Part shown: piece after piece, positions 1-48,367 of the stretch
Layout: each line of letters starts with the position of its first letter
How positions within the stretch are numbered: position 1 is the stretch's first letter
Origin: a virus
Direction: 5' to 3' (one strand)
IMG/VR virus record: IMGVR_UViG_3300045988_113246
Length of the DNA: 48,367 nucleotides
Program-made: the position numbers and the translations under genes
The notes under the pieces: model-generated
The model's input: only the letters and a program-made list of their open reading frames with translations
Told to the model about the DNA's origin: nothing
Database searches by the model: none

Positions 1-55
1 TCGGGTACTTAAATCGTAATACCTTGATAATCAAGATTAAACGCGGAGAGAGAGG
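1..55. repeat. Terminal direct repeat, exact copy of 48313..48367 (circular-contig overlap)
   Basis: The first 55 nt (tcgggtacttaaatcg...gagagagagg) are identical to the last 55 nt. Gene order runs continuously across the junction: lysis genes, terminators, then integrase. Confidence 0.9.
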
Positions 56-77
56 CTCTAACATCTTTGTAACCAAA

Positions 78-121
78 CGTAGCCAACTATATTCATTTAT
101 AAGTAGTTGGCTACGTTTTTT
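78..121 (+). terminator. Rho-independent terminator hairpin
   Basis: Perfect 12-bp stem cgtagccaacta (78..89) / tagttggctacg (104..115), followed by T6 (116..121). It lies downstream of the last plus-strand gene across the circular junction and downstream of the integrase on the other strand. Confidence 0.7.
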
Positions 122-175
122 ATATATTCGTGAATACCATTTGAAACCGATAGTTCCAAACATTAAAGCAGAAAA

Positions 176-194
176 CGGGTACTTTTTCGGGTAC
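176..194. repeat. 19-nt repeat CGGGTACTTTTTCGGGTAC (second copy at 48302..48320); candidate integrase arm-type site
   Basis: Exact 19-mer, itself a tandem of CGGGTAC spaced by T5. It occurs twice, about 186 bp apart on the circle, and abuts the integrase stop codon. Confidence 0.4.
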
Positions 195-195
195 G

Positions 196-1515
196 CTATT
201 TTTCATCTTCGCCGTAAGAATTGAACTTATCCATATTTTCAACCTTCGCAGCGTCCACGATTTTAATATACGGCTTCATGGCTTTATAGTCGCTGTGTCC
301 CGTCCATTCCATTATAACGGGTGCAGGAATACCCAGCCGAAGCGCGTTTACTATAAAAGTACGCCTTCCGGCATGAGTGGTCAGAAGTGCGTATTTTTCC
401 ACTATTTCCTCAGTCCGCACGCTACCATGATACGAAACGACCCTTATAGGCTCGTCAAGCCCGGCGATTTCGGCGGCTTCGTGTAGGTGTTCGTTCATTT
501 TCACGTTACTAATAACAGGCAATGCCCTGCCCTTTGGTAGTTCCAAGTCCTTGTATTTGTCAAGTATTGATAGCGCGTACTTATTTAGTTCTATATGCAA
601 CCGCGCCGTAGTTTTCTTTGTTACGATAGAGATATACGGCGGCTTTGCTTCGCGCTTAACGTCAGACAGACGCAGACGGGCAACATCAGAGTAGCGAAGC
701 CCAGTAAAGCAGCAAAAGCAGAACACATCGCGCACAGACGAAAGCGAAGGTTTGTTTTTCGGGAACTTGAATTTTAGAAAGTGCTGCAGTTCTTCCCAGC
801 TTAGATAAATAACCTCTTTACAGTCCAGCCCCTTAAAACGTGGGCGGTACTGAAGATGTGCCGCGCCATTATAGTAGCCGTTGGAAGCAGCCCAACGCAA
901 GAACCAGCGCAAGAAGCCTACGTTTTTGGCTACCGTTGTGTTAAGTTGGTTCTCTTCCGTTTGGAGGTAAGAAACGAACGCCGCAAAGTCAGCCTTAGAG
1001 AAGTCCGACAGAGAAAGCGACGGGCAGAACTTTAGCAAGTGTTGTTTAATACTTGCAAACTTCGTATAGGTAGCCTTAGACCAATTATTAGTAACCCCCA
1101 TTTCTTTTGTAAAGAGGTCAAAGACATCGAAGAACCCATTAACCTCGTTTGCTTCCGTTTCTTCCTTTGGCTTCGCACGTCCTGCCGCTTCATTAAACGC
1201 CGCCTTAAATTCGGCAGTAGTTGGCGAACGTTTGTTTTCCATTTCAAAGCGAGCAAGCACCTCCTCCACCTTTGCCGACAGATTGATTAACGCCCTATTG
1301 ATTTCGCCCGAAGTCTGCTTATAGCTATTCTTTGCCCCAAGACGAACACAAGAGTTTATATCGTCCCATTTGGAAGGGGCGATAACATACCCGGAACGGA
1401 TATCAACACGGAGAGAAGCCCAGCTTACGCGCAGCCTAATGGGTACTTCTTCCGTAGCTTCCGTTTCCTTTGCGGTACGTTTAACGTGCAAACCTATCTT
1501 TATAGAAAACTTCAT
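196..1515 (-). CDS. int: Tyrosine recombinase / phage integrase
   Basis: 439 aa. Carries FTGLRYSDVARL (box I Arg), HAGRRTF (H-x-x-R) and GHSDYKAMKPYIKI (catalytic Tyr). The long N-terminal arm-binding plus SAM-like region is typical of Bacteroidota integrases. Confidence 0.9.
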   Translation of the reverse strand: MKFSIKIGLHVKRTAKETEATEEVPIRLRVSWASLRVDIRSGYVIAPSKWDDINSCVRLGAKNSYKQTSGEINRALINLSAKVEEVLARFEMENKRSPTTAEFKAAFNEAAGRAKPKEETEANEVNGFFDVFDLFTKEMGVTNNWSKATYTKFASIKQHLLKFCPSLSLSDFSKADFAAFVSYLQTEENQLNTTVAKNVGFLRWFLRWAASNGYYNGAAHLQYRPRFKGLDCKEVIYLSWEELQHFLKFKFPKNKPSLSSVRDVFCFCCFTGLRYSDVARLRLSDVKREAKPPYISIVTKKTTARLHIELNKYALSILDKYKDLELPKGRALPVISNVKMNEHLHEAAEIAGLDEPIRVVSYHGSVRTEEIVEKYALLTTHAGRRTFIVNALRLGIPAPVIMEWTGHSDYKAMKPYIKIVDAAKVENMDKFNSYGEDEK

Positions 1516-1802
1516 ATTTTCTTTGTTAGCATATTACCGCGCCCCGTCAGAAGCCAAAGCGCGGATATTGGATAATTTGCTACCAATATACTAAGCGTTT
1601 CTATTTCCATATTGCGATAACGCGCCGTATAGCCTTCCTTTGGCGTTAGTCCAAATTGGCGGCGCATTTCCCGATAACGTGAAGGGCTTAACCCATGCAG
1701 GACACAAAAACCGCTTAACGAGCTAACCAACTTGTAAGTAACAAGCGCGTCAATAGCGATAAAGAAACGGCGGTTTACCGCGTCGCTGTTTGTCCTTTGC
1801 AT
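1512..1802 (-). CDS. Small HTH DNA-binding protein (possible excisionase or regulator)
   Basis: 96 aa. 4-nt overlap with the integrase start. The C-terminal WLLTGRGNM motif is typical of Bacteroidota XRE-like HTH proteins. Confidence 0.55.
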   Translation of the reverse strand: MQRTNSDAVNRRFFIAIDALVTYKLVSSLSGFCVLHGLSPSRYREMRRQFGLTPKEGYTARYRNMEIETLSILVANYPISALWLLTGRGNMLTKKI

Positions 1803-2011
1803 AGTGAAGCGTTTATATTAGAAACCATAACCTTGTAGTCCGTTTCCGGCACAAGCGCAGTAGCAGCCCCCGAAAGGTAGGCAGCTTCCAGCGCGTCGAA
1901 TATTTGCGCGGTCATATAAGGATAGTAACCGCGATTGCTATAATACTTATCTACTTCAATTTCCACCATAGCCGTATAGTTATTTCTGTAACATTTTCGA
2001 TTTAAGCGCAT
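1775..2011 (-). CDS. Hypothetical protein
   Basis: 78-aa ORF co-oriented with the lysogeny module. No recognisable motif. Confidence 0.35.
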   Translation of the reverse strand: MRLNRKCYRNNYTAMVEIEVDKYYSNRGYYPYMTAQIFDALEAAYLSGAATALVPETDYKVMVSNINASLCKGQTATR

Positions 2012-2175
2012 TTTGCGTAAAAATGGTATAGTTGTAAGCCAAGACGGGAAAACGCGCTAAAAAGGGCGTTTCTGTGCGTTTGAGCGTATCACCATAATAC
2101 AACGCTTATTTATTCTATATACCTCTATTATAATGTATTAGAGCATTTACCAAAGTTCAACCTTACGCCCGAACA

Positions 2176-2604
2176 CTAACCGACAGCGGCACATCCGGCA
2201 GCTGCGCCCGTTTGGGCATTGGCTTTTTTAGTCAGTTCGGCAAGCGTTTCGATAGTACGCTGTTGGCTTTCGATTATTGAAAGCAAACGCGCCTTTTCTT
2301 CCTTCGCATCTTCCAGCAGCTTATAGAGCATTTCAGAAGGCGCGATATTTGCCGTTTGTTCCGATTGCGTACTATTGTTGTTTCTAAGTTGTAACATTTC
2401 CCCATCGCCGCGTATAAGCCAAACCGGGTTAAGTTCGGGGTATTGTCTGCTTATTGCTTCTAATTTGTCTGCCTTAATTGATTTCTTGATACTTGCAATA
2501 TAGGCAGAACCCACGCCGATAGTACGGCAAAATTCGCGCTCACTCATATTTAAGTACGCTACAAACGCCTTTAGACGCGACTTTACGGTATTTTCCTCGT
2601 CCAT
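2176..2604 (-). CDS. CI-like repressor (XRE-type HTH plus C-terminal coiled coil)
   Basis: 142 aa. HTH segment LNMSEREFCRTIGVGSAYIASIKK, then the WLIRGDGEM motif. Transcribed divergently from the plus-strand early operon. Confidence 0.7.
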   Translation of the reverse strand: MDEENTVKSRLKAFVAYLNMSEREFCRTIGVGSAYIASIKKSIKADKLEAISRQYPELNPVWLIRGDGEMLQLRNNNSTQSEQTANIAPSEMLYKLLEDAKEEKARLLSIIESQQRTIETLAELTKKANAQTGAAAGCAAVG

Positions 2605-2682
2605 AATTGTATCTTTTTGTTAAATATTCGCTTAGACAAACATTTTGTAGGCTTTTTATTTGCATATTGTATGCTTAATATC

Positions 2683-2690
2683 TATCTTTG
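2683..2690 (+). promoter_or_regulatory. Candidate early promoter -7 box TATCTTTG
   Basis: Matches the Bacteroides TAnnTTTG -7 consensus. Lies in the divergent repressor/early intergenic region, about 95 nt upstream of the first plus-strand ORF. Confidence 0.4.
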
Positions 2691-2783
2691 CAACGTGTTA
2701 ATAATACAAGTGCAAAGGTACACAATTTCCGAGCAGCTTGCAATAGCAAAAACACGCTAATTTTGAATTAAAAATAAAGCTAT

Positions 2784-3014
2784 ATGGTACATTCAAGTAA
2801 AACAATTAACCGCAACTTCCTTATAAAGGCAAGCGGAATTAACTCAGAAGGCAAGCGTATAAACACTTTGGTAGGTGTTTCCGGGCTGCTTGCTTTGATT
2901 GGCGAAGAGTTGGCGGACAAGTTCGTAACACGCGCTATAAAGGCTTCCTTCAACAACGACAGCTGCTGCTGTAAGTTAAGACGAGGTTTAAGAATAACAT
3001 TCTACAACAAATAA
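2784..3014 (+). CDS. Hypothetical early protein
   Basis: 76-aa ORF, first in the plus-strand early operon. Confidence 0.4.
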   Translation: MVHSSKTINRNFLIKASGINSEGKRINTLVGVSGLLALIGEELADKFVTRAIKASFNNDSCCCKLRRGLRITFYNK

Positions 3015-3027
3015 AGGAGATACAGAC

Positions 3028-3243
3028 ATGGCAACAAAGATGAACGACGAAAGAGGGTGCAGCGTTTGCGCCGCAGGAAGTGAAAACTTAGAGTTCTTCA
3101 CGACAAGGCTCGGTAGAAAAGTCTACCACCGCATGCAATACGACTACCGCCACACAGACGGCGAGCTATTCAGCTGTATCGGCAACGACTTAGAATCCTG
3201 CCGTAAGCGTCGGGACGAGTGGCTAAAGAGTAAGGAGGGCTAA
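3028..3243 (+). CDS. Small Cys-containing protein (possible zinc ribbon)
   Basis: 71 aa with CSVC ... C ... C spacing. AGGAGA lies 8 nt upstream of the ATG. Confidence 0.45.
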   Translation: MATKMNDERGCSVCAAGSENLEFFTTRLGRKVYHRMQYDYRHTDGELFSCIGNDLESCRKRRDEWLKSKEG

Positions 3244-3453
3244 ACGGGTAAGGGCTTTATTACCTTATAACGTATCATAATAATACGAAATGCCACATTT
3301 CACAATAGAGAAGCCAACGGAGAAAGTATCCCTTTCGTGAAGGCTATAAACCGGTGACAGCAGGAAACAGAACCGCAAGCTCGGTACGCTTCGGGCGTAT
3401 GGTGGGCGAACCACTGACCGAGCACAAATTATTAACTTCTAATTTTATAAGTC

Positions 3454-3696
3454 ATGGTATTAACAGAGAACAAGCCGAAAGGCAAACAGCAGGGTTTTAA
3501 CAGCGGCTTAAAGCAAGTGAAGATGGGCGACTATAAGACAGTCGTAGAGGAGTTGAAAAAGGCTTTAGGCATCAACAACCGTAACAGCTTCTACGCATAC
3601 CGCATGGGAGCCATCGAACCGAAGGTAACACAGGCGGAAGCCGTAGAAGGAGTGTTTAACCGCTTCGGCGTTACTAAAAACATTTGGGGCGCATGA
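3454..3696 (+). CDS. Hypothetical early protein
   Basis: 80-aa ORF. Its stop overlaps the next start (ATGA). Confidence 0.45.
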   Translation: MVLTENKPKGKQQGFNSGLKQVKMGDYKTVVEELKKALGINNRNSFYAYRMGAIEPKVTQAEAVEGVFNRFGVTKNIWGA

Positions 3697-4085
3697 AACT
3701 GAACGCAGAACTAAGCAAACGCGAAAGCCAAATAGCCGAACTATTGGCATGGGGCGCAAGCAAGAAGGAGGTAGCAGACAAACTATTTGTTTCAACGCGA
3801 ACCATAGAGAACACAGCCCGGAACATTTACGCCAAGATAGGCATCCAAAAGGCTACGGAATTGTGCGTTTGGTGGTTTTGCACGAAGTGCGGCGTACCTG
3901 TCAGCTTAGACCCATTAAAACGCGCCTTCATAGCGGTAGTTCTTCTTATAGCGTTTGTTCCACGCGAACTAACCAGCTTCGATGATATTTTCAGAGTTGG
4001 CAGACGTTCAAGGATAACGCGAGTAGCGAGGGCTGCAAGACGCGGCAGCGAAAGCAACGATAGTATTAACTTCCTAAACTTTTGA
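3693..4085 (+). CDS. LuxR/GerE-type HTH regulator with a C-terminal hydrophobic segment
   Basis: LSKRESQIAELLAWGASKKEVADKLFVSTRTIENTARNIYAKIGI is a GerE-type HTH. FIAVVLLIAFV looks like a membrane helix. The ATG at 3693 overlaps the upstream stop. Confidence 0.65.
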   Translation: MKLNAELSKRESQIAELLAWGASKKEVADKLFVSTRTIENTARNIYAKIGIQKATELCVWWFCTKCGVPVSLDPLKRAFIAVVLLIAFVPRELTSFDDIFRVGRRSRITRVARAARRGSESNDSINFLNF

Positions 4086-4088
4086 GTT

Positions 4089-4307
4089 ATGAACGAGTTA
4101 TATAGAATTTTCGGCATAAAGTGGAAACGCCCGTTAAAGTGGTACGACAAACTGCTCATTATTTGGGTAAGCGTGGCTATTTGCGGTTTTGCCGTGGATA
4201 TGGACTCTATACCATTTTGGGCGGTATTCTTGATTGTAGCCAACTTTTGCGCTTCGCTTTGGGTTTGTGCTAACGTGCTCCCCGACATTAAGGACAACGA
4301 AGAATAA
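4089..4307 (+). CDS. Small membrane protein (2 predicted TM helices)
   Basis: 72 aa with hydrophobic stretches LLIIWVSVAICGFAV and FWAVFLIVANFCASLWVCA. Confidence 0.5.
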   Translation: MNELYRIFGIKWKRPLKWYDKLLIIWVSVAICGFAVDMDSIPFWAVFLIVANFCASLWVCANVLPDIKDNEE

Positions 4308-4325
4308 CGGAAGGAGGACAGCAAT

Positions 4326-4622
4326 ATGAAGATTAACGACAACACGCGAGTAATAGACCTTACGGTAGGCGATTTCTTAGACGTAGTGGAAACGCGAGTA
4401 AGGCAAGTTCTAAGCGGAACGACACCCAAGGACAACGAGAAGCGGCGGTACGTTTACGGGCTTAAAGGCTTGATGAACTTGTTAGGGTGCAGCAAAACAA
4501 CCGCTTCACGCCTAAAGCAGTCCGGCAAGTTGGACGAAGCTATAACACAGTGCGGCTCATTGATAATCATCGATGCGGAAAAGGCACTACAATTAGCAGG
4601 AAGTAACAAAAACGACAAATAA
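4326..4622 (+). CDS. HTH protein (DUF3853/excisionase-like)
   Basis: 98 aa. LMNLLGCSKTTASRLKQSGKLDEA resembles the MerR/excisionase-type HTH common in Bacteroidota mobile elements. Confidence 0.5.
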   Translation: MKINDNTRVIDLTVGDFLDVVETRVRQVLSGTTPKDNEKRRYVYGLKGLMNLLGCSKTTASRLKQSGKLDEAITQCGSLIIIDAEKALQLAGSNKNDK

Positions 4623-4638
4623 CCATAACAACAGCTAT

Positions 4639-6702
4639 ATGAGCAAACAAGTAAAAATTAGGCGTTTGACCCTTTGCAACTTCAAGGGCTTACGCAACGT
4701 AACGGTAGAGTTCAGCGAGAACACGACTACCATCAGCGGACGCAACGGCACGGGTAAAACCACCATTAAGGACGCTTTCAGTTGGCTCCTGTGGGGCAAA
4801 GACAGTGAGGGCAACACCGATAGCAAGTTTGGCATCAAGACCAACGATGCTAACGGCAACTTCATTCCCGACCTCGAACACGAAGTAAGCGGCACGTTTG
4901 ATGTAATAGACACCGAAACGGGCGCGGTTGATACCGTGGAGTTCCGCCGCGTATTGGTTGAGGAATGGAAAGTACCCAACGGCGAAACGGAGCGCGTACT
5001 GAAAGGACACCATACCGACTACTTCAGTAACGGCGTACCATTGAAAACAAAGGCAGAGTACGACAAGCGTATTAACGACATCATCCCCGAAGCCGTGTTT
5101 AAGGTAATAACAGACCCTTACTATTTTCTTACCCTTCATTGGAAGGCACAGCGCGAAATGCTCTTACAGATAGCCGGGAACGTGAGCGAAGCCGACGTAG
5201 CGAAAGATAACGCCGAGTTTGCCGCCCTTCTTGCAAGAGTGACGGGCAAGACGCTGGAGGACTACAAGCGCGAAGTAGCGGTACAGAAAAGCAAGATAAG
5301 CGACAGGCTGGAGAAGATACCCACAGCCATAGACGCAATAACGCGAGTAACGCCGACAGCACCCGACTACGCAGCTTTGGAAGCCGACAAAACACGTTTG
5401 GAAGGCGAGCTTTCAGAGATTGACACGGCGGCATCGTCGGCAGCTGAAGCCAACCGCATAGCCTACGAGAACGCGGCAAAGATACAGCAGCAAATCAACG
5501 AGCGCAAAACCGCCCAGCAAAAAGTATTCTTTGAAGCCAAGGAAGCAGCGCGTAACCAAGCCTACAAGACGAACGAAGCCTACAATAACGCTGCCCGTGA
5601 TATGCAGACATTGGACGCGCAAGCAAGAAGCGTAGAAACCGCTTATTCCAGCGACAAGGCAAGAATACAGACACGCATCCAGCAAGTACAGCGTTACACG
5701 GACGAAACCAAGAGCCAGCAGGACGCATTACGCGAAAGTTGGTACAAGGTGAACGCCGAAGAGTTCAGCGGAGAAGCAGAAAGCCTCGTTTGCCCTTTGT
5801 TCAACATCTGTTGCAAGGACGAGGAAGCGAAGGCGGCTTACAATGAGAACCGCGAAGCCGCAAGGGTAAAGTTTGGCGAGGATAAAGAAAAACGCCTTAA
5901 CACCATCAACGAGAAAGGCAAGGGACTAACGACACAGATAGAGCAGCAGGAAGCCGAGATAAGCCGACTTAACGGCGAGCTTGCAACGTTGGAAGCGAAG
6001 CACAGCACGGAAACAACAGACATAGCCAACCGCCGCGCCCTTCTTAACAAGACACTTGCAGAAAGCCCAAGAGTAAGCACAGAGCCGGACATCAAACCCG
6101 AAACGCTGCCCGAGTGGGTAAAGCTACAAGGCGAGATTACAAGCCTTACCGCGCAACTTCCAACCGCCGACACTACCAACGCAAGCAACACGGCAGAGCT
6201 ACGCCAGCGCAAGGAGAGTATAACCGCGCAGCTTAAAGGCGTGGAACGTTTGCTCGGAGTACGCACGACCATAGAAACCAACAACGCGGAGGTAGCGAAA
6301 CTTCGCGAGGAAGCCGCAAAGTTGGCGCAGGAGAAAGCCGACCTTCAGAACGAAGAAACGCTTATAGACGAGTTCACGACGGCAAGAATGAACGAGGTAG
6401 AACGCCGCGTAAACGCTTTGTTTAGCCGTGTTCAGTTCAAGATGTACCGCACACAGATAGAGGACGCGAAGCAAGTACCCGACTGCGTTTGCTACATAGA
6501 CGGTGTAAGGTACGCCGACAAGAACACAGCAGGGAAGGTAAACGCAGGGCTGGACGTGATTAACACCCTTTGCGCCTTCCACGGAGTAAGCGCACCGATA
6601 TTCATAGACAAAGCCGAGAGCGTGAACGAGTTTATCCCGGTAAACAGCCAGCTTGTAAAGTTGGTAGTTTCGACAGAAGATTTTACAGTAACAAACAGAT
6701 AA
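4639..6702 (+). CDS. SbcC/Rad50-like AAA ATPase (recombination module)
   Basis: 687 aa. N-terminal Walker A GRNGTGKTT, long central coiled coil, C-terminal IFIDKAESV (Walker B / D-loop-like). Confidence 0.75.
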   Translation: MSKQVKIRRLTLCNFKGLRNVTVEFSENTTTISGRNGTGKTTIKDAFSWLLWGKDSEGNTDSKFGIKTNDANGNFIPDLEHEVSGTFDVIDTETGAVDTVEFRRVLVEEWKVPNGETERVLKGHHTDYFSNGVPLKTKAEYDKRINDIIPEAVFKVITDPYYFLTLHWKAQREMLLQIAGNVSEADVAKDNAEFAALLARVTGKTLEDYKREVAVQKSKISDRLEKIPTAIDAITRVTPTAPDYAALEADKTRLEGELSEIDTAASSAAEANRIAYENAAKIQQQINERKTAQQKVFFEAKEAARNQAYKTNEAYNNAARDMQTLDAQARSVETAYSSDKARIQTRIQQVQRYTDETKSQQDALRESWYKVNAEEFSGEAESLVCPLFNICCKDEEAKAAYNENREAARVKFGEDKEKRLNTINEKGKGLTTQIEQQEAEISRLNGELATLEAKHSTETTDIANRRALLNKTLAESPRVSTEPDIKPETLPEWVKLQGEITSLTAQLPTADTTNASNTAELRQRKESITAQLKGVERLLGVRTTIETNNAEVAKLREEAAKLAQEKADLQNEETLIDEFTTARMNEVERRVNALFSRVQFKMYRTQIEDAKQVPDCVCYIDGVRYADKNTAGKVNAGLDVINTLCAFHGVSAPIFIDKAESVNEFIPVNSQLVKLVVSTEDFTVTNR

Positions 6703-6707
6703 AAGCC

Positions 6708-7535
6708 ATGTGTACCAAATTACCAGCGACCATCGAAGCCGCTAAGGAAAAGTTCGCTTTAGCTTGCCAAGAAGCGAAAACGTTAGAGATAGTTGGCAAC
6801 GTAGCGGCAGCGTTCAACGCCGTAGGAGTAGTAACCCTTCTTCGCGAAGCATTGACAGAGGAGGTAATGGACAAAGTTTTCATGCCCCTCATGAACACAA
6901 AGATAGGCTTCATGACAGACCGCACGGGCAAGCCCGACAAACGCGGTAACGTTAAGCCGCTTTACAGCCGGGACGTAGTACGCGACTGCATCATCGACGC
7001 GGTTATTATTGGTTTGCTTCCAACGGGCAACCAATTCAACATCCTCGCCGAAAGAATGTACCCGACAAAGGAAGGCTATACAGCCCTTCTTAAAAAGTTG
7101 GGGGTACGCTACGTTATTGAGATTGGGCAGGACAAAAGCCAAAACCCACAGTACGCGGAGCTTGCATGCAAGATTAGTTTTTCACACAACGGCGAGAAAA
7201 ACTCCTTTACGCTTAACGTGTCGGTAGTGAAGAACGATTACAGCAGCAACGACCAAATACGCGGCAAGGCAGAGCGCAAGGCGAAGAAGGCACTCTACGA
7301 GTATATAACGGGGTCAGACTTCGGGGACGGCGACGAAACCAGCACCCAAGTAGTAGACGCGGTAGCCGTGGAGATTAAGCAGGAAGCCAACACGGGCGCG
7401 ACTATTGGCATAAACCCGAACGCGGCGGCAGTAGTTCAGCCACAGCCAGCACAGCAGCAGCCACAGCCGACACCAGCGCAGCCGACGGCACAGCCAGCAG
7501 CCCCAACGTACAACGCCAACAAACCAGCTTTCTAA
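6708..7535 (+). CDS. RecT-like single-strand annealing protein with a PQ-rich tail
   Basis: The start was moved to the ATG at 6708, just after the upstream stop. AVIIGLLPTGNQFNILAERMYPTKEGYTALLKKLG resembles the RecT core. The gene sits between the ATPase and a nuclease. Confidence 0.5.
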   Translation: MCTKLPATIEAAKEKFALACQEAKTLEIVGNVAAAFNAVGVVTLLREALTEEVMDKVFMPLMNTKIGFMTDRTGKPDKRGNVKPLYSRDVVRDCIIDAVIIGLLPTGNQFNILAERMYPTKEGYTALLKKLGVRYVIEIGQDKSQNPQYAELACKISFSHNGEKNSFTLNVSVVKNDYSSNDQIRGKAERKAKKALYEYITGSDFGDGDETSTQVVDAVAVEIKQEANTGATIGINPNAAAVVQPQPAQQQPQPTPAQPTAQPAAPTYNANKPAF

Positions 7536-7536
7536 G

Positions 7537-8295
7537 ATGGAGCTAACCGTTATAGGGTCAAGCAGTGAGGGTAACGAATACGTCTTGCAGAACGAAAGCG
7601 AAGCCCTCCTGCTCGAAGCCGGAAAGCCATTCAAGCAAGTGCTGGCAGCTTTGAAAGGAAAAGTAAACAAGGTTGTAGGCTGTCTGATAACCCACGAACA
7701 CGGCGACCACGCAGGGCGAATAAACGAGTTCCTAAAGTACGCCCTACCTGTTTACGCTTCACAAGGCACGATAGATAACGCCAAAATACGCACAAGTTGG
7801 AAACCCACAGCCATACAGCAGACGGAGGACATGAACGGCTACCTTCCGCTTACGTTGGGTAACTTTCGGGTTATTCCATTCGCGACAAAGCACGACGCGG
7901 CAGAACCGCTCGGCTTTTACATTTGGCATGAGGAAACTGGGGGCGTTTTATTCGCTACCGACACATTCTATTTGCCGTGCAAATTCAAGGGGTTAAACAA
8001 CATTCTTATAGAATGCAACTACGACCCGGAGATATTGGCACGGAGAGTTGAAAGCGGCGACATTCCAGCAGCTTTGCAGGAGCGAGTACGAAGAAGCCAT
8101 CTAAGCTACTATACTTGTTTGGACGCATTGAGGGCGAACGACCTAACAGCGGTAAACAACATCGTACTAATCCACATAAGCGAAGGGAACGGCAACCCTA
8201 CGGCTTTCCGTGAAGGCATACAGAGGGCGACGCACAAAACGGTATATACCGCGAAGCCCGGATTAAAAATCAAGTTCAACAAAAGCCCGTTTTAG
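7537..8295 (+). CDS. Metallo-beta-lactamase-fold nuclease/hydrolase
   Basis: 252 aa with the HEHGDH motif (H-x-H-x-D-H). Confidence 0.75.
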   Translation: MELTVIGSSSEGNEYVLQNESEALLLEAGKPFKQVLAALKGKVNKVVGCLITHEHGDHAGRINEFLKYALPVYASQGTIDNAKIRTSWKPTAIQQTEDMNGYLPLTLGNFRVIPFATKHDAAEPLGFYIWHEETGGVLFATDTFYLPCKFKGLNNILIECNYDPEILARRVESGDIPAALQERVRRSHLSYYTCLDALRANDLTAVNNIVLIHISEGNGNPTAFREGIQRATHKTVYTAKPGLKIKFNKSPF

Positions 8296-8297
8296 TC

Positions 8298-8696
8298 ATG
8301 ATAAAAGGATTTGACCAACAGACGCAGCCACTAAGCGAGTACGAAGAAAACGTACTGCTGCCCGTCATATTGCAAGGACTAAAGACCAAGCAAGGCAAGA
8401 AGAACGCAGTAACCAACCGAACGATAGTAATGCGGTTGAGTGTTGCAGGGTACAAGATAGACGAAGCGCGATGCCGTAAGCTAATAAACCATATTCGCAC
8501 AACGGATATTTTACCCGGACTAATAGCCACGTCGGGCGGCTACTTCTTAGCGGAGAACGAAGCGGAACTATTGGACTACGAAGAAAGCCTATTAGGACGC
8601 GAAAACGCCATTAAGGAAGTACGTTTAGCCATAGCAAGACAAAGACGCATCCTCTTTGAGGACGCGCACAAGCCCAAAGAAGGCAGCATTTTCTAA
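8298..8696 (+). CDS. Hypothetical protein
   Basis: 132-aa ORF tightly packed in the early operon. Confidence 0.45.
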   Translation: MIKGFDQQTQPLSEYEENVLLPVILQGLKTKQGKKNAVTNRTIVMRLSVAGYKIDEARCRKLINHIRTTDILPGLIATSGGYFLAENEAELLDYEESLLGRENAIKEVRLAIARQRRILFEDAHKPKEGSIF

Positions 8697-8718
8697 CATT
8701 CAAATAAACGACAACGAC

Positions 8719-9285
8719 ATGAAGAAGATTTTTCTATTTCAAAAGACAAACGAGGGTAGCAACCGATTGGTAGGACGCTACGACAGCACAGAGGACGCAC
8801 AAGCAAAGGCTTTGGATTTGGTAGAGAACGATGTAAATATATTCGACTTCTACATCGAAGCACGCGAGTACGAGGACATCACAAACCGCGTAAAGAGTTA
8901 CGCAGACGCTTGTAAGGTTTTGGGCATTGAACCGATGGACGAGGAAGCCATGAAGGCGCAAGGCTTCCGCCCGGACGAGATAGCACGCCGCCAGCTTGAA
9001 ACAATAACCGAAGCACTTAACGAAGGCTGGAAGCCCAACTGGGAAGATACCGACGAATACAAGTACTACCCCTACTTCTACATTGAGGTAAACGAGGTTA
9101 AGACAGAGGACGGGGACACTTCCGGCGCGAGTGCCGGGCTTTCGTACGCGAGTACGTATTACGCGGCTGCGAATACGTCTGCGCACTTCGGCTCTCGGCT
9201 TTGCTTCCACAACCGCGAAACGGCACGCTACGCCGGGCGCACATTTACCGACCTTTACGCACAAATTCTAATTGAGAAGTTATGA
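8719..9285 (+). CDS. Second (remote) DGR target protein, small and signal-less
   Basis: 188 aa from the ATG at 8719. The C-terminal SGASAGLSYASTYYAAANTSAHFGSRLCF is encoded by a sequence matching the DGR template repeat with mismatches at TR adenines plus one T-to-G at the 3' edge. Confidence 0.75.
   Translation: MKKIFLFQKTNEGSNRLVGRYDSTEDAQAKALDLVENDVNIFDFYIEAREYEDITNRVKSYADACKVLGIEPMDEEAMKAQGFRPDEIARRQLETITEALNEGWKPNWEDTDEYKYYPYFYIEVNEVKTEDGDTSGASAGLSYASTYYAAANTSAHFGSRLCFHNRETARYAGRTFTDLYAQILIEKL
9118..9205 (+). repeat. DGR variable region VR2
   Basis: 88 nt align without gaps to TR 44913..45000. I count 15 mismatches, all at TR adenines, plus one T-to-G at TR 44998. It is in the same codon phase as VR1. 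Confidence 0.8.
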
Positions 9286-10124
9286 TACAGCCCGAAAACA
9301 CACAGACGAGAAAAGACGAAGTACGTTTTAGAACGTCAGACATTCGCCGGATCGTGGGGAAATTCTTAGCTTCCAACGTGCTAAAGACGTGGAACGAAGA
9401 TTTTATAGACGAGAGTACGGGCGAGGTAGTAACCATTGAGCGTAACGAAATTCTTTTTGAACGCGGCAGCTACATAGACGATGATTTAGCGCAGCAAATA
9501 AACTTTAGCATCCAAGCAGAGGAGATAAAGGACGTAGAGGTAAGCAACCAGCGCAGATTAGCCACACCAAACCAGCGTACCGGGTTATACCCGTTCAAGG
9601 TAAGCGCGAGAATTGGAACGAAACGCCATAACTTCATCCTTCAAGCGCAGGACGCGACAAAGGCGATAGAGGTAGCGACGGATTACATCGAACTTAACTT
9701 TAGAAATTCGTTTGACATTACCGACATAAAGCTGATGGATAACGTAGTTATTCTTAACGACCGCCTACGCAAGGCAGTAGAAGCAAAGGAGGGAGGAAAC
9801 GAGGAGGGAGCAGAACCCGATGACGGCGAGGAAACGCGCGACGATACCAAGTACTACAAGGTTGAAGCCGAAGTAGCGATAAGCACCGAGAACGAGGAAG
9901 AACCCGAAAAGAAGCCCTACGACTTCATTGTACGCACGAAAGACGTAGATACAGCTAAAGTGGTTATCACGGCGTGGATAAACGCCAAAGTAAAGGAGCG
10001 CACAGAGCGCGACGGGGACGAACGCAAGGTAGTAGACCTTTCCATCCTTTCCGCTTCGCCATTTGCTTGTAACGCCATTATAGACAAAGCCTTTTGTTTG
10101 GCATACAGAGAACAGGAGGTATAA
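9282..10124 (+). CDS. Hypothetical acidic protein with an apparent internal duplication
   Basis: 280 aa. FKVSARIGTKRHNFILQAQDATKAIEVATDYI and YKVEAEVA...YDFIVRTKDVDTAKVVITAWI look like two copies of one small domain, separated by an E/D-rich linker. Confidence 0.5.
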   Translation: MIQPENTQTRKDEVRFRTSDIRRIVGKFLASNVLKTWNEDFIDESTGEVVTIERNEILFERGSYIDDDLAQQINFSIQAEEIKDVEVSNQRRLATPNQRTGLYPFKVSARIGTKRHNFILQAQDATKAIEVATDYIELNFRNSFDITDIKLMDNVVILNDRLRKAVEAKEGGNEEGAEPDDGEETRDDTKYYKVEAEVAISTENEEEPEKKPYDFIVRTKDVDTAKVVITAWINAKVKERTERDGDERKVVDLSILSASPFACNAIIDKAFCLAYREQEV

Positions 10125-10186
10125 GAGTAAGTAACCAAAGCCGGGGCGCGACCTTCGGGGCGCGTCCCGATTAAAGCATCAGTTAT

Positions 10187-11008
10187 ATGAGCCAAGATAG
10201 TATAGTAATGTTCCGCAACATAATAGAAGCGTTAGCCGTATTACCTGCCGAAACGTATAAGAAAGTTTCGCAAATGGTTTACGCATACGCTTTCGACGGA
10301 GAAGAGCCAGCAGACGAAGCCGACCCTATTGTACTTGCTCTTTTCCTTTCCTTCAAACCGCAAATAGACTTCAACGTAAAGAGATACGAAAGCTATGTAG
10401 AACGCGGAAAGAAAGGCGGCGCACCAAAAGGAAACAGCAACGCCAAAAAAGGAAAAGATAGCGAAGAAAAACAACCTAAAACAACTAAAAACAAGGTAAA
10501 ACAAGTTGGAACAAGCAAAGACAACTTAGAACAACTTGAAGAAGATACGGAACAAAGCGAAACAAGCAAAAACGACCTTATATCTATATCAATATCAGAT
10601 AATAATACTGTTGTTGATAACGCGCACACGCGCGAGAGCGAGGACGGAGCGCAGGAAGAAGAAAGCGAAGCGGGAGATTACGAAGCCTTCTTAAACGAGT
10701 TCTTCAAGGAAACCAACCGTTCAAACATTGAGGTTATTTGCATGCAGCTACACACAACGCCCGAAGCACTACGCAAGGAAGCTGAAGAAGTTGTAGCCGA
10801 GTGGCGGCTGACCAAAGCGCGACACCAAGATTACAGCGACACGGCTCGGCACTTAGTGAACCAATTACGGGTAAGGTATAACGTAAAACAGAAAGAAGAT
10901 GGCAGAAAACAAAAGCAGCCAGCAACAGGCACAGCAACCGCAAAGGATAGATTTAACGGCGTTTGCGAAACTCCTACGAAGAAAAAGCACCTACGCAGCA
11001 CGATTTAA
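10187..11008 (+). CDS. Replisome organizer / replication initiator-like protein
   Basis: 273 aa. Conserved N-terminal domain, then a low-complexity K/N/E linker encoded by 10-bp-phased iterons. It lies immediately upstream of a DnaC-like loader. The 3' end overlaps the next ORF, so the exact end is uncertain. Confidence 0.6.
   Translation: MSQDSIVMFRNIIEALAVLPAETYKKVSQMVYAYAFDGEEPADEADPIVLALFLSFKPQIDFNVKRYESYVERGKKGGAPKGNSNAKKGKDSEEKQPKTTKNKVKQVGTSKDNLEQLEEDTEQSETSKNDLISISISDNNTVVDNAHTRESEDGAQEEESEAGDYEAFLNEFFKETNRSNIEVICMQLHTTPEALRKEAEEVVAEWRLTKARHQDYSDTARHLVNQLRVRYNVKQKEDGRKQKQPATGTATAKDRFNGVCETPTKKKHLRSTI
10468..10650. repeat. Origin-like module inside the organizer gene: iterons, AT-rich block, GC-rich block
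   Basis: About ten 10-bp-phased units of the type ACAAnnTAAA, then ACCTTATATCTATATC, then GTTGTTG, then CGCGCACACGCGCGAGAGCGAGG. Confidence 0.6.
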
Positions 11009-11636
11009 GGTAGACAAGTACACGGAGGACATACCGAACATGCTATACGAGTGCTACCGCTACCAAGTGGAGAAGCGCGGACACGTTCTAAAGAGGGACG
11101 AAGCCACGATAGACCACATCAGACGCGCTGCCCGTTGGCTGTTGGGAGCAAGCCCGAAGCCGGGGTTATTCCTTTACGGAGAGCCGGGAAACGGAAAGAC
11201 CACGTTAGCCAAGGCAATAGCGCAGCTTATAGGGCTTTTGTACGATAGCCCATACATGAACGAGCGCAAGGGTGTAGTAGTTATTCCTGCTTCATCACTA
11301 ACAGAAGCGGCAAGGGGCGAGAAGCAAGACCTTCTAAACCGCATGAAAACTACCGAACTGCTCTACATTGACGACGTAGGTATAGAGCCAGCAAGCCTAA
11401 AAGTTTGGGGTAACGAGGTTAGCCCGTTGGTTGATTTGCTTTACTACCGCTACGACAACCAGCTGTTCACGATAATAACCTCCAACTTGATAGGCGACGA
11501 GGATATAGAAAAGCGATACGGCGCACGGATAGCCGACAGGTTTATAGAAATGTTCGACTTGATAGGCTTTGAAAACAAGAGCTACCGCCCAAGGCTTGAA
11601 ACTTTGCCGACAATACCAGCAGAACCAAACGACTGA
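10899..11636 (+). CDS. DnaC/IstB-like AAA+ helicase loader
   Basis: Walker A GEPGNGKTT and Walker B LLYIDDVG. The alternative start at 11040 (MLYECY) would remove the 110-nt overlap with the upstream gene. Confidence 0.75.
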   Translation: MAENKSSQQQAQQPQRIDLTAFAKLLRRKSTYAARFKVDKYTEDIPNMLYECYRYQVEKRGHVLKRDEATIDHIRRAARWLLGASPKPGLFLYGEPGNGKTTLAKAIAQLIGLLYDSPYMNERKGVVVIPASSLTEAARGEKQDLLNRMKTTELLYIDDVGIEPASLKVWGNEVSPLVDLLYYRYDNQLFTIITSNLIGDEDIEKRYGARIADRFIEMFDLIGFENKSYRPRLETLPTIPAEPND

Positions 11637-11758
11637 AGTAGCGCACGGGCGCAAATAAGCGCGTTTGTCGGCATTTCGCAGCCAAGAGCGAAAGTGAACA
11701 CGGAAACATAAAGAACGCCTTAAAAGGCAAGAATACAGAAAACAAAAAGCAACAGTAC

Positions 11759-12364
11759 ATGGGAAAGATAAAGTACTACATAAGTGGCAAGATAACGGGG
11801 TTACAGCCTTCGGAGTACGCCGCGAGGTTTGGCAAGGCAGAAGAACACCTTACCGCGCAGGGCTTCGATGTTGTAAACCCACTTCGCCACGTTGTGCCGT
11901 CGGCACATTGGAAAGAACAGATGAAAGTAGATATACGGCTGTTGCTTGATTGCAACGCTATATACATGCTTTCAAATTGGGAACAGAGTATAGGCGCGAC
12001 CTTAGAACACGACATAGCGGAAGGTTTGGGGATGATAGTTGAGTACGAGCGAACGCCAAAGCACCGCGATATAAAAGCCGCCATTATTACGGTGATGGGT
12101 GTAAACTTCAAGACGATAGCGGAGGACAGCCGTAACCGTTGGCACGTTTATGCCCGGATGATATACGCGCACCATTGCAAGAAGCGCGGAGAATACACGC
12201 ACCGCATAGCCGAGGAAACGAACCACAACAAAAGTACGATAAGTTACTATTTGCGGAACTACGATACAGAATACAAGTATAACCGGGAGTTCAGAGCAGC
12301 AGCAGAGAAGGTAGCCACACTTCTAAGCGAGAAACTGAGCACGCAGACGGATATAACGATATAA
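11759..12364 (+). CDS. DUF4406 (nucleoside deoxyribosyltransferase-like) domain fused to a DnaA-C-like HTH
   Basis: The N-terminus KIKYYISGKITG...AIYMLSNWEQSIGATLEHDIA fits DUF4406. The C-terminus IAEETNHNKSTISYYLRN resembles the DnaA domain IV type HTH. Confidence 0.5.
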   Translation: MGKIKYYISGKITGLQPSEYAARFGKAEEHLTAQGFDVVNPLRHVVPSAHWKEQMKVDIRLLLDCNAIYMLSNWEQSIGATLEHDIAEGLGMIVEYERTPKHRDIKAAIITVMGVNFKTIAEDSRNRWHVYARMIYAHHCKKRGEYTHRIAEETNHNKSTISYYLRNYDTEYKYNREFRAAAEKVATLLSEKLSTQTDITI

Positions 12365-12380
12365 ACGAACATTCAGCTAT

Positions 12381-13418
12381 ATGAACGTACTAAGCCTTTT
12401 TGATGGAATGTCATGCGCGAGAATTGCGTTAAAGGAATTGGGGATAAAGGTAGATAAGTACTTTGCTTCCGAGATAGACAAATACGCGATAGCGCAGACA
12501 CGGCTCAATTTTCCCGATACCATACAGCTGGGCGACGTTACCCAAGTGGATGGGTACGCCCTTCCTAAAATTGATTTGCTTGTAGGCGGCTCACCGTGCC
12601 AAGGGTTCAGTTTTGCAGGCAAGCAACTTAATTTCAAAGACCCACGAAGTAAACTGTTCTTTGAATACGTCAGAATACTGAAGGAGTTGAGGGCGAAGAA
12701 CCCAAACATAAAATTCATGCTTGAAAACGTGAGGATGCGCAAGGAATACGAAATGGTCATAACAAACGAATTGGGGTTATTCCCGGTTTGTATAAATAGT
12801 TCTTTGGTCAGCGCACAGAACCGCATCCGCTTATATTGGACGAACATACGGACACGCACCGAAGGGCTGTTTAGCGAAGTCTATACGGATATTCCACAGC
12901 CAAAGGACAAAGGGCTGCTATTGAAGGACATCTTAGAAACGGAAGTAGATACGAAATACTACCTAAGTGAAAAGGTTATAAACAACATGCTCCTGCACCT
13001 ACAAAGGCAGAAGGAGAAAGGCAACGGTTTCGGCATAGACATTCGCCAGCCGCAAAACAAGAGTTGTAGCCTAACCGTAGGCGTCAAGATGATGCGCGAT
13101 TTAGTGCAAGTTCAAAGCACCAGCGTAAGGCAGCTTAACCAAAGCAAGGAGAGCGCAGGACAACAGCCATACCAGCAAAACCGCATTTACGACACAGAGG
13201 GCAAAAGCCCGGCGTTAATGCACGGACACGCAGGAAATACTATAAACGTATTCGGGGGGGGTAAGATACGCCGTTTAACCCCGTTAGAGTGTAGCCGCCT
13301 ACAAACTATTCCATCGTGGTACGTTTGGCAGTGTTCAGAAACGCAGACCTACAAGATGCTCGGCAACGGGTGGACGGTGGAAGTAATAAAGCATATTTTT
13401 AGCTATTTGAAGCAGTAA
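12381..13418 (+). CDS. DNA (cytosine-5) methyltransferase, orphan
   Basis: Motif I LFDGMS, motif IV GGSPCQGFS, motif VI ENV, motif VIII QNRIR, motif X GNGW. No adjacent endonuclease gene is recognisable. Confidence 0.85.
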   Translation: MNVLSLFDGMSCARIALKELGIKVDKYFASEIDKYAIAQTRLNFPDTIQLGDVTQVDGYALPKIDLLVGGSPCQGFSFAGKQLNFKDPRSKLFFEYVRILKELRAKNPNIKFMLENVRMRKEYEMVITNELGLFPVCINSSLVSAQNRIRLYWTNIRTRTEGLFSEVYTDIPQPKDKGLLLKDILETEVDTKYYLSEKVINNMLLHLQRQKEKGNGFGIDIRQPQNKSCSLTVGVKMMRDLVQVQSTSVRQLNQSKESAGQQPYQQNRIYDTEGKSPALMHGHAGNTINVFGGGKIRRLTPLECSRLQTIPSWYVWQCSETQTYKMLGNGWTVEVIKHIFSYLKQ

Positions 13419-13449
13419 ACATAATAATAACCAATTAAAACGAACGATT

Positions 13450-13896
13450 ATGTTAGTAATGGAAACATGCGGCTTCTTAGGAAGCGACGCAGAAATTAAG
13501 GAGTTCAACGGAAAGCGTTACATTTCCTTCAACGTGGCAGCATCAGACCGCCACAAGGACGCGAACGGCACGGTAGTAAGCCGTACAACGTGGGTAAGTT
13601 GTCTGAAGTTAGGCGAAGGCGCGTTAGCTACCTACCTAAAGAAGGGTACACAAGTTTTCATCCGTGGCGACCTTTCTACAAAGATTTTCACCAACGCCAA
13701 CGGCGCACAAGTGGGCATTAACTGCCACGTCCGGGAATTGCAGCTACTTAGTGGCGGCAGCAAGACGCAGACAGACGGAAACGCCAGCGCACAGCAGCAG
13801 ACAGCAACGGCACAGCCCCAAGCACAGCCAGCGCAACCTCCATACGGAGCAACTGCAGCACCAGCAAGCGAGAAAAACGACGATTTACCATTTTAA
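13450..13896 (+). CDS. ssb: Single-stranded DNA-binding protein
   Basis: OB-fold-like N-terminus, Q/P/A-rich linker and the canonical acidic tip DDLPF. Confidence 0.8.
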   Translation: MLVMETCGFLGSDAEIKEFNGKRYISFNVAASDRHKDANGTVVSRTTWVSCLKLGEGALATYLKKGTQVFIRGDLSTKIFTNANGAQVGINCHVRELQLLSGGSKTQTDGNASAQQQTATAQPQAQPAQPPYGATAAPASEKNDDLPF

Positions 13897-13905
13897 GCCA
13901 CGCTT

Positions 13906-14178
13906 ATGGAACTGAAATACAAAGTACAGATTACGGAAGGTTTTGTTTACGACACGCTAAAAGAGTCTATACAAGATTTTATAGCAGACCTTCCAAGCCA
14001 CACCTACAAAGAAGCAACAAGTAAGCTATTTAGTAGTATTAGTTTTGCCATTTTTCGCAACGGCAAGCCTGTAACGGATAAGGACGTAGAGCCATACCGC
14101 GACGCACCAGCTAAAGGCGTAGTTTATAGCGCGGCTTTGTTCCGTGGCGGCAAACAGATAGCAAGTATAACGCCATGA
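13906..14178 (+). CDS. Hypothetical protein
   Basis: 90-aa ORF. Its stop overlaps the next start. Confidence 0.4.
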   Translation: MELKYKVQITEGFVYDTLKESIQDFIADLPSHTYKEATSKLFSSISFAIFRNGKPVTDKDVEPYRDAPAKGVVYSAALFRGGKQIASITP

Positions 14179-14384
14179 ACCATAAAGAATTTTACGAAAA
14201 GGTAGTAGCCATGCGCAAGGCGCAAAAGGACTATTTCAAGTTTCGCAGTTCAGCATATTTGCAGACATCCAAACGGCTGGAACGCGAGATAGACGACGAG
14301 ATTAAGCGAGTAGAAGCCGTATTAGCGGAGGAGGAACGCAAGAACCAGCCTTCACTATTCGGCGATGGTTTTTACACAACATAA
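14175..14384 (+). CDS. Hypothetical protein
   Basis: 69-aa ORF, translationally coupled (ATGA overlap). Confidence 0.4.
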   Translation: MNHKEFYEKVVAMRKAQKDYFKFRSSAYLQTSKRLEREIDDEIKRVEAVLAEEERKNQPSLFGDGFYTT

Positions 14385-14395
14385 CAGCAAGATCG

Positions 14396-14659
14396 ATGAA
14401 CGAAATACATAACTTCAAGATACCTATCAGCGGAACGGACTACGAGCCGGAGCGCATGGAGCTAACGATGTCACAAGCCCACACTATAGCAAGAGGACGG
14501 GCAAGACAGCACAAAGACCGCGAAGTAAGGCTTTACTGCTTTAACACCATGTGCCACCGTTGGGAATTGTGTACGGAATACAAGTATAACCACGAAACAA
14601 GGCAAATAGACCGCAAGGACTGCTGGCGACCGCTAAAGCCGGGCGAGCAAATAAGATAG
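14396..14659 (+). CDS. Hypothetical protein
   Basis: 87-aa ORF in the operon. Confidence 0.4.
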   Translation: MNEIHNFKIPISGTDYEPERMELTMSQAHTIARGRARQHKDREVRLYCFNTMCHRWELCTEYKYNHETRQIDRKDCWRPLKPGEQIR

Positions 14660-14661
14660 CC

Positions 14662-15075
14662 ATGACGTTTGAGGAGTTAAAGGCGATAGCCAACGCGAAG
14701 GCAGAGAAAGCCAAGCCAAGGCACGAAGAAAGCCAAATACAGCGTAGCTGCCTACGTTGGTTTAGGCTTCAATACCCACAGTATGCCCTGCTTTGTTTTG
14801 CAGTTCCAAACGGAGGAGCGAGAAACAAGCGCGAAGCCAGCATCATGAAAGCGGAAGGCGTAACGGCAGGAGTAGCCGATGTTATCCTGCTTATTCCTTC
14901 AAGTGGCTACGCTTCGCTTTGTTTAGAGTTCAAGACACAGACGGGCAGACAGCAGGACACGCAAAAGGCATGGCAGAAGGCAGCGGAAACGGCAGGAAAC
15001 AAATACACCGTTATACGCAGCTTTGAAGAGTTTAGGAACGAAGTAACCAACTACTTACAACCGAAAAAGCGGTAA
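14662..15075 (+). CDS. VRR-NUC domain nuclease
   Basis: 137 aa. GVADVILL...LEFK is a PD-(D/E)xK-type core in the VRR-NUC arrangement. Confidence 0.65.
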   Translation: MTFEELKAIANAKAEKAKPRHEESQIQRSCLRWFRLQYPQYALLCFAVPNGGARNKREASIMKAEGVTAGVADVILLIPSSGYASLCLEFKTQTGRQQDTQKAWQKAAETAGNKYTVIRSFEEFRNEVTNYLQPKKR

Positions 15076-15077
15076 TA

Positions 15078-15100
15078 GGCGAAGTGTTGGCGAAGTGTTT
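15078..15100 (+). promoter_or_regulatory. Tandem 11-mer GGCGAAGTGTT x2 (copy 1 of 3)
   Basis: The exact 23-mer GGCGAAGTGTTGGCGAAGTGTTT is also present at 26962..26984. It lies 37 nt upstream of a TAnnTTTG box. Confidence 0.55.
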
Positions 15101-15101
15101 T

Positions 15102-15136
15102 AGGGTTAAACGTATCAAACTAATACGTTTAACCCT
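15102..15136 (+). terminator. Perfect 13-bp hairpin (terminator or operator)
   Basis: agggttaaacgta / tacgtttaaccct with a 9-nt loop. It lies directly after the VRR-NUC gene and before the -7 box. Confidence 0.45.
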
Positions 15137-15137
15137 T

Positions 15138-15145
15138 TATCTTTG
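15138..15145 (+). promoter_or_regulatory. Candidate -7 box TATCTTTG
   Basis: Matches TAnnTTTG, 18 nt upstream of the ATG at 15163. Confidence 0.45.
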
Positions 15146-15162
15146 CATAAAATTTTATAAGC

Positions 15163-15471
15163 ATGAGTATTCAGACATTCAAAGAGAAGGTAAAGGGCTT
15201 TATAAGCCGCATACCGACAGACAAAAAAAAGCACTTCGCGGCAGGCTTCGCGATTTGCGCCATAGTAAGCATCCTTTGTGGCTACCTTATTGGCTTTGCA
15301 GTAGCCGCCATAGCAGCCGCAGGAAAGGAAGCACGCGACTACATAACCAAGAAGGGAACTCCCGAATTTGCCGATTTCGTTTACACGATAGTGGGCGCGG
15401 TAGCCTTCATCTTGTTTTCGGTAGTCCTTTCTTTGTTGGTGCAAGCCTTCATAATGTTGGTTTACTTTTAA
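15163..15471 (+). CDS. Membrane protein with 3 predicted TM helices (holin candidate)
   Basis: 102 aa with three hydrophobic helices. It has its own promoter and terminator. Preferred over the overlapping alternative-frame ORF 15084..15503. Confidence 0.55.
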   Translation: MSIQTFKEKVKGFISRIPTDKKKHFAAGFAICAIVSILCGYLIGFAVAAIAAAGKEARDYITKKGTPEFADFVYTIVGAVAFILFSVVLSLLVQAFIMLVYF

Positions 15472-15528
15472 GTTTGGCTTTGCAGAAAGCATCATATAGC
15501 TGAAGAGCAACGGCAACAGCCGGAGCGG

Positions 15529-15560
15529 AAGGGCGCGGCGACCAAACCGCGCCCTTTTTA
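15529..15560 (+). terminator. Rho-independent terminator
   Basis: Stem aagggcgcgg / ccgcgccctt with an 8-nt loop. The 3' arm runs into T5 (15555..15559). Confidence 0.7.
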
Positions 15561-15576
15561 ATTAAACGACAACGAC

Positions 15577-16323
15577 ATGGCACGAAAGAAAAGAATACAG
15601 GCAGACAAAAGCGACCTTCACGTTAGCGATTTCGGGAATATTGAAATACCCGATTTGGATTTGTCGCTGTTCGACGTGTTGAACGATGGCTACGACGAGG
15701 AAACACGCTATACCAAGCCGAAAGTTTACGACTTGAAAAGCGATTACGTTCTATACGATAACGCGGTAAAGTTGGCGCAAGAACTACGCTTAGGTTTTGG
15801 AGAACGCGCCGACGTGTTTGTTAGCGGTAACTTCATATTCGGCGATTTCATAGAAGCGTATATAGTTGACAATAACGCCAAGTGCAGGAAGATGACTATA
15901 AGCACGCTATCACTAAGTCAGAATAACGTAGATAGCCTTTACAACCTTCTTGCAAACGGATATATAGACGAATTGAACCTCGTAGTAAGCGTTTACTTTT
16001 GGGGCAACGAGATAAGAAGCCTTATCCCCTACATATACCGTAAACTTGATTTCGGCAATAAGTTCCAGCTTTCAGTAGCATCAGTTCACACCAAAACCGC
16101 GCAGTTTGAAACGCTCGGAGGGCGTAAGGTAGTCATTCACGGAAGCGCGAACTTACGCAGTAGCGGCAATATAGAGCAGTTCACAATAGAGGAGAACCCC
16201 GAATTATACGACTTCTACGACGAACATTTTAGCCGGATCGTGGAGAAGTACGCAACAATAAGGAAGCCAATACGCGGCAATTCCTTATGGAGTGAGTTAG
16301 TAAAGAAAAGGTTTAACGATTAA
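15577..16323 (+). CDS. PLD/Nuc-like (HKD-type) domain protein
   Basis: 248 aa. VHTKTAQFE...IHGSANL approximates the HxK(x)4D...GSxN motif, with E in place of D. Confidence 0.4.
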   Translation: MARKKRIQADKSDLHVSDFGNIEIPDLDLSLFDVLNDGYDEETRYTKPKVYDLKSDYVLYDNAVKLAQELRLGFGERADVFVSGNFIFGDFIEAYIVDNNAKCRKMTISTLSLSQNNVDSLYNLLANGYIDELNLVVSVYFWGNEIRSLIPYIYRKLDFGNKFQLSVASVHTKTAQFETLGGRKVVIHGSANLRSSGNIEQFTIEENPELYDFYDEHFSRIVEKYATIRKPIRGNSLWSELVKKRFND

Positions 16324-16519
16324 AAACGAAACATTATGGCAAGTGGAAGCGAGAGCAGAAGCGGAGGTAGCAAGATTTCCGCAAGTACGGCGGCAAGCCG
16401 TAGAACCGTCCTACCGTGGTCAATGCCATCGGGAGAAGAAGCACCATTTTAGCAACTAACAACGAGAGCCGCGCAAGGCGTGAGTACCTAAAGCGCGGTT
16501 TTCCTTCAAAGCAAAGGTT

Positions 16520-17923
16520 ATGGCAAAGAAAAAAGACACCAGCAAGAGCGCAGCCGAAAGGAAGGCGAACAAAGCCGACATGGTGCAAAGCGAGGTAGTA
16601 GCACTTTCAAGCATCACGCCCAACAAAGGGCAGATACCGGGAGTACCGAAGAACCCTCGCAGTATTCAAGACGGCAAATTTTCCCTTCTTAAACGCAGCA
16701 TAGAGGAAGACCCGGAAATGTTGGGACTTCGCGAAATACTACTTTACAAGTACAACGGCAAGAACATCATCATCGGCGGTAACATGCGCTACCGTGCCTT
16801 AAAAGAATTGGGCTATACCGAAGCTATTGTAAAGTTCCTGCCCGAAAGCACGCCGCCCGAAAAGTTACGCGCTATTGTCATAAAGGATAATAGCGGCTTT
16901 GGCGAGTGGAATTTTGAAGATTTGGCTAACGAGTGGGATGCGTCCGACCTTACGCTGTGGGGCGTGGACGTGCCGGAGTTGGAGAAGGTAAGTACAGAGG
17001 AAGAAGCGCAAGAAGATAACTTTAGCGTAGATGAGCACATGCCAGCCAAGCCGACCGCGAAGTTAGGCGACATTTACGCTTTGGGCAAACACCGCCTTAT
17101 CTGTGCAGACAGCACCAACGCCGACGTAGTGGACTTGCTTGTAGGCGATAGTAAAATAGATTTGTTGCTGACAGACCCACCCTATAACGTGGACTATTCC
17201 AGCAAGAACGAAGCGTTAAACGCGGCAGACAAAGGCAACCGCATACAGAAGGACATCGCCAACGACAAAATGGAAGATAGCCAGTTTCAAGAGTTTCTAA
17301 CGGCAGCTTTCAGCAACGCGAACCGCCACCTAAAGCAAGGGGGCGCGTTTTACATTTGGCACGCAGGAACGGAAGGGCTTAACTTCAAGACCGCGATAAA
17401 GAACGTAGGCTGGGAGTTGAAACAGATGCTCATCTGGGTAAAGAACAATATAGTTTTAGGAAGGCAGGACTACCAATGGCAGCACGAACCCTGCTGTTAC
17501 GGTTGGAAGCCGGGAGCCGGACACTATTTTATAGACAACCGCAGCCAGAGCACCGTATTTGAGGACGAAACGCCCGACTTCGACAGCATGACGAAAGCCG
17601 AGCTGAAGGAGTTGTTACAGAAGGTTTGCGCCCTTCCTTCCACAGTCATACGCGAGGACAAACCGCTAAGAAGCGCAGACCACCCGACGATGAAGCCGTT
17701 AAAGCTCATGGGGCGACTTATACGCAACAGCACGCGACCGGGCGAAGTTGTGTTAGACCTATTCGGAGGAAGCGGCAGCACGCTAATGGCTGCGGAGCAG
17801 TTAGGGCGCGTTTGCTATTCCATTGAGTTAGACCCCTGCTATATAGACGTGATTATTAAACGTTGGGAGGAGTACACGGGCGAGAAAGCGCAGTATTTGG
17901 GTAATTGTGCCAACGAAACATAG
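16520..17923 (+). CDS. ParB-like nuclease domain fused to an N6-adenine/N4-cytosine DNA methyltransferase
   Basis: The N-terminus has ParB-N-like IIIGGNMRYRALKELG. The methyltransferase part has motif IV TDPPY and motif I LDLFGGSGST. Confidence 0.85.
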   Translation: MAKKKDTSKSAAERKANKADMVQSEVVALSSITPNKGQIPGVPKNPRSIQDGKFSLLKRSIEEDPEMLGLREILLYKYNGKNIIIGGNMRYRALKELGYTEAIVKFLPESTPPEKLRAIVIKDNSGFGEWNFEDLANEWDASDLTLWGVDVPELEKVSTEEEAQEDNFSVDEHMPAKPTAKLGDIYALGKHRLICADSTNADVVDLLVGDSKIDLLLTDPPYNVDYSSKNEALNAADKGNRIQKDIANDKMEDSQFQEFLTAAFSNANRHLKQGGAFYIWHAGTEGLNFKTAIKNVGWELKQMLIWVKNNIVLGRQDYQWQHEPCCYGWKPGAGHYFIDNRSQSTVFEDETPDFDSMTKAELKELLQKVCALPSTVIREDKPLRSADHPTMKPLKLMGRLIRNSTRPGEVVLDLFGGSGSTLMAAEQLGRVCYSIELDPCYIDVIIKRWEEYTGEKAQYLGNCANET

Positions 17924-17955
17924 AACAGCAACGAAAACAAAAAATAACAGCACAG

Positions 17956-18396
17956 ATGGCAGCTAAAGATATTGAGCAATACCAATTCAAGCCCGGACAG
18001 AGCGGCAACCCGAAAGGGCGACCGAAGAACCGCGTACCCGACAACCTCGTTAAGATATTCGGCAGCAAGGCGAAGGCAAAGAAATTCTATTGCTTGACAG
18101 CAGCCGAGATTAACGAATGGGAAGCGGTAATACTTACGCTTTCCGCAGAGGATTTGAAGGTATTAGCCAAGTGGAGCGACGCGCCAGCATACCCCAAGGG
18201 GCTGGCGATAGCCGTACTTTCAGACATGAAGAACGGCAAGACAACAACGTTAGACAAACTGCGCGAACGTCAGCACGGCAAGCCGACACAGCGCATGGAG
18301 ATAACGGGCAAGGACGGCGCGGACTTCATGCCAGCGCGGACACTTACCAAGGAGGAAGCAAAGGAATTGTTAGAGAACCTACAAAAGGAATACTAA
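17956..18396 (+). CDS. terS: Terminase small subunit (DUF5681-like)
   Basis: Start taken at MAAKDIEQ. The KPGQSGNPKGRPKN motif is typical of this TerS family. It lies directly upstream of TerL. Confidence 0.6.
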   Translation: MAAKDIEQYQFKPGQSGNPKGRPKNRVPDNLVKIFGSKAKAKKFYCLTAAEINEWEAVILTLSAEDLKVLAKWSDAPAYPKGLAIAVLSDMKNGKTTTLDKLRERQHGKPTQRMEITGKDGADFMPARTLTKEEAKELLENLQKEY

Positions 18397-18399
18397 AAC

Positions 18400-19857
18400 G
18401 TGGAGGATATAAGGGACATAGATATTATAAAGACGTGGACGCTGCAAGGAACGCTAAACTTTACGCGCTACTTCTTCAAGGAGAAATACAAACGTAAGTT
18501 TGTCGTAGGCAAGCATCACGTTAAGATAGCGGAAGCCTTAGATAGGGTTTTTCGCGGTCAGTCTACGCGCCTTATTATCAACATAGCCCCACGTTACGGA
18601 AAGACGGAGTTAGCCGTTAAGAACTTCATAGCGATGGGTTTAGCTATAAACCCGAAGGCAAAGTTTATACATCTTTCGTATTCCGATGATTTGGCACGCG
18701 ACAACTCGCGAGGAGTGCAGGAGATTTTACGAGAAAGCAGCTACCGCCGTTTGTTTCCGGGAACGATGCCTACCAGCGTGAACACGCGCAAATGGTGGAC
18801 TACGGAAGGCGGCGGACTTTACGCCGTGAGTTCAGCCGGACAGGTAACGGGCTTTGGTGCTGGTTTGGTTGATAAGGAGGACGAAGAAGAGTTAGCCGCC
18901 GAGGTAGAAGAACTTGCAACGGTAGGAAGTGAAGCCTTCGGCGGCGCGATAGTCATAGACGACCCGATTAAGCCGGACGATGCCCGAAGCGCGTTAGTAC
19001 GCGACAAGGTAAACCAAAAGTTTGAAACGACCATACGCAACCGCGTGAATAGCCGCAAAACGCCAATTATAATCATTATGCAGCGTTTGGACGAAGATGA
19101 CCTTTGCGGCTACCTTCAAAAGTTAGAGCCGGACGAATGGGAAGTATTAAGCCTTCCTGTCATTGAGATAGACGAGAAAGGCGAAGAAGTACCGCTTTGG
19201 GAGTTCAAACACACGCTGCAAGAGCTTCACGAATTGAAAGATAAAAACCCGTGGGTATTCGATACGCAGTACATGCAGAACCCGAAGCCATTAACGGGAC
19301 TTATGTATGAACGTGAGTTCAAGACCTACGAAGTACTGCCAATAACGAAGAAGCACGTTACCAAGTCATACACGGACACGGCAGACACGGGCGCGGACTT
19401 CCTTTGTACTATTGTCTACGTTGAAACGGAAATAGGAAATTTCGTACTTGACGTTTACTATACCCAAGCACCAATGGAAACGACAGAGCCGGAAACAGCA
19501 CGGCTCCTCACGCGGCACGGAGTGGAAAAAGCGATAGTAGAGAGCAACAACGGGGGGCGCGGCTTTGCGCGTAACGTTGAAAAGCAGTGCCGATTATTGG
19601 GCAACAGCAAGACCGCCGTAACGTGGTTTCATCAAACGTTAAACAAGGACGAACGCATCTTTAACCATTCGGCAGAGGTGCAGAACCTAACCTACTTTCC
19701 AAAAGGCTGGGAACACCTATACCCGAAGTTCCACCAAGATATAACGCAGTACAAGAAGGTAGGTAAGAACGCCCACGATGACGCGCCCGACGCTTTGACG
19801 GGAACAATAGAGAAGCGAAGCGGAAAGCCGCAGAAGTTAAGCAACATATTTCCATAA
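18400..19857 (+). CDS. terL: Terminase large subunit
   Basis: 485 aa with a GTG start. ATPase Walker A-like PRYGKTE, Walker B-like IVIDDP, and a C-terminal nuclease-like region ending NAHDDAPDAL. Confidence 0.8.
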   Translation: MEDIRDIDIIKTWTLQGTLNFTRYFFKEKYKRKFVVGKHHVKIAEALDRVFRGQSTRLIINIAPRYGKTELAVKNFIAMGLAINPKAKFIHLSYSDDLARDNSRGVQEILRESSYRRLFPGTMPTSVNTRKWWTTEGGGLYAVSSAGQVTGFGAGLVDKEDEEELAAEVEELATVGSEAFGGAIVIDDPIKPDDARSALVRDKVNQKFETTIRNRVNSRKTPIIIIMQRLDEDDLCGYLQKLEPDEWEVLSLPVIEIDEKGEEVPLWEFKHTLQELHELKDKNPWVFDTQYMQNPKPLTGLMYEREFKTYEVLPITKKHVTKSYTDTADTGADFLCTIVYVETEIGNFVLDVYYTQAPMETTEPETARLLTRHGVEKAIVESNNGGRGFARNVEKQCRLLGNSKTAVTWFHQTLNKDERIFNHSAEVQNLTYFPKGWEHLYPKFHQDITQYKKVGKNAHDDAPDALTGTIEKRSGKPQKLSNIFP

Positions 19858-19874
19858 CATAACAAAGAGCGATT

Positions 19875-21374
19875 ATGACAATAGAAGAACTTTTAGCCAA
19901 GGTAGCCAAAGGCGAAGGCGAGATTACGGGAGCTATAAACGAGTTGAGGAACGGACGCACCACGCCCGAACCTAATACCATTCAGTACGCCGCGCAGTAC
20001 GACCCCAAGCTGCACGACATCAACGACCCACTAAAACGCCCGGATAAGTTGGTAGTAGTGGATAAGGACAGCGACGAGTACGGAGAGGTAAAGAACATCA
20101 ATCCCAACGTAGAGGAAACGACCGAAGAAGGCTTTAGAATTGAGAAGGTAGCGCGTATAGCGTTAGGTATGCAGAAGCTCATCACAAAACGCGCGGTAGC
20201 CTTCACGTTTGGCAACCCGGTAGCTTACAACGCCAACCCGACAGACGAGAAGGAAAAGGCACTTTTGAACGCTATAAAGCGCGTTTTCTACGATGTCAAG
20301 GAAGGCACGCTTAACCGCAGGGTAGCGCGAAGCCTTTACAGCACTACCGAGGTAGCCGAACTTTGGTATCCTGTGGAAACGGACACGCACGAACTTTACG
20401 GCTTCAAGAAAAACATCAAGTTCAAGGTAGCCATCTTTAGCCCGATGTTCGGCGATAGGCTTTACCCATACTTCGACGAAGCACGCGACCTCGTAGCCTT
20501 TTCGCGTCAGTTCACGCGCAAAGACCGCAACCTCGTTACGCGCACCTACTTTGAAACGTACACCAAGGATAACCACTACTTATGGACGTGCAAAGGACTT
20601 GAAACCGCCACTTCCGGCAATAATTGGGAAATAGTGGAGGGCTACCCCAAGAAACTCACGATAGGCAAAATACCCGTGATTTACGCCAGCCAGCCACAAG
20701 TAGAATGGGAGGACGTGCAAAGCCTTATAGACAGATTGGAAAAACTGCTTTCCAACTTTGCCGATACCAACGACTACCACGCAAGCCCCAAGATATTTGT
20801 AAAGGGCGGCATTAAAGGTTTTTGCCGTAAGGGAGAAGCCGGGGGCATTATTGAGGGCGAGAACGGAGCGGAAGCAACCTACCTATCATGGCAGAACGCG
20901 CCCGAAAGCGTGAAACTTGAAATAGACACGCTCCTGCGCATGATTTACACCATAACGCAAACGCCCGATATTTCATTTGATACGGTAAAAGGTATAGGAG
21001 CGGTTAGCGGCGTAGCCTTAAAATTGCTCTTCATGGACGCGCACCTCAAAGTACAGGACAAAAACGAAGTGTTTGCAGACTATTTGCAACGCCGTATAAA
21101 CATACTTAAAGCCTTCTTCGCCGAAGCCAACTTAGACTGGAAGCAAGCCGCCGACCACTTGATTATAGAACCAAAGATAACGCCGTACATCATCGAAGAT
21201 GAACTTAGCAAGATAAATATTTTGCAAGCAGCCAACGGACAGCGGCAAATAGCGAGCCGACGCGCAACCGTGCAGCGTTTGGGATGGGCAGACGATACGG
21301 ACGAGGAGCTAAAGGAAATCGAAGCCGACGAAGCCAAAGAAAGCAGCTACCAGCAGGGCGAACCCACATTTTAA
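19875..21374 (+). CDS. Portal protein
   Basis: 499 aa, immediately after TerL. Size and position fit an SPP1-type portal. Confidence 0.7.
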   Translation: MTIEELLAKVAKGEGEITGAINELRNGRTTPEPNTIQYAAQYDPKLHDINDPLKRPDKLVVVDKDSDEYGEVKNINPNVEETTEEGFRIEKVARIALGMQKLITKRAVAFTFGNPVAYNANPTDEKEKALLNAIKRVFYDVKEGTLNRRVARSLYSTTEVAELWYPVETDTHELYGFKKNIKFKVAIFSPMFGDRLYPYFDEARDLVAFSRQFTRKDRNLVTRTYFETYTKDNHYLWTCKGLETATSGNNWEIVEGYPKKLTIGKIPVIYASQPQVEWEDVQSLIDRLEKLLSNFADTNDYHASPKIFVKGGIKGFCRKGEAGGIIEGENGAEATYLSWQNAPESVKLEIDTLLRMIYTITQTPDISFDTVKGIGAVSGVALKLLFMDAHLKVQDKNEVFADYLQRRINILKAFFAEANLDWKQAADHLIIEPKITPYIIEDELSKINILQAANGQRQIASRRATVQRLGWADDTDEELKEIEADEAKESSYQQGEPTF

Positions 21375-21471
21375 GCGCAAGCGTATCAAAACAACACGTT
21401 TTAAGACCATATAAGCGCGTTTTCGTGTTCAAGGTGTATGTTTCCATACCCACGGCAAGAAACGCGCTTAT

Positions 21472-23763
21472 ATGCAAAATCCAAAGAAAATAACTATGCC
21501 GGACAACGTAAGAAACCAGCTTATAATACAACTTCGCGGCTTTGACGCACGCCACTACGCCAATACCGAGCGGTACGCCCGGCAGATAGACCGCGTTTAT
21601 AAGACAGCATGCGACGAATACGCACGATTGGGCGCGAGTTTGGACGCACCCGAAGGTGAAGCCGTGTTTTCCTTCGACAAGTACCCACGCGCACGGAAGC
21701 AAGCGCAGGGCATCATGCAACGGCTCGCAAAGAAGGTGGAAAGCGTTATTACTTCCGGGACGCAAAGCGAGTGGCTGGCGGCGACATACAAGAACGACGC
21801 ATTTTTAGGCTCTATTCTTCGCACTTCCAAGCTAACGAAAGAGGAGTTAGAGCAATACCAAGGCAGGAACTTAGAAGCCCTTAACACCTTCCAACGGCGC
21901 AAGGTTGAGGGCATGGGACTAAGCGAGCGCGTATGGAAACAAGCCGAGGACATGAAAGCCGCCATAGAATTAGGTATAGACGTAGCCATCGGCGACGGAA
22001 GGGACGCGCAGCAGTTAAGCCGCGATTTGCGCAGCTACCTCCAAGAACCTAAACGCCTTTACCGCCGTGTTCGCGACAAGGGCGGCGTATTGAGGTTAAG
22101 CAAAGCAGCCAAAATGTACCATCCGGGGCAAGGCGTTTACAGGAGTTCAGCCAAAAACGCGCAGCGATTGGCACGGACAGAAATAAACATGGCTTACCGC
22201 GAAAGCGAGTTTTTGAGGTGGCAGAAGTTGGACTTTGTTGTAGGTTTGCGCATTTGTTTAAGCAACAACCACACGATAATGAACAGCAAGGGCGAACCCG
22301 TGCCTTTGGTGGATATTTGCGACGAGTTATGGGGCGATTACCCTAAAACGTTCAAGTTTGTAGGCTGGCATCCTCAATGCCGTTGCTACGTTGTACCTAT
22401 ATTGTCAGACTACGACGAGTACAACCAAGACCGCGCAAACCGCTTAAAGGCTATTGTACGCGGCACAGCCTACAAAAGTCTGCCTTCACGTCGTTCTGTG
22501 GTGGACGTTCCGCGCAAGTTCCGGGAATACATAGACAGCATATTAGAACGTTCCAAAGGTTGGAAGTCGCAACCTTACTACATTCGCGACAACTTTGTAG
22601 GCGGCAAGATTGAAGGAGGGCTTAACCCAGTTATTCCAACAAAGACGATGAACACCGTACAGCCCTGCACGGAGTTTGACGGACGTATAGCCATGCTTAA
22701 ACGTTGGGCTTACGCTTTCGGATTAGACCTTTCAAACGTGGATAGCCTACGCACGGCAGGAAACCGAGCCGCGCTATTGGCAGAGTTGGAACGGCTGGAC
22801 GAGATAAGCATGAAGCGGCAGGACGCATGGATAGAAGCGTATAACGAACTTTCCAACTTTGCCAAGACGCAAGCCAACGGCAACAAGGAAATTACCGACA
22901 TTTGCGACAAGGAGCTGCGCGACAACGCCGTTACAACTTCGCATTATTACGGAGATTGCACAAGCAAGCTAAAAGCGGCGTTTAGTGCAGTGGTGGCAAA
23001 ACTTGCCAAGATTAAGGCAGAGGAAGCAAAAATAGAGTATTCCAAGAATATGCCCGAAGCACTACAAAAAGGCAAAGAGTATTTAGAAGGCGAAGATTAC
23101 ATTTTTAGAAAAGATTTCTTCGACCTTCTTAAAGAAAAACCAACGCTTAAAATACACCATACGGGTAAAGGCAGTTACGAAGCAGATAAGGGGAAAACTG
23201 TTGTACTTGATAGCGGAAACCGTATTAAGGCTTCAAGTTGGTATAAGAAAAGCGTAGTTTACCATGAGTTCGGACATGCCATCGCAGACCAGCGCAACCT
23301 ACTTTATACGGATAGTGTGCAAGAACTTCGCAAAAAACAGATAGACAGACTACGCAAACGTACAACAATTAAGACAAAAGAAAAGGTGTTGAATACCAAA
23401 ACATGGGAGTACGAGGAAAAAGAAGTTACCAAACACGTCATGAAGGCTAAGATTATTTCGGATAGGTTAGATAGACTTTACTCCAAGATAAGAAGCATGA
23501 AGCCCGAAACATTCACGAAACGGGGTATAACGCAGGATGATGTAATAGAGCAAATCTGCGCAGTACAAGACACGCTTAAAAGCCTTATAAATTCTGTTGG
23601 CTGGGGACATAGTACCAAATACTTTAACATTCCCGGTCATTCAGAACACGAATACTTAGCACATTGTTTTGAAAACACCTTTGCAGAAAACCGCATATTC
23701 CAAAAGTATTTACCAACGGAATATGCGGAAATGATAGGCTTAATAAAGTCGTTGAAATTCTAA
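21472..23763 (+). CDS. MuF/SPP1 gp7-like head morphogenesis protein with a C-terminal HEFGH metalloprotease-like extension
   Basis: 763 aa. The MuF core ends in GWHPQCRCYVVPI. The roughly 430-aa extension contains HEFGH (23263..23277) and a downstream EHEYLAHCFE. Together these resemble the anthrax lethal factor (ATLF) type zinc site. Confidence 0.7.
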   Translation: MQNPKKITMPDNVRNQLIIQLRGFDARHYANTERYARQIDRVYKTACDEYARLGASLDAPEGEAVFSFDKYPRARKQAQGIMQRLAKKVESVITSGTQSEWLAATYKNDAFLGSILRTSKLTKEELEQYQGRNLEALNTFQRRKVEGMGLSERVWKQAEDMKAAIELGIDVAIGDGRDAQQLSRDLRSYLQEPKRLYRRVRDKGGVLRLSKAAKMYHPGQGVYRSSAKNAQRLARTEINMAYRESEFLRWQKLDFVVGLRICLSNNHTIMNSKGEPVPLVDICDELWGDYPKTFKFVGWHPQCRCYVVPILSDYDEYNQDRANRLKAIVRGTAYKSLPSRRSVVDVPRKFREYIDSILERSKGWKSQPYYIRDNFVGGKIEGGLNPVIPTKTMNTVQPCTEFDGRIAMLKRWAYAFGLDLSNVDSLRTAGNRAALLAELERLDEISMKRQDAWIEAYNELSNFAKTQANGNKEITDICDKELRDNAVTTSHYYGDCTSKLKAAFSAVVAKLAKIKAEEAKIEYSKNMPEALQKGKEYLEGEDYIFRKDFFDLLKEKPTLKIHHTGKGSYEADKGKTVVLDSGNRIKASSWYKKSVVYHEFGHAIADQRNLLYTDSVQELRKKQIDRLRKRTTIKTKEKVLNTKTWEYEEKEVTKHVMKAKIISDRLDRLYSKIRSMKPETFTKRGITQDDVIEQICAVQDTLKSLINSVGWGHSTKYFNIPGHSEHEYLAHCFENTFAENRIFQKYLPTEYAEMIGLIKSLKF

Positions 23764-24050
23764 ACAAGGTATAGCCCCCCGTCCGGGATAGAACCTACAA
23801 GCGTCGCTCCTTTGGGCGGCGTTTGTTCGTTTCCGGGATAGACAGCTACAAGCGTAGCAGAACCTTTTAGACATTTGCGCAATATTGTAGCCGCCTTTTC
23901 ATTTGAAGGCTCGGCATAGTGCAAAAGTTGTACTAATTCTTTTTCCTCCATATTGGTAGCAGCATTTAAGTACGCTTCTACTAATAGTTTGTTCGGGACT
24001 ATTGTAACAGGCTTTTTGCCTTCCGTTGTATTGATTTTAGGAACATTCAT
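23760..24050 (-). CDS. Hypothetical protein (accessory island)
   Basis: 96 aa from the MNVPKINT start. Its stop codon overlaps the stop of the convergent MuF-like gene. Confidence 0.45.
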   Translation of the reverse strand: MNVPKINTTEGKKPVTIVPNKLLVEAYLNAATNMEEKELVQLLHYAEPSNEKAATILRKCLKGSATLVAVYPGNEQTPPKGATLVGSIPDGGLYLV

Positions 24051-24058
24051 ATAGCGTA

Positions 24059-24379
24059 TTATTTGAAGATTACTAAACGAGCAATAAACAGAACGGACGC
24101 AAACAAAGAGATACAGGCAGCTATAAAGGTTACTTTGTTCCAATTTATAGGATTTGTAAGGCGTGGATTTGTAGCAAGATATAATTTGCCTTCATCCGTC
24201 AAGACAGAACACGCCAAACCAACCTCCTCAGAGCGGAAGCCACGCGCAAGCCCTTTACGTTGCAGGGAACGAACCGCGCCGTTAAACTTGCTTTTCGGGT
24301 AAGTCGTGGGGCAAACGTCAGTATTCTGCAGCATACGCAAAACCTTCTTTTCTTCCTTTGTCAGTCGTACACGCTCCAT
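24059..24379 (-). CDS. Small protein with a C-terminal membrane anchor
   Basis: 106 aa from the MERVRLTKEEKK start. C-terminal TM segment VTFIAACISLFASVLFIARLVIF. The longer ORF start at 24400 falls inside the predicted promoter box. Confidence 0.5.
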   Translation of the reverse strand: MERVRLTKEEKKVLRMLQNTDVCPTTYPKSKFNGAVRSLQRKGLARGFRSEEVGLACSVLTDEGKLYLATNPRLTNPINWNKVTFIAACISLFASVLFIARLVIFK

Positions 24380-24397
24380 ATAATTGTATTGTTTGCA

Positions 24398-24405
24398 CAA
24401 AGTTA
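24398..24405 (-). promoter_or_regulatory. Candidate -7 box TAACTTTG (minus strand)
   Basis: The reverse complement of caaagtta matches TAnnTTTG, 18 nt upstream of the start at 24379. Confidence 0.4.
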
Positions 24406-24578
24406 TCCATTTTCAAGCATTTACGCAAATCTTTTTAGAGCCGCGAGCGGTACGACCATAACCAAACATAACCACACAGACGCAGCCAAGAACGGCAAAA
24501 AGGGTGTAAACGTACCCAAACGTAACTATTTAGACTAAAATAATCGGGCATTATGTTGTATAGTATTACAACATTCGC

Positions 24579-24586
24579 TATCTTTG
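24579..24586 (+). promoter_or_regulatory. Candidate -7 box TATCTTTG
   Basis: Matches TAnnTTTG, 22 nt upstream of the toxin ATG at 24609. Confidence 0.45.
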
Positions 24587-24608
24587 CACCAACAAAAGTA
24601 CAAAACCA

Positions 24609-24940
24609 ATGAACAGGAAAATTATAGCATATAAGGACTACTTCAACACCTTCTTTGCCGAACTTGACAAAGGAACGCAAGACAAGGTATTATACGTTCT
24701 GATGCTGCTACGCACACAAGACCGCCTACCAACCAAGTTTATAAAGGCGATACGCGACGGGCTTTTGAAGTACGGATAGAGTACAACAGCAATATCTACC
24801 GCATATTCTTTGTATTTGACGGTAACAAGATTGTAGTATTATTTAACGGCTTCCAAAAGAAAACCCAAAAGACACCAACTAACGAGATTAAGAAGGCATT
24901 AAAACTAAAAGAAGAATATTATGCAAGCAAAAGAGATTAA
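24609..24940 (+). pseudogene. HigB/Gp49-like (RelE superfamily) toxin gene interrupted by a frameshift
   Basis: Frame A gives MNRKIIAYKDYFNTFFAELDKGTQDKVLYVLMLLRTQDRLPTKFIKAIRDGLLKYG then a stop at 24777. Another frame continues EYNSNIYRIFFVFDGNKIVVLFNGFQKKTQKTPTNEIKKALKLKEEYYASKRD. Adding one T to the T4 run at 24763..24766 restores DGLFEVRIEYNS. Confidence 0.7.
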
Positions 24941-25232
24941 AAAGGATATTTACGACATCGACGCTTTGATAGATGAACGCTTTGGCAAGGAAGGAACGCC
25001 GGAGCGAGCCGAAGCGGAAGAACGCGCCTATACCTTCTATACGGGCGCGATAATTGAGGACGCACGGAAGAAAGCCAAGATTAGCAAGGCTGAATTAGCG
25101 CGGAGGTTAGGCACAGACCGCGCCTATATAACACGCATCGAAAGCGGACAGATAGAACCGAAAGTTTCTACCTTCTACCGCATCGCCGCCGCCCTCGGTT
25201 GTACCGTTGGACTTATTACGCCGATTGGCTGA
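24921..25232 (+). CDS. HigA-like XRE-family antitoxin
   Basis: 103 aa with the HTH ISKAELARRLGTDRAYITRIESGQ. It overlaps the toxin 3' end by 20 nt. Confidence 0.75.
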   Translation: MQAKEIKKDIYDIDALIDERFGKEGTPERAEAEERAYTFYTGAIIEDARKKAKISKAELARRLGTDRAYITRIESGQIEPKVSTFYRIAAALGCTVGLITPIG

Positions 25233-25255
25233 TACAGCAGCCAGCGCAGAACGAC

Positions 25256-25298
25256 AAAGCCGCCGCGTTACATTGATACGCGACGGCTTTTATATTTT
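25256..25298. terminator. Bidirectional terminator hairpin
   Basis: 12-bp stem with one mismatch, aaagccgccgcg / cgcgacggcttt, flanked by an A-run and a T-run. It lies between convergent genes. Confidence 0.6.
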
Positions 25299-25337
25299 GC
25301 AATAGCGAGAACTACTCAAAACGGGTTATTCGTTTGT

Positions 25338-25808
25338 CTATTTCATTGGAACAACGTAAGTATAAACGACAAAAGAAGTATTATTACCACTTTTGCCTGT
25401 CATTACAAATACATTTTTGCCATACCAATTATAAGACCCATCAGAAAAATCACTATATTTCCCGTATTTTTTAATTAGAGCATTAACAAGGTCATCCGCA
25501 TTTCCATGGGGATAAGCGGCATATATATTTTTAATTCTGTGCTTTTCCGTTTGAACGTAAACAGAAATAGGAGCAACACCACCCAAACGAAATGTAGGCT
25601 CGTCCCGGTCTGCTTCACACTTAAACACTCCTCCGCCCTTTTCTTCCAATAAGTCAAGTTTTGTAAGATAATGGGTAACGTAATCGCCTAATACAATTCC
25701 CCCGAATTTAGGGTTAGCGTTAAGAACTTCGATACTTGCTACCTTCTTTTGTTGTGCCATACCGCAAATCGGGAGTAAGGCAAGGAGAAGAAAAAGTAAT
25801 TTTTTCAT
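25338..25808 (-). CDS. Secreted protein or lipoprotein (moron)
   Basis: 156 aa. N-terminal signal peptide MKKLLFLLLALLPICGMAQQ. Opposite strand to the structural genes. Confidence 0.65.
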   Translation of the reverse strand: MKKLLFLLLALLPICGMAQQKKVASIEVLNANPKFGGIVLGDYVTHYLTKLDLLEEKGGGVFKCEADRDEPTFRLGGVAPISVYVQTEKHRIKNIYAAYPHGNADDLVNALIKKYGKYSDFSDGSYNWYGKNVFVMTGKSGNNTSFVVYTYVVPMK

Positions 25809-26220
25809 CTGAATTTAGTAATTTTGCACCCACCGCCCGAAGCAAGCATTTCACTTAACCGCATAAAGAAGCGCGGACTATATAGGTTTACGTATTTGAG
25901 GCATCGCCAAACGCCTAACGAAAATAAACCGTATAGCCGCGCTTTGCCGTTATATTCAAGTATGGATATACGACTCCGCGCGTAAGGTTCATTTTTCGTT
26001 ATTTGTGAAATTTGGCGATTTTCAAATACAAAAAACCTAACGCTTCCTTATATCGTCCGGATTTCTCCCCGAACAACGCCACAAAATTACAAAATAATTT
26101 GCAGAACGCAAGCGGAAAACAGACACAGAGCAAAGAAAAAGCGTAAAAACCAAGATTTTAGCCCGAAAAGTTATGCTTCCATATTCATTTATATAGATAA
26201 GCGGACATAAACGGAATATA

Positions 26221-26380
26221 ACCGACACATAACCTAAGACAAACAAGAGACAACCAACACACAACCTAAAACAACCTACATACAACATAATTCAACCTAA
26301 AACAAGCTAAAACAAGCTACGGACAACATAAAACAAGGTAGCGCAATTTTTAGCGGTTAGGTTGTTTTTAGTTGTTTCTA
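26221..26380. repeat. CA-rich iteron array with an inverted arm
   Basis: Units such as CAACCTAAAA and CAAGCTAAAA at about 10-bp spacing, followed by the inverted copy ggttaggttgtttttagttgtttcta. No credible ORF. Confidence 0.55.
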
Positions 26381-26500
26381 ATTTTGCCTTCATTTGAAGC
26401 CGATAAAGGGCGATTTTTCAGAGTTGGCAGAAAACGCGATTAGCAAGGCTTTATATAGTTGTTTTGCAAAATCAGTCGTAACGTATTGATACAGAGCAAT

Positions 26501-26643
26501 AAAACAACTACAAGCTAAAACAACTTGAAACAAGCTAAAACAAGCTAAAACAACCTTATATCTATATCTATTATCTATATCTATTATATTGTTGTTGTTG
26601 TCGTTGAAACGCGCACGCGCGTACACGCGAGAGCGAGGGAGCG
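26501..26643. repeat. Non-coding duplicate of the origin-like module at 10468..10650
   Basis: Same order of elements. Shares the exact 16-mer ACCTTATATCTATATC (26553..26568 = 10575..10590) and the 13-mer CGCGAGAGCGAGG (26626..26638 = 10631..10643). Confidence 0.65.
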
Positions 26644-26961
26644 AAAAGCATTTTTTGAGAAGGGCAAAAGCATAAACAGCAAGAACAAACCATTTTCGCG
26701 CCTTCACGAAAATGGCAGAAGCAGGAGCAGCAGACAGAACGCGGCAGCTTGCAAGCCTGTAGAGAGAGTAAAAACGAACTTCCACAGAAAGAGCAACACC
26801 AACCATAATACGACAAAAGCCGTACAACGCCATAGCAAGCCCTTACACGGCGTTTTTGTATTCAAGCCTATAGAGAGAACACCGAAAGAAAAATAATGCC
26901 TTAAAACGCAGAAAAAACGGCTTAACCGAAAAAGCAACTTTAAGGGGTATTTTTGCAAAGT

Positions 26962-26984
26962 GGCGAAGTGTTGGCGAAGTGTTT
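26962..26984 (+). promoter_or_regulatory. Tandem 11-mer GGCGAAGTGTT x2 (copy 2 of 3)
   Basis: Exact 23-mer identical to 15078..15100, 36 nt upstream of the -7 box of the head operon. Confidence 0.55.
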
Positions 26985-27020
26985 GCCGAAAACTTTACTA
27001 ATCGTATCGCCTTAATACGC

Positions 27021-27028
27021 TACCTTTG
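27021..27028 (+). promoter_or_regulatory. Candidate -7 box TACCTTTG (head/tail operon)
   Basis: Matches TAnnTTTG, 28 nt upstream of the scaffold gene ATG. Confidence 0.5.
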
Positions 27029-27055
27029 CAAAGAAAAATTAGTTTTCAATAGTTT

Positions 27056-27781
27056 ATGAACGAATTACAAGAAAAGATTTTAGCACTACTTGTGGCTAAG
27101 TTCCAAGGCGTGCGTAAAGACGGTTTGCAGCAGTTGGCAGCCGCTATCGGTTTACAGGTTGCAAGCGAAGAAGAAGCTAACCAAGTCGTAGATAAACTTA
27201 CCGCCGACAAGGTGAGCGGATTTGTAACGGAATGGCGGAGGACAGCCGACGCGGAGATTAAGAAGGCTAACGACACCTACGAAGAAGGACTTAGACGTAA
27301 GTACGACTTCAAGGAGAAGAACACGCCCGACCCCAATCCTGCGCCCGACCCCAACAAGCCAGCAGACGGCGGAGCGGTGACGCTGGACGCGATAAGCAAA
27401 CTTATTGACAGCAAGCTGAAGGGCGTGCAAGACAGCATTACCACGCTTAACGCCGATAAGGTGGCTACTTCGCGACGTGAACTATTTGTAGCCAAGTTGA
27501 ACGAAGCCAAGGTAGACGGGCGGCAGCGTGAAATGATGTTGCGCAACTTCGACCGCGCTAACACCACGTTTGCCAACGATGACGATTTCAACAGCTACAT
27601 GACAGAAGCGCAAGGCGACATCGCAGCTTTGCAGCAGGAACGCGCCGACAGCGGACTGCAAGGACACGAAAAGCCCATCTTTGGAGCCGTGAACAAAGAC
27701 GGGATTAGTAGCGGCGTAGCAGACTACATCAAGGAGCGTGCAGAGAGTAACAACAAGACCCTAACGGGCAAAGATGTCTAA
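27056..27781 (+). CDS. Head scaffolding protein
   Basis: 241 aa, helical and charged. It lies upstream of the decoration and major capsid genes. Confidence 0.6.
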   Translation: MNELQEKILALLVAKFQGVRKDGLQQLAAAIGLQVASEEEANQVVDKLTADKVSGFVTEWRRTADAEIKKANDTYEEGLRRKYDFKEKNTPDPNPAPDPNKPADGGAVTLDAISKLIDSKLKGVQDSITTLNADKVATSRRELFVAKLNEAKVDGRQREMMLRNFDRANTTFANDDDFNSYMTEAQGDIAALQQERADSGLQGHEKPIFGAVNKDGISSGVADYIKERAESNNKTLTGKDV

Positions 27782-27799
27782 CGTAAAAATTCCACAAAC

Positions 27800-28381
27800 A
27801 TGGGTTTAAGAATAGACCGCAAGCAGGACAAGCGCGTAGTACACGCTTGCACACACAATTTGGCGGACATTCCGAACGGTGTAACCGTTTGTTCCGCCGA
27901 CCTCGTAGCTGGTGGAGTATTGCAGGAAGGCACGGTTATCGGTAAGGACGAAGCCGGGCTTTTCCACGCAGTTAAGACAGCGCGAGTAACAGAAGCAGCG
28001 ACCAACGCCGCCACTTCCTACAAAGTGGCTAAAGGTCATCATTTCAAAAAGGACGATTTCGTAATGGTCAAAGTAGGCGGCAAGGCTTACGCCGTTACAG
28101 GCATTGACAGAAGCGAAGCGACACACGACACCATAACCGTAGGCACTACCCTCGGCGAAGCCGTGAAGGTAGGCGACGCGCTTGTAGAAGCCAAGGCACA
28201 AGCAGCCAGCGGCGCAGCCTTCAAGTACAAGCCGAAAGCCATGACGGGCGACAGCTACGACGTGGAAGCCCTTAACAACCATTTCGTAACAGCCGTTACT
28301 ATTGGTCAGTTCAAAGAGAGTGTTATCCCGGCAGTAAGCGACGATATTAAAGCTGCGCTTCCCGGTATTGTCTTAATTTAA
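27800..28381 (+). CDS. Head decoration / capsid accessory protein
   Basis: 193 aa, directly upstream of the major capsid gene, as in the lambda D-E order. Confidence 0.45.
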   Translation: MGLRIDRKQDKRVVHACTHNLADIPNGVTVCSADLVAGGVLQEGTVIGKDEAGLFHAVKTARVTEAATNAATSYKVAKGHHFKKDDFVMVKVGGKAYAVTGIDRSEATHDTITVGTTLGEAVKVGDALVEAKAQAASGAAFKYKPKAMTGDSYDVEALNNHFVTAVTIGQFKESVIPAVSDDIKAALPGIVLI

Positions 28382-28393
28382 CGTGAGTAAGTT

Positions 28394-29500
28394 ATGATAG
28401 GAACTTTAATGCGCGGACTTAACGAACGCGACATGCAAGCCGTTATCAATACATACGACTTGAAGCCCTACTACTACCCTACGCTTTTCCCATTGAAGGA
28501 AACCTATACTTTGACGTGGAAGGCGTTGGAAACGCAAGTAGGCTTGAAGATTGCCGCCGATTTGGTAGCAAGGGGCGCGACCATTGACACCAAGACGCGC
28601 GAAGCAATTCAGCGCATACAGGGCGATATACCCAAGATTGCCGTAAAGCGCACCAAGAACGACGAGGAACTGAACGACTACGACATCATGGTAGCCATGA
28701 CTTCGCAGAACCCCGACCTTCGCGCTTTGGTGGATGCATGGGCAGAAGATACCAACTTTTGCTGGACAGCCGTAGCCGCCCGTTTGGAGTGGATGGCGTT
28801 ACAGTCTATCTCGTTGGGTAAGATTACGCTTTCAAACTCCAACAACGTAAGCGTAATTAGCGAATACGACGTAGACTATTTGCTGCCAGCCGACCAAAAG
28901 CTGGGCTTTACAACGGGTTCGGCAAATTGGGCGACTTCCACATCAGCAAAGCCGATTACCAAGGACTTTAAGGCAGTCGTTAAGGCAGCTAAGAAGAAGG
29001 GGCATAACTTGAAGTTTGCCTTTATGTCGCTTGATACCTTCGCAACCTTTACGGAGTGTGAGGAGGTACAGAAAATTTGCGCTTCATTCGCGGCAAACGC
29101 GCTCGGCATCCAGCAGACCCCAAGCGTAGAGCAAGTAAACACCGCCCTTCGCGGTTTGTCCTACCTTCGCGGTTTGCAGATTGTCGTAATAGACCAAGAC
29201 ATAACCATCGAATTGGGCGACGGTAGCCGACCATTCAGCGGCAACCCATTCGCCGAAAACGTGGTAATGTTCAGCGAAAGCAAGGTTTTGGGGCAGACCT
29301 ATTGGAAGAAGCCAGCGGACATGAACGTAAAGGGTTCAGCCGCTATTAAGGCTTTGAACGGTCACACGCTTATCAAGAAGTTTGCCAACGAAGAGCCATT
29401 AGAGGAGGTAACAATGGGTATTGCTAACGCTTTCCCTGCGTGGCTTTCTTCTTCGCGTTCGTGGCTGCTTTCAACCAACAGCGCGACATGGAATCACTAA
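28394..29500 (+). CDS. Major capsid protein (lambda gpE-like family suspected)
   Basis: 368 aa. Position after the scaffold and decoration genes. The N-terminal region resembles the gpE family. Confidence 0.7.
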   Translation: MIGTLMRGLNERDMQAVINTYDLKPYYYPTLFPLKETYTLTWKALETQVGLKIAADLVARGATIDTKTREAIQRIQGDIPKIAVKRTKNDEELNDYDIMVAMTSQNPDLRALVDAWAEDTNFCWTAVAARLEWMALQSISLGKITLSNSNNVSVISEYDVDYLLPADQKLGFTTGSANWATSTSAKPITKDFKAVVKAAKKKGHNLKFAFMSLDTFATFTECEEVQKICASFAANALGIQQTPSVEQVNTALRGLSYLRGLQIVVIDQDITIELGDGSRPFSGNPFAENVVMFSESKVLGQTYWKKPADMNVKGSAAIKALNGHTLIKKFANEEPLEEVTMGIANAFPAWLSSSRSWLLSTNSATWNH

Positions 29501-29561
29501 CCACAACCGGGAGGGCTTGAACCCACAAGTAAAAGCCCTTCCGGGTTTAACCCTTTAGCTT

Positions 29562-29873
29562 ATGACATACAAAGAATGGTTTTCCCGTACCGTTTCACGC
29601 TTTGGAGTTGAAGGCGGCGACGTGGATTTAATGTTAGTCAACCAGCAAAGCGCGATACCCGACCCGGACGCGGAAGTAGATACAACGACCGCGAAACGCG
29701 CCCTTTGCAAGGAGTTCGGCTCTATTATTCCACTTGCCAACGTCAGCGAAGGCGGTTATTCCGTTTCGTGGAATTGGGAAGCTATAAAGTTTTGGTATAA
29801 TCAGACTTGCAGCGAATTGGGCATTACGCCCATGACTACGCCAAAGGTCAGAAACAGAAGCAACAGATGGTAA
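29562..29873 (+). CDS. Head-tail connector candidate
   Basis: 103-aa ORF following the capsid gene. Confidence 0.4.
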   Translation: MTYKEWFSRTVSRFGVEGGDVDLMLVNQQSAIPDPDAEVDTTTAKRALCKEFGSIIPLANVSEGGYSVSWNWEAIKFWYNQTCSELGITPMTTPKVRNRSNRW

Positions 29874-30262
29874 CGGACGTAGTAAACCGACAATACCCCC
29901 ACTACCTCTACAAGCGCACCAGCAGCGGCGAAGCCGTGCAGGACGCTAACGGCAGCTGGCACACCAGCGGCGGCGCGTGGACTTTTCACAGCCGATGCCG
30001 TGAGGAAACCAACGGTAAGGGTACGCAGATACAGGCTGCAAGCGGAAAGTTTGTTACGTTCGCGTCGCTTATCCAAATACCCGTAGGAGTTGAGATAATA
30101 CCCGAAGGGACGGAAATAGCGGTAGCGGATGAGTCGTTAGAGCCTTCGGCGTTGCTTGACCAAGAGAGCATGACAGAAGCTAAGATTACGGGAAAGGTTA
30201 GGATTTCGGGCGAGTGCTTGAAGTTCGACAAAGGTAGGTTACATTCAAGATTATGGGTATAA
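29867..30262 (+). CDS. Head-tail joining protein candidate
   Basis: 131 aa from the ATG at 29867, which overlaps the upstream stop (ATGGTAA). Confidence 0.4.
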   Translation: MVTDVVNRQYPHYLYKRTSSGEAVQDANGSWHTSGGAWTFHSRCREETNGKGTQIQAASGKFVTFASLIQIPVGVEIIPEGTEIAVADESLEPSALLDQESMTEAKITGKVRISGECLKFDKGRLHSRLWV

Positions 30263-30741
30263 CGGCACAATTCAAAAGCGATATAGACAACGTGTTTAAC
30301 CTTCTTCTGAAGGAGATAGACAAGCAGATAATAGAAAGCCTTTGCCGTGTAGGTGAGGAAGCCGTTAAGTTGGCACGCCTTCCACACGAGAACGACTGGA
30401 CAGACCAAACGGGCAACCTTCGCTCGTCTATTGGCTACGTTGTGTTCGTGGATGGCAAACAGCACGCTATGAGTACGTTTGACAACGTACCGCCCAACGG
30501 CGAGCGGAAACAGCCAAAGAACGCCATTTACAACGGCTCTAACGTAGGCTACGCACTTGCCAAGCAAGTAGGGCAGCAGACGCAGGGCTACGCGCTTGTA
30601 GTGGTGGCTGGCATGAACTACGCGGTTCACGTTGAGAGCAAAGGGCGCGACGTGCTTACATCAGCCGAGAAACAAGCAGAGAAGAAAATCGCCAAAGAAT
30701 TAGCCGATTTAGTTACTAACGTAAAGAAAGCATTTGAGTAG
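30253..30741 (+). CDS. HK97 gp10-like head-tail joining protein
   Basis: 162 aa. DQTGNLRSSIGY is typical of the gp10 family. Confidence 0.6.
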   Translation: MGITAQFKSDIDNVFNLLLKEIDKQIIESLCRVGEEAVKLARLPHENDWTDQTGNLRSSIGYVVFVDGKQHAMSTFDNVPPNGERKQPKNAIYNGSNVGYALAKQVGQQTQGYALVVVAGMNYAVHVESKGRDVLTSAEKQAEKKIAKELADLVTNVKKAFE

Positions 30742-31157
30742 TGAAAAATTGCAGTTCCATAGATACGGATGATATTCTGTACAAGATTGTAGCCGAAGCC
30801 GTGAGTACGGGAGTAGTGAAGATTTCCGGCATCGTTTGCACGCAGGGCGAACGCCCCGACGACAGTGAAACTGAGGATATCGTTATAAACACCATAACCG
30901 TAACGCACGACAAACCACAAACGGGAACCTCCAACGTGAACATCTACGCATCTGACCTAAAGGTTAAGATACGCGGAAAGGAACAGAGGAAGGCAGACCG
31001 GGAGCGGCTGCGCGAGATTGGGGACGCACTTGTAAGCTACTTAGACGCGCAGAATATAGCCGACCTTGAATTTTGGATCGAGAGCGACATCGTATTACAA
31101 GAACAACAAGTAAACCAGCACTACCGTAACATACGGATAAGTTGGAACATTCATTAA
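30741..31157 (+). CDS. Tail completion protein candidate
   Basis: 138-aa ORF with a GTG start, located between the gp10-like and major tail genes. Confidence 0.4.
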   Translation: MKNCSSIDTDDILYKIVAEAVSTGVVKISGIVCTQGERPDDSETEDIVINTITVTHDKPQTGTSNVNIYASDLKVKIRGKEQRKADRERLREIGDALVSYLDAQNIADLEFWIESDIVLQEQQVNQHYRNIRISWNIH

Positions 31158-31169
31158 AACAGAAATAAC

Positions 31170-31688
31170 ATGAATATCGTAACATTAGGTTTGTCCGCGA
31201 TTTTAGGCAAGTCCGGCGAACCGACAAAAGCCGACTTCACGAAAACCGGGTACGAAAAATTCGGTTTGACCTACGAGGACACAGCGAAGATGGCGCAGGA
31301 GGACGGAGAAAGTACCGAGTTCTACGCTGAGGAGGAAGATGACGCGATAGACGAGATTTCCAAAAGCGGAAAGATTACGTTTTCGTTTTCCATCATGAAC
31401 CCCACGCTGGAATGTCTTAAACGACTTTTCGGCGGTGAGGTAGCAAGCGACGTATGGGCATACCCCGACGCGGAAGCACAAGTAGAAGAATCGCTTATCA
31501 TTCTTCCAAAGAAGGGTTTGAAGTTCCAAATTCCACGCGCCAAACTTAAAGCCAAGTTCAACGGCGAGTTTTCAAAGAAGGGCTTACTTCTTATTGAAGT
31601 AACGGCTACCGTGTTGAAGCCTACTACATCGGGTTTGAAGAAACTGTATGTAGGCAAGGTTTCATCCGACGACCTACAGCCAGCGTAA
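31170..31688 (+). CDS. Major tail (tube) protein candidate
   Basis: 172 aa, followed by a strong hairpin and the chaperone/tape-measure genes. Confidence 0.55.
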   Translation: MNIVTLGLSAILGKSGEPTKADFTKTGYEKFGLTYEDTAKMAQEDGESTEFYAEEEDDAIDEISKSGKITFSFSIMNPTLECLKRLFGGEVASDVWAYPDAEAQVEESLIILPKKGLKFQIPRAKLKAKFNGEFSKKGLLLIEVTATVLKPTTSGLKKLYVGKVSSDDLQPA

Positions 31689-31743
31689 GCGAGGACAAAG
31701 CCGTAAAAGCCTAACACAGCGAAAGACGAACCGATTACCAACC

Positions 31744-31775
31744 GAAAGCCCCGTTACATTGTTTTCGGGGCTTTC
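31744..31775 (+). terminator. Hairpin terminator/attenuator after the major tail gene
   Basis: Perfect 10-bp stem gaaagccccg / cggggctttc with a 12-nt loop. Confidence 0.55.
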
Positions 31776-31790
31776 TTCGATTAAAGCAGC

Positions 31791-32363
31791 ATGGAGAACG
31801 AAAAGTTAGACAACCTTACACGCGAGCAAGGCGAGTTAAGGCAGATGATAAACGAAGGCGTTACTTTCGACATTGAAGTAACCTACCGCAGACGGAAGCC
31901 CGGCTTTTGGGGCTTTTTCCGAAAGCGTGAGCAAGTGAAGGAAAAGAAGGTTTACCGAATAGCAGAACCGACCCTATCCACGCTTGACCGCCTTAGTTTG
32001 CTTTGGCTTGAAATGACGATAGACGAAACCAAGCTAAACGACGATGACTATTTAGCGACCGCGAAGCAGTTGGCAAACAAGGAAGCCAAGAAACTCGCCA
32101 AAGTGGTAGCTACCGCCGTTTTAGGTGAAGATTACTACGACGTGACCAACAAGGGCGGCTACTTTGTACGCAAGCCCAACGAAAAGCGTTTAGCCCGGCT
32201 TACTTCGCTATTCAGTCACAGCGTAACCCCTTCGCAACTTCTTACGCTTGCCATATTGATAACAAACGTAAGCAACTTAGGGGATTTTATAAACTCTATA
32301 AGATTGATGAGCGCAGCACGCACAAGCGACCCGATAACAAATCTTATAGAGGAACAGGGCTAA
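31791..32363 (+). CDS. Tail assembly chaperone (G-like)
   Basis: 190 aa, immediately upstream of the tape-measure gene. Confidence 0.55.
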   Translation: MENEKLDNLTREQGELRQMINEGVTFDIEVTYRRRKPGFWGFFRKREQVKEKKVYRIAEPTLSTLDRLSLLWLEMTIDETKLNDDDYLATAKQLANKEAKKLAKVVATAVLGEDYYDVTNKGGYFVRKPNEKRLARLTSLFSHSVTPSQLLTLAILITNVSNLGDFINSIRLMSAARTSDPITNLIEEQG

Positions 32364-32578
32364 GAAGTCCGCACGGCAGACGGGGCTCGGTGTGTTCGCA
32401 CTTCGGCTGGACGTTGGACTACCTCCTGCACGGCATACCGTGGGGGACGGTGCAAAGGATGCTAATAGACGCGCCCGGAGTTGAGGACGAGGACACGAAA
32501 AAGGAAGATACCGAAATAGTGCTTACGGACGACAACGCGGACGAGGTAATGAAAATTATAAACAGTTTCAACCGATGA
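32129..32578 (+). CDS. -1 frame extension of the tail chaperone (GT-like), candidate frameshift product
   Basis: The -1 frame is open from 32129 and overlaps the last 235 nt of the G-like ORF. It ends 4 nt inside the tape-measure start. I found no canonical slippery heptamer. Confidence 0.35.
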   Translation, partial: RLLRRDQQGRLLCTQAQRKAFSPAYFAIQSQRNPFATSYACHIDNKRKQLRGFYKLYKIDERSTHKRPDNKSYRGTGLRSPHGRRGSVCSHFGWTLDYLLHGIPWGTVQRMLIDAPGVEDEDTKKEDTEIVLTDDNADEVMKIINSFNR

Positions 32579-35500
32579 ACATACAAGGCGGCGGTTTGTC
32601 CTTCGAGATTTCGGGAACAAACAAACAACTTTTGCAAGTACTAAGCGAGAGTAAGAAAGCTATTCAGACGTTCAGCACGGAAGCAGTGAAGGGCGGCAAG
32701 GATATAGAAAAAGTCTTTGAAGCGGCGAAAGCGGCAATAGACAAAGGCTTTAGGCAAATAGACACCATTGTAGACACCAACGACGCGGCGATAAGGAAAC
32801 TTAAAGCGCAGTACAACGAATTGGGCAAGGCACTAAACACAGCCTACATGACACCCGGAGCGGAAAAGGAATTTACCAACATTCAGAACCGCCGCCGCGA
32901 GTTGGAGAAAGAAATTAAAGTACGCCAGCAGATTATAAACGAAGCAGGGCAGCAAGCCGATGCACTACTGAAGGAGGAACAAGCCCTAAACGAGCGCAAG
33001 GCGGCTTTAGACAACATGAACAACAAGTACGAATCCATCCGTACCCAGCTACGCAAGGCAAAGGAAGAACTTATGCAGATGGCGGCAGCAGGGAAACGCG
33101 GAACGGAGGAGTACGCCAAACAGCAGCAGGAAGTAGCACGCCTTACAGCCGCCATGAAGTCGGCAAACAAGCAAGCTACCGTATTGGCAAACCCTAACAA
33201 GATGTTTGCCGGGGTTATTAGTGGCTTGACGCTTATGACCAGCGGCTACCAAGCCGTAACGGGCGCGATGGGGCTATTTGCAGGGGAAAACGAAAACTTA
33301 CAGCGCATCATGGTAAAGGTGCAGAGCCTAATGAGCATTACGATGGCTTTGCAAACAGCCTATACGCAGCTTAACAAAAATAGTGCCTTCCAGCTTGTAT
33401 TAGTAGCCAAGGCAAAGGACATGCTTACCGCAGCAAACACACGACTTGCTGCGGCTTTGGGCGTTTCTAACGCTATGGCTACCGTATTGATGTCTACGCT
33501 TACTTTGGGACTTGCAGCGGCTATAACTGCAGTAATTGCCATTATTGAACACTTTACGAGCAAGCAAGCAGAAGCGAAGAAGCAAGCCGACGAGTTCAAC
33601 AAGAAGGTAGCGGAAGCCGCAGTAAAGCCAGTATTTGCCTACAAGGAACTACAAAGCGAGTGGTTAAGCCTTACCGGGTCTATGAAGGACAAAGAAAAAT
33701 GGGTGCAGGACAACGCTGACAAGTTCGCCGATTTGGGTTTTAGCGTGAAGAACGCCAAGCAAGCGGAAGATTTGCTGATAAATAACACAGCCAATTTTAC
33801 GGCGGCGTGTATAGCGAAAGCCAAGGCGTTAGCGGCGCAGAACTTAGCAAGCGAGAAGTACGAAGCCATTTTGAAGAAGCAAGCCGAGATAGACGCGATG
33901 CCGGATAAAACAAGTACCTACGTTCAAACTTCCAGCTTTGGCACGGGCTACTGGGTTGAAGGTGAGAATACCGCCAAGAAAAAGGCAAAGCAGAAATTAG
34001 CCGAGATGCAGAAGAACGCCAACGCGCTAATCCAGCAGCAAATAAAGTTTACCCAAGAAGAACAAGCCTATTTGAAAAAGATAGGCATGCAAGCCGGGCA
34101 AGTGGTAGCCGGGAGCGTGGAAGCCGCAGAAAAGGAACTTAGCCGCCTTCGCGACTTATACAAAAAGGCTGGCACAGATGCCGAACGTAATAGTTTGGCA
34201 AAGAAGATAGCCAAGCAGGAAGCCGAGGTAGAACGCCTTAGTTACAAGTCAAGCAGCAAAGGAGGTAAGAGCGGCGGCAGTGGAAGCAAGAGTACAAAAG
34301 ACCCATACGCGGAGGAATTAAAGACGCGAAAGGAGCTTTACGCCAAGTACCTCAAATGGGTAACGAGTGAGGACAAAACCGTAAGGGAAGCCGCGCCGAC
34401 AGAGTTTGCTGCCCTTCTTAAAGGCGGTACAAGCTACTTAGACTATTTGAATAAACAGCGCGACAGCATCGAAGCAAAGGCGAAGAAAACCGCTACCGAC
34501 TTGAAGAACCTATCAACGCTTAACAACGAAATAGCGGAATCCACGAAAGAATTCGTACTTTCAGACTTCGACGCGCAGCTAAACAAGGAGCTGGAGCAGT
34601 GCAAGACCATAGGCGAACAGTTGGCAGTAATAGCCAAGAAGCGCGAGGAGTTGAAGAACGACAACTCCGATGTAGATAACGCCAAGAAGGAACGCTTAGA
34701 CACCAAGGAAACGGACACCAAGGAACAGGCGAAGAAGGAAACCGCTGAACTTCTGAAGGAATACGCAGGCTACCTCCAAGAAAAGTTAGACTTTGAAGAA
34801 AGTTACGCCCGTAACCGCGAACTTTTGGCAAAACAAGCAGCCGAAGCATCCACAGAGGAAGAACGGAAGGTAGCCGAAGCCGCGCTGGAAGGTTTGGAGA
34901 AGAAACGCCAAGAATACGCCAAGCGCAGCGGAAGCGAGCAGTACGACAAACTTTTAGAGGAATACCAAAGCTACCAGCAGAAGCAGACCGCAATACAAGA
35001 GAAGTACAGCCAGCAACGCGCAGAAGCCGAGGAACAAGGCAACTTAGCCATGATTTCGCAGATAAACGCCAAGGAGCAGGAGGAACTAAGCAAACTTGCA
35101 GCTTCGCGCCTTATGGCTACCGAAAGCTGGAATCAGTTGTTTAGCGACATTTCACGCCTAAGTAGTTCCACGATTAAAAAGCTGTTGGAGGACATAAACA
35201 ACAAGAAAATAAACCTTTCCGCACAGTTCAACCCGACAGACCTAAAGGCGATTAACGACCAGCTTATGAACGCGCGTAACGAGTTGGAAAAGCGTAACCC
35301 CTTCCTGTCGTTGAAAAACAGCCTTTCGGAACTTCGCACAGCGATGAAAGCCGAAAAGTTGTTAGAGAGCGATGACCCGTTTGTAAAGAGTTTGCAGGAA
35401 AAGAAGAAGCAATACCAAGACTATACGGACGCGGTAAACAGTTCTGGCGAGATATTAGCAGGTTCAGCAAAGGACGCATACGCCGACCTTCTTAGCCAAG

Positions 35501-36798
35501 GCTCGACCTACATAGACTTCCTGCGCCGCAAGATAGCCGAACTTAACAAGCAGAAGGTAGAACTAAAGATAACCACAGAGGGCGAAGAGCAGTTAAACGT
35601 ACTTAAAGCCGCGTTAGACAAAGAAACCGGGCAGACCAAGAGCGTAAGCCAAGGTTTTAAGGATGCCTTCAAGAGTATAGGCAGTAGTATAGACTTCGTA
35701 TCGGGGTGCTTTGATAGTGTCATAGGCGGCATTAAGAAGATGGGCATTTCGATGGACGAGGAAACGGAAGCCATATTAGGCGACATTGGCGGCATGATGG
35801 ACGGAGCAAGCCAACTTGCAAGCGGCATCGCCACGGGCAACCCGTTAGGCGTTATTCAAGGTTCAATAGGTTTGCTTTCGTCAGCCTTCGACCTTTTCAA
35901 CTTCCGCGACCGCAAAGCCGAGAAGTCAATCAAGCGACACCAAGAAGCGGTAAAGAAGTTAGGCTACGCTTACAACGAGTTGGAACACGCCGTAGATAAG
36001 GCGTTAGGCGAAACGGTGTACCAAAACCAAAGCGCGGTAATACAAAACCTTCGCGCCCAGCAAAACGAGATACAAGGCATGATATCAGACGAGAAGGGCA
36101 AGAAGAAAAGCGACAAAAACCGCATAGCCGAATGGGAAGAGCAATACCGGGAAGTCGGGCGGCAAATTGAAGATATAATAGACGATATAACGCAGAGCAT
36201 CACGCAGACAACCGCTGGCGACCTCGCCAACAACTTAGCCGACGCACTTGTAGAAGCGTTTGAGGGCGGCGAGGACGCGGCAAAGGCTTTCGGCGATGTC
36301 GCTAACGACGTGCTTAAAAACGCGGTCAAAAACGCCATAAAACTGCAGTTCTTAGAGAAGCCATTGCAGAACGCAATAAAACAGCTTCAAAAAGATATGG
36401 GCTTCGACGAGGAAGGAAACGGCACTTTCGACGGACTAACAGAAGCCGAGCAAACGCGGTTTAAGAACGCCATAAAGGAAGCCGGGGCAAACTTCGCAGC
36501 CGCGATGGATATGTACAAAGACTTGTTTACGGATTTGGATAATACCGACCCTTCCACACTAAGCGGCGCGATTTCCAGCGCGAGCCAAGAAAGTATAGAC
36601 CTATTGGCAGGACAGACGAACGCGGTACGGCAGAACCAAGTAACAAGTATTCAGCTAATACGGGAGCAGCTTATGCACCTCGCAAACATGGATAGAGGTA
36701 TAGGCGTAATAGCCGACCGCGTACAAAGTATTATAAACCACCTTACGACAGCAGCCAGCGACGATAACGGGCTACGTTCACAAGGTATAACAGACTAA
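32575..36798 (+). CDS. Tape measure protein
   Basis: 1407 aa, coiled-coil rich, with a hydrophobic block (ATVLMSTLTLGLAAAITAVIAIIEHF). Canonical position. Confidence 0.85.
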   Translation: MNIQGGGLSFEISGTNKQLLQVLSESKKAIQTFSTEAVKGGKDIEKVFEAAKAAIDKGFRQIDTIVDTNDAAIRKLKAQYNELGKALNTAYMTPGAEKEFTNIQNRRRELEKEIKVRQQIINEAGQQADALLKEEQALNERKAALDNMNNKYESIRTQLRKAKEELMQMAAAGKRGTEEYAKQQQEVARLTAAMKSANKQATVLANPNKMFAGVISGLTLMTSGYQAVTGAMGLFAGENENLQRIMVKVQSLMSITMALQTAYTQLNKNSAFQLVLVAKAKDMLTAANTRLAAALGVSNAMATVLMSTLTLGLAAAITAVIAIIEHFTSKQAEAKKQADEFNKKVAEAAVKPVFAYKELQSEWLSLTGSMKDKEKWVQDNADKFADLGFSVKNAKQAEDLLINNTANFTAACIAKAKALAAQNLASEKYEAILKKQAEIDAMPDKTSTYVQTSSFGTGYWVEGENTAKKKAKQKLAEMQKNANALIQQQIKFTQEEQAYLKKIGMQAGQVVAGSVEAAEKELSRLRDLYKKAGTDAERNSLAKKIAKQEAEVERLSYKSSSKGGKSGGSGSKSTKDPYAEELKTRKELYAKYLKWVTSEDKTVREAAPTEFAALLKGGTSYLDYLNKQRDSIEAKAKKTATDLKNLSTLNNEIAESTKEFVLSDFDAQLNKELEQCKTIGEQLAVIAKKREELKNDNSDVDNAKKERLDTKETDTKEQAKKETAELLKEYAGYLQEKLDFEESYARNRELLAKQAAEASTEEERKVAEAALEGLEKKRQEYAKRSGSEQYDKLLEEYQSYQQKQTAIQEKYSQQRAEAEEQGNLAMISQINAKEQEELSKLAASRLMATESWNQLFSDISRLSSSTIKKLLEDINNKKINLSAQFNPTDLKAINDQLMNARNELEKRNPFLSLKNSLSELRTAMKAEKLLESDDPFVKSLQEKKKQYQDYTDAVNSSGEILAGSAKDAYADLLSQGSTYIDFLRRKIAELNKQKVELKITTEGEEQLNVLKAALDKETGQTKSVSQGFKDAFKSIGSSIDFVSGCFDSVIGGIKKMGISMDEETEAILGDIGGMMDGASQLASGIATGNPLGVIQGSIGLLSSAFDLFNFRDRKAEKSIKRHQEAVKKLGYAYNELEHAVDKALGETVYQNQSAVIQNLRAQQNEIQGMISDEKGKKKSDKNRIAEWEEQYREVGRQIEDIIDDITQSITQTTAGDLANNLADALVEAFEGGEDAAKAFGDVANDVLKNAVKNAIKLQFLEKPLQNAIKQLQKDMGFDEEGNGTFDGLTEAEQTRFKNAIKEAGANFAAAMDMYKDLFTDLDNTDPSTLSGAISSASQESIDLLAGQTNAVRQNQVTSIQLIREQLMHLANMDRGIGVIADRVQSIINHLTTAASDDNGLRSQGITD

Positions 36799-36802
36799 AG
36801 GC

Positions 36803-37309
36803 ATGGAGCTAAAGGAACTAAAGAAAAGGTTAGCGGCAGAAGCCAAGGAAAAGGGCATTTGCCGCGAGTGGTACGAGTTCATCCTAAACGCGCCTTCTAA
36901 GGAACGTTTGCTAACGCTATTCGTTAAAGGTTTGGACTTTTGCGTAGAAAACGACTATCCATCCGCGCAGCTTCGCGCGGAGTTTGCCGGGCTACGCCAG
37001 CACTTCGGCATCTTCATGAGCGACCACATCAGCGTAAAAAGCGGTAAGTACGTTATAGCCTTCGGCACGTCAGAGGGCAAGGCAACTTATAGCGGCTTCG
37101 ACGTGGCGCAGATTTGGGCGCGTGAGGACACGCGGCTGGAGGTAACTGCAACCGATAACGCGGTAGTCTGCATTGAGGTAGCAGACAGGGCGCAAGTAAC
37201 GATAACAGCAAGCGGAGCGGCTCGCGTTAGTGTGTTCCTTCACGGCGGAACAATAACCAAGAACGCGACCGACAAAGCTACTATTAAAGTCATTGATAAA
37301 AGCGAATAA
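36803..37309 (+). CDS. Hypothetical tail-associated protein
   Basis: 168-aa ORF between the tape-measure and distal tail genes. Confidence 0.45.
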   Translation: MELKELKKRLAAEAKEKGICREWYEFILNAPSKERLLTLFVKGLDFCVENDYPSAQLRAEFAGLRQHFGIFMSDHISVKSGKYVIAFGTSEGKATYSGFDVAQIWAREDTRLEVTATDNAVVCIEVADRAQVTITASGAARVSVFLHGGTITKNATDKATIKVIDKSE

Positions 37310-37311
37310 TT

Positions 37312-38529
37312 ATGGCAACAGAGAATAACGTTATACTTAACCTTCCGTTTGACGAAGCCAGCGGCTCGCAAGTGGCATACGACTACGCGCAGAACCGCCA
37401 CGACGCAACGGTAACAGATTGTACATTTGTAACGGGCAAGCAGGGCAACTGCATCCATTTTGACGGAAACGGACACGCCGACATAGACAACGACGTAGTA
37501 CGGCTTTCGGGCAACTTCACTATTATAGCGTGGATTAAAGCCGGGAAGTACGAGGACGGATGCACGGCAAGGCGTGTAGGTTTGTTTTGCAATACCGACC
37601 AAGTGGAGGGCTACAGCGAAAGTTGGATAGACATAGAACCCGATAGCTGGGGTTACTACGCGGTCAGAAAGCAGGGCAACGCGGTAAGCATCTATTTAGA
37701 CACGCAGCTAATAGACAGTTTCATCCTGCCGACCACCTTAACGGGAGTAGCTTTAGTGCAAGACATTTACGGCACAGAAAACGGCTACGGCGATTTGGAC
37801 GAGCTGAAAATCTACGATGTTGCGCTAAGTGAAGCCGAGATAGCGGAAGAACTTAACAACATTTCGCAACTTGAATACTTCTTAGGCGGCGTTAGCTTTA
37901 ACGACCTTGATTTGCATGTAGAAAGTTCTACGGGAGTGTTAGACCTTCCAAAGCTAAAGACACCTACCTCCGTAGATTGGGCAGACTACCACGGCGAGGT
38001 AATAGACCTTACCGAAAAACGCTACCAAGCACGCGAAATAACGCTTAACTGCTGGCTTCGCGCAAAGGGTAAGATGGACTTCACGGAACGAGTAAACCGA
38101 GTGTACGACATTCTTAGACAGGACGGAACGCAACGCCTTATGATTTCGATACACCCTACAAAGCCGCTTGTTTACGAGGTTTACTGCGAGGACGGCGTAG
38201 CACCTTCCAAACGTTGGCACAACGATAAGATGATAGGTACTTTTTCGCTGAAGCTAAAAGAACCCGACCCCGTTAAGCGAGTGATACGCCACCAGCGCAT
38301 GAACTACGCCACCAGCGAACTAAAGATAGAGCTAAAGAGCGACAAGATGATTACTATCTATTGGGGCGACGGAGAGGTAACGGCGGACGTTTACGGCGAC
38401 TGCACGGGCGACAACGCGATAAAGCACACCTACGCGGACAACGGCATCTACTACGCCATTGTCGGCGGCGTGATTGAGGAGATAACCGAATTTTCCACTA
38501 ACGGCATCGTAGTATGGAACAAATTATAA
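37312..38529 (+). CDS. Distal tail protein with an N-terminal LamG/concanavalin-like lectin domain
   Basis: 405 aa. The N-terminus LPFDEASGSQVAYDY...GNCIHFDGNGHADI...FTIIAWIK is LamG-like. The C-terminal half fits the Dit position. Confidence 0.6.
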   Translation: MATENNVILNLPFDEASGSQVAYDYAQNRHDATVTDCTFVTGKQGNCIHFDGNGHADIDNDVVRLSGNFTIIAWIKAGKYEDGCTARRVGLFCNTDQVEGYSESWIDIEPDSWGYYAVRKQGNAVSIYLDTQLIDSFILPTTLTGVALVQDIYGTENGYGDLDELKIYDVALSEAEIAEELNNISQLEYFLGGVSFNDLDLHVESSTGVLDLPKLKTPTSVDWADYHGEVIDLTEKRYQAREITLNCWLRAKGKMDFTERVNRVYDILRQDGTQRLMISIHPTKPLVYEVYCEDGVAPSKRWHNDKMIGTFSLKLKEPDPVKRVIRHQRMNYATSELKIELKSDKMITIYWGDGEVTADVYGDCTGDNAIKHTYADNGIYYAIVGGVIEEITEFSTNGIVVWNKL

Positions 38530-41500
38530 TTTACCACCCGGACGGGACGGCAATACCGCTGATAAGCAAGAAGAATGTTAGCGTAGTGAGTAAGGCGACA
38601 CAGAAAACCGCCTTACTTTCTGATGACGTTATAAGTATTACCGTTTCGTCCGCCGTGCCTTTGGATTTGCGTATAGGCGACACGGCACGCATTTACGGCA
38701 AGCCCTACAAACTTAACCAACTGCCCGAACCAACGAAGAACGGCGAACGCCGCTATTCCTACGAGTTACGGCTGGAGGGTTTGCAGTACGATTTAATAGA
38801 TGTTCATTACCATCTGCCCGAAAACGCATACGGTGAAACGTTCTACGCAGACCTTAAAGGGCATTTAGCCGTATTGGTTTGGAACATTAACCGCATTTAC
38901 CCGAACAAATGGGCGTTAGGCGAGTTCCCGGAAGATACGGACTACAAGAACATCACGAACAGCGAGAAGAACGCCCTCCAAGTGTTGCAGGAACTTTGCA
39001 GCGACTACGGCGTAGAATTTGAGATTACCACAGACGGAAAGCACCACACGCTCAACGTAAGGAAGCAAGTAGGCATAACCCACGCCTTTACGCTTCGTTT
39101 TGGGCGCGGTAAGGGCTTGTACCAGCTTGCACGTAAGAACGTGAACAACGCCGGGATAACAAACCGCCTTTACGTTTACGGAGGTACGGAGAACTTAGGA
39201 AGCAATTACGGACATACAAAGCTATGCCTTCCGGGTACTACGCGCCTTTCTTCATTTCTTGAAGATAAGGAATCTATCGGTATTTACGGAGTGAAGGAGG
39301 GCGAAAAGAACTATTCAGACATAAAGCCCCAGCGTGTAGGCACGGTTACGGCTTTGGGTAAGGACGTTATTACTTTCGTGGATGAAACGATGTTCGACCT
39401 TAACACGAAGGATAAGGACGGCAAAAGTACAAAGTACCTTATAGCAGGAACAAACGCTAAGATTAAGTTTGAAAGCGGACAACTTGCCGGGTACGAATTT
39501 GATTTGCACACCTACGATCATGCTACGCACACATTCGTAATAAACAAGTTTACGGACGATAACGGCATGGTTTTCCCGTCAGAGGAAACGGCATCTTTCC
39601 AAATTCAGAAGGGCGACAAGTATAGCATCTTTGACATAAACCTCCCCGACGAGTACAGAACAAAAGCCGAAAAGGAGTTAGCCGAGGAAGCCACGAAATA
39701 TCTCCCAACAGTCAGCCAGCCGCAAGTAAGCTACAAACTATCGCTTACTGAAGGTTTCTTTACGCAGCTTTGGGGCAAGGACACGGCAACGGAGGTTTTA
39801 CACGTCGGCGACTTCATAAAGATAGAGGACGAGCAAATAGGCGTAAGCAAAGCCGTAAGGATAACGCAGATAGACCGCAACCTCTTGAAACGCCACAGCT
39901 ACGACATCACACTAAGCGACACCGTAACCAAGAGTACAACGGTAAAGGTTATAAACAACTTGCAGGAGATTAACGAAACGATTGCTATAAACAAATTGGC
40001 AGACCCGACCAAGGCTCGCAGGAAGTGGAGGGCAACCCAAGAACTTCTAAGCATGGTATTCGACCCCGAAGGCGACTATTACAGCGAGAAAATAAAACCG
40101 CTTTCCATTGATACGCAGATGTTGAGCGTAGGCGCGAAAAGTACGCAGTTCACGCTGTTAAACGTTACCTTCCAACCGAACTATAACGGCGACGCTAATA
40201 CGCTTTACGTTTCGCCCGGACGATTGGCACACTACGCCATAGACCCCGAAGGCGTAAAGTATTGGCTATTGGACGGTGCAACGTTTGCCGAACTTGACGC
40301 GAATACGGCATACTACATTTACGCCCGATGCTCAACAACGGAAGCAAGCGGCGTTATAACGCTTTCCACAACGGCAAAGGCAGTAAGTAGCGAAGTTGGC
40401 TATTATAACTTTCTTGTTGGTGTGCTTAACTCCGTGGTAACGGACGCGGACGGCGGCAGACCCGGAAGGCTCGTTAGCCTTACTTACGGAAGTACAACCG
40501 TAAACGGGCGTTTTGTCAGAACGGGACGCATTGAAAGCAACGGCGGCGGTAAGTGTTACTTCGATTTGGATAACGACGAGATAGGCGGCGTTATTCATTT
40601 TGTCGGCAGCGACGGAACAATAAAGAACGTTTCAGACGTTGATGACAAGACCAACGAAGTAAAGGACTACATAAACAACACGCTTCCCGGTATCCTTAAC
40701 GGCATACAAGAGCAGATAGACGGAGTTATAGAACAATGGTTTTACACTACCGACCCTTCACCGCTTTACGAAAGTCCTAACGCCGAAGGCGCAGAGCCTA
40801 ACAGCGAATGGACTACAAACGAGGAGAAAGAAGAGCATTTAGGCGACTTGTACTATAACACCGAAACGGGCAAAGTGTGGCGATACGTCAAGCGTTTATG
40901 GCGACCAAGACCGGGAGCGGCTGCGGCAACGCGATACTGCTGGCAGGAGCTACAAGACACCGAGCTATCCCAAGCGTTGGCACTTGCAAAGGACGCTTTA
41001 GCGACAGCCAACAAGAAGGCGCAGATATTTGTAGCCACGCCGACAACGCCGTACTACGTCGGCGACTTGTGGGTACAAGGTTCTACGGGCGACATCCTAC
41101 GATGCAAAACCGAAAGGCTTGAAGGCTCGTATAGTTCTTCCGATTGGGAAAAGGCAAGCAAGTACACCGACAACAGCGAGCTGACCAACTTTATAAACAA
41201 CAACTTCGCGAACACGGTAAGCGACCTAACCAACCAAATAGACGGTAAAATAGAAAGTTGGTTTCAGACAACCGACCCTGCAAGTAATTGGACAGCCACA
41301 GATAAGGCTAAACACGTCGGCGATATGTGGTACAACACCCTAACGAAGGAACTAAAGCGATACACGATGACAGTAGTAACGCTTCCAAGTTCTACAATCG
41401 CGCGTATAGTATATTCGTGGAATAAGATAGAGGACAAGACCGCGCTGGACGCATACGACGCAGCCAGCAAAGCACAGGACACGGCAGACGGCAAACGCCA

Positions 41501-42656
41501 AGTTTTCGTAAGTCAGCCTTACCCTCCCTACGATATAGGCGACCTTTGGCTAACGGGCGACAGCACGAACGGACAGCTGAAGCGATGCGCGACCGCGAGG
41601 GCTACGGGCTCTTTTGTGGCTAACGATTGGGTAATAGCGACATACTACGACAACACGCAGACCACAATAGACGGCGGCATCGTAACAGCCGGAACGGTAC
41701 AGCTTGCTAACGGCAATTCGCAAAGTATTGTAGCTGGCATTACGGGCGGCGAAACAGAAGCAGCCAACACCAGCGAAGAACGTAAGGTTAGGATTTGGGC
41801 AGGAGCGAGCAAGGAAAACCGATTTACCGCGCCCTTCCGGGTGCTTCAAGATGGTAGCTTTGTTGCGTCGAAAGGCAAGATTACGGGCGAGATAAACGCG
41901 AACACTGGAAGTATAGGCGGTTTTAACATCGCATACGGACACATAGGCGCAGAAACAGAAAGCGGCTCACGCGGTGGAGGTTTGTCTATATACAACGATT
42001 TTATAAATCTTGCAAACAGCGACCGCCGCGTATCATTAAGTTGTGATAGCGTGTTTCCTTCCTCTTCGGCTCTTATTGGTGTAGGCTACTTTGAAAACAA
42101 GGTAAGCCAGCCATACAACACGAATTATGGTATTTCCGTATTCGTGTCGGGCGGTTTGGTAAACATCGCTTTAGCGGCACATGGTGCAGTAGTAAGCGAA
42201 AGTTACGCGGTAGATTACGGAATAGCCAAAGTAACGCCTTCCGTTAATACCTGTCTTGTACCGGGCGACCTTACGAAGCCTACGATATTCAAGATTATGG
42301 CAAAGTTCATTTACAGCAATAGCGGTATAGGACTACCGACGCGCGACACCGTTTGCGAAGAATTAGGAATATCCAGCAGCGGAACGCCATTTGCGGTAAG
42401 GATAGTTATCATTTGCGACAGAAGCAGCACGCAAACCGGGTACGTTACGGGGCGCAATACCTTTGTTACGGGCAAGAACGCGGCAGGACAAACGACCTAT
42501 CCGATGAATACCAACCAATACCCATACCGCCTAAACAACAACGGAGGTAACGAAACGGATAAATGGAACATGGCAAAGGGCGACATACGCGAATTTATGT
42601 TAGTGTGGGACGGCAGCAGCGAATATTACGCATATTTGCTCAACATACGCGAATAA
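38514..42656 (+). CDS. Tail tip / host-specificity protein (Tal-like) with internal tandem repeats
   Basis: 1380 aa, downstream of Dit. It has two repeats of about 130 aa sharing IDGxIExWFxTTDP...GDxWYNT...Y(Y/D)(V/I)GDLW...L(R/K)RC. Confidence 0.7.
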   Translation: MEQIIIYHPDGTAIPLISKKNVSVVSKATQKTALLSDDVISITVSSAVPLDLRIGDTARIYGKPYKLNQLPEPTKNGERRYSYELRLEGLQYDLIDVHYHLPENAYGETFYADLKGHLAVLVWNINRIYPNKWALGEFPEDTDYKNITNSEKNALQVLQELCSDYGVEFEITTDGKHHTLNVRKQVGITHAFTLRFGRGKGLYQLARKNVNNAGITNRLYVYGGTENLGSNYGHTKLCLPGTTRLSSFLEDKESIGIYGVKEGEKNYSDIKPQRVGTVTALGKDVITFVDETMFDLNTKDKDGKSTKYLIAGTNAKIKFESGQLAGYEFDLHTYDHATHTFVINKFTDDNGMVFPSEETASFQIQKGDKYSIFDINLPDEYRTKAEKELAEEATKYLPTVSQPQVSYKLSLTEGFFTQLWGKDTATEVLHVGDFIKIEDEQIGVSKAVRITQIDRNLLKRHSYDITLSDTVTKSTTVKVINNLQEINETIAINKLADPTKARRKWRATQELLSMVFDPEGDYYSEKIKPLSIDTQMLSVGAKSTQFTLLNVTFQPNYNGDANTLYVSPGRLAHYAIDPEGVKYWLLDGATFAELDANTAYYIYARCSTTEASGVITLSTTAKAVSSEVGYYNFLVGVLNSVVTDADGGRPGRLVSLTYGSTTVNGRFVRTGRIESNGGGKCYFDLDNDEIGGVIHFVGSDGTIKNVSDVDDKTNEVKDYINNTLPGILNGIQEQIDGVIEQWFYTTDPSPLYESPNAEGAEPNSEWTTNEEKEEHLGDLYYNTETGKVWRYVKRLWRPRPGAAAATRYCWQELQDTELSQALALAKDALATANKKAQIFVATPTTPYYVGDLWVQGSTGDILRCKTERLEGSYSSSDWEKASKYTDNSELTNFINNNFANTVSDLTNQIDGKIESWFQTTDPASNWTATDKAKHVGDMWYNTLTKELKRYTMTVVTLPSSTIARIVYSWNKIEDKTALDAYDAASKAQDTADGKRQVFVSQPYPPYDIGDLWLTGDSTNGQLKRCATARATGSFVANDWVIATYYDNTQTTIDGGIVTAGTVQLANGNSQSIVAGITGGETEAANTSEERKVRIWAGASKENRFTAPFRVLQDGSFVASKGKITGEINANTGSIGGFNIAYGHIGAETESGSRGGGLSIYNDFINLANSDRRVSLSCDSVFPSSSALIGVGYFENKVSQPYNTNYGISVFVSGGLVNIALAAHGAVVSESYAVDYGIAKVTPSVNTCLVPGDLTKPTIFKIMAKFIYSNSGIGLPTRDTVCEELGISSSGTPFAVRIVIICDRSSTQTGYVTGRNTFVTGKNAAGQTTYPMNTNQYPYRLNNNGGNETDKWNMAKGDIREFMLVWDGSSEYYAYLLNIRE

Positions 42657-42710
42657 CAGAATTTACGAAAGAGCAAAGGGGAAAAGTAGATTTCTAAGGC
42701 AAAAAGTAGA

Positions 42711-42744
42711 TTTGTACGCGAAAATTCACGGCTTCGCGTACAAA
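42711..42744 (+). terminator. Hairpin after the tail operon (terminator or operator)
   Basis: 12-bp stem tttgtacgcgaa / ttcgcgtacaaa with a 10-nt loop. No U-tract. It overlaps the first bases of the inverted 11-mer element. Confidence 0.4.
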
Positions 42745-42764
42745 CACTTCGCCAACATTTCGCA
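42741..42764 (-). promoter_or_regulatory. Tandem 11-mer element, inverted (copy 3 of 3)
   Basis: The reverse complement reads GCGAAATGTT-GGCGAAGTGTT-TG. The 17-nt core TGTTGGCGAAGTGTTTG is identical to 26969..26985. It lies 27 nt upstream of the -7 box of the DGR operon. Confidence 0.5.
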
Positions 42765-42791
42765 GCGTATCAAAATAACACGAAAGGTTTA

Positions 42792-42799
42792 TACCTTTG
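42792..42799 (+). promoter_or_regulatory. Candidate -7 box TACCTTTG (DGR target operon)
   Basis: Matches TAnnTTTG, 28 nt upstream of the ATG at 42827. Confidence 0.45.
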
Positions 42800-42826
42800 C
42801 AAAGCAATTATTAAAAAAGACAGATT

Positions 42827-43087
42827 ATGCAGAACAGAAACGGCGACCAAGTGAGCGCACAAATATCAGTAGCCGGGAAGGTGGACTTTTCCGGCGGCAG
42901 CTTCCGCAAAGATACCCCGTTTTGTTTGAAGAACGACGGAGAAACGGCGGTAACGCTTGAAGTGAACCTTTGGGGGATGCCCGAAGGCGAGTTTATAAGC
43001 ACACGATTTGAAACAGGCTGGAATCCCGAAATTATACGCGAGGTAAAAGCCACAAGTTTAACTAACGCCCTTGTTTGGGGCTATTAA
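42827..43087 (+). CDS. Hypothetical small protein, first gene of the DGR operon
   Basis: 86-aa ORF. Confidence 0.45.
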   Translation: MQNRNGDQVSAQISVAGKVDFSGGSFRKDTPFCLKNDGETAVTLEVNLWGMPEGEFISTRFETGWNPEIIREVKATSLTNALVWGY

Positions 43088-43098
43088 AACATACTATT

Positions 43099-44424
43099 AT
43101 GGGCATATTCATAGGTATAGGCAACACGAAGCCTACATTTCCTTACGACTACTATTATGGCGTGAAGATTGACTTAAACGTAGCAGACCCGGCACTCGTC
43201 AGAGTAGGCAGACCCGAACTGCACGTTTCGTTACCCGTTCAGTCATTGATGCGCCGCTGCTTGATTAACGACGAAGGCAAGGTAACGGCATACTTGCACC
43301 CGACTGACAGCACCAAGACGGACATGGGAGCAGCCGCCGACCTTTCGGGATCCTCCGGCATGGTCATGGTAGAGATACCCAAGCACTACCGTAAATTCGA
43401 GTTCGACGGGCAGACCGTAACCGCGCTTATTTCATTGTATCCCCTTCCGGGCTTCCACGTTGTACCGAAGATGTACCGAAGCGCATACGAAGCCACGGTA
43501 GACCGCACGGCATCGGCAACGCCAAAACTTGCAAGCGTGGTAAACACTACCGCAGCCTTCCGAGGTGGAAACAATAACGCCGCCTACGACGGAACGTATA
43601 GAACCTTCCTCGGACTTCCGGCTACGCAGATTTCATTAACCAACTTCCGCAAGTACGCACGCAACAGAGGAGCGGCAGGGCTTAACGGCGCAGGGTGGAA
43701 CTGCGACCTTTACGCCGCGCAGCTTGCAACATATTGGCTTTACGTTATTGAGTACGCCAACCTTAACAGCCAAAAGGCATTTAACGCAGAGCCAACAAGC
43801 GAGGGGTACAAGCAGGGAGGACTCGGCGACGGCGTTACTATATGGAACGGCGATTGGAACACCTACAACGGCAATTACCCAATTATTCCATGTGGCGTAA
43901 CAAATTCGTTGGGCAACCGCACGGGAGTAGTAGAATACACCGTAAGCAACGGCGACAAGATTAGCAAGACCTTTAACGTACCTTCATACCGAGGAATAGA
44001 AAACCCATTCGGGCATATTTGGTCATGGACAGACGGCTGCAAGTGTGAGATACAGAGCGAAACGGACGGAGGGCTGGCAAAGTTCTACGTTTGCGATGAC
44101 CCGGCAAAGTTCCAAGATACCAGCTACAACGACTACCAGCAGCGCGGACTATTACCGCGTAATGAAGGTTACGTTAAGCGCATGATGATAGGTGAGTACG
44201 GAGAGAACATGCCGACAGAGTTAGGCGGCAATTCCGCAACCTACTACTGCGACTATTACTATACCAATATACCAACGTCCGGGACAGCTATGCGCGGTGT
44301 CCTGTTCGGTGGTAGCGCGTATAACGGCGCGTCTGCCGGGCTTTCGTTCGCGTTTACGAATCACGCGGCTACGTCTACGTCTGCGCACTTCGGCTCTCGG
44401 CTTTGCTTTATTCCCGAAGCCTAA
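43099..44424 (+). CDS. DGR target protein 1 (tail-fibre/receptor-binding candidate with a C-type-lectin/FGE-like C-terminus)
   Basis: 441 aa from the ATG at 43099. The C-terminus GVLFGGSAYNGASAGLSFAFTNHAATSTSAHFGSRLCFIPEA is encoded by VR1. Confidence 0.8.
   Translation: MGIFIGIGNTKPTFPYDYYYGVKIDLNVADPALVRVGRPELHVSLPVQSLMRRCLINDEGKVTAYLHPTDSTKTDMGAAADLSGSSGMVMVEIPKHYRKFEFDGQTVTALISLYPLPGFHVVPKMYRSAYEATVDRTASATPKLASVVNTTAAFRGGNNNAAYDGTYRTFLGLPATQISLTNFRKYARNRGAAGLNGAGWNCDLYAAQLATYWLYVIEYANLNSQKAFNAEPTSEGYKQGGLGDGVTIWNGDWNTYNGNYPIIPCGVTNSLGNRTGVVEYTVSNGDKISKTFNVPSYRGIENPFGHIWSWTDGCKCEIQSETDGGLAKFYVCDDPAKFQDTSYNDYQQRGLLPRNEGYVKRMMIGEYGENMPTELGGNSATYYCDYYYTNIPTSGTAMRGVLFGGSAYNGASAGLSFAFTNHAATSTSAHFGSRLCFIPEA
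44296..44407 (+). repeat. DGR variable region VR1
   Basis: 112 nt align without gaps to TR 44889..45000. I count 17 mismatches at TR adenines and one T-to-G at TR 44998. Confidence 0.85.
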
Positions 44425-44448
44425 CACGCAACGATAACGTTAAACACG

Positions 44449-44483
44449 ACCCAACCGCCGCGCTCCATATTCGGCGGTTGGGT
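44449..44483 (+). other. Perfect 12-bp hairpin downstream of VR1
   Basis: acccaaccgccg / cggcggttgggt with an 11-nt loop. No U-tract. It lies 25 nt after the target stop codon. Confidence 0.5.
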
Positions 44484-44504
44484 TCAATAAAAATACATTC
44501 AGCT

Positions 44505-44864
44505 ATGAACGATAACAACAATAACAGACCAAACCAGCAGGAGGACGACGGAAGCCTCTCCTTTTTGGCAATACCGCAGGACGAAGGAAACAAGCACTTC
44601 AACTGCCGGGAAACAACACAGCAGAAACTAATAAACCTTACGTTTTGGGTTTGCGACTATATCGAAGGAGTAAAAACCAAGTTCGGCGCGGAACGCTTTT
44701 TAGTAAAGATTAAGCGCAACCGCGACGACAAGGACGCGGATGCCGAAAAGTTCTTTACCAATTCAACGGAAATAAAGTACGTTCTTAAAGAGATTAAGAA
44801 GCGCAACGCATTTCCGCGCAGAGTAACCATGAGGGCAAGCGGCACACGCTACTACTTTGAATAA
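44505..44864 (+). CDS. DGR accessory ORF in the Avd position (not recognisably Avd-like)
   Basis: 119 aa from MNDNNNNRPNQQ. It sits between VR1 and TR. The sequence (..FWVCDYIEGVKTKFGAERFLVKIK..RRVTMRASGTRYYFE) does not read as a four-helix bundle. Confidence 0.55.
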   Translation: MNDNNNNRPNQQEDDGSLSFLAIPQDEGNKHFNCRETTQQKLINLTFWVCDYIEGVKTKFGAERFLVKIKRNRDDKDADAEKFFTNSTEIKYVLKEIKKRNAFPRRVTMRASGTRYYFE

Positions 44865-44888
44865 AATATAAAGGTTGTTTGTCCTTTG

Positions 44889-45000
44889 GGTGTCCTGTTC
44901 GGTGGTAACGCGAATAACAGCGCGAATGCCGGGCTTTCGTACGCGAATACGAATAACGCGGCTACGAATACGAATGCGAACATCGGCTCTCAGCTATTCT
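44889..45000 (+). repeat. DGR template repeat (TR)
   Basis: Non-coding copy of VR1/VR2. Read in the VR frame it contains 10 AAY codons (GVLFGGNANNSANAGLSYANTNNAATNTNANIGSQLF). Confidence 0.85.
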
Positions 45001-45124
45001 GATAACATTTAGCAAAACAATACAAGGGCAAAGACCACGCCAACCAAAAGGCGAAAAACAGTAAACATTAACGGGATTTGGTAGGGCTACCGAAGAACCC
45101 CACTTAATCAGCAAAGCAACAACT

Positions 45125-46159
45125 ATGAAAAGGTTAGGCAACCTATACGACAAAATAATAAGCATGGATAATTTGCGACTTGCGGACGAACGCGCCCGTA
45201 AGGGCAAAACCCATTCTTACGGCGTGAGGGTACACGACAAGCACGCCGAAGCCGACCTTTTGGCTTTGCACGAAGCATTGAAAGCAGGAACTTACAAGAC
45301 TTCGGAATATAGTATTTTCACGATATACGAACCAAAGGAACGTATTATTTACCGCCTTCCATACTTTCCCGACCGCATCGTACACCACGCGATAATGAAC
45401 ATTTTGGAGCCTGTATGGGTGTCAGTATTCACGGCAGACACTTATAGCTGCATAAAAGGGCGAGGAATACAGGCGGCAGCGGATAAGGTACGGAAGGCGA
45501 TAGACCGGGACAAGCCCGGCTGCGCGTATTGTCTGAAGATAGACATACGCAAGTTTTACCCTTCAATAGACCACGACGTATTAAAGGCTATTGTTCGCCG
45601 GAAGATTAAGGACACACGGCTGCTTAAACTTTTGGACGAGATAATAGACAGCGCGGAGGGCTTGCCGATTGGTAACTACCTAAGCCAATACTTAGCAAAC
45701 CTCGTATTAACTTACTTCGACCATTGGGTAAAGGAGGTTAGACTGGTAAAGTATTACTTCCGATACGCCGACGATATTGTAGTATTGAACAGCAGCAAGA
45801 AGTATTTACGCGAATTGCTTGCCGAGTTTGAAACCTACCTTACGGGCTTGAAGCTGCATGTAAAGGACAATAAGCAGATTTTCCCGGTAGCGAAAGACCA
45901 CAAGGACAGGCACGGGCGCGGTATAGACTTCTTAGGCTTTGTGTTCTACCACAACGAAACACGGCTAAGAAAGCGTATTAAGCAGAACCTTTGCCGGAAG
46001 GTAGCCAAGTTGAGGAAAAGGAACAAGCCGCTAACTAACGAGGAGTTCAAGCAGCGCATCGCGTCATGGTGGGGATGGGCAAAACACAGCGATAGCGAGT
46101 ATTTTATTAACAAGTTAAATTCAAAGATTAAACCGTATGAAATCAAGTTCAAACGTTAG
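45125..46159 (+). CDS. DGR-type reverse transcriptase
   Basis: 344 aa. IGNYLSQ (45668..45688) is the DGR-specific [I/V]GxxxSQ motif. YADD lies at 45764..45775. There is a 124-nt spacer after TR. Confidence 0.9.
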   Translation: MKRLGNLYDKIISMDNLRLADERARKGKTHSYGVRVHDKHAEADLLALHEALKAGTYKTSEYSIFTIYEPKERIIYRLPYFPDRIVHHAIMNILEPVWVSVFTADTYSCIKGRGIQAAADKVRKAIDRDKPGCAYCLKIDIRKFYPSIDHDVLKAIVRRKIKDTRLLKLLDEIIDSAEGLPIGNYLSQYLANLVLTYFDHWVKEVRLVKYYFRYADDIVVLNSSKKYLRELLAEFETYLTGLKLHVKDNKQIFPVAKDHKDRHGRGIDFLGFVFYHNETRLRKRIKQNLCRKVAKLRKRNKPLTNEEFKQRIASWWGWAKHSDSEYFINKLNSKIKPYEIKFKR

Positions 46160-46520
46160 ACCCGACATTATCCAAGATTTGGGTAACGGGTCATTCCACT
46201 ATAACTATAATATTGTGGAAGAGAAGGTAGCAGACGAGGAGGTAGGCGAAAAGACCGTTTACAACTTCGATACGGTGCAAGTGTGGGAGAAGCCGACCTA
46301 CGAAAACCTTACGCGAGCAGTCATCCGTAACGAGGTGGACGAAAACGAGGAGTTCTCACTCATCAACGACTACTACGCCGCGCAGTTGGGGCTGGAAACC
46401 GACAGCGCACGCAAAGCGAAGGCAGTAACGGAGTACAAAGACCATCTTAGCCGCGTGATTGCCATTAAGACGATGGTACGCGCGGACTTGCAGACCGTAG
46501 GGTATAACCAAACAGAGTAA
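46137..46520 (+). CDS. Hypothetical acidic protein
   Basis: 127-aa ORF overlapping the RT stop by 23 nt. Confidence 0.45.
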   Translation: MKSSSNVRPDIIQDLGNGSFHYNYNIVEEKVADEEVGEKTVYNFDTVQVWEKPTYENLTRAVIRNEVDENEEFSLINDYYAAQLGLETDSARKAKAVTEYKDHLSRVIAIKTMVRADLQTVGYNQTE

Positions 46521-46523
46521 GGC

Positions 46524-47129
46524 ATGGAGTATTTACCAGCAATAATTAGCGCGATTGGCACGATCATCGCGGCATGGTTCGCATACAACCAATACACCAA
46601 GAACAAAATAACGGACTTGAAGGTAGAGCAGATGCGGACAGAAAACGAGGTACGGAGAAAGCGACGCGCGGACAATTCGGCGGTAGTTTACGGTGAGTTG
46701 TGGGAAATCCTGCACGACCTTAAAGCCGACCGGGTTTATATTGTGCAGCCGCACCCGTTGGGCAACGAAAGCATGATAAGCATATACTTTGAAAGCAAGC
46801 GTAAGGGCGTGGAGAGCATGAAGCCGCGTATTCAGAACTTGAAGATGGGCGACGTAGCCAAGTTTTGCAGCGACCTAACAAAGAATTTGTTTATGTTCAT
46901 TACCGACATAGACGGGCAAGTTAAGGACAGATGCGCAAAATCTTTGCTTTCGTCCTGCGGTACTTCGCAAGTGATAATAAAGCGACTTAGCGATAATAGC
47001 CACGATTGGGTAGGCTCTATTTTTTGCGAGTTTACCCACGACGCGGAGATTAACGAGCAGGAAGCGCACACCATCCTGCACGAAGCCGCAATGAACATTC
47101 AGTACATATTACCCGAATTTGTAGATTAG
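46524..47129 (+). CDS. Single-pass membrane protein with a cytoplasmic domain (lysis-associated?)
   Basis: 201 aa. N-terminal TM LPAIISAIGTIIAAWFAY. It lies directly upstream of the endolysin. Confidence 0.5.
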   Translation: MEYLPAIISAIGTIIAAWFAYNQYTKNKITDLKVEQMRTENEVRRKRRADNSAVVYGELWEILHDLKADRVYIVQPHPLGNESMISIYFESKRKGVESMKPRIQNLKMGDVAKFCSDLTKNLFMFITDIDGQVKDRCAKSLLSSCGTSQVIIKRLSDNSHDWVGSIFCEFTHDAEINEQEAHTILHEAAMNIQYILPEFVD

Positions 47130-47135
47130 CAGATT

Positions 47136-47714
47136 ATGGCAAACATCAAGATTTTAGCCCCCTTCATACTTGCATGGGAGGGCGGTTTTGCTAACGACCC
47201 GGTAGACCGGGGAGGAGCGACCAACAAGGGCGTAACGCTTGCAACGTGGAAACAAGTAGGCTACGACAAGGACGGTGACGGCGATATAGACGTAGACGAC
47301 CTTAAAAAGATTACCACAGACGATGCGGTAAACGTGGTTATGAAGCCCCACTTTTGGGACAGGTGGAAAGCTGACAAAATTACAAGTCAGTCGGTAGCCA
47401 ACATTCTCGTAGATTGGGTATGGGCTTCCGGCAAGCACGGAATAACCAACGTACAGCGTTTGCTGGGCGTGAAGGCGGACGGGATAGTAGGCGACAAGAC
47501 GATAGCCGCACTTAACGCCAAAGAGCCGCGCCAGCTGTTCGCGGCGATAAAGAAAGCCCGTGTTTCCTTCATTGAGGGCATCATCAGAGCCAACCCGAAG
47601 CAAAAGAAGTTCAGAAACGGCTGGCTTAACCGCCTCGCCTGTATTCAGTACGGCAGCTTGAAATATACCACAAACGGCAAAACGCTAACTACATTTCAAT
47701 TTACGGACGTATGA
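47136..47714 (+). CDS. Endolysin, GH108 lysozyme plus PG_binding_3-like domain
   Basis: [24 protein letters not shown] is the GH108 signature. The C-terminal part carries [12 protein letters not shown]. Confidence 0.85.
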
Positions 47715-48277
47715 AAAAGTTATTAGGCTTCGTTCTTGCCTTAATCCTTCTTCTTTGCCTTTTCGGGTGCAGCAGTACCCGAAAGACCATTAAGGAGGAA
47801 ACGAGCGTAACAGCATCGCAGACGGAAAAGAACCACAGCGAGAGCGACAAAACGGCAGCTTCCACGACCAACACTGAAGTAAAGACCAATACTAACGTAG
47901 TGGTAGACTTTACCAAAGTGGAGTACAACGACGGGAGCAGCGACCTGCTGACAGAATACCCGATACCCGAAAAAGTACCCGAAAATTCCAAGGGAAGCAG
48001 CCAGTGCAAGCCGCCCGACAAAAGAAACGGCATAAAGTCCATTACTTCCGGGCGTATTACCATCAACGGAAACAGCAGCGAGAAGCAGGAAACGCAGGCT
48101 AAAACGACCGAAAAAAGCCGTGAGGACAGCAAAAAGAGCGCGGAAAAGGAAGAAACAGACCAAAAGAAGGGGCAGCAAAGCCCGACATTCGGCTATTTTG
48201 CGCCTGTCCGCGCCGTTTTCGTCCTTCTTATTGCTTTTGCCGTTGTTGTGTGGTGGTGGAGGTCAAGAAAAGGGTAA
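47711..48277 (+). CDS. Lipoprotein with a C-terminal TM helix (unimolecular spanin candidate)
   Basis: 188 aa. Lipobox LFGC at the signal peptide end. C-terminal [23 protein letters not shown]. 4-nt overlap with the endolysin stop. Confidence 0.6.
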
Positions 48278-48284
48278 AAAGAAA

Positions 48285-48313
48285 CCCGAAAAAGACCTTT
48301 TCGGGTACTTTTT
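48285..48313 (+). terminator. Rho-independent terminator after the lysis cassette
   Basis: 8-bp stem cccgaaaa / ttttcggg with a 5-nt loop, followed by tacttttt. Confidence 0.55.
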
Positions 48314-48320
48314 CGGGTAC
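48302..48320. repeat. Second copy of CGGGTACTTTTTCGGGTAC
   Basis: Exact copy of 176..194. It overlaps the terminator 3' arm and the start of the terminal overlap. Confidence 0.4.
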
Positions 48321-48367
48321 TTAAATCGTAATACCTTGATAATCAAGATTAAACGCGGAGAGAGAGG
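48313..48367. repeat. Terminal direct repeat, exact copy of 1..55
   Basis: See feature 1..55. Confidence 0.9.

Follow-up and report, generated by a model that had tools for sequence, protein, structure and literature searches.

Genes and features at the locus

The window analysed here, a stretch of 48,367 nucleotides held as IMG/VR virus record IMGVR_UViG_3300045988_113246, carries at 8719-9285 on the + strand an open reading frame whose translation is a 188-aa protein of the family phrog_11581. Inside this gene lies VR2 (9118-9205, + strand; residues 134-162), the remote one of two variable regions (VRs) that resemble a single template repeat (TR) at the other end of the linear map. The two ends of the window overlap exactly over 55 bp (1-55 = 48313-48367), which indicates a circularly closed genome with a true length of 48,312 bp and places the TR ~12.5 kb from VR2 by the short way round the circle, as the initial annotation of this DNA, made from the letters alone, had it. 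The source is a gut (Prevotella-type) phage, which is temperate, with an integrase at 196-1515, and every gene from ~2.8 kb to 24 kb is on the + strand.

Upstream of the VR2 gene an SbcC-like ATPase (4639-6702, + strand) is followed by a 321-aa protein, an MBL-fold hydrolase (phrog_392; 7537-8295, + strand) and a 132-aa protein, after which comes the VR2 gene itself. On its 3' side are, in order, a phrog_35807 protein, a DnaC-like loader, a nucleoside deoxyribosyltransferase, two DNA methyltransferases and the terminase, so that the recombination and replication setting described in the initial annotation is borne out. The order SbcC-like, SSAP-like, MBL hydrolase, 132-aa protein, VR2 gene and, further on, DnaC-like gene is kept in 20-26 of 39 related loci, a set in which identity of the small protein to that of the window goes down to ~40%. 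The stop codon of the VR2 gene overlaps the start of the next gene (ATGA), and a scan for promoters and terminators at the gene, with a sigma-70 consensus that is unsuited to Bacteroidota, gave nothing above shuffled sequences. A blastn search of the locus against GenBank phages returned no match.

Two other proteins of the window gave matches that we record in passing. The MBL-fold hydrolase at 7537-8295 had a weak, sub-threshold match to the anti-Pycsar family Apyc1 (15.8 bits against a cut-off of 50), and a stretch of the 763-aa head-morphogenesis-like protein encoded at 21472-23763 matches the Bxa ADP-ribosyltransferase family (phrog_16625, E 2.6e-71).

A single DGR with a tail-protein target

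The reverse transcriptase (RT) of the diversity-generating retroelement (DGR) is encoded at 45125-46159 on the + strand (Pfam RVT_1, E 2.8e-20), and the motifs IGNYLSQ (GxxxSQ) at residue 182 and YADD at residue 214 identify it as an RT of the DGR type. Target 1 (43075-44424, + strand; ATG start probably at 43096) is a tail protein (phrog_5302, E 5e-136) encoded downstream of the tape measure gene and another two large ORFs, and the 3' end of its gene contains VR1 (44296-44407, + strand). Searches of target 1 against Pfam and NCBIfam gave no match, and a profile of the tail-target family compared with PDB sequences returned nothing meaningful. The TR, delimited by a three-way ungapped alignment to 44889-45000 on the + strand, sits between an accessory ORF and the RT gene.

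The accessory ORF occupies 44403-44864 (+ strand), between VR1 and the TR, in the position of Avd; its first ATG, at 44505, would give 119 aa, and both size and position fit Avd. Its match is to phrog_19665, a family of unknown function, and the Pfam and NCBIfam searches gave no hit; that it is not recognisable as Avd we counted against the explanation preferred below.

Relationship of VR2 to the TR and to VR1

When the whole window was scanned without gaps with TR positions 44913-45000, only two other sites emerged: VR2, at 9118, with 72/88 identical positions, and VR1, at 44320, with 71/88. VR2 differs from the TR at 16 positions, 15 of them TR adenines and the remaining one T44998>G, whilst over TR 44889-45000 VR1 has 18 mismatches, of which 17 are at adenines and one is the same T>G. 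With 26 adenines among the 88 bases, the probability that at least 15 of the 16 VR2 mismatches fall on adenines by chance is 3e-9. Both VRs are in codon phase 0, and the changes fall on the first or second position of AAY codons and on ACG, ATC, TAC and AGC codons, about 13 codons being diversified in VR2. The ungapped alignment, the mismatch counts, the common codon phase and the translations of the initial annotation were therefore all correct.

Position 44998 is T in the window TR, G in both VRs and A in the related TRs L085 and L096, from which it follows that the T>G is probably no off-rule change; the window TR itself probably carries an A>T point mutation here, within the 3' element. 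With the sixteenth site an adenine in related TRs, the differences between VR2 and TR are restricted to TR adenines, as in a DGR target.

The 3' end of VR2 is formed by an invariant IMH-like element, GGCTCTCGGCTTTGCT (9190-9205, + strand), delimited by alignment and exactly common to VR1 and VR2, whilst the TR has GGCTCTCAGCTATTCT, which differs at fixed positions. The same element is present in 44/44 viral contig stretches recovered with a degenerate pattern, and across 120 homologues residues R160, L161 and C162 show little or no variation. We infer that GGCTCTCGGCTTTGCT and GGCTCTCAGCTATTCT form an IMH/IMH*-like pair, the putative IMH function being assigned by analogy with phage BPP-1.

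In BPP-1 a structure of the hairpin or cruciform type that follows the VR reportedly aids homing; such structures downstream of the VR are not universal among DGRs. At VR2 a downstream hairpin or cruciform was considered and rejected on the strength of a repeat search and DNA folds, no inverted repeat of at least 7 nt being found 3' of VR2 and the fold z-score being 0.89, and this result too was held against the preferred explanation. The same approaches detected an inverted repeat of 12 bp, perfect and with a loop of 11 nt, at 44449-44483 (+ strand), 42 nt after VR1 and inside the accessory ORF, which is a possible cruciform or terminator and has no counterpart at VR2.

The two VRs are neither equally long nor wholly distinct. 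Homology to the TR extends over 112 nt from 44889 for VR1 and over 88 nt from 44913 for VR2, and in VR2 its 5' limit coincides with the first diversified codon, which again counted against the preferred explanation. VR1 and VR2 differ from one another at 14 sites, all of them TR adenines and all within 44913-44968, and are identical over their last 33 nt (9173-9205, 44375-44407), a segment that includes four adenine-derived sites which vary freely in homologues. The suggestion in the initial annotation that each VR had been rewritten independently consequently stands, in this genome, only for the two thirds on the 5' side. The agreement of VR1 and VR2 runs over seven sites at the 3' end, a length reached by 0/220 between-genome VR pairs (maximum five). 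In a different sample, the 3' 44 nt of a VR2 (locus L178 4492-4579, on the same contig as L001) equal those of the window VR1. Such shared VR segments suggest either that VRs undergo gene conversion or that one allele (TSTSAHF) is selected recurrently, and in VR2 the 3' third could stem from inter-VR recombination instead of retrohoming. A strong coordination between the two VRs of a genome was also considered and rejected, as the similarity of VR1 to VR2 is 0.50 within genomes against a background of 0.41 between genomes, a difference that is partly inflated by TR polymorphism.

The identical last 33 nt, the shorter homology to the TR and the missing cruciform would all fit a VR2 that the DGR no longer rewrites, whether as an inactive relic or as a copy that ordinary recombination keeps similar to VR1. 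The differences from the TR that are specific to VR2 argue against this reading, all of them lying at adenines and being distinct from those of VR1, as does the variation among relatives described in the next section.

Variation of VR2 among related phages

Column entropy was computed from an alignment of the best 120 of 899 close homologues of the 188-aa protein. It was ~3 bits or more at residues 135, 138, 145, 147, 148, 152, 154 and 156, which correspond to AAY codons of the TR, 1-2 bits at the ACG, ATC and TAC codons, and ~1 bit or less elsewhere in the protein. Two clusters of >90% identity comprise 989 and 295 members; those listed at full length differ from one another throughout the VR and show only sporadic differences outside it. 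One database copy of the protein, P0253 (from the cluster of P0031), stops within the VR (...AGLS), as would be expected of an assembly break at the hypervariable stretch. When VR2 was compared with its own TR in three independent related IMG/VR genomes, mismatches were at adenines only (17/17, 20/20 and 16, the last figure covering the shorter homologous part of the third genome's VR2), and in all 44 of the viral contig stretches recovered with the degenerate pattern the non-adenine positions were fixed.

Positions encoded by TR adenines thus continue to vary among close relatives of the window protein, which is the reverse of what the initial annotation had named as the mark of a fossil VR, namely an absence of variation at VR2 across populations while VR1 varies. 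Entropy peaking exactly on the TR adenine codons, a different VR2 in each of the near-identical proteins listed and conserved non-adenine positions in the 44 contig stretches together led us to reject the fossil hypothesis, and we regard an inactive or merely recombining VR2 as highly improbable. Judged from these alignments, the identification of VR2 as an active trans target of the phage's DGR is well supported, and the original proposal of a genuine second, remote target for its single DGR is upheld.

The VR2 protein belongs to a large family of small proteins

The match of the 188-aa protein to phrog_11581 ("unknown function") covers residues 46-185 (E 1.2e-37) and makes it a member of this family; neither Pfam nor NCBIfam gave a match. 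Nearly all of the 899 close homologues are ~187 aa long, and one has a source name, Prevotella sp. A profile built from diverse members recovered 2,941 homologues with the core motifs in common, and an exhaustive search brought the family to 4,418 clusters at 50% identity. Family members are nearly all of 150-190 aa, with some tandem two-domain fusions, and the few that have a source name are from Bacteroidota or their phages. Four of the fusions (P0121-P0124, 277-300 aa) contain a VR-like segment in each half. The conserved core runs from approximately residue 54 to the end and can be written as ..DRVKTYEDAC..LG..DEIAYRKLKTITEALNEGWxPDW..KYYPWF..[VR]..GSRLCFKS.ELA.YAG.QF.DLY. Outside the siphovirus-like and Mu-like phages discussed below, the helical core was also matched by the 135-aa gp03 of the crAss-like Buchavirus cr109_1 (L164 3980-4387; phrog_11581, E 3.5e-13), which is without an obvious AAY-type variable segment, and the phrog_11581 scaffold may accordingly also exist without diversification.

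An AF2 model that was usable (pLDDT 81.5, pTM 0.70) needed a diverse alignment of 98 sequences, the model from close homologues only having a pLDDT of 54.6. It comprises an N-terminal beta-beta-alpha-beta domain (residues 1-50), in which the N-terminus is a beta strand, a helical core (54-101), short strands that bear the VR (~119-163) and two C-terminal helices (166-184). The VR segment is modelled at low confidence (pLDDT 51-64), and this was likewise set against the preferred explanation. No signal peptide or transmembrane segment was found in the 188-aa protein, in line with the initial annotation. The minimal C-type-lectin or FGE-like fold that had been envisaged there found no match: the best Foldseek hit in the PDB had an E value of 0.16 and was no lectin, Foldseek against BFVD returned only uncharacterised phage proteins and a DUF7336/DUF2188-like match to the N-terminal 50 residues, an HMM of the small family matched no PDB sequence, and among 98 members scanned against Pfam at E <= 5 there was no hit to FGE-sulfatase, DUF1566 or Lectin_C. 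That a C-type lectin fold was not detected for the 188-aa protein also counted against the preferred explanation.

These domain searches bear on a further alternative, in which the protein would be a sensor or superinfection-exclusion factor expressed from the prophage, with a hypervariable face that recognises incoming phages. The phage is temperate, with its integrase at 196-1515, and bacterial DGRs are said to diversify putative antigen sensors of conflict systems, both of which would suit such a role. The gene, however, forms part of a long early operon of the lytic phase and its translation is coupled to that of its neighbours, unlike a moron with its own promoter, and neither an effector nor an NTPase domain was found (Pfam and NCBIfam; Pfam scan of the 98 members), and we consider a sensor of this kind improbable, although less so than a relic VR2.

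The two targets of the DGR were compared by profile-profile alignment. With hhalign the small family and the tail-target family align over 34 columns (residues 135-168 against 410-442), and the match of the 188-aa protein to phrog_5302 is confined to residues 134-165. The likeness of KYYPYFYIE to YYCDYYYTN, which the initial annotation had taken as resemblance beyond the VR, accordingly found no support, the homology covering residues 135-168 only. A scaffold common to the 188-aa protein and target 1 was rejected, since homology stops at the VR-encoded segment; limited as it is to 34 VR-encoded residues, it indicates that the targets share a VR cassette and not a scaffold.

DGR targets of the same family in other phages

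Second VRs far from the DGR have been described before. In Quimbyvirus (Benler 2021; PMC8008677) there are two VRs, the second of which belongs to a non-structural protein encoded far away, in a defence-related island, and a later study (Nature 2025; PMC12629997) reports cultured gut prophages of four species in which counter-defence genes lie near a second, distal VR; in the available text of that study the target is not defined as one protein family. Compared with those four species, the window is without a near match among GenBank phages. The novelty implied in the initial annotation is therefore not sustained, as a distal VR in a non-structural, counter-defence setting is already described in these two publications (PMC8008677, PMC12629997).

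Matches to phrog_11581 at E values from 1e-32 to 1e-78 were obtained for the window protein, LoVEphage QVQ57199.1, Versailles WAK79127.1 and a Mu-like protein. QVQ57199.1 of LoVEphage (MW660583) was found by tblastn at 33-36% identity (phrog_11581, E 3.6e-47); its VR has 17/17 mismatches at adenines to a distal TR beside the RT, and its gene adjoins methyltransferases and RtcB, which fits the published description of Quimbyvirus. For both LoVEphage and Quimbyvirus an identity of ~95% to one and the same B. dorei prophage (CP011531) is reported, and from this we infer that the two are the same phage. Like the window, Quimbyvirus/LoVEphage has a tail-adjacent DGR and, far from it, a VR in a small protein that is non-structural and encoded near DNA methyltransferases, and the LoVEphage target, as in the window, is a phrog_11581 protein with adenine-only mismatches to a single TR. 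In contrast, the LoVEphage/Quimbyvirus genome is of ~71-75 kb whereas the window is that of a 48-kb temperate phage, VR2 is on the opposite strand there and on the same strand in the window, the RT of Quimbyvirus is split over three frames (PMC8008677) whereas that of the window is a single ORF, and the neighbourhood in LoVEphage is a methyltransferase/RtcB island instead of a recombination/replication operon.

Bacteroides phage Versailles (ON453897), a B. caecimuris prophage, shares its genome architecture with the window. The small gene follows an SbcC-like gene, a recombinase, an MBL hydrolase and a NinB-like gene, and the tail target, TR and RT are at the far end of the genome; VR2 has 14/14 mismatches at adenines to the distal TR, the sequence of which, with a GFRLC-type end, is unlike that of the window. 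The term DGR was absent from the literature that we found mentioning this phage.

The Versailles homologue (L165 5001-5582 = ON453897.1 10181-10762) is annotated as 'tail protein', a label that would favour a different reading, in which the virion contains the small protein, for instance as an accessory receptor-binding protein or tail decoration that is encoded outside the structural module, and VR2 serves host range. The TR is common to the tail protein, so that the same kind of variable peptide is displayed, and common selection could produce both the identical 3' third of VR1 and VR2 and the 44 nt shared with the VR2 of another sample. The similarity of the Versailles homologue to a tail family, however, consists of the VR segment only (phrog_5302, residues 114-161), the homology amounting to 34 VR residues, and the label is apparently an artefact of VR similarity. 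Against a virion role also stand the place of the gene inside a recombination/replication operon that is kept across distant phages, its place in the early region of the Mu-like phage (below) and a similarity of VR1 to VR2 within genomes that is barely above that between genomes, and the authors of the published studies (PMC8008677, PMC12629997) likewise read the distal target as non-structural. Taken together, we judge a virion component unlikely, and favour, from sequence features, a non-structural role for the 188-aa protein, a reading that rests on gene position, operon structure and absent export signals.

The Mu-like locus (L061, 9887-11985) has two tandem small family members followed by the TR (10806) and then the RT, each target having 11/11 mismatches to the TR at adenines. 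A transposase, a MuB-like ATPase, GemA and DUF3164 are encoded there, and the targets lie in the early region after GemA and DUF3164; no Avd-sized ORF was found between the targets, TR and RT. This DGR is apparently dedicated to small early proteins. Hankyphage was rejected as the source of the Mu-like loci, the published Hankyphage target being a protein of 2,225 aa.

Three VRs per TR were found in some related phages (L182, two matches; L192, 5576-6313 and 8333-8881; L200; L187/L188). In addition to the VRs of the tail protein and of the VR2-type gene, a third VR is in a second phrog_11581 core, at the N-terminus of a 245-aa protein encoded directly after the SbcC-like gene and 2.9 kb upstream, and a scan of the window for a second family member found none. 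Members of phrog_11581 thus occur as the remote target of siphovirus-like and LoVEphage-type phages and as the sole target of a private DGR in Mu-like phages.

The window shares with the Mtd DGR of BPP-1 an RT with GxxxSQ, an adenine-mutagenised TR/VR pair with AAY codons, and a 3' GC-rich element that tells VR from TR. BPP-1 diversifies one target only, an adjacent tail fibre whose C-type lectin fold has been solved and whose VR is followed by a cruciform, whereas the second target of the window is remote and not a tail protein, and no cruciform was found and no lectin fold detected for it.

A hypervariable protein probably made with the early genes

We consider it likely that one DGR rewrites both the tail protein and the small protein of the early operon, the latter being a non-virion hypervariable binder, and the functional part of this explanation is much less certain than the part concerning the DGR target. 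Adenine-mutagenised cDNA from the TR transcript would replace VR2, directed there by the 3' element GGCTCTCGGCTTTGCT that is exact in VR1 and VR2, and the outcome would be ~13 hypervariable residues (134-157) displayed on a conserved scaffold. The 188-aa protein is predicted to be cytoplasmic and non-virion and to be made with the early genes, and its variable face would bind a partner that itself varies, the most plausible being a factor of the host or of a competitor that takes part in phage-host conflict. A hypervariable intracellular binder in such conflict is our leading idea, as judged from the gene and its context, and the same idea is already in the literature.

A bolder proposal, which we put forward tentatively and hold to be doubtful, is that phrog_11581 proteins are dedicated antibody-like intracellular binders and the main non-tail DGR substrate in Bacteroidota phages, which would neutralise variable host defence or recombination factors early in infection; shared VR segments would then reflect the exchange of useful specificities.

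From the two publications (PMC8008677, PMC12629997), a second, distal and non-structural DGR target in gut Bacteroidota phages is already known, and since the arrangement is in the literature its discovery here is by itself incremental. What is added is that the distal VRs of LoVEphage, Versailles and the window are all in one large uncharacterised protein family, and that the window is a clean and complete example of a remote second DGR target. Cultivable models exist in Versailles, in the OMM12 strain of B. caecimuris, and in LoVEphage-type isolates, making the purpose of the diversification directly testable. Experimental knowledge of phage DGRs comes nearly all from receptor-binding tail proteins, and the recurrence of a non-tail substrate in several Bacteroidota phage backgrounds implies a second use of targeted hypermutation, inside the infected cell.

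Follow-up and report, generated by a model that had tools for sequence, protein, structure and literature searches.

We analysed a 48,367-nucleotide window of viral DNA, a prophage of approximately 48 kb with a GC content of 48%, and found that it carries two copies of one origin-like module. The first copy (10468-10650) lies within a DUF6291 gene, 5′ of a gene for a DnaC-like helicase loader, and the second (26501-26643) lies within a 1,247-bp ORF-free gap (25809-27055) among the head genes. Order and orientation are common to both copies: 10-bp iterons are followed by an AT-rich box, a GTTG run and a GC block. We propose that the non-coding region at 26221-26643, with its core at 26501-26643, is probably a functional accessory origin module bound by the product of the DUF6291 gene, a putative replisome organizer, and that it would act as a second origin or as a fork barrier. 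The proposal draws on the anatomy of the region, its non-coding status, the match between its iterons and those of the organizer gene, the exchange of organizer N-terminal domains together with iterons, the conservation of the core and the genomic slot that the copy occupies. Part of the window (8400-29857) is identical to a stretch of a 137-kb gut-metagenome scaffold in ENA.

Two copies of one origin-like module

The similarity of the two copies is well above chance. A 9-mer dot-plot of 10400-10700 against 26150-26700 showed a collinear diagonal at an offset of approximately 15978-15995, which passes through ACCTTATATCTATATC, AACGCGCAC and CGCGAGAGCGAGG and has a lattice of iteron matches beside it. 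A first-pass annotation, made from the letters of the window, had described iterons, an AT box, GTTGTTG and a GC block in that order at 10468-10650 and the same elements in the same order at 26501-26643. Both descriptions hold, and the dot-plot that it had suggested reveals true collinearity and not mere low-complexity similarity. The exact 16-mer and 13-mer that it had reported as common to both copies map to 10575-10590 and 26553-26568 (ACCTTATATCTATATC) and to 10631-10643 and 26626-26638 (CGCGAGAGCGAGG), respectively. The iteron consensus AAAACAASYT has nine matches in the 48-kb window, all of them inside the two loci (1.18 expected; 0 of 100 shuffles reached nine), and within the window the exact 14-mer CTTATATCTATATC and the 13-mer CGCGAGAGCGAGG are also confined to these loci. 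Local alignment of the centre of the gene with the gap gave a score of 29.5, against a mean of 10.9 and a maximum of 17 for shuffled sequences. Period-10 arrays were detected by TRF at 10468-10537 (7 copies), 26261-26336 (7.4 copies) and 26510-26553 (4.4 copies).

Within the gene, an array of about ten AAAACAASYT-like 10-bp repeats (10468-10575, plus strand; 57% A, 33% GC) leads into an AT-rich box (10575-10617, plus strand; 22% GC). This box is a candidate DNA unwinding element; it holds the 16-mer and ends in GTTGTTG (10611-10617). The GC block that follows, ACGCGCACACGCGCGAGAGCGAGG (10618-10650, plus strand; 66% GC), contains ACGCGCAC and, further on, CGCGAGAGCGAGG, the 13-mer at 10631-10643.

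The gap copy has the same parts and several more. Five direct 10-bp iterons (array 2; 26501-26556, plus strand) adjoin an AT-rich box (26553-26601, plus strand; 21% GC, 55% T), again a candidate DNA unwinding element, which consists of the 16-mer (26553-26568), 2.2 copies of TATCTATATCTAT and then TTGTTGTTGTTG. A GC block, AACGCGCACGCGCGTACACGCGAGAGCGAGG (26608-26643, plus strand; 67% GC), contains the 13-mer at 26626-26638 and completes what we refer to as the conserved core of the gap copy, that is, array 2, the AT box and the GC block. Upstream lies a second array (array 1; 26221-26340, plus strand) of approximately 8-11 direct iteron-like repeats of the ACAACCTAAA type, for which TRF reports periods of 10 and 21 at 26250-26336 and whose 5′ edge (26197-26245) grades into degenerate ATAACC/ATAAGC repeats. 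It is followed by an arm of two inverted iterons (26357-26383, minus strand), recognized by motif matches and pairing. A single inverted iteron, TAGTTGTTTT (26456-26465, minus strand), is 100% complementary to 26501-26510 and stands in a fast-evolving spacer. A further array with an inverted arm had been noted earlier at 26221-26380; our coordinates bear this out and add the inverted iteron at 26456-26465. The gap copy differs from the gene copy in that its AT box is longer and purer and in that it has additional arrays as well as inverted iterons.

No ORF in the gap (25809-27055) matched Pfam and none is preserved among relatives, a 147-amino-acid minus-strand ORF being specific to the window. 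We therefore rejected a coding explanation for the gap, in agreement with the earlier description of a 1.25-kb stretch without a credible ORF; the region encodes no protein that is conserved in related phages. A dual-specificity array was also considered for the gap of the window and dropped, as type-B (GATAACC-like) iterons have two strict matches there and form no cluster. Scanning the gap for sigma-70-type promoters and terminators gave shuffle-level matches, with a hairpin at 26689-26716 as the sole find, and a search of the gap DNA against deposited phage genomes returned no similarity match. Cumulative GC skew changes monotonically along the window, in step with the single coding strand, and neither locus shows an inflection. 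DnaA boxes appear as scattered one-mismatch matches only; one of these overlaps GTTGTTGATAA in the gene copy and has no counterpart in the gap.

A putative replication initiator with an exchangeable N-terminal domain

The gene that houses the first copy (10187-11008, plus strand) encodes a putative replication initiator or replisome organizer of 273 amino acids, in which a disordered linker joins an N-terminal DUF6291 domain to a helical C-terminal domain. Pfam places DUF6291 at amino acids 5-81 (E 9e-13), and an AF2 model built with 28 homologues has confident helical domains at amino acids 1-74 and 160-240, with a disordered linker between them (amino acids 75-160; pLDDT below 50). The iteron, AT and GC elements correspond to amino acids 95-155 and are encoded inside this linker, and the GC block encodes an invariant DNAHxRE motif at the start of the C-terminal domain. 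Directly 3′ of the organizer gene is a gene for a DnaC-like AAA+ helicase loader (10899-11636, plus strand; phrog_50, E 7e-34), whose called start in relatives is later, just past the organizer stop. Genes for an SSB and a VRR-NUC nuclease come after it.

Comparison of the organizer protein with SPP1 G38P revealed no detectable homology (hhalign probability 0.1%), and against the PDB we found no relative by sequence and no fold match for the AF2 model. Its PHROG matches are of unknown function only, and neither Pfam nor PHROG gave a match to lambda O or Phage_rep_O. A tblastn search of deposited phage genomes produced one weak match, a query of genome contigs found no relatives, and we found no mention of DUF6291 in the literature that we searched. 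Because homology to G38P and to PDB sequences or folds is lacking, the assignment of an organizer role draws on genomic context and covariation, from which we infer that the DUF6291 gene encodes the replication initiator or organizer; the case is contextual but good. The name replisome organizer had been given to this gene in the first-pass annotation; its functional sense is supported by context, and the database annotation is DUF6291 only.

Covariation was examined in relatives, here TerL-centred 21-kb loci from IMG/VR and a large assembly collection that have both the organizer and the gap. Among homologues, the N-terminal domain and the iteron type change together and the C-terminal domain stays near-identical. 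Organizers with GATAACC-type iterons (L084) and AAAACAAG-type iterons (L055) are 43% identical in the N-terminal domain and 100% identical in the C-terminal domain; the corresponding values are 46% and 90% for L089 and L056, and 42% and 93% for P0019 and the window. These mosaics indicate that the N-terminal domain and the iterons act as a swappable cassette, and they give DUF6291 a functional hypothesis, namely that it may be an iteron-specific initiator domain with swappable specificity cassettes. The in-gene module was found in every DUF6291 organizer that we examined, and the in-gene copy is presumably the obligatory origin.

A comparable design is known from lambdoid phages (lambda, phi80 and gene 18 of P22), in which the origin lies inside the O initiator gene. 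Lambdoid O binds iterons through its N-terminal domain and recruits the helicase loader through its C-terminal domain, with ori encoded in the linker between them, and its N-terminal domain and iterons are exchanged between relatives as a specificity cassette. The DUF6291 organizer is similar in carrying its module in an inter-domain linker and in forming mosaics with 42-46% identity in the N-terminal domain versus 90-100% in the C-terminal domain. It differs in having no sequence-family relationship to O, its only assignment being DUF6291. Lambdoid phages, moreover, have one origin and are not known to carry an additional non-coding one.

Iteron types of the gap copy and the organizer gene match in three classes

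The relatives fall into types by their iterons. Type A comprises the window and relatives down to 59% organizer identity. In a second type (L061), the organizer is 34% identical to that of the window, the iterons are of the form GAAAACAACCG with inverted CGGTTG, and the gap and in-gene copies are nearly identical over more than 110 bp, with approximately 97-100% identity across roughly 130-180 bp. A third organizer (L064; 44% identity) has GAACYAAC iterons in both the gene and the gap, and its AT box matches too. Gene-versus-gap scores within a type were 28-52 for type A, 120-137 for the L061 type and 84 for L064; across types they were 9-22, which is the level of shuffled sequences, and the score matrix is block-diagonal. 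In these comparisons, then, gap and in-gene iterons agree in type within each of three putative specificity classes. When 7-mers enriched in the in-gene array were mapped, a second hot spot was confined to the gap in the window, L061 and L064. Elsewhere this test was less clean: in L047 the gene-derived 7-mers also match other parts of the organizer gene, L056 and L055 had no gap hot spot though the module is present, and L088, L089 and L084 had weak hot spots outside the gap.

Conservation within the gap is uneven. Among 12 close relatives, the core (26525-26644) is 96-99.6% conserved, the arrays and the downstream flank are 87-93% conserved and the spacer (26405-26484) is 69-77% conserved, so that the core of the gap copy looks selected. 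Types that match in three classes, a core conserved above its flanks and the absence of any conserved protein all agree with the earlier suggestion that the DNA element is conserved here and not a coding sequence.

The copy as a whole is variable. It is missing from L084, L088 and L069, and phages with identical TerL differ in whether they have a long or a short form of the gap. The long form, which is that of the window, consists of array 1, the inverted arm, the spacer and array 2; in the short form the two arrays are fused, and array 1 is found only in the long form. To judge from these variants, the gap copy is dispensable, optional and plastic. Nor is the matching of iteron types universal, because L089 combines a type-B organizer (GATAACC-type iterons) with type-A gap arrays (of the AAAACAAGCT type). 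Such a mismatch would be the expected leftover of a recent swap of the N-domain and iteron cassette.

The two-copy layout resembles that of SPP1

To our knowledge, phage SPP1 is the main worked example of an origin inside an organizer gene accompanied by a second, non-coding copy, and the role of its oriR is still a model. Of the two SPP1 origins, oriL is part of gene 38 and oriR is non-coding; gp38 binds each of them with nanomolar affinity (PMC6316719, PMC3485210, PMC5737612). In both origins, the gp38 sites are direct repeats beside an AT-rich unwinding element (PMC6316719, PMC5737612). Together with three moron genes, oriR forms a segment that interrupts the order of the head-assembly genes, and gp38 bound at oriR has been proposed to stall the fork and thereby trigger the switch from theta to sigma replication (PMC6316719, PMC3485210, PMC5737612). 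As a control, we applied the same shared-word analysis to SPP1 and found that gene 38 shares only 11-17-nt words with 4876-4935. These oriR words lie between gene 7, which encodes a minor head protein, and gene 8, with morons preceding the scaffold gene 11.

The window has a similar order of genes: TerL (18400), a portal of the SPP1 family (19875; PF05133), a gp7-like gene (21472-23763), morons, the gap, the gene at 27056, whose position suggests a scaffold role, and the major capsid gene (28394). The morons include a HigB/HigA-like pair and a secreted protein encoded on the minus strand. The two phages thus share an organization in which an origin module sits within the organizer gene and a second, non-coding copy lies in a moron segment, between a gp7-type minor head gene and the scaffold and capsid genes. 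In both, the two copies have the same orientation, the words that they share are short (11-17 nt in SPP1, 13-16 nt here), the copies are separated by similar distances (12-13 kb in SPP1, 16 kb here) and a helicase loader gene comes after the organizer gene.

There are also clear differences. The organizer here is a DUF6291 protein and not a DnaD-like G38P, and the phage lacks a gene for a replicative helicase. It is temperate and a phage of Bacteroidales, whereas SPP1 infects Bacillus and is virulent. Its gap copy also bears additional arrays and inverted iterons, and some relatives do without this copy. For SPP1 the binding has been studied biochemically, whereas organizer binding in the phage described here is predicted from sequence. 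Given the hhalign probability of 0.1% and the Pfam assignment to DUF6291 only, the resemblance to SPP1 is one of architecture and not of protein family.

The dual-origin design as such is already known from SPP1; what appears to be recorded here is its recurrence in a Bacteroidales gut phage with a non-homologous putative DUF6291 initiator. The comparative data support the first-pass annotation in tying the DNA element to the organizer; the annotation cited lambdoid phages as the only precedent and missed SPP1 oriL and oriR (PMC6316719, PMC3485210). The same layout, in the same slot, occurs in abundant human-gut Bacteroidales phages whose organizer is unrelated, which argues that the design has been selected and is not an oddity of SPP1. 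Since near-identical phages carry the long form, the short form, no copy or a mismatched copy, the function of a second origin is directly testable. Recurrence across phyla, natural presence and absence variants and an adjacent unannotated structured element (described below) make a bench test worthwhile.

From this anatomy we infer binding, unwinding, helicase loading, firing and fork stalling as follows. The N-terminal DUF6291 domain of the organizer would bind the A-rich iterons, which are phased at 10 bp, and the iteron-bound oligomer would distort the adjacent AT box of approximately 20% GC, the candidate unwinding element, which is bounded by the GC block. The C-terminal domain might then recruit the DnaC-like loader encoded by the neighbouring gene, along with the host helicase. 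The gap copy could either fire as a second origin or hold tightly bound initiator that stalls the fork arriving from the in-gene origin. By analogy with the proposal for SPP1 oriR, a stall at the gap copy may help the phage to switch from theta replication to the concatemer-forming mode.

Less likely readings: a neutral duplicate or an initiator-binding sink

The plasticity of the gap copy raises the question of whether it has any function. As a neutral duplicate or relic, it would be a by-product of recombination or gene conversion whose similarity to the gene copy is kept up by repeated conversion. Several lineages lack the copy with no visible consequence (L084, L088 and L069), and the long and short forms differ by recombination between arrays. 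The near-identity of the L061-type copies is what recent conversion would leave, and in contig L165 the gap copy reads straight into the C-terminal half of the organizer. The matching of types could thus come from gene conversion between two direct repeats and not from selection; and because the in-gene GC block codes for an invariant peptide, DNAHxRE, its counterpart in the gap may have been carried over passively. The first-pass annotation had listed a second origin, a relic of an earlier replication module, an initiator-titrating element and an RNA without choosing among them, and its interpretation is supported in part. The mismatched copy of L089, with its type-B organizer and type-A gap, does look like a relic, but in the window the gap and gene types match. 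We nevertheless consider neutrality fairly unlikely as a general explanation. A type-matched copy with the full anatomy occupies the same slot in three classes, whose organizers are as little as 32-44% identical to that of the window, and its core is conserved above the non-coding flanks. The longer and purer AT box, the extra arrays and the inverted iterons of the gap copy are not features of the gene copy, and SPP1 has an equivalent arrangement in the same slot.

An alternative function in initiator binding would take one of several forms: the arrays might govern how often the in-gene origin initiates, by titrating the initiator or pairing it through handcuffing, or they might capture the organizer of a co-resident relative, which would lead to exclusion or hitch-hiking. 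Binding arrays of this kind have precedents. The non-coding origins of lactococcal and streptococcal phages, when cloned, give phage-encoded resistance (Per), and P1 incA and F incC are auxiliary iteron arrays of iteron plasmids. On Vibrio chromosome II, control sites that bind the initiator lie outside the minimal origin (PMC3401445). Per origins resemble the gap copy as non-coding, iteron-bearing and AT-rich elements that bind or titrate phage replication factors; they differ in being the primary origin placed on a multicopy plasmid, whereas the gap copy is a second, chromosomal copy beside an in-gene origin. Array 1 and the inverted arm (26221-26383) have neither an AT box of their own nor a counterpart in the gene, and they fit the description of an auxiliary array bound by the initiator, of the incA type. 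Plasmid arrays of that kind have no unwinding element and act in copy-number control, whereas the core of the gap copy is a complete origin-like module; because it carries a full AT box and GC block, the description as an incA-like initiator sink does not fit the core.

Heterologous arrays also exist. Besides the type-A arrays in the type-B phage L089, the type-A locus L047 has five AT[AT]ACC type-B-like repeats beside its type-A array, the sole such cluster in its 21 kb, and the degenerate repeats at 26197-26245 of the window may be type-B-like remnants. In the window, however, such repeats are weak, with two unclustered strict matches, a single-copy prophage site would titrate little, and the core retains more than binding sites. 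Titration, handcuffing or capture of a foreign organizer is therefore an unlikely account of the region.

A bolder variant, in which the slot is a site for hot-swappable origin cassettes whose content matters between related phages, is suggested by the arrays of L089, the type-B-like cluster of L047 and a different ori-like region found in this slot in distant relatives. It would entail origin piracy or incompatibility, with the adjacent structured element as a new RNA or single-stranded-DNA component of the origin. If this were true, the non-coding origin would allow a co-infecting relative to supply the organizer that replicates the phage or prophage, or else it would sequester that organizer. 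We offer it as speculation and doubt that it will hold. The reading that we favour remains that of an accessory, organizer-binding origin module.

Promoter-like signals and a conserved structured element beside the slot

The right boundary of the slot is formed by the putative promoter region of the head operon (26962-27028, plus strand), with a tandem GGCGAAGTGTT box at 26962-26983 and a TAnnTTTG box, TACCTTTG, at 27021-27028. The TAnnTTTG motif is the Bacteroidetes-type promoter consensus. A scan for the boxes of this region gave six matches against 0.97 expected. These boxes are in the same place in all relatives, and the tandem GGCGAAGTGTT boxes recur at 15078 and, inverted, at 42743. Promoter-like signals flank the slot on both sides. 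Organizer bound here could act in cis on transcription, from a site 5′ of the head-operon promoter or 5′ of the divergent moron gene, and couple late expression to replication. In relatives that have no 26650-26960 segment, the module does end approximately 20-40 bp before the GGCGAAGTGTT-type boxes. In the window the distance is approximately 320 bp, the promoter architecture is the same in loci without the module (L084, L088, L069 and L121) and a pure operator would not explain why the AT box and GC block are kept, which makes regulation an improbable explanation of the module.

On the other side of the slot, 5′ of the origin-like module and outside the duplicate, is a conserved structured element of approximately 270 nt (25827-26095). 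It is 99-100% conserved among close relatives and was found at 65 IMG/VR loci, always adjoining the start of a minus-strand gene whose product begins MKK. Three helices are 98% paired and include five compensatory pairs, a level that 0 of 500 shuffles reached, and in a wider alignment the long-range helix GTATTTGAGGCATCGCCAA/TTGGCGATTTTCAAATAC has GC/AT, TA/AT and AT/GC swaps. The signals for its strand conflict: RNAalifold favours the minus strand (-35.0 versus -21.6 kcal/mol), and three invariant G-U positions favour the plus strand. A search of the whole window with Rfam 15 gave no match at the gathering score, a permissive search of 25700-27100 gave chance-level matches only (E of at least 0.88), and no tRNAs were found. 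We flag it as a conserved structured non-coding element beside the origin slot that matches no Rfam family.

It is highly improbable that the origin-like module and this element jointly make up a non-coding transcript or a structured signal for single-strand initiation, because, for all the covarying helices immediately 5′ of the module, the TAnnTTTG promoter-like boxes on both strands at the edges of the element and the repeats with an AT-rich box that follow it in distant relatives, the module itself varies by array type and not by helix covariation, Rfam gave no match and the element is unchanged where the module is absent. The element and the module are thus separable. In distant carriers of the element, the slot holds a different ori-like region, in which an AT-rich box is accompanied by three direct and three inverted CTACCAACATT repeats.

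Possible recombination at the origin-like copies and their iteron arrays

Two sets of relatives bear on possible recombination at the in-gene origin-like module of the organizer, the putative DUF6291 initiator gene, and its non-coding copy in the ORF-free gap among the head genes. One related contig, L165 (IMGVR_UViG_3300029046_000100), forms a junction that joins both copies through the repeat of approximately 180 bp that they have in common. Read as the reverse complement of 1713–2534, it passes directly from the conserved element and the gap copy to the part of the organizer that encodes its C-terminal half, and continues through the loader and onward to TerL. The junction may reflect genuine recombination, yielding a 16-kb circle or a duplication, or it may be a chimera introduced when the repeat was assembled. 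The second set comprises phages with identical TerL, which are separated by a deletion or insertion of approximately 220–270 bp (window 26300–26515 versus L110, L112, L116 and L118). This indel fuses the first gap array (26221–26340) to the second (26501–26556), with loss of the inverted iterons and spacer between them. Because phages with the same TerL vary by this array-fusing indel, the sequence comparison suggests that the iteron arrays are prone to recombination.

Repeats resembling the iterons of another organizer class, type B, also occur beside arrays of the window's own class, type A. In L047, which carries a type-A organizer, five AT[AT]ACC repeats of this kind (18149–18250) lie directly 5′ of the type-A gap array, and they constitute the sole such cluster in 21 kb. 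At 26197–26245 of the window, AT[AT]ACC-like repeats are reduced to degenerate remnants (ATAAGCGGA, ATAAACGGA, ATAACCGA and ATAACCTAAG).

A conserved structured element precedes the gap copy

Between the start of a minus-strand gene (25808) and the gap copy lies a conserved structured element of approximately 270 nt (25827–26095). It is carried by 65 IMG/VR loci, and its neighbour in every case is a minus-strand MKK... gene. The element contains three covarying helices, two of which are pseudoknot-like or mutually exclusive; TAnnTTTG promoter-like boxes mark its edges on both strands, and it matched no Rfam family. It could act as a 5′ leader of the MKK... gene, as a plus-strand RNA directed towards the origin-like module or as a structured single-strand DNA signal.

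Distant carriers of the element have a different origin-like region in the same slot (L124 712–816, L129 3016–3120, L142 6440–6533 and similar loci), composed of GC-rich CCAGCCCCT-type repeats followed by an AT-rich box, GGATAAATATAAGGATAAAGATATATATAG, and then three direct and three inverted copies of CTACCAACATT. In three further relatives with a similar head module and a different initiator, again followed by the DnaC-like loader, the initiator gene contains an AT-rich box and iterons of its own, AAAAGCAAAAC / ATAACAAAA (L070 1400–1500, L075 760–880 and L079 1250–1370); both the gap copy and the structured element are absent from these three.

Putative transcription units and genes flanking the gap

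The 11-mer GGCGAAGTGTT occurs in tandem at 15078–15099 and 26962–26983, approximately 65–75 bp 5′ of the start codons (ATG) at 15163 and 27056. It recurs once, inverted, on the minus strand at 42743–42753, giving 6 hits in total versus 0.97 expected. All relatives conserve it upstream of their counterpart of the 27056 gene. The 11-mer is probably a binding site for a late-gene regulator, marking off the transcription units that flank the segment of moron genes and origin-like copy.

Within this segment, a Gp49/HigB-like toxin gene (24609–24930) is frameshifted near 24775, leaving a 56-amino-acid ORF with the remainder in another frame; in relatives such as L112 it is unbroken and encodes 110 amino acids. 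The adjoining HTH (HigA-like) gene (24921–25232) is intact. The 763-amino-acid gp7-like minor head or head morphogenesis protein (21472–23763) had no Pfam match, and its residues 212–423 also match a PHROG that bears the annotation ‘Bxa ADP-ribosyl transferase’ (E = 2.6e-71).

Follow-up and report, generated by a model that had tools for sequence, protein, structure and literature searches.

A probably active, avd-less diversity-generating retroelement with two targets in a siphovirus-like prophage of Bacteroidales

Introduction

Diversity-generating retroelements (DGRs) have been catalogued in the thousands. In the BPP-1 system the elements follow the order mtd-avd-TR-brt (Architecture B of Wu et al., 2018: avd-TR-RT), and Avd is a basic four-helix-bundle pentamer of about 128 aa. 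Other lineages are built differently. The DGRs of Lineage 3 are avd-less and have Bacteroidetes-associated hosts, and the CH1 accessory proteins, which are 160–169 aa in length and acidic (pI 4.7 ± 0.2), flank avd-less Bacteroides DGRs (Wu et al., 2018). In the Hankyphage, a 64-aa ORF has been suggested as Avd-like (PMC6199706). Among the RT motifs of Rfam, only RT-10 was tied to a DGR by the authors, and the others were left unassigned (Weinberg et al., 2017; PMC5737381); RT-17 is listed in Rfam without a function. How avd-less DGR lineages work has been an open question since the 2018 survey, and the locus described here provides a concrete candidate. As a DGR it is ordinary, and near-identical copies are already present in IMG/VR and in Bacteroidales genomes. 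Here, we describe the element in a stretch of viral DNA of 48,367 nt (the window; IMG/VR record IMGVR_UViG_3300045988_113246). We consider it very likely that this is an active DGR of the avd-less Bacteroidales-phage/crAss type, carried by a temperate siphovirus-like prophage of about 48 kb from gut Bacteroidales.

The cassette and its repeats

An earlier, sequence-only reading had placed a complete DGR at 42792-46159, between tail and lysis genes. It is indeed flanked on one side by a Tal-like tail gene (38514-42656) and on the other by a GH108 endolysin gene (47136-47714), and the adenine-specific differences, the DGR-like reverse transcriptase (RT) and the turnover of the VRs bear out the reading as a complete DGR. 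The start of the interval takes in a separate 86-aa ORF, and the element is wider than the interval, since a remote VR2 lies at 9118-9205 and an RT-linked ORF at 46137-46520. The core parts are as follows.

43099..44424, + strand: target gene 1, a tail protein of 441 aa whose last ~40 codons are VR1
44296..44407, + strand: VR1, with a variable zone at about 44314-44389
44390..44407 plus T44408, + strand: IMH of VR1, with the 3' end TCGGCTCTCGGCTTTGCT, the same in every copy of VR1 and VR2
44505..44864, + strand: accessory gene, 119 aa, basic (pI 9.1), phrog_19665
44889..45000, + strand: TR, with 26 adenines in the variable zone
44983..45000 plus G45001, + strand: IMH* in TR, TCGGCTCTCAGCTATTCT
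45033..45122, + strand: putative structured RNA of the spacer, a divergent copy of RT-17 (Rfam RF03020), from Rfam and covariation
45125..46159, + strand: DGR reverse transcriptase, 344 aa, RVT_1 E = 2.8e-20, phrog_1423

TR and VR1 form an ungapped alignment of 112 nt, as had been proposed, and their homology breaks off sharply at both edges. The exact alignment holds 18 mismatches, 17 of them at TR adenines and precisely at the positions listed earlier; there is no multitude of mismatches at other bases, the sole one being T44998>G. With 28 A in the 112 nt of TR, the hypergeometric probability of at least 17 of 18 mismatches falling on A is 6.4e-12. Three of the differences are fixed (A44992>G, A44996>T, T44998>G), being identical in the VR1 copies of all relatives and in VR2, and they mark IMH versus IMH* and not mutagenesis. 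Of the 17 adenine mismatches, this leaves 15 that are of the mutagenesis type. The IMH at the 3' end of the VR is thereby distinct from IMH*, a difference to which a role in homing may be ascribed. Read in the VR frame, TR carries the ten AAY codons claimed for it, and 27 of its 28 adenines occupy codon positions 1 or 2. No TR codon can be mutated to a stop codon, and with the adenines so placed about 1e15 protein variants are possible per target.

VR1 lies at the 3' end of the coding sequence of target gene 1 and ends 17 nt before the stop codon. The gene starts at 43099 (ATG) or 43075 (TTG) and belongs to phrog_5302, 'tail protein' (E = 7e-136). It has no Pfam match and no PDB sequence match, and its product is 36% identical to the DGR target of the crAss-like phage cr52_1. 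The latter is annotated sulfatase/Mtd-like, and this homology is a hint of a lectin-type fold for target 1; Pfam and PDB sequence searches, even with a profile, found no C-type-lectin fold in either target.

Downstream of VR1, and upstream of the target gene, three further features were found.

42792..42799, + strand: Bacteroidota-type -7 promoter box (TAnnTTTG), TACCTTTG, found by pattern search 28 nt upstream of orf86
42827..43087, + strand: orf86, small and acidic (pI 4.8), directly upstream of target gene 1
44448..44484, + strand: GC-rich 13-bp hairpin, found by folding, 41 nt downstream of VR1 and past the target stop codon

The 86-aa ORF (phrog_26422, function unannotated) lies upstream of the target in many relatives and is absent from one clade (L029-L073); it probably belongs to the tail module rather than to the core of the DGR. 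The box before it is a possible, if weak, candidate for the promoter of an orf86-target operon: 58 such boxes were found in the window against 41 expected, a mild enrichment, and the pattern search found none between the stop of target gene 1 and the start of the RT. Many relatives retain the hairpin, one of them (L022) with a compensatory change, and it may be a terminator, an attenuator or a counterpart of the post-VR hairpin of BPP-1. It is not a general requirement, since there is none after VR2 and none in the clade L074-L081.

A remote second target

8716..9285, + strand: target gene 2, 189 aa, acidic (pI 4.6), phrog_11581
9118..9205, + strand: VR2, 88 nt, in the same codon register as VR1 and ending in the same IMH

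The adenine specificity extends to a second repeat, VR2, which differs from TR by 15 mismatches on TR adenines and by the T>G common with VR1 (15 of 16 on adenines, against 17 of 18 for VR1). In the relatives, VR2 varies at TR-A sites only, and among 41 homologues of target 2 hypervariability is limited to residues ~133-158. VR2 ends 80 nt before the stop codon. Its gene sits in the early recombination/replication module, with SbcC-like, MBL-hydrolase and DnaC-like genes as neighbours, 35.7 kb upstream of the cassette, or ~12.4 kb downstream of it if the genome is circular. The structure model of target 2 has a pLDDT of 56. A remote target in the early module means that surveys confined to RT-adjacent VRs miss part of phage DGR diversification.

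Accessory protein, spacer RNA and linked ORFs

No Avd-type family is Pfam-detectable in the window, including its 37 small ORFs. The ORF at the place of avd matches no Pfam or NCBIfam family even at E <= 10. Its protein is 35% identical to residues 339-433 of the Hankyphage RT (E = 7e-12), and RT-fused relatives of the domain occur in the Hankyphage and in other RTs. The AF2 model (pLDDT 82) has the topology beta1-beta2-beta3-alpha-beta4-beta5, that is, five strands and one main helix. The best BFVD matches of this model are domains of viral RT proteins, and against the PDB it has no significant match (best E = 0.2). The predicted topology, together with weak SSB-type matches, suggests a fold that may be called OB-like. 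Compared by description, this protein does not fit CH1 (119 aa, pI 9.1).

The spacer between TR and RT is 124 nt long, as stated in the earlier reading. It appears to be a divergent copy of Rfam RT-17, with which it shares, in order, GACC, a hairpin, an A-run, UGGUAG, a variable stem, CGAA and AAAGCA; compared with the consensus, the copy in the window has a longer hairpin loop and a shorter inner stem. The window sequence scores 25.7 bits, below the gathering score of 40.4; of 20 related loci, 12 reach that score, and their matches occupy the corresponding place between TR and RT. Covariation supports both of its helices, P1 (45038-45041 pairing with 45050-45053) and P2 (45073-45078 pairing with 45096-45100, enclosing UGGUAG...CGAA), and the window sequence fits both.

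Two ORFs follow the RT.

46137..46520, + strand: orf127, 127 aa, acidic (pI 4.71), overlapping the RT stop codon
46524..47129: orf201, 44% identical to the gene right after the RT of cr52_1

The first of these comes right after the RT in practically all related loci, even in clades in which the cassette lies elsewhere in the tail module. It belongs to an unnamed family (phrog_11557) and has no Pfam match. Set against the description of CH1, its pI and context fit and its size of 127 aa is shorter. It is a candidate for an extra DGR-linked gene.

The accessory ORF and orf127 could instead be ordinary tail-module genes, for example chaperones of a receptor-binding protein, that take no part in retrohoming. 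We think this unlikely, though it deserves some weight: neither gene has an annotated function, crAss-like DGRs whose RTs are 50-57% identical have no accessory gene, and the presence of genes common to related phages is weak evidence of a DGR function (Wu et al., 2018). However, Hankyphage-type elements carry the accessory domain covalently joined to the RT, the accessory gene keeps its place between the VR of the target and TR throughout the 140-odd loci, even at 39% identity, and orf127 stays with the RT where the position of the cassette relative to the Tal-like gene changes. We therefore favor the reading in which the accessory protein belongs to the DGR; most likely it would replace Avd, binding to the RT and to the spacer RNA or cDNA. 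The domain is not universally required in this RT lineage, since the closest RTs, those of crAss-like phages, have neither the free-standing gene nor an RT extension.

A classic BPP-1-type DGR, with the ORF between VR and TR encoding a divergent, pentameric four-helix-bundle Avd, is very improbable. The ORF does have the position and orientation of avd, a similar length (119 vs 128 aa) and a basic pI, and Avd proteins are poorly conserved (PMC5758913). Against it stand the lack of any family match, the confident beta-rich model with no helical bundle, the homology to the C-terminal extension of the Hankyphage RT and the structural matches to RT-attached domains. Of the BPP-1 paradigm invoked for this locus in the sequence-only reading, the gene order (target, accessory ORF, TR, spacer, RT) thus stands, and the accessory protein as an Avd homologue does not.

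Variation among relatives

The five-part module is kept in 80 viral and 62 genomic loci, and the hosts of the related loci are Bacteroidales. In 63 unique TR/VR1 pairs from such loci, TR adenines are substituted in 54.6% of cases and other bases in 0.54%. The median share of A changed per pair is 54%, which matches the density of about 50% reported for experimentally active DGRs (bioRxiv 10.1101/2024.11.15.621889) and counts in favor of an active element. Heterogeneity of the VRs across related genomes is present, in that they vary while TR stays constant: an identical TR occurs with four distinct VR1 sequences, and it is shared by L002, L004, L006 and L007, whose VRs differ (L002 and L004 are a duplicate pair). 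The lineage of this DGR is demonstrably active; judged by its relatives, the copy in the window would be active too.

One might argue that the element is an inactive relic whose TR/VR differences were fixed long ago and whose cassette has ceased to diversify its targets; in the relatives compared, other parts of the sequence differ as well, by ~4%. We give this very little credence, as no ORF is broken and the RT has its catalytic motifs, VR1 is different in each of the four relatives with the identical TR except the duplicate pair, and VR2 turns over as well. In addition, each pair shows changes at about half of its A sites while non-A sites are nearly untouched, which resembles fresh homing and not slow decay.

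The reverse transcriptase

The motifs noted earlier are in place, IGNYLSQ at residues 182-188 (45668-45688) and YADD at residues 214-217 (45764-45775), in agreement with the DGR-clade pattern ([I/L]GxxxSQ and YxDD); the assignment is based on database matches and these motifs. The best PDB match of the RT is Brt of BPP-1 (8ub7, E = 5e-41), while a group II RT reaches only 1.6e-20, and the closest annotated RTs are DGR RTs of crAss-like phages (46-57% identity). One of them, from crAssphage LMMB, is 46% identical and was placed in Lineage 3, with which our locus also has in common the absence of Avd and Bacteroidales hosts, a comparison that on the side of the RT is one of pairwise identity. 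By its PDB and NCBIfam matches the RT belongs with Brt, the prototype DGR RT, and apart from the enzymes of retrons and group II introns.

Some GenBank relatives of the RT carry the label 'retron-type'. A retron or group II intron RT next to an unrelated duplication can practically be dismissed despite such labels, because the best NCBIfam model (group II intron RT/maturase) and the retron and DRT models that also match all score far under their curated cut-offs (e.g. 129.8 vs 300), the PDB match to Brt surpasses those to group II or retron RTs by 20 orders of magnitude, scanning the region with Rfam gave the RT-17-like spacer and no intron or retron RNA (no msr/msd), and a plain duplication cannot give adenine-only mismatches.

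Proposed mechanism

In the mechanism that we propose for this DGR, TR would be transcribed together with the adjoining RT-17-type spacer RNA, and the RT would copy TR into cDNA, misincorporating opposite the 26 template adenines. The cDNA would then replace the homologous stretch in both target genes (VR1 and VR2), each of which has the same 19-nt IMH at its end, and the three fixed differences in IMH* presumably keep TR from being overwritten. The basic OB-like protein would stand in for Avd, binding the RT and the spacer RNA or the cDNA. The RT, the accessory protein and the TR-spacer RNA make up a defined three-part system for in vitro reconstitution.

A further step is possible, and on balance we regard it as doubtful: the OB-like protein and the RT-17 spacer, perhaps with orf127, might form an Avd-independent priming and targeting apparatus and so a mechanistically distinct class of DGR that is common in gut Bacteroidales phages. 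Target 2 might, in the same proposal, be a diversified intracellular binder (e.g. a counter-defence or host-takeover factor) and not a receptor-binding protein of the virion.

Comparison with known systems

With BPP-1 the locus shares the order of target, small basic accessory ORF, TR, structured spacer and RT, a VR at the 3' end of a tail protein gene, TR adenines in AAY codons and an IMH/IMH* pair, and among solved structures Brt comes closest to the RT. It differs in that the accessory protein is not Avd but of another fold and family, and the spacer RNA is of the RT-17 type, whereas BPP-1 has RT-10 (PMC5737381). There are also two targets here, one of them remote, and the post-VR hairpin is 41 nt off and missing at VR2.

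The Bacuni phages of Bacteroides uniformis are likewise siphovirus-like and carry a DGR with an adjacent and a distant target and an accessory ORF between VR and TR; their accessory protein, however, is reported as Avd (PMC8143477), and a tblastn search with the accessory protein of the window (E <= 1e-5) returned no Bacuni record among its matches. The crAss-like DGRs (cr52_1, crAssphage LMMB) have the closest RTs, a homologous target, no avd and a position at the end of the tail module. In contrast to the window, their cassettes run directly from target to TR to RT, with neither an accessory ORF nor an RT extension (PMC7290462), and the phages are of another virion type, cr52_1 also recoding TAG.

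The Hankyphage (Bacteroides phage p00, BK010646) carries a DGR of a Bacteroidales temperate phage as well, again without a Pfam-detectable Avd. Its RT is 34% identical to that of the window and the accessory domain is common to both (35% identity). The Hankyphage is transposable and Mu-like, its target has 2,225 aa, no homologue of orf127 follows its RT, and its 64-aa ORF is unrelated to the accessory protein of the window. In the Hankyphage the domain makes up the C-terminal ~95 residues of a 434-aa RT, whereas in the window it is a separate gene upstream of TR. A basic, OB-like domain, part of the RT in some elements and encoded precisely in the position of avd in others, is found beside a covariation-supported RT-17-type RNA.

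Identity and Activity of the Retroelement

The sequence-only reading had called this cassette a diversity-generating retroelement (DGR), and this call is right, each of the tests by which it could be refuted having turned out in its favor. The components discussed here are the following.

8716-9285: target gene of the remote variable repeat, 189 aa, acidic (phrog_11581); VR2 (9118-9205) lies near its 3' end
43099-44424: target gene 1, tail protein; VR1 (44296-44407) lies at its 3' end
44505-44864: accessory ORF, 119 aa, pI 9.1 (phrog_19665), in the avd position
44889-45000: template repeat (TR)
45125-46159: reverse transcriptase (RT)
46137-46520: orf127, 127 aa, acidic, pI 4.71 (phrog_11557), overlapping the RT stop codon
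46524-47129: orf201, 201 aa, with an N-terminal membrane helix (phrog_38864)

The RT matches Pfam RVT_1 and carries both motifs attributed to it, IGNYLSQ at residues 182-188 and YADD at residues 214-217. A kinship with retron or group II intron enzymes is disfavored: by far the closest solved relative in the PDB is chain 8ub7 (E = 5e-41 vs 1.6e-20 for a group II intron RT and 6e-18 for retron-type RTs), which tblastn showed to be 100% identical to brt of Bordetella phage BPP-1, and the NCBIfam group II, retron, and DRT models all score the RT far under their curated cut-offs.

Megablast of the cassette against GenBank phages gave no match, and relatives were reached via protein searches only, yielding a comparison set of 80 viral contigs, each with a relative of the accessory ORF. 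In practically all of these the corresponding place holds a VR/TR pair whose mismatches are confined to adenines of the downstream copy. Heterogeneity of the VR across related genomes, whose complete absence the sequence-only reading would have taken as the mark of an inactive relic, was found in four contigs whose TR equals that of the window (L002, L004, L006, and L007), as their VR1s differ from the window's and from each other, except for the duplicate pair L002/L004. Among 63 unique TR/VR1 pairs, 54.6% of TR adenines (882/1615) and 0.54% of the other TR sites (25/4639) are substituted; the median share of adenines changed per pair is 54%, which is as dense as the mutagenesis reported from Bacteroides and Bordetella DGRs of experimentally demonstrated activity (bioRxiv 10.1101/2024.11.15.621889). 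These relatives do not form a clone, being about 96% identical overall and divergent in the C-terminus of the Tal-like tail gene (38514-42656) as well, and the argument for activity therefore rests on adenine specificity and not on the VR as the sole variable spot.

The TRs of two contigs, L012 and L014 (4386-4497 in both), differ from those of the sister contigs L011 and L013 at at least 10 positions, all of them adenines replaced by other bases. In these contigs the TR gives the impression of having itself been mutagenised or converted from a VR, which IMH*, the TR counterpart of the VR 3' end (IMH), is normally expected to prevent.

Template and Variable Repeats

TR and VR1 form a direct repeat, 593 nt apart, and their similarity is gone immediately beyond both edges. 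The claimed ungapped alignment of 112 nt (44889-45000 vs 44296-44407) was reproduced, as were all 17 mismatches on TR adenines, position by position, and the sole other mismatch, T44998>G, which is the 18th. Since 28 of the 112 nt of the TR are adenines, the probability that at least 17 of 18 mismatches would hit an A is 6.4e-12. Read in frame with the target ORF, the TR does contain the 10 AAY codons counted before, 27 of its 28 adenines are in codon position 1 or 2, and for none of its codons can mutation lead to a stop.

Three of the mismatches, A44992>G, A44996>T, and T44998>G, are the same in all VR1 of all relatives and in VR2. They are not products of mutagenesis and represent the fixed difference between the IMH of the VRs (TCGGCTCTCGGCTTTGCTT) and the IMH* of the TR (TCGGCTCTCAGCTATTCTG). 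The truly variable zone is TR 44907-44982, in which 16 codons with 26 adenines have a capacity of about 4.5e15 DNA variants and 2.4e15 protein variants. Gene conversion was considered as the source of the last 32 nt common to VR1 and VR2 and set aside because other relatives differ at 44973-44982; a fixed IMH combined with selection on a structural FGSRLCF motif would be the simpler reading of this common 3' end.

A GC-rich 13-bp hairpin lies 3' of VR1 (44448-44484) and shows a compensatory change in one relative. Such a hairpin is missing after VR2 and in one clade of relatives, and it was therefore rejected as a generally required cruciform of the BPP-1 type. A scan for sigma-70 promoters and terminators performed no better on the sequence than on shuffles.

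A Second Target in the Early Region

When the whole window was scanned with the TR while ignoring adenine positions, VR2 was found on the same strand, as the counterpart of TR 44913-45000, with 15 adenine mismatches, the same T>G change, and the codon register of VR1. The neighbors of its target are early genes encoding an SbcC-like recombination protein, an MBL-fold hydrolase, and a DnaC-like loader. Across nine related contigs, including five that are also DGR-locus contigs, VR2 differs at TR-A sites only and the IMH is kept, and in an alignment of 41 homologues hypervariability of the target is limited to residues ~133-158, with the remainder nearly invariant. The two targets have no common sequence beyond 29 VR-encoded residues. 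Remote second targets are known, for instance from the Bacuni phages of B. uniformis (PMC8143477), and metagenomic surveys concede that such targets are missed (PMC8144416).

Separately, the N-terminal ~60 residues of the VR2 target (window 8716-8900) exist in two distinct allelic forms among otherwise ~96-98% identical relatives, a variation that is independent of the DGR. The AlphaFold model of this protein has a pLDDT of 56, falling below 50 across the VR half, and at this low confidence its Foldseek matches to FERM and transthyretin are meaningless. For the VR1 target, a candidate for a C-type-lectin fold, neither the single sequence nor a 14-sequence profile had a match in the PDB.

The Accessory Protein

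The sequence-only reading had described a BPP-1-like layout with an accessory ORF. The avd position is indeed occupied, but the protein in it is not Avd, as it has no Pfam or NCBIfam match and its model lacks a helical bundle. Searches against Pfam and NCBIfam gave no match even at E <= 10, and a Pfam scan of 37 other small ORFs in the window detected no member of the Avd/23S-rRNA-IVP-type family. In GenBank phages, tblastn found the accessory protein only inside the annotated RT of Hankyphage (Bacteroides phage p00) and its relatives: its counterpart in the 434-aa Hankyphage RT is residues 339-433 (35% identity, E = 7e-12), while the 344-aa RT of the window aligns with residues 1-325. A profile search of 1.84 billion representative proteins yielded 206 representatives, most of them free-standing and 100-120 aa long, several being proteins of 433-583 aa in which the domain is C-terminal to a YxDD-containing RT. 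The 64-aa Hankyphage ORF that has been proposed to be Avd-like (PMC6199706) is unrelated to the accessory protein.

The AlphaFold model (pLDDT 82, pTM 0.71) has the order beta1-beta2-beta3-alpha-beta4-beta5. Among predicted viral structures it resembles domains of viral RT proteins most closely (E = 7e-7 to 7e-4, TMq ~0.6), with weak matches to phage SSBs coming next. Foldseek found nothing significant in the PDB (best E = 0.2); the weak top matches are ssDNA binders of the OB/SSB type and only suggestive. The sole PDB match of the sequence profile, a designed protein, was dismissed as chance.

Published classes of DGR accessory genes are Avd, HRDC, MSL, and CH1, and the 2018 survey that describes them further reports a Lineage 3 that lacks avd, C-terminal extensions without explanation on about 20% of DGR RTs, and the tentative genes PAG1-4 (PMC5758913). 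The accessory protein is outside the four classes and seems to represent one of these RT extensions as a separate protein. This domain, subject to fusion with and fission from the RT, is a candidate substitute for Avd.

The Spacer RNA

The spacer between TR and RT, confirmed to be 124 nt long, matches three of the Rfam 'RT' motifs below threshold, with RT-17 scoring best (25.7 bits vs a gathering score of 40.4). RT-17 reaches or exceeds its gathering score at exactly the same position in 12 of 20 related loci. In an alignment of 38 dereplicated spacers, the window's included, hairpin P1 has compensatory changes in three of four pairs with none broken, and one pair of P2 occurs as GC, AU, or UA across all 38. 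The two-helix structure is 92% paired, compared to 81% in column shuffles (0/500 reach 92%) and at most 53% with sliding partners. Of the RT motifs, only RT-10 was linked to a DGR by its authors, namely to that of BPP-1, with the speculation that others may belong to DGRs or retrons (PMC5737381). In this Bacteroidales DGR lineage the spacer RNA would be RT-17, with a divergent copy under the gathering score in the window.

Linked Genes and Genomic Context

Directly after the RT, orf127 is present in essentially every viral or genomic locus (~140, 29-99% identity), and it stays with the RT also in a clade that has the cassette upstream, not downstream, of the Tal-like gene. None of the databases searched gives it a name or a domain; it may be an extra DGR component, perhaps a relative of the CH1 of Wu et al., to whose description it corresponds in acidity and context but not in length. 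The post-RT ORF of Hankyphage is unrelated to it. The association of orf86 (42827-43087) and orf201 with the cassette is only patchy.

The window represents the ~48-kb genome of a temperate siphovirus-like phage, whose genes run in the order integrase, early genes, methyltransferases, terminase, portal, major head protein, tape measure, Dit, Tal-like, DGR, and GH108 endolysin. An inverted repeat with a 14-bp stem (42710-42745), just past the Tal-like stop and beside a tandem duplication of 20 nt (42676-42715), probably serves as terminator of the tail operon, upstream of a promoter-like TACCTTTG box at 42792. A 763-aa protein of the head-morphogenesis type (21472-23763) has a further match to a PHROG with the annotation Bxa ADP-ribosyltransferase (E = 2.6e-71) and may combine a minor head protein with a toxin-like domain.

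Members of the accessory family are encoded in 62 species-representative genomes, almost all from Bacteroidales; among them are large scaffolds from cultured Alistipes putredinis, Phocaeicola coprocola, Muribaculaceae, and Barnesiella. This set also shows the five-part module with adenine-only mismatches, and prophages of Alistipes putredinis DSM 17216 and Phocaeicola coprocola DSM 17136 carry this module. Many module-bearing contigs of ~13-57 kb (L125-L127, L129, L136-L139, and others) are found in MAGs labelled Clostridia, Christensenella, Bifidobacteriaceae, and Acholeplasma; mis-binning of phage contigs into unrelated genomes is the most likely explanation.

Comparison With Known Systems

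Near-identical copies of the element are already in public collections. Of specialist interest are the accessory domain as a candidate Avd substitute with its RT fusion and fission, the proposed identification of a DGR spacer with Rfam RT-17, the constant linkage of orf127, and the second target in the early region. Present in only some siphovirus relatives, orf201 is 44% identical (E = 1e-62) to the gene directly 3' of the DGR RT of the crAss-like phage cr52_1, and seems to be a patchy gene common to very different phages, alongside the RT. The cr52_1 locus itself (L123, NC_055888; 4116-4739 and 1495-2736) contains TAG codons in frame, both in the DGR target and in the post-RT gene, consistent with stop-codon recoding in that phage. 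The crAss-like phages have the closest RTs (50-57% identity), yet neither the accessory gene nor the RT extension (PMC7290462), so that not every part of the RT lineage can require the accessory domain. The element is a member of the avd-less DGRs of Bacteroidales and crAss-type phages.
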